DNA of 64,000 nt from Antechinus flavipes. Lineage: Eukaryota. A program made the position numbers and the translations under genes. Location: positions 485,894,001 to 485,958,000 of the forward strand of contig NC_067399.1 of the NCBI RefSeq assembly GCF_016432865.1. Reading direction: 5' to 3'. This document shows, in pieces, positions 1-64,000 of this stretch (positions are counted from its first letter, which is position 1; each line of letters opens with the position of its first letter). The notes under the pieces were generated by a model, which had not been told where the DNA came from, made no database searches, and saw only the letters and a list, made by a program, of their open reading frames with translations.

Positions 1-520
1 TCCAATGATATCCTACTGTAAGAACTGAATCACATCAATCTTGACATTCTCATAACAAACGAAACCAAAAGAGAGTTGAAACTCCAAGGATGGCTCACGA
101 GTTGTCCTTGGAGAAATATATTTAAGTGAATTAGTGAAGATAAAACTGTGGTGCAAAAAAGAAACATAATTTAATGAGATGCTTGGTCACTTTGCATTGC
201 TGTACTTATGATGAAACATTTGTAAACAGACCACCATGGAAATAACTGCCCCTTATGTGCTAATTTATATTGCAAAGGATGAAGAGGTAGAGAAATTCTA
301 TAAAGAACGTGAAATGGTCCTACAAATTAAATTAATGTGTACTTTAATACTTAATTATTTCAATGCAAAGGAGAGCAGATGAGAAGACAGTGAGAAATGT
401 AGTATAAACTTTGGTTGGGAATAAAGAACTAGAGAGACTAAGGATCAACTTATTTACCACAGTACCTGAAACACAGAAAGTACTTGTAGATTCAATTACA
501 TATAATCAAACCATTAACTT
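1..520 (+). mobile_element. Degenerate RTE-clade LINE, endonuclease region
   Basis: Frame from 242 reads ITAPYVLIYIAKDEEVEKFYKE, then LILNYFNAK (cf. the APE-endonuclease LGDFNAK motif); stops and frameshifts elsewhere. Confidence 0.7.
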
Positions 521-599
521 GTTAGAGCAAATAATAGTATAGCTAATAATTATGTAACACTTTAGGATTTAGAAAGTACTTAATTTAGATGGTTTTTTA

Positions 600-1938
600 A
601 AAGCAGACTTTTTTTTTCAGTTTTAAATTATCTTCCTCCCCCATCCAATAAGGCAAGAAAAATAAACCCCATCACAAGTGGGTTTCTGCAAAACAAATTT
701 CTGCACCCCTTCCACCAAAAGAAAACAAAAATAAAACAACCAAACTAAAAAAAAAAAAAGAGAAAAAACACTTCATATTTTACTTTGAGTTCATTAAATC
801 TTTATCTGTGATGTTCAACATGTTTCTTCATTAATCCTTCATAACTGTGGTTAGTTATTGTATTGATCTGAGCTATTAAGTCTTTCAAAATTGTTTATCT
901 TTACAAAGTTGCTGTTACCGTGTGCATTATTCTGGGTCTATTTTATCAGTACATATAAATCTTATCAGGTTTTTCTGAAAGCAGTGGCTTCAACATTTCT
1001 TTTTTTTAATAATCACTTTTTATTTTTCAAAATACATGCAAAGATAGTTTACAACATTCACCCTTGCAAAACCTTGTGTTCAGAGTTTTTCTCCCTCCCT
1101 CCTCACCTCCTCTCTCTCCTAGGCAGCAAGTACATGTGCAATTCTTTTAAACATATTTCTACATTTATCATGCTTCTCCCATCCAATAAGAAGGCAAGAA
1201 AAATAAAACCCACCACAAATATGTATTTGCAAAACAAAGTTCTGTTCCCCTGCTCCACTTTGGAATTGATCTATACGACCTCATTGTTGAAAAGAGCCAA
1301 ATCTATCACATAATCTTGTTGCTGTGCACAATGTTTTTTTTTGGTTCTACTCATTTCACTTAGCCTCAGTTCATGTAAATCTCTCCAGGTCTTTCTGAAA
1401 ACAGCCTACTGATCATTTCTTATGGAAAAGTAATATTCCATTACATTCATATACCATAACTTATTCAGCCATTCCCCAACTGATGAGCATCCACTCAGTT
1501 TCTTAAAACTACAAAAAGGGCTGCTACAAACATTTTTGCATATATGGATCCTTTCCCCATTTTTTATGCTTCATCATTTCTTAAAAAAACAATAGTATGC
1601 CATCACATTCAAATACCATAACTTGTTCAATTATCCTGTAATTCCAATTCTTTGCCATCAAAACAGAATTACAATGAATATTTTTATACTTGTGATCAAA
1701 TTTTTTTTACTTTCATCTCTATAGGGTATAGTTTTTTGGGCATAGTTCCATGTTTTCCTGAATGGTTGGATTAGTGCACAGCTCCTTCAACAATGAATTA
1801 GGGTTATCTGTTGCATATTCTCAAACATTTAGCATTTTCCATTTTTTTTTAATCATCATAGCCAATTTCATGGTGTAAAGTGTTATCTCAGAGTGATTTT
1901 TAGTTGTATTTTTCTATTTATTAGCAATTTAGGGCATC
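600..1938 (-). mobile_element. Old L1 3' fragments (nested 3' UTR and ORF2 end), antisense
   Basis: Marsupial L1 antisense signatures such as ccataacttattcagccattccccaactgatg and gctgctacaaacatttttgca; 3' UTR motif ccatccaataa..ggcaagaaaaataaa occurs twice (about 640 and 1180). Confidence 0.75.
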
Positions 1939-1953
1939 AAAATGCAGCTAATA

Positions 1954-2715
1954 CAATCTGGAATTATGCCCAAAAAGTTATCAAACTGTGCATACCCTTT
2001 GATCCAGCAGTGTTTCTATTGGGCTTATACCCCAAAGAGATACTAAAAAAGGGAAAGGGACCGGTATGTGCCAAAATGTTTGTAGCAGCCCTGTTTGTAG
2101 TGGCTAGAAACTGGAAAATGAATGGATGCCCATCAATTGGAGAATGGCTGGGTAAATTGTGGTATATGAATGTTATGGAATATTATTGCTCTGTAAGGAA
2201 TGACCAGCAGGATGAATACAGAGAGGCTTGGAGAGACCTGCATGGACTGATGCTGAGTGAGATGAGCAGAACCAGGAGATCATTATACACTTCGACAACG
2301 ATATTGTATGAGGATGTGTTCTGATGGAGGTGGATTTCTCTGACAAAGAGACTTAACTGAGTTTCATTGGATGAATGATGGACGGAAACAGCTGCACCCA
2401 GGGAAGGAATACTGGAAAATGAATGTGAACTATTTGATTTTTGATTTTCTTCCCGAGTTATTTTTACCTTCTGAATTCAACTCTCCCTGTGCAGTGGGAG
2501 AACTGTTCGGTTCTGCAGATATGTATTGTATCTAGGATATACTGCTACATATTTAACATATATAGGACTGCTTGCCATCTTGGGGGGGGGGGAGGAGGGA
2601 GGGAGGGGAAAAGACGGAGCATAAGTGATTGCAAGGGATAATGCTGTGTAAAAATTATCCTGGCATGGATTCTGTCAATACAAAGTTATTATTAAATAAA
2701 AAATAAAAATTAAAA
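1954..2715 (+). mobile_element. Young 5'-truncated L1 with intact ORF2 C-terminus, 3' UTR, A-tail and 15-bp TSD
   Basis: ORF 1893-2324 encodes the L1 ORF2 C-terminus (IWNYAQKVIKLCIPFDPAV...GKLWYMNVMEYY...LYEDVF*); G-rich tract and A-tail follow; aaaatgcagctaata at 1939-1953 and 2716-2730. Confidence 0.92.
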
Positions 2716-2759
2716 AAAATGCAGCTAATAATAGCTTTGATTTCTTCTAGTGAAAATTG

Positions 2760-3480
2760 TTCATTCCAGGTAAAGATAATGATAAATGTTGGAAGGAATG
2801 TAGGAAAACTGGGGCATTAATACATTGCTGGTGGAGTTTTGAATTGATCCAATCACTCTGGAAAGCAATTTGAAACTATGCCCAAAGGGTTATAAAACTG
2901 TATATACCCTTTGACCCAGTAGTGTGATTACTGGGTTTGTATCTCAAGGAAATCATAAAGAAAGGAAAAGAATCTATATGTACAAAAATGTTTGTAGCAA
3001 CATTTTTTGTGGTAGCAAAGAATTAGAAAATGAATAGTTGTCCATCAATTGGGAAATAGCTAACAAGTTGTAGTATATGAAGGTAATGGAATATTACTGC
3101 TCTATAAAAAATGATGAACAAATTGATTTTTAGAAATGCCTGGAAAGATTAACATGAACTATTGCTAAATGAAACAAGCAGAACTAGGGATACATGGGTC
3201 ACAATAACAGCAAGAATGTGCAATGATCAACTATGAAAGACTGTTCTTCTCATTGGTCCGGTGATTTAAAGCAATCCCAATAGACTTTGGACAGAAAATA
3301 CCATCTGCATCCCCCCAAAAAACTAAGGAGACTAACTGTAAATTAACATATGCTATGTTCACTTCTTTTTTGTTTTTTTCTCTCTCCCATAGTTTTTCTT
3401 TTTTGCTTTGATTTTTCTCTTCCAATATGATTTACAAAGCAATATGTATTAAAAATAAAAAAATTTACTAGGGAAAAAAA
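2760..3480 (+). mobile_element. Older 5'-truncated L1 (ORF2 end and 3' UTR) nested in the antisense L1
   Basis: Degenerate L1 ORF2 end (tgttggaaggaatgtaggaaaactgggg...aaactatgcccaaagg) ending in an A-rich tail; the host antisense L1 resumes at 3481 (gcccattcatatcttttgaccatt). Confidence 0.8.
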
Positions 3481-6400
3481 TGCCCATTCATATCTTTTGA
3501 CCATTATTAATTGGAGAATGGCTCTAATTTTTTTTGATAGATTATGATATGCATTTTCTTTTAAATTTTTTTATACCTGACTTGCTTATTATTTATCTCC
3601 AATTACATTTAAAACAAAAAAAATTTTCATGTTTTTAAAAAATTTTTTTGAGTTCCAGGTTCTCTCCCTTATCCTCAACCACAATTGAGAAACCACATGT
3701 GAAGTTATGCAAAGCATTTCCATAAAATTCAAGTTGTGAAAGAAAATACAGATCTCCCACCCTAATGAAAAGAAAAACCCTCAAGAAAAATTAAATTGAA
3801 AAAAAAGAAAAAGATGGAAAATGAGAATGCTTCAATTTATATTCAGACACAATCAGTTCCTTCTTTGAGTATAAACAGGATTTTTTATCCTAAGTCCTTC
3901 AGGGTAGTTGTGGATCGTTGTACTGCTGAGAATAGCAGTCATTTACAGCTGGTCATCTCAGAACATTGTAATTAGTTTGTACACAGTACATTTCACTTTG
4001 CTTAAAAGTTCATGAAGGACTTTCCAGTTTTTTTTTTTCCCCTAAGAGGATCCTGCTCATTATTTGAGTGGATCTAATTCTTAAAAAGTTGACTCCTATA
4101 TATTTTAGAAATTAGATCTTTAGAGGCTGCTAGATGGCTCAGTGGCCTGAAAATCAGGAGGCCCTGAAATCAGGAGGACCTGAGTTCAAATGGGGTCTCA
4201 GACACCACTTCCTAACTGTGTGACCCTGGACAAGTCACTTAACTCCAATTGCTTCAGGGGAAAAAAAAGAGAGATCTTTGTAAGAGAAACTTGCTGCAAA
4301 GATTTTCCCCTATTCCCTGTTTTCTTCTAATTTTAGCTGCTTAAATTTTGTTTGTGCAAAAACTCATATTTATATGATCAAAATTATCCATTTTAACTAG
4401 CATGACTTTCTATTTCTTGTTTGGCCATGAGCGAAAATTCCCCCATCAATAGTTTTGAAAGATAATTTCTTCCCTGCTTCACTAATTTGCTTAAGATTTG
4501 CTTGACATCATAAGAAAATGTCTAAATCAAGTACCCACTTTAAGCTCATCTTGGCATACGGTATAAATGTTAGTCGATGTCTAGTTTTTGCCAGGATAAC
4601 TTTCCAGTTTCCCTAATTATTTTTGTCAACCAATAGGTTCTTGCCCAAACAGCTCACTTGGGTTTAATCAATGTTATTTGGTTCATTTGTTTCTACATAG
4701 TATTGTATACCAAATTTGTTCCACTGACAATCCTCTCTATTTCTTGCCCAGTAATTTTACTTTTTGTTTTGATAATTTTAACTTTGTAAAATAATTTGAA
4801 ATCTGGTACTGCTAGAAACCCTTCCTACATAATTTTTATTTTCTATTGACTCTTTGATTTTTTCATGTATATTTGTGACTTTTTGTTCCACTAGATGAAT
4901 TTTGTTATTTTTCTAGCTCTATAGAATAAGTCTTTAATAGTTTGGCATGGTACTGAATAAGTAAATTAATTTAGATAATATTGTCATTTTTATTATACTG
5001 GCCCGGCCTACCATAAGCAATTAATACTTATTCAATTACTTATATCTGTCTTTATTTCTGTGAAGAATGATCTGTATTTGTATTCAACTAGTTTCTATGT
5101 ATATTTGAATAGGTAGACTTTCAAGTATTTGATATTGTCTGTAGTTATTTTAAGTGGAATTTCTCTTTTAGTTGGATACTGCTGGTAATATACAGAAATG
5201 CAGATGATTTGTGTCTGAGAGATCCTGACTATGGTTCCATTGAATTTGAATTCTTTCTTTCTACTTGAATTATTTGCTTCTGGATCCTAGAATTCAGAAT
5301 TTTGGCTATATTTTTTTTTAAGGAGTTTTCATTTTGGGGTTTCCTCCTGGAGTGACTGGTGGATTCTTTTGATTTCTACTTTGTCCTCTGGACTTAAGAT
5401 AACTGGACAGTTTTTCTTTATAATTTCTTGAAACATGTGGATCAGGTTTTTTTTCTTTTGTTCATTGTTTCTAGGTAGTCCAATGATTCTTAAATTATCT
5501 CACCTCAATTTATTTTCTAGGTCAACTATTTTTCTTGTATTTCATATTTTCTCCTATTTTTTCCCCAGCCTTTTAATTTTAGTATTTCCTGATGTCTCCT
5601 GTAATCATCAGTTTATATTTGTTCAATTCCAAATTTTAAGAAGTAATTTTTTAAAAGTAAAGCAATGTTTTGCACCTCTTTTACCATTTGAGCAATTTAG
5701 ATTCATAAGGAGTTATTTTTCCTTAACAATGTTTTATATCTTTTTTTTTGCCATTTAGCTAATTTTGATTTTTAGATATTTATTTTCTTTAGTAATATTT
5801 TGTGTCTCTTTTGAAAAGCTGTTATTCTCTTTTTCATAACTTTCTTTTGGAACTTTAATTTCTTTTCTTATTTTTTCTCTTCCATTTTTATTTGACTTAA
5901 AAAAATATTTTTCGTTCTCCCCCTCTTTTATCTTTTCTATCTGCCAATATTTCGATGACAAAAACCTTTTCTCTATCAATGCTGAGCTTGGGTCCAAGTT
6001 TTTCTGTCATTGTGGTAGTCCTTTATAGTTGGGGCTTTTTGTTTGTTCATTCTCCTGGTCTACTTCTTGACTCTGGATTTTATTTTAGTGTTGGACTCTG
6101 TTTGCTTGTGAGGAAGATGTCTGGTCTAAGTTTCTCTTTTTATATCCTTTTGCTGTTTTGACACCTCAGACTGGCAGCCTACAAATTTTCAATACTTCCA
6201 AGGTAGTTTGATTTGGGGGAGGTCTGTTCACTGCCCTCTTAGTATGAGCTCTGTTAGTTCCTGACCAGTTTGTATCTGTTGGATTGTATGTGGTTGAGTT
6301 TCCAATATTGCTACTATAATCAGTTAATGTTAGCCCACTAGGATGTTCTGTAGGTTGAGAGTAACTAAACTGCTTGACTCCCTTTTGGTATTGGTTTCCT

Positions 6401-6880
6401 GCCTTGGTTATTTCATTGGGACTAAAGGGTAAAGCTAAGTCTTCCTTCTGCTCTTGGGCTCAGAGCCACAAAGCTAAGCTCCATACATAGCTAAGGCTTC
6501 TTTTTTTTTTTTTTTAAATGACTCCTCATCCTTCTCTCTGGCCTGGCATTTGATAAAAGGCAACAGAATGGTCTGTAAACAGGTTCCTGTGCCTAGAGGT
6601 CTAGATTGGGTCTCCTACAATCTCTTTCTTTCCTGATGCTTCGCGTCCTTGAGTTCCTTTACTGTCCTTAGAATGCTAGAATGCTCCTGATTGCCATGAC
6701 TACATTTCTGGTCAGCTGTTGTCCCAGAGTCCTCAAGACCTCTTTATCTTCCTAACTTGCCCTGGGTTGGAAAAAATTACAATTTTTTATTGGTGTTCCC
6801 ATTTGGTGCATTTCCTAGATATTTGTGGAAGTATATCAGCTGAGCTAGACAAAAATGCTGACTCATTTTGCCATCTTGAC
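3481..6880 (-). mobile_element. Degenerate, internally deleted L1 (ORF2 pieces, ORF1 remnant, 5' region)
   Basis: Continuous L1 antisense-like text; ORF 5755-5997(-) is K/E/N-rich like the ORF1 coiled coil. Confidence 0.7.
4123..4270 (+). mobile_element. WSINE1-like short tRNA/CORE SINE
   Basis: gaggctgctagatggctcagtgg...gagttcaaat...aagtcacttaactccaattgcttc plus A-tail; agatcttt on both flanks. Confidence 0.75.
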
Positions 6881-7349
6881 TGCAGCTTTGGACATGAAGT
6901 ATTTTATTTGATTCTCACAAAACTCCTATGAAGTAGGCATTATTATACCCATTTTATAGATGAGGAAATTGAAGCAGAAAAAAGGTAACTTGTTTAGGAT
7001 CACCCAGCTAATAAATACCTGAGGTAGAGTTTGAACTCAAGTCTTTACTCCAAGTCCAAAGCTCAATTTACTATGCCTTCTAGCTGACACAAAGATCAAA
7101 ATCAACATCAAAATAAAAGAATAAAAATTAGAAGATGACATTAGAAGCAGAAATAGCACTAGACATGATATAGTCAAGAGCACTTACTCTAGAAACAGAA
7201 CTTGGGCCCAAATATCATATTTCATATTTCTTATCTAAATCGATTAACTTCTGGAGACTCAGCTTCCTTATTTCTAAAATGAAGATGGCCTAGACTTCAT
7301 CAGAGGTCCCTTACAGTTCTGCATTTATGAAATGGCCTCTAGTTAAGTA

Positions 7350-8180
7350 AACTACAATTAACACCAAAAAATGGATGGGGACAAAAGTAATAGTCTATTA
7401 TCATTTACTAAGGAAGTTTAATCAGTATAAGAAGAATAAGAGACAAGAAACTGCCTCAGCAAGCAAATACTCAATCATTTTGAAAACTGGGGAGTGATAA
7501 GATGCCAAAAGTCACATTAGTTTAGAATATAAATAGATGAGTAATATAAATACGTAGGAGAATGGTAAGAGTATGAGTAGTAGTGCCTCCTTAAAAAAGC
7601 ATGAAGCAAGGGCAATTAGATGGTGCAATGGATAGAGCACAAGTCAGGAAGACCTGAGTTCAAAGCTAGTCTCAGACACTTAACACTTCCTAGCTGTGTG
7701 ACCCTGGATAAGTCACTTAACCCCAACAGCCTCAGCAAGAAAACCAAAACAAACAAAAAACAAAAAACATGAAGCAGTAGAAGGCAAAAATAATTTTATC
7801 GAAAGACTTATAAAAGAATCATTTATGTCAGCTTACCTTTAAGGACATTTAAGGATAAAACTGGAAGAGGGGCAATGAACAAAAAATGTAAAAGACCTAT
7901 AAAAGACTCAATATTTCTATGACAAAAATCTTCTCTATCAATTAAAATGGAGATATAATATTTGGACTCTTAATATCACAGTTCCTGATATGATGTACAA
8001 AGAAACAGAAATAGCACTAGAAAAAAAACAAAAATGAGAAGAACAGTTGGCACAGATCAAGTATATTCGAAATATGTACTGGAGCTAGCAAAATTCTGAT
8101 TATTGAGGGAATCAATTCTCAAAATAACTGAGAGGAGGCTATCAAATAGTTGGAGAAAGTTATAGTCCTAAAAAGGCACA
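7350..8180 (+). mobile_element. Degenerate RTE LINE, middle portion (probable continuation of 1-520)
   Basis: A-rich RTE-like text leading to the RT start (ttggcacagatcaagtata); same orientation as the other RTE pieces. Confidence 0.5.
7609..7762 (+). mobile_element. WSINE1-like SINE with TSD
   Basis: gggcaattagatggtgcaatggatagagcac...ccccaacagcctcagc plus A-tail; aaaaa(g)catgaagca on both sides. Confidence 0.85.
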
Positions 8181-8194
8181 GAGAAAAGAATAGT

Positions 8195-8415
8195 AATTAT
8201 TGAGCACTTATGATTTCTACAAAATGTTTATGAGCTAACATAACATTCTCACTCTTTTTGCTGTTGTTTGTTTGCATTTTGTTTTCTTATTCATTTTCTT
8301 TCCTTGTTGATATGATCTTTCTTGTGCAGCAAGATAATTGTACAAATATGTTTACATGTATTTTAATATGTATAACATATACTGAAAGACTTGTCATCTA
8401 AGGGAGGGGATAACA
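8195..8415 (+). mobile_element. L1 3' UTR fragment
   Basis: ttttcttgtgcagcaagataattgtacaaatatg...gacttgtcatctaagggagggg resembles the UTR at 2440-2600. Confidence 0.65.
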
Positions 8416-8569
8416 TATTGGTTTCATCAAGGTCTAGAACACTTCAAGGGATACTTAAGAATCACAATCATTTCAAAAGTTAGACATAAGTATCCAAAAT
8501 ATGAAACTAAAAAAATCCAAATGTTTGAAGAACGTTTATTATCTAAATCAGAGGTGCAAATCTTGAAGT

Positions 8570-8690
8570 TTTAGGCATAATCTAATTTCATTTTCTTTAT
8601 GTTCACAATTCCACAAATAGGTTATTAACTAGTTAAGGTGCCTGATTTTCTGTAAGTGCCTCAGCTATTTAATTCCTTCATTCAAAAAAT
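8570..8690. repeat. Inverted copy of 13797-13918
   Basis: Manual alignment to the reverse complement: 1 substitution and 1 single-base indel over about 121 bp. Confidence 0.95.
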
Positions 8691-8694
8691 GAAG

Positions 8695-8820
8695 TCATCT
8701 AATGACTCCCTTTAAGCTGCTTTCTTTATGCAATTTTCCCCCCATTTTAATAAAACTGGTAACAATTTTATTAAATAAACCAATTTTATAGATAGAATAA
8801 AAATGTAATACACATAGATA
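8695..8820. repeat. Inverted copy of 10166-10293
   Basis: Manual alignment to the reverse complement: 7 substitutions and 2 indels (1 and 3 nt) over about 127 bp. Confidence 0.95.
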
Positions 8821-8965
8821 GTGTCTTGAACTGCACTGAAATGTAACTGGGAAATGTTTAAACAAAAAATAAATAAAATGTAACATAGATATTGTTAATT
8901 TGTGGTTTTCTAGTTAATATGCAGCCAGCAGGGATCGTTTCTATTTGAGTTTGACATTACTGATT
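8821..8965. mobile_element. hAT-type non-autonomous DNA transposon fragment (marsupial MITE)
   Basis: gttaatttgtggttttcta...atttgagtttgaca; an opposite-orientation relative lies at about 20978-21140. Confidence 0.6.
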
Positions 8966-9349
8966 TAGACTATGATATGCAATTGGTTTAACAACCCATA
9001 GATCTTGCCCATTAAATATATGTGTATGTGTGTGTGTGTGTGTACATGTACATGTATCTCAAATATATGTAATACATATACATTCTTGGATTGATATGGT
9101 AGATAGACGAAGCCCTGGGCCTTGAACTGAACAGACTAATGGTAGTGGGTTAAGATTACTTATGGGAAATTAGGAAGTGCTTCTAAGATGCTTCAGCTTT
9201 TGACTGAAACAAAGGCCTATTAAATACTATATGTCTGCAGGGTCAAGAAGATTGATAAAGATTTAAAGTTATAAATAACTAGGCAATGAAGTGGTGAATA
9301 TGAATAGGCTGTAACATATTCTTAAGAACGGTTCAACAATTTGAAACTA

Positions 9350-10075
9350 TGTCCTACAAGATACTAAATTGTGTATGATCTTTGACCCAGCTATATCACT
9401 ATTATTTGTATAATCAATATAAGAAAAAAGACATATATGTACACAAATATTTAGAGCAGCTTTTTACTAGAACTAAGGGTATCTCCTCCTATTGAAAGAT
9501 GGTTAAAAAAAAAACCTGGCATATAAATGTAACAGAATATATTACATTCCTTTAAGAAATGAAAAAAATAGGGGCAATTGGATGGCTTAGTAGAGCACCA
9601 TTCTGAAATGAGAAGGATCCGAGTTCAAATCTGTCCTCAGACATTTGCTAGCTGTGGGACTCTAGGCAAGTCACTTAATCCTTCCATTTCCAAGAAATGA
9701 CAAAAAAGGAGAGTTTCAGAGAAAATTGGAAGATCTCTGTGAACTAATACAGAGCAAAGTGAAGAGAATTAGAATAATCTATACAGCGAAAACAATATTA
9801 CAGAGAAAAAACAATATTGAAAGAATTTAGAAGTTCCATCAACTCAACGATAAACCATAAAACCACAAAAGCCTCCTGCCACAGAGGTGATGAATTTAAA
9901 ATGTAGAGACTTACATTTACATTACATGGCCAATGTGGGAATTTGCTTTGCCAGATTATGCAGTTATATATTCATTTGTTATTTCCTCAATGGAATAAAG
10001 GAGTAGTGGGAGGGACAGATTAATAAAAGAAAAAGAAAAAAGAGATATGCAATTAAAAAGAGAATTATAAGCAGC
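9350..10075 (+). mobile_element. Old L1 3' fragment interrupted by a SINE (about 9570-9690)
   Basis: caatttgaaactatgtcc...tttgacccagc (ORF2 end) followed by an L1 3' UTR and A-rich tail. Confidence 0.65.
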
Positions 10076-10244
10076 AATGTCGTCAAAGATAACACATTTT
10101 GAGAAACTTTATACCCAAAAAAAGTCCTTTCAACTTATTATTATAATGATTATTTTTGTTATAAATATCTATGTATATTACATTATTTTTATTTTATCTA
10201 TAAAATTGGTCTATATAATAAAATTGTTACCAATTTTATTAAAA

Positions 10245-10520
10245 TGGGGAAAAAATTGCATAAAGAAAGCAGCTTAAAGGAGTCATTAGATGAATGACGA
10301 AAAAGGAAATGATTTGGTCAAGTAATAAGAGAAAATAGGTAACAGATGATCAGCTTTTCTGCTTTGTTAGCATTTGTACAACACAAGCAACCAGAAGACA
10401 GTCCCCCAGACATTAGGTAGACGCCAAGTAGAAGGCTCATGAGAAGATACAGACTTGAGTTACATCAGATGAAACACTGACAAAGGCCATCACCATTTAA
10501 TAAAGAAGTTTAATTGATTA
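10245..10520 (+). mobile_element. RTE LINE 3' end
   Basis: Resembles the RTE C-terminal RWAGHVAR..DNRWT..GRPP..W region (gaaaaaggaaatgatttggtcaag...gtaacagatgatcagc...cccccagacattaggtagac). Confidence 0.55.
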
Positions 10521-11649
10521 AGAAGACAAAAAGATGTGGAATGACAGAGACTGTGATTTGTATGGTTAGAGAAAATAGCCATATCAATGATGGCATAGTT
10601 CCATTAAAGTTTTAAAACATAAAATTGTCCAATTTCATGTACAAATCAGTTAAAAAAGCCCAAAAAGATATATTAAAACACATTTCTTACACTTTATTTA
10701 TATCATAAAAATAAAATATAATTAAAGCCAAAAATAAGGAATGTGACAAGAGAAAGGAGACCAAAAAGAAAAGAGTATGAGACAATTGTCTTAAAAAAAA
10801 AAAAGGCAGAAAAATAATAAATTACATAAATCCTTCACAGAAGTTCTATCCATGGTTAGAGTCTTTTCAGCATCCCAGGAATAGTAAGGATAGTACTTGG
10901 GCTGTTCATCTGTTATCCTTCACATTATATACTTAATTCCTCCACAAAAGTCCAACTCTGATTTCTCTTTAAAAGGCTACCCTGAGTTCTTGAAGGCTAA
11001 GCCAATTGAGTAATAGATCTGGCAGCTTTTTCGAAGTTGAAAAAGTTTCTAGAATGGTTGTCATGACAATTTATATCTGTTAAGGATCAACCTTATTATA
11101 TATGGATAAACTCATCACTTGTAAGTTGGCCACTAGGTGATGAAATATTTATCCATAGCAACCCATTAAAACAAAGAAAAAATCCCAAAAGGTCCTTAGT
11201 ATTAAATATCCCCTTTCTATTTCAATCATGATTAAAAAGGAACAAAGGATTATACTGATACTTGCCATAAAGGAAATCAGAAAACAAAAAGAACTTGAAG
11301 CCAATGGAAGATGGATCAAAACTTTTTTTTTTCCTAGTAGCTTTTTCATTTATACTCTGCTTCTCTGTGACCACATATGGGTTTTCCTGGTATTAAGTAT
11401 TAAGAGTGGTTGGCTCCAGTATGTCCCCATTTACAGTTGAAGAACTGAGAAAAATAGAGGTTTAAATGACTTGTCCAGGGTCATATATCTAGTAAGTATA
11501 TGAAACAGGATTTAAACACAGGAATGGCTCTTCCTCATTCTTAGCCCAATGTTCTATCCACTTCACATCTACCTTCTCCAAAAGTTCTTAGAAGCAAATA
11601 AAGAAATCCTAGAATCACATATGCAAAATTAAGAGAGACAAGATATGGA

Positions 11650-11880
11650 AGCAGCTAGGTGGTATAGTATTTAGAGCACTGATCCTGGAATCAGTAAGAT
11701 CCCAGCTTAAATCTGGCCTCAGGCACTTACAAGCTGTGTGATCCTGGGCAAATCACTGAACCCCTATTGCTTCAGTTCCTCATCAGCAAAATGGGGACAT
11801 AGGAAAAAGAGAATGGCAAAGTACTCTGGTATTTTTGCCAAGGAAACCACACGGATTACATCCACTGGACACAAATGAAT
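11650..11880 (+). mobile_element. MAR1-type CORE SINE
   Basis: gcagctaggtggtatagt...CORE (agctgtgtgatcctgggcaaatcac)...BovB-like tail (gaatggcaaagtactctggtatttttgccaaggaaacc). Confidence 0.8.
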
Positions 11881-12259
11881 AAGAATAAGATACAGATGAA
11901 GAGATTCAGAAAAGTTGAGGGATTTACCAAAGGTCACAAAGGTCCTAAGCATCCTAGGTGAAATTTGAACTTAGGTCCTTTAAACCTAGAATACTGTGCT
12001 CTTTCCTTTGCACCAGAGTTGAATTCATTATTCAATCAAACCACAACAATTAGGGAAATCACACGGATTACATCCACTGGACACAAATGAATAAGATACA
12101 GATGAAGAGATTCAGAAAAATTGAGGAATTTACCAAAGGTCACAAAGGTCCTAAGCATCCTAGGTGAAATTTGAACTTAGGTCCTTTAAACTTAGAATAC
12201 TGTGCTCTTTCCTTTGCACCAGAATTGAATTCATTATTCAATCAGACCACAACAATTAG
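11842..12259. repeat. Tandem duplication, 212 bp + 206 bp
   Basis: Copies 11842-12053 and 12054-12259 differ by 6 substitutions and one 6-bp indel (aataag). Confidence 0.95.
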
Positions 12260-12316
12260 TTTTCTAGAATGTGTACTCAACTTGCTTTGCAGTTCTCATG
12301 ATAAAGAACTGTGTAT

Positions 12317-12485
12317 GGGTACATCTAGGTAGCGCAGTGGATAGAGCACCAGTCCTGAAGTCAGGAGGACCTGAGTCCAAATCTGACTTCAGACACTTTA
12401 ACATCGCTTAGCTGTGTGACCATGGGCAAGTCACTTAACCCCAATTGCCTCAGCAGGAAAAAAAGAAAAAAAAAAAAAAAAAAAA
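12317..12485 (+). mobile_element. WSINE1-like SINE
   Basis: gggtacatctaggtagcgcagtggatagagcaccag...ccccaattgcctcagc plus long A-tail; aaaga(a/g)ctgtg on both flanks. Confidence 0.85.
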
Positions 12486-12759
12486 GAGCTGTGATTGCCC
12501 TTTGATCCAATAGTATTCCTGATAAAGATAACTGTAACATATGTCCTAATGTATTACAAAAGAAGTTCCTGATGGAGAACTTCAACAAAGAACACAATGA
12601 GATCCTTCAAACAGAGTCAACACATGACATAATTTAAGGCAAAAAAAAGGCATAGGAATACAATGAAAAGTTCATTAGAGATGCTATTAAGGGGGAAAAA
12701 AAGACTAACTACTAAGAAACCTCAGAACTATATTTGTAATAACTTATTAAATATAAGAG

Positions 12760-12985
12760 GCAACCAGTTAGAACAGTGGATAAAGTGCTGGGCTTGGAGT
12801 CAGAAGACCTGAGTTCAAATTCAGCCTCTGAAACTCATTAGCTGTGCAATGTTGGGTAAGTTAATTAATCAGTTTGCCACTTGGGAAGAAATGGTAAACT
12901 ACTGGTATCTTTGCTAAAAAAAACTCCATGCACAGAAGTCTTCAGGGTGACAAAGAATGGGATATGACTGAAACAACTGAATGAC
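12760..12985 (+). mobile_element. MAR1-type CORE SINE
   Basis: tRNA-like head, CORE and tail gatatgactgaaacaactga. Confidence 0.75.
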
Positions 12986-13975
12986 ATTAACTGCAAAGAA
13001 TAAAAAAAGGTGTTTTTTTTTTTTTTTTTTGCTGGAGTTATCAATTAAAACTTTTAATTTGTCCTCAATTCAGTAACAATTTAATGACTCTAAATATTGA
13101 GATGATATAACCAAATCATGATCTATTATGCTAGAAACTACTAAACAGTTATTAAAAAGGAAAACTATGAAGATTGTCTTTAAGTGGAAATATAAGTGAA
13201 ATGATTTAAAATGGAAAACAATTCTGACAATACTATAAGAGCATGCTTTATAACAGATAAAACCTGAACTAGTAATCTGGTGAACTAGATTCTAATGCTA
13301 GCAACGTCACTACTTATGTCACCTTGGACAAACTATTTTACTCTAAGAGTCACTATCGTCAGCTCTCAAATGAGGGGATTTGACAGGATCTCAAAAGTTA
13401 TTTTCTGTTCCATGATCTTTATCCTTGTGGCACTCTAAACAAAAGAGGAGAAAGATGGAAAAGGTGATCGATTTAGATTTCAGGGAACCTGGGTTTCAAC
13501 TTGAGCTCAGCTACTACATGCTTGATCTTGGATAAATCACTTAAGATCAGTTTCTTCATGAGCAAATGACAAGGTTGGACTAAGTAAAAGTTAGGTCTCT
13601 TCCATTCTAAATATATGTTAATAACTATTTGAATGAAATTTGAAGTGTTATGAAATCTATTAATTAGATTTTTTTCATGGAGATATAACATTGCTTAAGC
13701 TCATAATGAAAAAGTTAATTTAAATTTTTACTTCAGAATACAAATTGTAACTTTTTTTTTAGCAACAAAAGGAGTTTCAATTGATCAAGACCTGTAATTT
13801 TTTGAATGAAGGAATTAAATAGCTGAGGCACTTACAGAAAATCAGGCATCTTAACTAGTTAATAACCTATTTGTGGAATTGTGAACATAAAGAAAATGAA
13901 ATTAGATTAGTGCCTAAAGAACTGCGATTTGCAAACTACAAGTTTTCCACTTTGCAAGCTTTTAAAGACACTTAC

Positions 13976-14184
13976 CTTTACTCTTCTTCGTTTTTTTTCC
14001 TTTTCTTCCCCTGGGACCTGCTTTTCTCCTTTCTTCCTCTTTTTTCTCTTTCTGTCTTTATGTTTCTCATGATCTGTTTTGTCATCAAAGAGGCTTGAAT
14101 CATGTCCTGAACTGCCTGTGGAGAGCTCTGTGACTTCATTTCCTCCTACTTTCAGTACTAACTTCAAAGGTTTTTCCACATACT
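13976..14184 (-). CDS. BRD7: BRD7 exon 2 (209 nt), basic NLS-rich N-terminal region
   Basis: (E)YVEKPLKLVLKVGGNEVTELSTGSSGHDSSLFDDKTDHEKHKDRKRKKRKKGEKQVPGEEKEKKRRRVK matches my recollection of mammalian BRD7; polypyrimidine tract and AG acceptor at 14186-14185; GTAAGT donor starting 13975; 49+209 nt = 86 codons, in frame. Confidence 0.97.
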
Positions 14185-15544
14185 CTTAAAAAAGAAAAAA
14201 AAGGAATGAAACAAGATTAAAACAAAACTCCAAGCCTCTTAAGAATGAAACTAGATGCATTAAAAATATAATTTGGGGTACTGTGGCCATTCTTCTAGGC
14301 AGTTTGATGAAGTCTAAGGTTTGATATAAATAGTAAAATAATTTCTGTATCTATATACATCAAAGGGTAGAGACCTGATTAAAATTATTTTGATAACATA
14401 CAAAATGATCAGTGAACCAAATGTATGCCAGTGAAATGAAAGAGTCTTTCCCAAGTTTTGAACTGGTTTATCTTTGGGGGACTGGAAAACTAACACCAAC
14501 TTACTGTTACTAATAAAACCTGGCTATCATTTTTGAGATTATTTTATTAAATTCAAAAATATTCACTGAGCTGTAATAGTTACAGGAGCATAACGAGAAA
14601 GACAAAAGGATTTAGAGACAGAAGACCTGGGTTACAGGCCTTGTTCTACTGGCTGTATTTTGAACATGAATGGGCAAATCACTTGACTTCTCGAAGGCCT
14701 CAGTTTTCCCTCCTGTAAAACAGGGATAACCACACTTCTGAGCTCTTCCTTGCAGGGTTGCTATGCTACAAAACATTATAGAAACATGACCCATAATTAC
14801 TGGGACTACTTCAGCCATATCCAGTAAGGCCCCAGAAACCCAAACACACCTTCCCAAGGTGCTATCCTTCCTCCCTCCACTCAGTCCCGCCGTGTCAGAT
14901 TCATCCCCATCTCCTTCCCTCCTCCCCGAAAGCTAATCTATATCCTTTTAGACCTCAACTTGATTCGGTTCAACGTTTATTAAGAAACTTTTACAAGTTT
15001 GCTAGGAACAGAGGGGTGGGGGTGGGGGTGACAAACACCGGAACAACAGCAGCTCCGGCTTTTCATACACTTGGGGGGGGGGGGGGAGAGAAAGAGAGGG
15101 AGTAGGGGGAGGGACTTTTCCCCAGTCAATAACCTCCCCTCTGGGCCGTCTCCCCTCCTGTCAGACCTTCCCCCCCCAGGCCGTCACGTCAGATCCACCG
15201 GTCGAAAGTTCTCCTCAGTCCCCCGTTCCTCTCTCTCACTCAAATTCAATCCTGTTCTTTTCCACAAGCATTTATTTAGCATCTACGAGGTGCCAGACGC
15301 TGGGAATACCAAAACAAAAGAAACCATTCCTGCCCTCAGGGAGCTTCCAGTCCTTTTTCGCAGCGTCTCCTCATTCCCTTTCTCTTCCTCCGAGGCCTCC
15401 CGCCCTTGGACTCTAGTCCCCTCAGTTCCCCGATCTCCTTAGTCTCTAGGGGCGCCTTGGGTTCCCCTCCTCCTCCCATCCTCCGCCCTCTTCGGTTTCC
15501 CGCCCGGCTCCCTCAGGGCCCGCGGCCGCGGCCGGGCCGCTCAC

Positions 15545-15593
15545 CCTCATAGAGGTGCTTGTCTGACTTGTGCTTCTTATGCTTCTTGCCCAT
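15545..15593 (-). CDS. BRD7: BRD7 exon 1 coding part (49 nt)
   Basis: ATG in strong context (gccgacATGG) reads MGKKHKKHKSDKHLYE+G; GTGAGC donor starting 15544; 1360-nt intron 1; phase fits exon 2. Confidence 0.97.
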
Positions 15594-15979
15594 GTCGGCC
15601 CGGGCCCCGGTGCCCGCCCCCCGCGCCAGGCCCAGGCCGCACCGCTTCCGGCCCGGGGAGCGAAGCCCCGGAGCCGGAGGGAACGAGGGAGGGACGGAGG
15701 GAGCGAGCGAAAGAGCGAGCGAGAACGAGGCCGGAGATCCGGAGGAGCCAGCGAGACGACGAGCGGGGAGAGCCAGCTAGCAGGGGCAGAGAGGGAGGGC
15801 CCGTTCAGCGCGCTGAGGGTCGGGGCGTTGCGTCACATCGCCCTCTCGCGTCCGGAGGTCGCGCTGCAGCCTGCGCCTCTGTACATCAGACAAGCGGGCG
15901 CTGCTGGGTATGACTGGGCAGAGCACAGGAGGAGGATGCAACCCCAGAAGCAGAAAAACTCAGGAAAAAAAGAGGCAGC

Positions 15980-16046
15980 GAGAGACACACACACGCACAC
16001 ACAGACACAGAGACAGAGAGAGGGAGACAGAGACACACGGAGAGAG
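15980..16046. repeat. Compound (GA)n/(CA)n microsatellite in the promoter
   Basis: agagacacacacacgcacacacagacacagagacagagagagggagacagagacacacggagagag. Confidence 0.85.
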
Positions 16047-18945
16047 ACCTCCATTTCATTAAGAGTTTGCAGCTTTAAATGGGTACCGGACCCAGGTTCC
16101 GGCTCGTCCCGGCGAGTGTGGGAGGCCGCGGGTCCCCGCGCCGCCCGTCCCGGCGTCTGAGGGCGGCTGCACCGCTGCCTTGGTAAGGGAGTGCCTCAGG
16201 GCAGTTCCTCACACGGGCAGGGCGCGTTGGTGTGCCTTCCTCTGTGCCGGGCGCGCAGAGTCAGACAAGGAGGCACGTCCTTCTCTGAAGGGTCTCCCAG
16301 TGAGTGGGGGGGCAGCATGAACTACAGACAGACAAGATCTGTTCAGGATAAGCTGCAGGTAATCAGCTAAGGGCAGAAGTAGGGTCTGGACCCCAAGCAA
16401 TAAGACTAATGAAATCCTTTGAGGAAGGGGGAAAGGCCCTGGAAAATGATTGTTCTGTTCATAGGTACAAAATCCCCATGTGGTTTGTGTCTCAGCCAAA
16501 TCAGCTTGATTTCAGAAGATTATCGGGGATTATCATTATCACCTGATAGACTATTAGATCTGGAAAGGGCCTTAGAGACTTTCTAGTCAAATCCTCCTCT
16601 TTCATTGATGAGGGCCCTGAGGCCCAGCAAAGGGAAATTATTTGCTGCGCTGCTTAGGGTCAAGACTGGCTGGGCCAGAATCCTGCTATCCTGAATGCTT
16701 CCCATGGGCTCTGTCATTTGGACCCAATACTGACTCTTACTATTATTTGTACAATTCAGACTAAGCTCTTTGTGATACTTGCCTCTTTTATCCCTACCTC
16801 TCCTTATTCCATCTTAATTTTGAAGACAGAAAACCAATGCCAGAGAAATGAAAATATTTGCTCAGGGTCCTACAGTAAAATAAGCATCTAGGTGGCCTAG
16901 TGTATAGAATGCTGGATTTGGAATCAGGAAGACCTGACTTCAAATTCTGCTCCACTCTTATTAGTTGTGTGACGCTGAGCATGGTATGGAGACTTAGTTT
17001 CCTCATCTGTAAAATGGGAATATAATCCTTACTTTGTAGAATCAAGTGAGATAATATATGTAAAGGATTTTGCAAACTTCAAAGTACTTGATATTATTAG
17101 AGGTAGAATTAAGATGTGAACTCAGCTCTCCTGATACTCAGACCAATCCCCTTTCTACTTAGATCCCACAACCTGAAAAATGCTCTGATTTATATTTTTC
17201 CTGCATTCATATTGTTCTACTTATCATTGATAATGCTGCTCCTCTTTCTGCTTTTATTGATTAATTACATATATGTAGTACTTCTTGATCTAGCTTATAA
17301 CTATTTGATCCTCAAAACAACCCCATAGAGTAAGCAGGGGGGGAATTGTTACCCTCACTTTTCAGCTAGGAAGCTCAGACACAGACAAGTGAAATGGTTA
17401 GTAGGAGGTTACATAGTAAGTTCTAATAGTAATGTCATTAGTGTACAGAATGGCCAAATTGTGGTGGTGGTATTTTTTTTGTTGTTGTTGTTATTTTTTT
17501 AACTCTTGGTTTCAGAAAAGCTGGGGTCTGTTGAGCTGGTCTAAAGGAATTGTCACCAATATTACCAGCCTGTCCTTGGCTCTGGTAAAAAAGGATACAG
17601 GAGAAAATTATTGTGGGGTAGCATGTCCTTCAGCTATGTTTCCATAGCAACCTGGAGATGTAACCCAGGTGGAGCATTTGGGTTCAGGAAAAAAGGCCTC
17701 TGTTTGTTGGCTTTTATAGAAAAGAAGGGAAAAAATTAGATGAAATCTTGTTCTCTTCTTCTTCTTCATTAATTACTCATTGAAGAAATTTATAAGGGAA
17801 AATATTTTCCAGAAGGCTTATATTTGGTGGTGAGTATTTCTCAGGCTTACATACATGTTTCTTGGGATTCCATGGATAGGAAGGAGAAGAATATGAGTAG
17901 CTGCAAGGTAGTTGAAAACCAGAACCTGGAGATGGGATTGGGGGAGCAGATAGTGTGTTAATTGAAGAGCAGGTTGGGGATGGTCATCCCAAAGGAAGGG
18001 ACAGATACTCCCCAGAGAGGAATATAAAGTAGATTTTATCAGGTTCCAATAATTGTTTTTCTCTATTTTACTACATAACACTGAAAGATATTTCACCAGA
18101 ACCAAAGTTATCTATAAATCTGCACTAAGCTACCATTTTTGCTTTGTGGAGAAGATCCAAAGCCATAATTGTTCTTCACACTTCTGAAGGGAGTAGTCCA
18201 TTAGCTGAGTGGATACTAGAGTCTGGAATGGCCCTATTTAATAATTATAAAATTGGCAAAGTTTATCCTTGACATTTATGGCAGAAGGGTAAGCTCCCCC
18301 TTCCCTATACCTCAGGGCTATTGTGATATCAAGGCACTTACTATCAGAATTTAAATCTCATTAATTAATTTACACTGAGGCCTTAGGGATTTTGTATAAC
18401 CTTTCCTAGGGATACTTGTATTTCATAGGATCATGGACCTAAAGCTAGAATGGATCTTCCAGGTCATCTAGTTCAGCACTGATTTTTACAAATGAGGGAA
18501 CTGAATCCCAGAGAAGTAAACAGTTTGCTCAAAATCACTCTGGACTTTAGGTACTGTGACTTCAAGAAAGACTTTAGTACTCTTTCTACAGGGCCATACT
18601 GTCTCTCCAGGGAGGGTAATGCCAAAGCAATGAATTTTGAATATCAGAACTTCAGGTACTATAGTACCCAGAATAGGGGAGAGGGTAGGATATATGGGAT
18701 CAGGAATAATCCTCCCAGAATTTCTCAAATACCATGTTTGGTAATTATCTAATGTAGACATTGTCCTTGGTTTGGGAATAATTAATTTTTTTTTTTTTTT
18801 TAGTTTGGCTAATGGTCCCCAGTTAAATTTTATTTTATTTTCAGTTCCAAATTTCCTCTCTCTCCCTCCCCCACCCTTAGCCATTGAGAAGGTAAGAAAA
18901 ACAAAGCCCATTACAAGTGAAATTCTCTTTATTACCTGTGTTGAC

Positions 18946-19000
<55 letters not shown>

Positions 19001-19150
19001 AAAAGAAAGAAAGAAGCAAGGAAAAAGAAAGAAGGGAAAGAGGAAAGTAAGAAAGGGAGGGGAAAAAAGGAGGGAAGAAGAAAGGAAGGAAGGAAGGAAG
19101 GAAAAAGAAGAAAGAAGGGAAGGAGAAAAGGAAAGGAAGGAAAAGAAAAT
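18946..19150. repeat. (AAAG)n microsatellite grading into an (AAGG)n purine tract
   Basis: Over 10 perfect GAAA units followed by about 140 bp of almost pure A/G. Confidence 0.95.
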
Positions 19151-19159
19151 AAATTTCAA

Positions 19160-19435
19160 TTTGCACTCTGAGTTATTTGGAAGTAGATCGTATGTTTCGT
19201 CATGGGTCTTTTGAAATTATGATAGGTCATTTTGTTGATCAGAATTACTGAGAATTACAACTTTCAGAGTTGATCTTAAGATATTGTTATTGTACAAACC
19301 ATTCTTTTGGTTCTACTTACTCTATTTTGCATCTGTTTATTCAAGTCTTCTTTTTTGGAAACCATCACTTTTATCATTTCTTTTAACAGGACAGTATTCC
19401 ATCATTCATATGCAAAACTTGATCAGCCATTCATG
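19160..19435 (-). mobile_element. Old L1 3' fragment
   Basis: ctattttgcatctgtttattcaagtcttc...gtattccatcattcatatgcaaaacttgatcagccattc; the purine tract is probably its derived tail. Confidence 0.6.
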
Positions 19436-19539
19436 TGGGGATAATTGAAGGAAAAGGAACTAGTGGCCTTTTTCTTGTGTGTAGTCTTTGCAGGTGTTCA
19501 TAAAAGAGAAAGTTATAATCTATCCTCCACATATCTGCT

Positions 19540-20280
19540 AACCTGACATTCCTAAAACACAGCTCTGACCATGTTCCTTACTCAATTCAGTAAACTCCAG
19601 TGGCTCCCTAATGCTTCTAAAATAAAATAGAAATTCCTGTTTGGTATTTAAAGCCCTTCAGAATCTATGTCCAACTTATCTTTCCAGGTATTGTATTTTA
19701 CTATATTATTGTATTAATATACATGCTCTTTATCTTTAAGCTAACCTCAACTATTTTCTATCCCTCCTATAAAGGGATGGTCAGGTAATTGTTTAACAAT
19801 TGGCATTCTGAAAAAAAATGCAGGACACACTTTTAAGTTCAATCTATACCATTAACCTTTTCTCCATTCCTTTCTTAAATCTGGGCAATCCAAAAAGTAA
19901 TAAATCCGGTCTTGATTTGTAGTGATTTCTGATATATAAATGCTTGCACTGAAAATGTAATAATCAGTTACAGACTCTAGCATATCCCTGTAAGAAATTT
20001 CATTTCCCTTTTGTCCTTGTACAGATTATCACCCATCTCTAAATGCATTCCTTCCTCACCTCTACTTTTTACAATTCCCAGATTCCTTATGAAGGACTGT
20101 CTCTTCAGGAGACCTTTATTAATCTCCTAGCTATTAGTATCTCATTTATTTATTTTTGTATATACTTAGATATGTATAGGTTCTTTGTCTAAATAGCATA
20201 TTAATTCCTTGGAGGAAAGATGATTTCATTGGATCAGTGTATCCCAGGGCCTACTTGAATAAGTTCTTGTTGCTTGCTAG
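19540..20280 (+). mobile_element. L2 3' remnant interrupted by a MITE
   Basis: aaactccagtggctccctaatg...gtgtatcccagggcctac...aataagttcttgttg. Confidence 0.6.
19772..19989. mobile_element. hAT (Tip100-like) MITE
   Basis: Degenerate ends agggatggtcaggtaattgtttaaca / ctagcatatccctg; internal ttgatttgtagtgatttctga...gcactgaaaat. Confidence 0.6.
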
Positions 20281-20288
20281 GTTGATAA

Positions 20289-20495
20289 CAGAGGTTCTTA
20301 GCTGTTAGAGGCCTCTTATAGACAGTTTGGTGAAACTGTGGACCCTTTTACTGAATAATGTTTTTAAAAACATAAGATAAAATATATAAGATTACAAAGG
20401 AAACCAATTATGCTGAAATACAGTTATCAAAATATTTAAAAATGTTTAACATAAAAATATTTAAAAGTCCAAGAACCCAAGGTTAAGAGACCTTA
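20289..20495. mobile_element. hAT-Charlie (MER5-like) MITE
   Basis: TIR-like cagaggttctta ... ggttaagagacct; internal aagattacaaaggaaaccaattat. Confidence 0.65.
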
Positions 20496-20977
20496 AGCTA
20501 TATGGAACAGATAAACGTGTTTCTGGTTATTAATCAGTGCTGCCTTGGCATTACCATATACTTCAGAGGGGTGGATTCCTCTAATTTCTTTAGAGGGATT
20601 ATAAAATCTTTTGGTTTCATAGCTCTAGAGTTGGGAAAGACCTGGGGACAATTCAGTTAAACTTCCTTATTGAAAAAATGTGCAACATATGGAGATTAAA
20701 GGACTTGTTTAAATTCATACAGGTACTAAGTGGCAGAAGTGAAATTTGAATCCAGGTCTAGTATGGGTTCAATTCTTAGTAAGGAGGTAATAGGAAGGTT
20801 TGATGTTTTTAGAGCTAGATGAGAGGATGGATTGGTGGGCAGGAGTGCCGGGTTCTAGTATCTGCTTTGCCACTATTTTACTGTGTAACTTTGGGAGAGC
20901 CACCTTGCCCCTCATTGAGTGTAAGAGAAAGCATTTGGACAAGATGATCTCTAAGGATTCTTTGAATATTAAATCCC

Positions 20978-21140
20978 AAAGCTGTCAAACTCAGAAACAG
21001 ATTCTTGTGAGCCCCAGAATGATACAGAAAACCACAAATTAACATTATCTACAGTGTGTTATATTTTTATTTATTTCATTAAATATTGCACAATTCCACT
21101 TTAATCTGGTTCGCCTGCAATTGGGAGTTTAGTAGACACT
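20978..21140. mobile_element. hAT-type MITE, same family as 8821-8965
   Basis: gctgtcaaactca...agaaaaccacaaattaacattatct...tttaatctggttc. Confidence 0.6.
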
Positions 21141-21954
21141 GATGAGTTTGATCACCTTTACTCTAAATTCCAGTGATTTCTCTGTTTTCTGGGTTGCAGG
21201 ATACTGGGGACTGGCCTTGTATCTAAAAGATATACAAGTGCTAGAATAGAGACAGCACAAAAAAAGATTAGGCCACTTGGTGGTGTGATACGCTCAGGGA
21301 AAGTCTCTGTGACATGCTCAACACAGTCCTGTCAGTGATACTTAGATGGGAAGCCAAGATGCCAAGTTGGTTTAACAAAGTAAAGAGAGTCTCTAACCCC
21401 ATGATACTGTGCATTTGTTTGTTTGTTTGAACAAGTGGAGCGGAAGGCAAAGGAAGACAAATATTGCATCCTTTCATGTCTTAGACTAGGTCATTCTCTG
21501 TCCAGAGGGACTGTGACTTCCTACATAAGAAAGAGCTGCTGCCCAGGATGTTTGGGCATCCATCCCATTAAGCTAGTTCCTCTGGTTCTCTGACCTGGAA
21601 CATGAGGTGTGGATGCTCCTATAGAAAAAAAAAAGGAAATAGCATGGGAGCTTGAACAATGCTCTTTTCCCATTCCAGTCCAATGAGAAAACAGAAGACA
21701 TCCACTCATGAAAGAGTTAGAATACAAACAGAATTTTGCATGACTTTTAATCAAAATTCCATTCATCTGTACTATATATTATATCCCTCTAGAAATTTTC
21801 ATATCCAGATTTTTGTTCCATCTTCACACACTCCATCCCAGGTACAAAGGGAAGAGGTTATGATCCCCATTTGACAAACAAAACTAATGAGTTTCCAAAA
21901 GATGAAATAATTGGCCCAAGATCACCAGGATCAAAGTTTAAGAAACCAAAGTTT

Positions 21955-22205
21955 AAGAAAAGTACATGTGTTTTCATTGTTGAGTTGTTTTCAGTCACAT
22001 CTAACTCTTTGTGACTCCTTTTGAAATTTTTTTTTTTTTTTTTTGGCAAACATACTTGAGTGGTTTGCCGTTTCCATCTCTAGCTCATTTTACAAATAAA
22101 GAAACTGAGGCAAATAGAGTCATATAACTAGTAAATGTCTGAGTCTGGATTTGAACTCAGGAAGATGAATCCAAGGTTGGACACTCTACCTACTGCACCA
22201 TTTGT
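21955..22205 (-). mobile_element. MAR1-type SINE
   Basis: gagttgttttcagtcacatctaactctttgtgactcc...gagtggtttgccgtttcc...gaaactgaggcaaatag...tctacctactgcacc. Confidence 0.8.
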
Positions 22206-22209
22206 GTGC

Positions 22210-23450
22210 TAGGGGCTATGCTAATCACTTGGTTAGACAACAAAAGACAAGAACAGTTCATCCCCATATAAACAAGACATATGGACAATAGATGAAAAGT
22301 AAGCTGTAAGGGAAAGGCACTAGTGGTTCAGTGGACTGAGAAAAGACTGCTATGGTGATTTAGATTTGAGCAGAGTCATGAAGGACCAGGGAAACCAGGA
22401 GGTAAGGCAGCAGCCTGTTCAAATTGAAGTCTGGAGATGAATTGTTATTGTTTGAGAAATGGCAAATGGGCCCATGTGGCTGTATCATAGAGTATGTGAA
22501 AGGAGGTGGAGTGGAGTGAAGGTGAAAGGGAGAATACACCTTATACAGCTCTTATGTGGCAGGCACTGTGTTGAGTGCTTTACAAATGTGATCTCGTTTG
22601 ATCTTCATAACAACCCTGTGAGATAATTGCTGTTATTGTCCCTCACATTATAATTGAGGAAACTGGGGCAGAGATTAAGTGACTTCTGTGGTCACATAGT
22701 CTCTGGTGCTGGATGTAAATTCAGTCCAGACCCAGCTTCTCTTTATAACATCATCTAGTTACTAGAGGAGTAAATTATAATATAATTAGAATGATCAGAA
22801 GGGGTCAGGTTTTAAGGAAGTTAAATTCCAAATAGAATACTTTATATTTGAGAGGTAATATGGTCATACTCATACTTTAGAAAAGTCATGGAGAGGAGAG
22901 ATTATCTAGGAAAAGGTGATCACCACTGTCAAAGGCAGCAGAGGTAAAAAAGATGAGGATTGAGAAAATGAGGATTGTCAATTAAAATGCCATAGTAAAT
23001 TTTGGAAAGGCCATTTTCATTGAAATGATGGGATTGGAAGCCAGATTGTAGAGAGTTTAGAAGAAGCTGAGGACAGAAGAAGTGGAGTCACTGAAAGGAT
23101 AGATTTCAGAAGAAGTTTGGCCATGAAGGGGAGGAGAGATTATAGAATGATAGCTGTGAGAATGGTAAGAGCAAAGTGTTTATTATTATTATTATTATTA
23201 TTTTTGAAGATTGGAGAGACAAGTATATTTGTAACCACAGGGAAGGAGCCAATAAATTGAGAGAAACTGAACTTTAAAAAAGAAAAATGATAGTGGGGCT
23301 CTGTTGGAAGATTGGGAGAAGATGGTATTGAGGGTACCTGTAAAGAGGGTTAGTCTTGGCAAGGAGAAGTGAAGACCATCTCTTCATCTGAGTTCAAATG
23401 AAGGAGGAGATGGTAGGTCTGAATGATGTGAGATGAGGAAAGAAGGGTCA
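22210..23450 (-). mobile_element. L2 remnant (with nested MIR at about 22530-22760)
   Basis: Purine-rich L2 antisense text (ggaagccagattgtagagagtttagaaga). Confidence 0.6.
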
Positions 23451-24223
23451 TCTCTTGGCCAATGGTCATAATTTTCCTTTCCCGAAGCTGCATTTGAATG
23501 GTGGGAACTTAATGGAGTGGGATATTGATTAATTGAGAGGGGATACCCCTTCTATAGAAGGCCCTACCTACAATGTTAATGTAGATACAAAAGGTAGTGG
23601 TATTGTTTATACAATCCTTATACAAGTCCTTTTTGTGATTTCAAAGTCAAATCCTGACTTATTAGATGTACAGGGCTGAAACTAAAAAGGTGTACTTGAA
23701 TCTAAAAAGCTAATTACCCATTTGATGTGATGGTTCTATATATATATATTTAGATGGGATGGTGATGTGATGGCTCTCTTCACCATTTGTGCTTGCTGAA
23801 TGTCGTGGTGGTGAGGTAATCATAGGCAAAGATTGGAGGGCTAAGGGAGAGAGGGCAGAGTTGTCCTGTCACAGGATGAGGAGGAGACTTCAGGGTCTGG
23901 ACTCTAGAGTCCAGGATTCATCTTTGGCAAGCCAAATGGCAACTTGCCTGCCTCCTTCACTTCTCCCCCTAAAGACCAAGGACTTTGTTTGATCCTGACA
24001 CTGACTGATCCTGAGGCCCTCCAGAGAGCTAGATCAGACATTATAACTACCTGTGTGGCTACAGGAAAATTATTTACCTCTCTGAACTTTGATTTTCTCA
24101 TTTTAAAGACAAAGTAGTTGGACTTGATTATCTCTAATGGGCCTTTCAGCTCCAAATTTTATGAAACTCAACTTTATTGGTTTTCATTGGTGATATGGAT
24201 AGAGTGGGAAAACAAATGGTATT

Positions 24224-24574
24224 ATAGACTTGTGATACAGAGGGCCATTTGCATCCAGGGAGAGGACCATGGCGACTGAATGTACCTCTCACACCATAGT
24301 ATTTTTACCTTTTTTGTTGTTGCTGTTGTTTGTTTTTTTTTCTCAATTTTTTTTCCTTTTTGATCTGATTTTTCTTGTGCAGAATGAAAATGTGGAAATA
24401 TTTTAGAAGAGCTGCACATGTTTAACCTGTATTGGATTACTTGCTGTCCAGGGGAGGGAGAAGAGGAAGGAGGAAGTAAAATATGATACACAAGATTTTT
24501 CAAGGGTGAATGTTGAAAATTATCTCTGCATGTATTTTGGAAAATAAAAAGCTATTATAAAAATAAAAAAACCC
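24224..24574 (+). mobile_element. 5'-truncated L1 3' UTR with 12-bp TSD
   Basis: acaaatggtatt at 24212-24223 and 24575-24586; A-tail. Confidence 0.85.
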
Positions 24575-24790
24575 ACAAATGGTATTTAGAAAATCTTCTT
24601 TTCTTTTCTATTCTCCTAGTAGTCCTTTTGAGAAGGCAGTGTGTAAGGATGATTTCCCCTATACTTCTTTTCCTCAAAGTCTTATACTTGGATTTAAAAG
24701 ATCAGTGTCACAAATATGAGATTGGCAGACTATGATAAAGAACAATTCCCAGTGAATATTTGATTATTTTAATGGATTGTAAGCTCAATA

Positions 24791-25040
24791 TTGGGGCAGC
24801 TAGATAGCATAGTGGATAGAATAATGATTGTGGAGTCAGGAGGACCTGAGTTCAAAACCAACCTCTGATGCTTACTATCTCTGTGACGTCGGGTAAATCA
24901 CTTACCCCTGTTTGCCTCAGTTTCCTCATCTGTAAAATGAGCTGGAGAAGGAAATGGCAAATCTCTCCAGTTTCTTTGCCAAGAAAACCCCAAATGGAAT
25001 GACAAAGAATCAGACGTGATTGATTGACTAAACAAAGATC
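24791..25040 (+). mobile_element. MAR1-type SINE
   Basis: ggggcagctagatagcatagtggataga...gagctggagaaggaaatggcaaa...aagaatcagacgtgattga. Confidence 0.8.
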
Positions 25041-25689
25041 AATATAAATCAATAGTGTTACAGGAGTAAAAAAAAAAAAAAAATCACTACCAATAGGTTT
25101 ACCCTAAAAGAGGCAATGTGTCCAGAGCAATGGGAGTAGAATCTTTGGCATACCTCTATCACACTGTAGGCTGCCAACCACTGAGTCTATGTTTAAACCA
25201 GATTGTATATTAATGTCCCAAAGTCTTATTAAAAAATCACAAAAAAAACTCCCCATTAAAACTAATAAATATGTCTTCTAGTGCTAGGGGTGGGTTCTGT
25301 ATAGTTAGGAGGGCCAAATACTAACTGCAAAGAGCACTTTTTCAGTGTCTGCAAAGGACCAGAGAAAAGAAGGTAAAAAATTCTGCTTTGGAAAATTTGG
25401 TGTCTAGCAGATATAATGGAGCTGTTGGATATTTCTTTGATTCTGGAATCATAGAACTCTAAAACCTTTGAATCTTGGAATCTAGTCTTAGAGTCATAGA
25501 TATTCAGAGTAGGGGAAGAGCCTTCTAGGTCATCTAGTTTAACTTTCTATCCAGGACAGAAAAATCCCCTTTTCAACATCCCTGCCAGTATTTCCCTCTG
25601 CCCCTTCTCAAAAACATCCTATGATGGGTACCCCATGATTTATCAAACAGTCTATTCTATATTGAAAGCTCAAGTTATGGGAAAACTAG

Positions 25690-25920
25690 ATATCATCGTG
25701 AATAGAATGCTAAGCCTCAAGTTAGGAAGACCTGGGTTCAAATTCAGTGTCAGAGGCTAGCTATGTGACCCTGGGCAAATCACTTAACCCTGTTTGCCAG
25801 TTTCCTCATATGTCAATGAGCTGGAGAAGAAAATGGCAAACCACTCCAGTATCTTTTCCAAGAAATCCCCAAATGGGGTCATGAAGAATTGGGACATGAT
25901 AAAAGAACTGAACAACAAAA
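25690..25920 (+). mobile_element. MAR1-type SINE
   Basis: CORE plus gagctggagaagaaaatggcaaaccactccagtatc tail. Confidence 0.8.
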
Positions 25921-27327
25921 CTCAAAATACTCTGGAGTTGTTCATTATATCTACCTGACATGCTCCTCTTTCTCATTACTATTCATTGGTCCTTAGTTCT
26001 GGTAAACAGATCTTGCCTTTTGTCTTCCTTTTTAGAATACAGTTACCCCTTCCACATCATGGAAAGTTAGGGGTTCAGCATTTCCTTGATCTGGAAAAGC
26101 TGTGTAAATTTTTTTGACCCTCCATTTGTACCAAAGAAGAAATTTGATTTTTTCTTTTTCTTTCATGGGATATTTATAGCACTTTGTTATAAAATTTGGA
26201 TGAAGTATTTGGTCATAGGTTATATATAAGTCAATGTTAAGTAAAAATACTATATGTAAGAGAAATTAAAAAATACAAAATACTACAGTAATTTCATATG
26301 CTGACCCACAATATATTGAAAGTGGGATGGGGTAAGTTGCAATATAGAATGGATAACTGTGTAGCATTCTAAATGTCTTGTGGTCTGGCTTAGGAAAAAT
26401 CCAAGAAGCAGGAGGAAAAAGACTCTGAAAGAGCCTCACCCATATTCTATGGAAGTAGATGAGCCCCCTTTCCCTTTTCTAGACTCTTGGCCAATTCCAC
26501 AAAGGAAGATAGTGGCCATTGTTGCTTTTCCTTATTATTATTATTATTTGTCAAATCTCTTTACTTAGATGCTTATTCCTTGTGTCACTGGTGGTTAGCA
26601 TTGTTGAATGTTCAGAAGAGGATGGGGGTGGGGAATGAGGGGAGTTCCAAAAGAGCAAATCATTAGAGTGAGGACCCAGTGGAACAGGATGAGGGAGGTG
26701 TGAGAGGATGCCAGGCTTTTGTGATCAGCTTGTTGACATTGCTCTTTGCCTCCTGCAGATTATTCACTGTTCACTTACAATTCTTGGCTCCATAAACATT
26801 CTGTTTTCAGCCACCTATTTCTCCCTCCCTTTCCTGAGAGAGGATGAAATAACCTGCAGAGAGCAGGCTGAATGAACAATGCAAATGCATCAAATGTAGC
26901 TGTTCAGAAAACCCCTTAGCAGGCAAGTATGTTACACTGTTATCTTCATCCAGTGTAGTTATCGGCCTTTTGAATTATTGTGCTTAATATACACAGGCAT
27001 TTCCTTTAGGCTGTTTCTAATTCTTCATCTATGATATGTAATATTGAAAAACTTCCCAGGAATTCACTGGACTGTCCCCTAGGATGCCAGAAAAGAGGGT
27101 CAAGTATCTGGGGGCTCAGGCTTCTGTTTCTTTCTCCTCTGAAATTTCCAATAGGACAGGGCCCCTCCTAAGCTTTTTAGTACATAGTCATTATTATGTT
27201 AGGGAGTCCCTTTCTGGTATAAGGAATGCTATTCTCTTGAATGCTTTCATCTTGGTGAGTTGTTAGTTTCCTTCTAGATCTCTTGTCTCTTTTTCTAATA
27301 AGTTTGGTTATTCTTTCTTTCTCTTTT

Positions 27328-27512
27328 NNNNNNNNNNNNNNNNNNNNNNNNNNNNNNNNNNNNNNNNNNNNNNNNNNNNNNNNNNNNNNNNNNNNNNNNN
27401 NNNNNNNNNNNNNNNNNNNNNNNNNNNNNNNNNNNNNNNNNNNNNNNNNNNNNNNNNNNNNNNNNNNNNNNNNNNNNNNNNNNNNNNNNNNNNNNNNNNN
27501 NNNNNNNNNNNN
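27328..27512. other. Assembly gap (185 N)
   Basis: N run, preceded by a TTTC-rich tract. Confidence 1.
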
Positions 27513-27654
27513 TGCTTTGTGAAGCCTCTCCTGATTCCCCTGGCTAAAAATGACTTCTACTTGATTTCTTATAGCACCTCTCTTTTGTCTTTATCACATT
27601 CCACCCTCTTTTTCCATTCATGACCCGTTTTCACTTTAGAAATTTTTATGCAGG

Positions 27655-27770
27655 TACATAAATATATAAAAGTATGCAAACCAAACATTTACTATAATAA
27701 ATCATCATTTCCCAACCACCACATTCAGTTATGAGATCCCATATGGGGTTGTGACCAAAGAAGCTTTGCT
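27655..27770. mobile_element. Charlie-type MITE fragment, opposite orientation to 56569-56759
   Basis: cacattcagttatgagatcccatatggggttgtgacc is the reverse-complement homologue of 56586-56624. Confidence 0.6.
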
Positions 27771-30700
27771 CCATCACCTAGATCATTTGTGAGTGTGCCA
27801 CTTGTATTTTTTTTTTATTATAAACAATTTGAAGCACAGAGACAGTATTATTTTTCTTCTTTGCCTTCCTATCGCTTAGCATAGTACTTTGTATATAGTA
27901 AGCTCTTTATATTTGTTAAATTGAATTGAATTTTAATATGTACTTAGTATTTTAACATTACTCAGGCCTAATTTCAAATTCTTCCCAGCTCTTTCATTGA
28001 CTTGATTTGTGACTTTGGGAATGTAATTTCACTTTTTTTCATTGTTTCCTCATCTATAAAGTTAGGGAATTGGACTTGACTTCTAAAATCCTATGGTTTG
28101 TGATATAGTTATTGGAGAAAATGCAGCTAAATAAGTGTAAGTGTATTTTTTAAGAATCCTGTCAATTTTTATTAATGGTCAAAATGAAGAAAACTTCATA
28201 AATTAATTAAATTTGAAATAGAATTGCTAGTTCCTTTGGGTACTTTCATGTGAATGAGCATGAATTTGTTTTAATCTCTCCTTTAGGGATTAGAGCATCA
28301 TAGAACTTTGCTACACAAATGTGTTGATGGACAAATGAAGGATTTAATTTGAGTGTATATTTGGCAAAATTCTTATGCTTATACAGTGTCTAGGCTCTGG
28401 ACTCATTCTCTCAAACTACACAGATTAGCAGGTCAGCTCTCTAGAATGTGACTGACTACAACTTCATTCTGGGCTCGATGGGTAGTCCTTAGGAATTGGA
28501 GGTCGTCTTCCAATGCTATCATTCACAAACATCCATCTGATATGTTTCCTCAATATCAGTCTACTAATATTTCTCCCCAAATCATCAATTAGCTTTTTCA
28601 AAGGCATATTTACTGAGAAAATACAGTAAAAACTCAAATGCAATGATAGTCCAAACTGGAAACACACTTCAATTTAGCAACCAATTAAAAGATATATCAC
28701 CACAAAGTCAGCTGAGAGGACACAATGAGAGAATACCTAAACGTGTTTAGAAGTTGAGAGGGAAAGGGCCTATCCCTATCATACATTTCTGGAAAAAGTC
28801 TTGCTAAGCTTCCATAAATGTTAGTCAGTACAATCTATATTGCACATGGAATAAGGCCTTGGCCATCTTGGTCTGTTTACCCATTACTATCACATCACTT
28901 TTGGCCCAGCTAGCATTAGCCCTTCACAAAGTTGTGTTTGTGTTTATAGGGGATTCACACCTCCATTAAAATATGAAACCTGGTTATTTATAATCCACTG
29001 TGGTCTAGTTGCTATTATTAATTTCTGTGCTAACAGAAACCTGGGTAAATAAAAGCAGCTAGAACAGAAAAAAGAAATGAATCAACCTTAGAAACATTTC
29101 CAGCCACTATTCCCCAAATGAGTGAATGCTCTTGCTCTTCTTTAACAGAATGCAGAGGGGAAGACTTCTCTCTACAGGCAAAGCCTTGCTAGCCTTAATC
29201 AACTGGTGTGTGCAGGTCTTGGTCATTATTCCATCCCCTGAGTTGCAGCTTCTGTATGTCATTTGGCAAGAGCAGGTAGTTTCTTTGGCTCTCCTGCCTT
29301 GTCTCTCCAAGGTTGGGGCCTATAGTTTGATTTAACCAGTCCCTGGTTTTATCCCTGGGTAAAACATGACTTGGGACTATTTGCCATCTTTGCTACATGG
29401 GCTGCTTTCCACTTCCTCCTCTTAGATGTCTATATCCCCTCACAGTTGGCATATGTCTTATGGAAATTTAAAGTCTCTGAACTTTGGCTAAAGGTCTTCC
29501 TCTTGGAGTTCTATGGCCTGACAAGAAATAATTAAGAAATATAGTCCTAATAGGATAGCCATGTACTTCATACCCTGGAAGGTTAAGGTATTTCCTGTCT
29601 AACTCCTATTGGGCTTCATAAAGTTTCAATGTTTTTCCTATGACTTTGACCACTAATAGATAGATGACACACAAAGATACTTCTTAGAGATCAAATGCCT
29701 ATTGGTTTTGCTCCTGCTGATCACTCTTATCACTGGGGAAGAGATTTTCCATTCATGCAGTAAATACACAAGGCCAGCAAAGATTTTTTTTCTGTTGGGC
29801 TCTTCATTACTCTGTCATTCAGAGAGATGTGGGATTAGTTTTTAAATTGCTCAGATTCTCAGTCATAGGAAAAGCCTTAGCATGGATTATCCAAATCTGT
29901 TTGTACTGAATTTTACATGAACACTGAACAATCATTTGGACTTAAACTGATGAAGGTGTTTTTTTTTTTTTTTAAACCACACACAAAGGTGTTTTTGGAA
30001 GACTGATGCATCTGCATTTTTTCACTTTCTGAGGCAGAAATGGACCACACAGAATTGCCTATTATTTGGTAGAAAGAAACTTGCCTTGGAAAGTGTGAAA
30101 TCTGGGTATCTTCCATCCCTCTGGCTCCAGGGTTTTCCTTTCCTGTAGGTGGAGTATATAGCTATTTATATGATTTGAGGGGTGCCAGACTGGACCCCCT
30201 GCTCAAATTGTTTTCCCTGCTGACTTGCTAGACATTGTGCATGAAATTCTATCATTAGAGATTTACTATAGGCTATTTTAAAATGCAAATATCCTTGGAA
30301 GAGGTTAAGCTATCTGTTATTTATTTCCTTAATACTTCAAAGGACTTGTGATTTCATCAGTGTGGGTTTCATATGCTTATTCTTTCCATCTTTTCAGAAT
30401 ATAACCCTTCCTTCTCTTCATAGATGATCTTCAGAAATTGCTCTGGCCAAAACAACTAATTTCCAGACTGCCCAGTTTCCCTAGTATGAATATCCTTTCT
30501 CTTTATTCAACCTCTACACTACTTCAGGTTCTCCTCACCTTTTGCTTGGACTATTACAATGATCTCATTGGTTTCCATAGCTTAAATTTCTTCCTTCTCT
30601 ACTCTATCCTCTACATAGCTTCAAATTGATATTCTTCAAATTTATGTCTGATCATGTCAACTGCTCTCTCTTCCCTACTCAAAAATCCTCCAGGGCTCCT

Positions 30701-30869
30701 TATTATCTTTAGCAGGGAAATAAAAGCCCTCAGTTGGGTGTTTAAAACTTCCCATAGACAGGCTTCCACCTATTTTTACAATATTATTTCACACACACCC
30801 TTGCTGAAAACTGACCTACTAAGCACTAGTTTCTTCAATGGGTCCTTATATACCATGAAAACAAGACTC

Positions 30870-31145
30870 TTCACTATCATCTGAACTTCTCTGGCTTACC
30901 TTAAACTGTTGTGACCAGAACTGAAGTCAACATTGCAGAGGAAAACTGATGAGGGCAGAGAATAAAGGCCCATTACCTCCCCATTCTTAGAGTCCAATAT
31001 TGGACTCAATGAAGCCCAACATTGCCTTAGATATTTTGCTATATCACCTTGCTGACTCATGTTGAATTTGCAGTCTGCCCAAAGCCCCAGATCCTTTTGA
31101 GGATAATGGCTGTCTAGCCATGCAACTAAACACCCCATCTTGTTG
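30870..31145 (-). mobile_element. CR1/L3 fragment
   Basis: ctcatgttgaatttgcagtctg...aaagccccagatcctttt and ccagaactgaa...gatgagggcaga are typical L3 antisense text. Confidence 0.65.
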
Positions 31146-31315
31146 TGGTAAAAGTAATCACATATCCCTTGCCTAACTTACCAGGTTATTGTGAAGAACA
31201 AATGGATAATGCATGTGAAAATGCATTGTAAAACATTGTATAAATACAAGGTTGTAATACTTCTACTTCCTAAACATAATAAGATTAACCAGTTAAAATA
31301 ACTAATGATAAGAAT

Positions 31316-31580
31316 CAGGCAATTAGTAGGTAGCTCAGTAGATAGAGTGCTAGGCCTGGAGTTAAAAAGACCTGAGTTCAATTCAGTTTTACTTACTAGC
31401 TATGTGACCCTGGACAAGTCCTTTAATCCTATTTGCCTCAGTTTTCTCATTTTCTCATCTGTAAAATGATAGGTAATCTGTAAAGAAGGAAATGGCAAAC
31501 CACTCCAATATCCCTGCCAAGAAAACTCCAAATGGGTCATCAAAAGTTGGAGATATCTGAAATAACTGAATAGCAACAAT
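31316..31580 (+). mobile_element. MAR1-type SINE
   Basis: ggcaattagtaggtagctcagtagatagagtg...ggaaatggcaaaccactccaatatc. Confidence 0.8.
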
Positions 31581-32199
31581 AGTGGTAATAATCAATTTAT
31601 ATATATATAGGGTTTATAATGGAAATTTAGCATCAGATTATCACTAATAGATGTTACAGAAAGATTTTCCTTAAGGAACATAAATTTACTGTTCAATACA
31701 GATTATGCAAGGAAATAGTAGAAACTGTATAATGTATCACTATAAGCTGCAAAAATCAGCACTTTTTGAATAAATAGCAAGATACAACATGCTGGCTAAA
31801 AGTATATATTAGAAGCTTGCTATCTTTCATAGCCTAATAGCCTAATATAGATCTTAGTCCCAATAAAATCTTCAAAGTATTCTTGAAAACTCAACAAATA
31901 ATCTAAAACTGAAGCATTATTGCAGATAAAACTGTTGTCCACAATCATTTGGAAATAATGGATTCATAAAAATTTAGTAGCAATATTTTCGATTGATGTC
32001 AGCATGAGAAATATTCATAATCTTTCAACTATATGGAGAGAAAAACTTTCAAAATATAGAGACTTAGGAAAAAACAAAATCAGGCATGAATAGGATGTGG
32101 TCCATCTTCCTACCTTCTTCTCTGTTACTGAATTTTTCCTGAAGATGCTTTTAGTGGAGTTTCAAAATTCAGGTGCAACATTCCAATGCTTTTATTAAT

Positions 32200-34830
32200 A
32201 AAAATAATCATAAACTATATGAAATCAACAAGCATTTATTAAGTGTTTATTATGTGCTGGGCAGGAATACAAAGAAAGGCAAAAAAAAAGGATTTTTTTT
32301 TACATACTAAAGCAGGATATAAGTAAGTGCAAACAAAATACAGAATAAATGGAAGGTTATTGTTTGTCCTTCATTCTCAAAGAGGACCATGACATGCAGA
32401 TGAGTTGGATTTAAGTGAGGGAAGCTGTGCAAGGTGACTTGCCGCACTTTCCCCTCCAGAGCCATCATCTGGTTCCAGTGGCCAGACGTAGATCAGGACA
32501 ACTGGAGATGGCCCTAGATGCAGTAGGAAACTGTGGTTTTTGTAAGGTAAGGTCTACAATGTGTTTAAGTTTGATTGAGGCAAGACTAATTCAATGATTA
32601 AAGCTTAGAAAGGTGGCCTTTGAGGGAAAAGTCTTTTGTAGGAGTTGTTGTTTGGGCTGAATCTTAAAGGAGGCTGGGAATTCTAAGAGGTAGAAATGAG
32701 GAGGGAGGGCATTCCAGGCCTGGGGAACACCTCAAAGTAAAGCTACAGAGACTGGAGATGGAATGTCATCTTCAAGGAACAATAAGTAAGACAGAGCAAA
32801 GCAGTTATTTTATCCACCTGTATAACAGAAAGAAGGAAGGAAAAAAGGTAAAATGCATTATCAGGCACCCACTGTATGACAGGCATTGTGTAAGCACTTT
32901 AGAAATATCATCTCTTGATTCTCACAACAATCTTGTAGAATAAATGCTATTGTTACTCCTATTTTATAATTGCTCAGGGTCACACAGCCAATAATTATCG
33001 TGGGCTCTTGAGGCAGAGAGTTGGCATAGGTGATAAAGCCCTGGGCCTGGAGTCAGGAAGAACTGAGTTCAGATCCACTCTCCTATGCTTACTTAGCTGT
33101 GTGGCCTTGGGAAAATTACTTTATCACTTTAATCTGATTCAATTTCCTCACTTATGAAATTAAGATAATAACAACACCTGACTCATGGGTTATACTGAAG
33201 ACAGTGAGATAATAATGTAAAGCACTTAGCATATAATAAGTGCTTTATAAATGCTTCTTCTTCTATCTCTCCTATAAAAGAATAATAGCTGGAGAGTGAT
33301 TAATCTCAAGACCATTTCTCTTTGAACTCCATTGAAAAAAATGAAAAGAATGAAATGATAATGATGTTGATAATTTGAGAGAGACAGAGAGAGAAAGAGA
33401 CAGAGACACACAGAGAGAGACAGAGTGACGTGATCAGACCTGAACTTTAGGAAAATCACTTTAGTGGTTTAATGGAGAATGGGATTGGTAGGGGGGAGAG
33501 ACTTGAGGCAGGCTTATTCCCCCAGCAAGATATTTTAATAGTCCAGGCATAAGGTGAGCCTGTACCAGAGTGGCCTCCAAGAAAAAGGAGGTATATTCAA
33601 GAAATGCTGCAAAGGTGAGATTGACTGGTCTTGACAACAGGTTGCATTTGATCATCTCAGTAACTCTGGCAGGTAGGTATTTTATTATTCTCCAGGTCAT
33701 AGCTGTTAAGCATGGATGTTCTCTAAGACTCTGACTTGTGCCCTCTTTTCCAACTATGTTATTTTGTTTGGTTACTAATTAGTTCCCGTAGATCAAAAAG
33801 TCTTTTTGCAGATGATTCTCAGGTCTATTTATCTAACCCTAACCTTGGATCTCCAATTGTCTATGTATGTCTCAATTTGGATGTCCCAAACTGAAGTCAA
33901 AACCTTTTCCACTAAATAGTTCCCTTTGCCAACTTTTCTATTATTATTGAGAGTATCACTATCCTCCCAGTCAAGTGGACTTTGAATCTAGATTTTTATT
34001 CTTCATTCTCTCACACTGTTTTCTCACCATCTCCAACCAGTTGCCAAGTTCTGTCAGTTCTATCTTTGTAACAACTCTGGCCTATTCCCCTTTCTCTTTG
34101 TGGATACTGCATACTTGTTCAGGCCTAGTTTAGGCAAGTGCAGTTGACTATATTATTACACCCTTTATTCCATCAATTCCAGTATCTCCCTCTTACCTTC
34201 AAGATCAAATATACAATTAATGGTCTTATTATAATTGCCTGCTGGTTGTTCTTTCTGCCTCAAGTTTTTCCCTCTTCTGGTTTATGCTCCATTCAGGAGT
34301 CAAATTGATATTCCTAAAATGTGAATCTGATCATGGCATTCCACCAGGGAATCCCTATTACCTCTAGAATCAAATATTAAATTCTCTGGTTTTTAAAACT
34401 CTCTAAAACCTGACTCATATCAGCCTTTCTACCTCATTGCTGTCTGTGTAGTCTTGGATCCGTGACACTGATTTTGTTTTTCCTTACATATACCACTACA
34501 TTGCCTGACCCCAGGCATTTTCACTGCCTGTCTCCCCATTCCTAGAATTCTCTCCCCTTTTCTCTCCCTTTCCTGGTCTCTCTGACTTCTTTCAGGTCTC
34601 AGCTAAAACTCCAATCTCTGTAAGAAACCTTTCCCAATCCACCTTAATGCTAGTGCTATCCACCAAGATTATCTACAATTTATCCTAGATCCTAACTATC
34701 TTGCTTATATATAACTGTTTGTATGTTGAGTTTCTTTAGAGCAGATTCTGTCTTTTTGCTTTTCTTTGTATCCTTTACCACCTAGCATAATAGCACATAG
34801 TAGGTACTTAATAAATACTGACGGACTTGA
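32200..34830. mobile_element. Cluster of L2 remnants (minus about 32200-33660, plus about 33790-34830) with nested SINEs
   Basis: caacaagcatttattaagtg (L2 3' end, antisense) and cctagcataatagcacatagtaggtacttaataaatactgac (sense). Confidence 0.65.
32358..32620. mobile_element. RTE-related marsupial SINE (WALLSI/RTESINE-like)
   Basis: tgtttgtccttcattctcaaagaggaccatgacat...ccagtggccagacgtagatcaggacaactggagatggccc; family assignment from memory. Confidence 0.5.
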
Positions 34831-35189
34831 CAGTTTCCAGCCAGACTGGCCTATTTAACAGTAGCTTACATGTGACATCCCATCTCTTGCCTCCATGCTT
34901 TTGTATAGATTATTCCCCAAACCTGGAACGCAATCCCACCTCACCTTTATCTCTTAGAATCTTTAATATCTTTCAAAGTTCAGTTCAAATGCCAACTCCT
35001 TCAAGAAAACTTTTCCCACAAAATTATCTTATGTTTGTTTTGAAAATATTGTACACATATGTACTGTGTTGTCTCTCCTGAGAGAATGTGAACTCCTTGA
35101 GGTGAGGGCCTGCCTTTGTGTCACCAGAACCTTGCAGAGTGCCTGACCCTTGATAGAAGCTTATTGATTGATTGATTGTCTCCTTCTCC

Positions 35190-36020
35190 CCAACCCTCTC
35201 GGGGGGGATTTATTGAGTCTATTCCTAGACATTTTCGACAAGAGTGGAGGAGAGGAAACAATGTGGTAACAATGTGGAAGGTAGGGACTGCAGGCGGTGG
35301 TAGCAAACTAAGGAACGTAAATGGATTCCCTCGGGCTGTACAGAGGAAAGGAGCCCAGTCGTGCCCATTCTCATTACTGGCGCAGCTATTTTCAGCTCCT
35401 TGCGCTGTGGCTCCCTGGGGATTGCAGCACCATCTCTGTGGCTTTTATCAGGGTCATTTCTGTGCCCAGTGACTTTGGATTTTTCCTTTGAGTGTCTTTG
35501 TCTTGATGTTGACTTGCTGACCCTGGCATTTCCCTCTCCTGCTGGACCCATCAGTCGCTGGGCAGGGGGAGGAGAGAGAGAAAAGCGACTGTGGCCTTTG
35601 AAAGGGGTTTAGAGTCTGGGAAAAGGCCAGGCTCCTGGCGTTTCTTCCTCTTTGCATTGGAATTGCTCCAGTTCTCTGCTTCCAAGTTCCTAGAGGCTTC
35701 TTGGGGGTCAGGCTGTCCGCAGAGAGTCTGTCCCCACTCTCCAGATGCTGGCTCCTTTAGGAACCTGCTTGTGACAAAGATGGCGTGTCACAGAGTCTCT
35801 GTTTGTGAGGATTTGGGGGCCACAGGCCAGCACTTGCGCTACCAGCCTTCCTTTCTGACTTTTCAGGCGTTCTCTCTTCTGAAAAGTCATAGAAAATATC
35901 CTAGAGCCGGCCAAGCAACAGGGGAAGGAAAGTAGCGACATGAATCCTTCCTTATACAGTGAAAACAGTATAGTACAACAGAGAGAGCCCTGTTCTAGAA
36001 GTTTCCTTCGGACTATCATT
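35190..36020. promoter_or_regulatory. CpG-retaining, repeat-free block; candidate enhancer
   Basis: About 18 CpGs counted by eye in about 830 bp; tandem AACAATGTGG at 35257-35266 and 35268-35277. Confidence 0.4.
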
Positions 36021-36049
36021 AACTTGCCTGTGTAATTTGGGGGGAGTGC

Positions 36050-37800
36050 AACCAATCAGTTGACAGACATTTATTAACCATTATGTGCTATGTGCTATGC
36101 TGGGTGCTGGAGATAAAATAATGGAAAAAATTCCTGCTTTGGGGAATTTATATTCTATTGGAGGAAACAACACGATTAGGTAGGAAAATTACATGTAAAA
36201 TATTTTTTTGGACGGGCAAGGGCCTAGTGCCTGAGACCAAGTTGAGAGGGGGCAGGAAAGGCCTCGTGCTGGTGGTGGGCCTTGAGCTGACCCTTGAAAG
36301 AGAAAAGGAATTCTAAGAAGTAGTGGTGACAGGAAGCATCTTCCAGGTACAAGGAATGGGGCCGTGTCCCATTTGAAGGATAGGAAATAGGGGAGTTTGA
36401 CTACAACAAATTGCATGAAGGGGAGTAATGTGTTCTAAGTCTAGGAAAGTAGGATGGAGCCAGATTGTGAAGGGCTTTAAATGCTAGAGCTTGTATTTGT
36501 CTCTTAGAAGAGATAGAGTTCCAGCAGAGCTTCTTGTGTAGTGACCTTTTCAGACCTTTCTTTTAGGAATAGAAGCTTGAGAAGCATGGATTGGAGGAGG
36601 GAGAAAATGGAGACTCCAGCTCTGAAAAGGGAGAACCGGAGGCAAGGAGCCCAAAAGGGAAGCTATTGAAAAAGTTCAGGTAAGAAGTGATGAGTTCAAA
36701 TTCTGCCTGAGATGATTGACACTAATATGTGACCTGGGCAAGTCATTTAACTCTGATTGCCTTGAAAAATAAAAAGGGTGAGGGAGTGAACATATCCCTA
36801 CTTGCAAGGACCATATGTTTTGATAGAGGATATAACAATTCAGCTAGATGGACTTAAGTCCTGAATTCACATCTTAACTTAAACATTTTAAAATTTATAT
36901 AACCTTGAGTAACTTATTTAATTTTTGTCAGCCTCAGTTTCTTTATCTGTAAAATGGGAATAATGATAACACCTGTTGAAGTTTAGGGAGGATCAAATGA
37001 GATAATATATTTAAAATCCTTTGCAAATTTAAAGTACACATAGCATTTCAAAAGCTACTAAATCTAAATTGTACTAAGACTTTTGAGACACCCTGTATAA
37101 AAGCTATCTGCTATTATTAATATGTTACATATATTTAATGTATATTGCCATGCCAAATCATGAAGAAAAGCTAGTGCAAAGGCATGGAGATGGAACATCA
37201 ATTGCCCTTTGTAAGGAAACAAAAGAAGGTTAATTTGGCTGGATCATAGAGAGAGGGAGGGAGGAGATAATGTCCAATAAGACTGGAAAAATGGGTTGGG
37301 GTCAGATTGTGTAAGGCTTAAAATTAGATTAGGGGGCAGCTATATGGCACAGTGGACAGAGCACCGGCCCTGAAGTCAGGAAGACATGAGTTCAAATCCA
37401 CCTCAGACACTTAATACTTCCAGCTGTGTGACTCTGGGCAAGTCACTTAACCCTAATTGCCTCAGCAAAAACAAAACAAAACAAAACAAAAAAACCAGAT
37501 AGAACCAGAATAGAAGCTTGGGAAATATCCATAGTTAGAGGGTGTGACTGTTGAGCCAACAAAAAGAATGAAAAGGAGTCAGTGAGATGGGTGGCAGGTG
37601 AACCAAGAAGGAGCAGTGAAAGAATGGTCAGCAGTGTTACATGCACAGATAGGTTGAAAAAGATGGAGACTGAGAAGAGATTATTTGATTTAGTATTTTA
37701 GAAACCACGGATAACTTTAGAGAAAGCAGTTTCAACTGAGGGATGAAGTCAGAAGCCAGATTACAAAGGATTTAAGTCAAGTAAGAATAGAGAAAGTGAG
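36050..37800 (-). mobile_element. L2 remnants with nested SINEs
   Basis: cagacatttattaaccattatgtgct..., ggagccagattgtgaagggctttaaatg, gattgtgtaaggctta. Confidence 0.6.
37332..37495 (+). mobile_element. WSINE1-like SINE
   Basis: gggggcagctatatggcacagtggacagagcaccggccctgaagtcagg...aattgcctcagc plus (AAAAC)n tail. Confidence 0.85.
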
Positions 37801-37824
37801 CAGAGAAGTATAGATAGCCTTTTC

Positions 37825-63844: not shown

Positions 63845-64000
63845 GGGTGGCTGTGTGGTACAGTGAATAGAACATTGGGCTTGATTCATCTTCCTAAGTT
63901 TGAATCTGATCTTAAACACTTAGTAACTGTGTGACCCCGGGCAAGTCACTTGTTTGCCTTAGTTTCCCCATCTGTAAAATGAGCTGAATAAGGAAATGGC
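63845..64000 (+). mobile_element. MAR1-type SINE, truncated by the window end
   Basis: gggtggctgtgtggtacagtgaatagaacattggg...gagctgaataaggaaatggc. Confidence 0.75.

What the first reader, a model, noticed from the sequence alone, without database searches (positions are those of the whole stretch)
8570..13918. Near-perfect 121-bp inverted copy of the sequence just after the BRD7 exon-2 donor, 5 kb into intron 2
Seen: 8570-8690 is the reverse complement of 13797-13918 with one substitution and one 1-nt indel. The source starts 57 nt downstream of the exon-2 GT donor and is not a recognisable repeat family. Established: long intronic inverted repeats can form pre-mRNA duplexes that are ADAR substrates and can alter splicing. 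Inference: the BRD7 pre-mRNA could fold a roughly 120-bp near-perfect stem beside the donor, looping out about 5.1 kb, which would be a lineage-specific RNA-structure element in a tumour-suppressor gene.
Basis: partly seen in the sequence, partly recalled or inferred. Interest (0 to 1): 0.72.

Follow-up and report, generated by a model that had tools for sequence, protein, structure and literature searches.

The report
Two-piece inverted copy in BRD7 intron
The 121-base inverted copy is in the sequence, but it is half of a 254-base patch stitched from two backwards copies of the same intron, most likely a DNA copying or repair scar that could fold the BRD7 pre-mRNA into long double strands, with no evidence yet that it does anything.

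Summary
Window 8570-8690 is the reverse complement of 13797-13918 with one substitution and one 1-nt indel. It is the most similar repeat pair in the 64 kb.

It does not stand alone. It abuts a second inverted copy: 8696-8820 is the reverse complement of 10166-10293, with 8 substitutions and 2 indels.

The 254-nt patch (8570-8823) is bracketed and split by three copies of one target motif:
- TCTTGAAGT at 8561-8569
- TGAAGT at 8690-8695
- TCTTGAACT at 8824-8832

An 8-nt in-register match (TGCAAATC) lies just outside the left junction.

This anatomy fits a local inverted templated insertion, made by iterative template switching or fold-back break repair. That is a known kind of mutation, and earlier unchecked notes of this scan list several similar cases in this genome.

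In the minus-strand pre-mRNA the arms give nested stems of -188 and -165 kcal/mol. Function, editing, age and independent read support could not be tested:

Verdict: probably a real but ordinary mutational scar, of moderate to low interest.

The parts
13976..14184 (-). BRD7-type exon 2 (69 codons, YVEKPLKLVLKVGGNEV...RRRVK); donor GT at 13975-13974
   Evidence: Translation. Best database hits are unnamed ORFs with the same N-terminal exon. A weaker tier includes one named BRD9. The name BRD7 rests on my recall of the human protein.
13797..13918 (-). Source arm B, intron 2 positions +58 to +179
10166..10293 (-). Source arm A, intron 2 positions about +3683 to +3810
8555..8562 (+). TGCAAATC: 8-nt match, in register, with the flank of source B (rc 13926-13933), separated from the copy by 7 unmatched nt on both sides; candidate microhomology anchor
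   Evidence: P about 0.001 for an in-register run of 8 or more within 30 nt.
8561..8569 (+). Target motif copy 1, TCTTGAAGT, abutting the left end of the patch
8570..8689 (+). B' : inverted copy of 13798-13918 (the finding's distal arm), 1 substitution, 1 indel
8690..8695 (+). Target motif copy 2, TGAAGT (the '4-nt linker' of note s1-208990 is part of it)
   Evidence: A 6-mer shared by the 12 nt on either side of B' has P about 0.02 at any offset, and less for exact abutment.
8696..8820 (+). A' : inverted copy of 10166-10293, 8 substitutions, 2 indels
8821..8823 (+). GTG, untemplated filler between A' and the right motif copy
8824..8832 (+). Target motif copy 3, TCTTGAACT (8 of 9 identical to copy 1), abutting the right end of the patch
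   Evidence: P about 0.006.

Best explanation
Window 8570-8823 is a 254-nt insertion made of two reverse-complement copies of sequence from the same intron. B' comes from 5.1 kb away and A' from 1.3 kb away. It arose at the DNA level when a growing 3' end left its template at the motif TCTTGAAGT. That end copied the opposite strand of nearby DNA, came back to the same motif, left again, and finally resumed. This is iterative template switching of the FoSTeS/MMBIR kind, or fold-back synthesis during break repair. I put about 65-70% on one multi-switch event. The remaining 30-35% goes to two successive insertions: A' first with a 9-bp target duplication, then B' with a 6-bp duplication at the base of the A'/A repeat. 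The sources were left intact. A by-product is a nested palindrome, with order B' A' ... A ... B on the plus strand. In the minus-strand pre-mRNA the order is 5' B ... A ... A' B' 3'. It can therefore form an inner stem of about 125 bp and an outer stem of 120 bp starting 58 nt after the exon-2 donor. Shown here: the sequence anatomy and the thermodynamic potential. Inferred: the mechanism, neutrality, and that the duplex forms in cells.
For: There are two adjacent inverted copies of two separate parts of the same intron, in nested order, with both sources intact. The target motif occurs three times exactly at the piece boundaries; simulated P is 0.02, 0.007 and 0.006. An in-register 8-nt match lies outside the left junction, P about 0.001. 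There is a 3-nt untemplated filler. No other copy of either piece exists in 64 kb. There is no Rfam family. No assembly gap lies between positions 1 and 27327. The arms differ by a substitution and an indel, so they are not a trivially duplicated assembly block. Published work describes inverted templated insertions at breaks, including two-piece inverted insertions from one locus (PMC11724301). It also describes template switches that create inverted repeats able to form RNA hairpins (PMC5453318; PMC8794818). Unchecked earlier notes report several similar young inverted copies elsewhere in this genome. Cofold energies are -188 kcal/mol (B:B') and -165.5 (A:A'), against about -40 for shuffled partners.
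Against: No outgroup or read evidence was obtained, so the derived state, the age and even the correctness of the assembly are unproven. The two pieces differ in divergence: 1/120 against 8/126 substitutions, Fisher p = 0.036. This sits awkwardly with a single faithful event. Microhomology at three of the four junctions is only 1-4 nt. The 8-nt anchor is internal: 7 unpaired nt follow it, which is not the textbook geometry. Templating from RNA (the intron transcript) instead of DNA gives the same product and cannot be excluded.
Confidence: 0.72

Rival explanations
1. RNA-templated patch: a piece of the BRD7 intron-2 transcript was reverse transcribed and used to fill a break, or was inserted by a LINE enzyme (templated sequence insertion, class 1 or 2).
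For: Both pieces read on the plus strand in pre-mRNA sense and in the pre-mRNA's 5'-to-3' order, B then A. B' ends in a run of six A. Target duplications of 5 bp or more are a class 1 feature (PMC5110952). The nascent transcript is physically close to its own gene.
Against: The A6 run is in the source itself, so no non-templated poly(A) was added. B' has no AATAAA on the relevant strand. The target CT/TGAAGT does not match the TTTT/A preference. The B-to-A junction has no GT-AG, so it is not a spliced RNA. Class 2 insertions lack target duplications.
Confidence: 0.1
2. Assembly artefact: the patch was created by chimeric reads or mis-polishing and is not in the animal's genome.
For: Near-perfect inverted copies are a known product of some library artefacts. 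Many such copies have been noted in this one assembly.
Against: The patch is small and internal to a gap-free stretch. It is flanked by target-site duplications and a microhomology anchor that artefacts do not make. Its arms carry substitutions. Runs of organism A from another study hold 69-84% of the sampled words of 8300-13950, though this is not resolved by position. Unchecked earlier notes say similar copies in this genome are shared with related species.
Confidence: 0.07
3. The arms are two insertions of a young short mobile element (for example a 5'-truncated LINE tail or SINE-like unit ending in A6) that happen to lie inverted in one intron.
For: B' is flanked by an exact 6-bp direct repeat and ends in A6. 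No repeat library for this genome was available.
Against: The proximal copy has no convincing target duplication (5 of 7 at best). The flank beyond the copy shares an in-register 8-mer with the source flank. A second, unrelated pair (A/A') shows the same nested inverted geometry at the same site. No further copies exist in 64 kb although the window holds several SINE and LINE relics.
Confidence: 0.05
4. Selected RNA-structure element: the nested stems are maintained because they regulate BRD7 exon 2-3 splicing, editing or small-RNA production.
For: The predicted duplexes are very stable. The outer stem starts 58 nt from the donor. Five of seven transition differences would still pair as G-U in the pre-mRNA sense, but the binomial p is about 0.23.
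Against: High identity is explained by youth. The arms are AT-rich, non-coding and of ordinary composition. The same kind of copy recurs in unrelated introns of this genome. Intronic duplexes are removed with the intron, and large loops lower the chance of pairing (PMC12695637).
Confidence: 0.04

Closest known systems
Template-switch mutations that create inverted repeats (four-point model; Loytynoja and Goldman 2017, PMC5453318; Monttinen and Loytynoja 2022, PMC8794818)
   Same: A stretch is copied in reverse complement from nearby DNA, the source is kept, and a new inverted repeat able to form an RNA hairpin appears in one step.
   Different: Those events are short-range, with single switch-and-return fragments found from about 14 bp up. 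The authors explicitly do not model long-range or multiple rounds. Here the pieces are 120 and 125 nt, the templates are 1.3 and 5.1 kb away, and there are at least two rounds.
FoSTeS/MMBIR and fold-back templated insertions at breaks (for example Yu et al. 2024, PMC11724301; Osia et al. 2021, PMC8421209)
   Same: Iterative switching with microhomology and filler bases. The yeast study calls two-piece insertions from one locus in inverted orientation 'common' among complex insertions.
   Different: This is a fixed or segregating germline event in a marsupial intron, not an experimental or tumour junction. The repeated return to one 9-nt motif leaves three motif copies. The 8-nt anchor lies 7 nt inside the 3' end.
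Templated sequence insertion polymorphisms, class 1 and class 2 (Onozawa and Aplan 2016, PMC5110952)
   Same: A non-repeat genomic fragment is pasted into another site. There is a target duplication of 5 bp or more (class 1 trait), and filler and microhomology (class 2 traits).
   Different: The templates are local rather than distant. There is no added poly(A), no poly(A) signal and no TTTT/A site. The insert has two pieces and is inverted relative to its sources.
Intronic inverted-repeat dsRNA edited by ADAR (inverted Alu pairs)
   Same: Two inverted arms of more than 100 nt lie in one intron and can pair as RNA.
   Different: The arms are unique sequence, not SINEs, and are far more similar (99% and 92-94%) than typical repeat pairs. 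The outer loop is 5.1 kb. Editing was not tested.

Membership tests
Local inverted templated insertion (template switching / fold-back repair) | The inserted DNA is the reverse complement of nearby sequence on the same molecule, and the source is retained | tested here: met
Local inverted templated insertion (template switching / fold-back repair) | Microhomology and/or short filler at the switch points | tested here: inconclusive
   There is an 8-nt in-register anchor at the left junction (P about 0.001), a CAAA..T partial match at the return, a 1-nt match at the third junction, and GTG filler at the fourth. The anchor is internal, not terminal.
Local inverted templated insertion (template switching / fold-back repair) | Derived state: an empty site in outgroups or other individuals | not testable with these tools
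An ORF proxy search was blank.
Class 1 templated sequence insertion (LINE-1 ORF2-mediated) | Target-site duplication of at least 5 bp | tested here: met
   6-bp TGAAGT around B' and a 9-bp motif (8 of 9) around the whole patch. Definition from PMC5110952.
Class 1 templated sequence insertion (LINE-1 ORF2-mediated) | Non-templated poly(A) of 10-40 nt preceded by a poly(A) signal | tested here: not met
   Only the A6 already present in the source. No AATAAA or ATTAAA in B' on that strand.
Class 1 templated sequence insertion (LINE-1 ORF2-mediated) | Insertion at a TTTT/A-like site | tested here: not met
   The target reads ...AAATCT/TGAAGT on the plus strand.
ADAR-edited intronic inverted-repeat dsRNA | Two inverted arms in one transcript able to form a long duplex | tested here: met
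   Both arms lie in intron 2 on the gene strand. Cofold energies are -188 and -165.5 kcal/mol.
ADAR-edited intronic inverted-repeat dsRNA | Clusters of A-to-G mismatches in RNA over both arms | not testable with these tools
The RNA runs listed belong to a distant organism F.
Interspersed repeat family | Many dispersed copies in the genome | tested here: inconclusive
   Exactly two copies of each piece in 64 kb and no Rfam match. No whole-genome or Dfam search was available.

The most novel reading that the evidence does not exclude
One mutational event gave the BRD7 pre-mRNA of this marsupial lineage a nested double-stranded structure of about 245 bp beginning 58 nt after the exon-2 donor. It forms in vivo, is hyper-edited, and measurably changes exon 2-3 splicing or yields small RNAs. 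That would be a regulatory RNA structure born whole from a template-switch error. A weaker, separate possibility is that the many similar copies noted in this genome reflect an unusually active long-range template-switch process in this lineage.
Probability: 0.05. Interest if true: 0.6.

Novelty: new member of a known kind. Interest (0 to 1): 0.3.

Why it matters
If real, this is a clean natural record of iterative template switching. It has two inverted pieces, three copies of the site the polymerase kept returning to, and an anchor match. It shows how one error can create a long RNA duplex next to a splice donor in a chromatin-regulator gene. It gives a concrete locus for testing whether such new duplexes are edited or affect splicing. 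Together with similar loci in this genome, it could help measure how often long-range inverted templated insertions arise in marsupial germlines. On present evidence it is a neutral scar.

Tried and rejected
No read, contig, dating or editing evidence resulted. The local composition table did span them.

3. I used a 63-aa ORF across the A'/right-flank junction as a proxy to find relatives' contigs. It had no hit, which is uninformative.

4. The protein-atlas search on the exon-2 peptide gave no usable hit.

5. I searched exon 2 alone, by reference.

6. Splicing as the origin of the B-A junction was rejected: no GT-AG on either strand.

7. A DNA transposon with 125-nt terminal inverted repeats (8696-10293) was rejected: no matching target duplication at its ends.

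8. I looked for exon 3 in 1-8570 and found none.

9. I did not scan the metagenome collection for the junction. A marsupial host contig there is very unlikely, and a blank would mean nothing.
Full report
**Observation**

The repeat finder reports inverted arms 8578-8690 and 13797-13909, 113 nt at 99%. Alignment extends the match to 8570-8689/8690 against 13797-13918: 119 identical positions, one substitution and one 1-nt indel. Every other inverted pair is 72-94% and looks like old interspersed repeats. No N run lies between positions 1 and 27327.

**Gene context**

The minus strand of 13976-14184 translates without stops to a 69-residue peptide. Its best database matches are unnamed ORFs carrying the same exon. 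One of them, P0001, continues into the next exon in the way I recall for BRD7. A clearly weaker tier includes a protein named BRD9. So this is the BRD7-type paralogue. The name itself rests on my memory of the human protein.

I searched exon 2 alone, by reference, and did not join exons. A start-codon peptide (MGKKHKK) lies at 15573-15593 on the minus strand, inside a GC-rich island. The donor GT is 13975-13974, so the source arm begins at intron position +58. I found no exon 3 in 1-8570, so intron 2 is at least 13.9 kb and the distal arm is not close to the acceptor.

**The copy is half of a composite**

Immediately to the right of the distal arm lies a second inverted copy. Window 8696-8820 is the reverse complement of 10166-10293, with 8 substitutions and 2 indels.

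On the plus strand the order is B' A' - 1.34 kb - A - 3.5 kb - B, a nested palindrome. Both sources are intact.

Reading the junctions, the patch is organised around one target motif:
- TCTTGAAGT at 8561-8569
- B' at 8570-8689
- TGAAGT at 8690-8695
- A' at 8696-8820
- GTG at 8821-8823
- TCTTGAACT at 8824-8832

In addition, TGCAAATC at 8555-8562 matches the flank of source B in register, with 7 unmatched bases between it and the copy on both sides.

I drew random pairs from the same intron to estimate chance probabilities:

| Feature | Simulated P |
|---|---|
| 6-mer shared by the sequence on either side of B' | about 0.02 |
| 7-mer / 9-mer-with-one-mismatch bracket around the patch | about 0.007 / 0.006 |
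| In-register 8-mer | about 0.001 |

Together these are not chance.

**Mechanism**

The anatomy is what copy-and-return DNA synthesis leaves. A 3' end departs at the motif, copies the complementary strand of nearby DNA, and returns a few bases upstream of where it left. That return duplicates part of the motif. The end then departs again and finally resumes. This corresponds to FoSTeS/MMBIR-type iterative switching, or to fold-back synthesis on a resected end.

Published support:
- A yeast study documents fold-back inverted insertions at breaks. It states that, among complex insertions, two sequences from one locus in inverted orientation are common (PMC11724301).
- Template switches that create inverted repeats and RNA hairpins are described for primate genomes. 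Those events are at short range and in single rounds (PMC5453318; PMC8794818).

Alternatively, two ordinary insertions happened in sequence: A' first with a 9-bp duplication, then B' with a 6-bp duplication inside the left copy of that duplication.
- The unequal divergence favours two events. It is 0.8% for B/B' (95% CI 0.02-4.6%) against 6.3% for A/A' (2.7-12.5%), Fisher p = 0.036.
- The extreme coincidence of two hits within a few bases favours one event. The exception would be if the base of the A'/A repeat is a fragile site.

I lean towards one event, at about two to one. The excess changes in A' would then be due to chance, to its 21% GC low-complexity sequence, or to error-prone synthesis.

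**Rivals**

- *RNA-templated patch.* It gives the same product. Both pieces are in pre-mRNA sense and order, and B' ends in A6. However, the A6 is genomic, there is no added poly(A), no poly(A) signal and no TTTT/A site. The class 1 definition is therefore not met, and class 2 insertions lack target duplications (PMC5110952). The B-A junction has no splice signals.
- *Mobile-element origin.* It is unlikely because of the flank match, the missing duplication at the proximal copy, and the second, unrelated pair with the same geometry. Only a whole-genome search can settle it.
- *Assembly artefact.* It is unlikely because of the target duplications, the substitutions between arms and the gap-free context. 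It is not excluded.

**RNA potential**

As minus-strand RNA, the predicted energies are:

| Pairing | Energy (kcal/mol) |
|---|---|
| B with B' | -188 |
| A with A' | -165.5 |
| Shuffled partners | about -40 |
| Each arm folded alone | about -15 to -23 |

The inner stem has a 1.3-kb loop and would bring B' next to A. The outer stem must still close over 3.5 kb. From established knowledge, such duplexes are ADAR substrates. Published data indicate that intronic duplexes are removed with the intron and that larger loops lower the chance of pairing (PMC12695637). Rfam has no family here. Nothing indicates selection: five of seven transition differences would remain G-U pairs in the gene sense, which is not significant.

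**Age and spread**

The look-up of sequencing runs lists organisms A to F holding 84% down to 15% of the sampled 31-mers of 8300-13950. If all the loss were substitutions, this would mean at most about 0.6% to 6% divergence. Arm divergences of 0.8-6% fall in the same range, so the relatives listed would bracket the event. I kept those places out of every later search.

**Context from this scan**

These are unchecked AI notes. Other notes name the genome as the yellow-footed antechinus. They list several other young inverted local copies, and their follow-ups judged them template-switch scars, some shared with related species. I did not test those claims. If true, they lower the prior for a BRD7-specific function and for a one-off artefact.

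**Verdict**

This is a new member of a known kind of mutation, with an unusually legible junction record. Interest is 0.3.

Noticed in passing
window 11842-12259: A 206-nt unit in two tandem copies, 94% alike, inside the 3.5-kb stretch between the two source arms. It is a second young local duplication in the same intron.
   Followed up: partly
window 15000-16500: GC-rich island (57-69% GC) holding the minus-strand start peptide MGKKHKK at 15573-15593. Presumably the promoter and exon 1 of the same gene.
   Followed up: no
window 9613-9693, 11695-11775, 12803-12868, 13483-13559: Diverged copies (64-86%) of one SINE-like unit, all in the same orientation within intron 2.
   Followed up: no
window 5100-6000 (minus strand) and 1342-3115: Stop-free stretches that look like LINE-1 protein relics, and inverted 80-85% repeats that look like old LINE tails, further down the intron.
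   Followed up: no
window 8696-8820 versus 10166-10293: Four of the eight substitutions are C in the copy against T in the reverse-complemented source, and six of the eight are transitions. Without an outgroup the direction is unknown.
   Followed up: partly
window 27328-27512 and 60623-60760: Two runs of N (185 and 138 bases), far from the finding. Left untouched.
   Followed up: no
genome-wide (earlier notes): The scan's notebook lists at least eight other near-perfect inverted local copies of 76-263 bp in introns of this assembly. A count per megabase against other marsupials would show whether this lineage is unusual.
   Followed up: no
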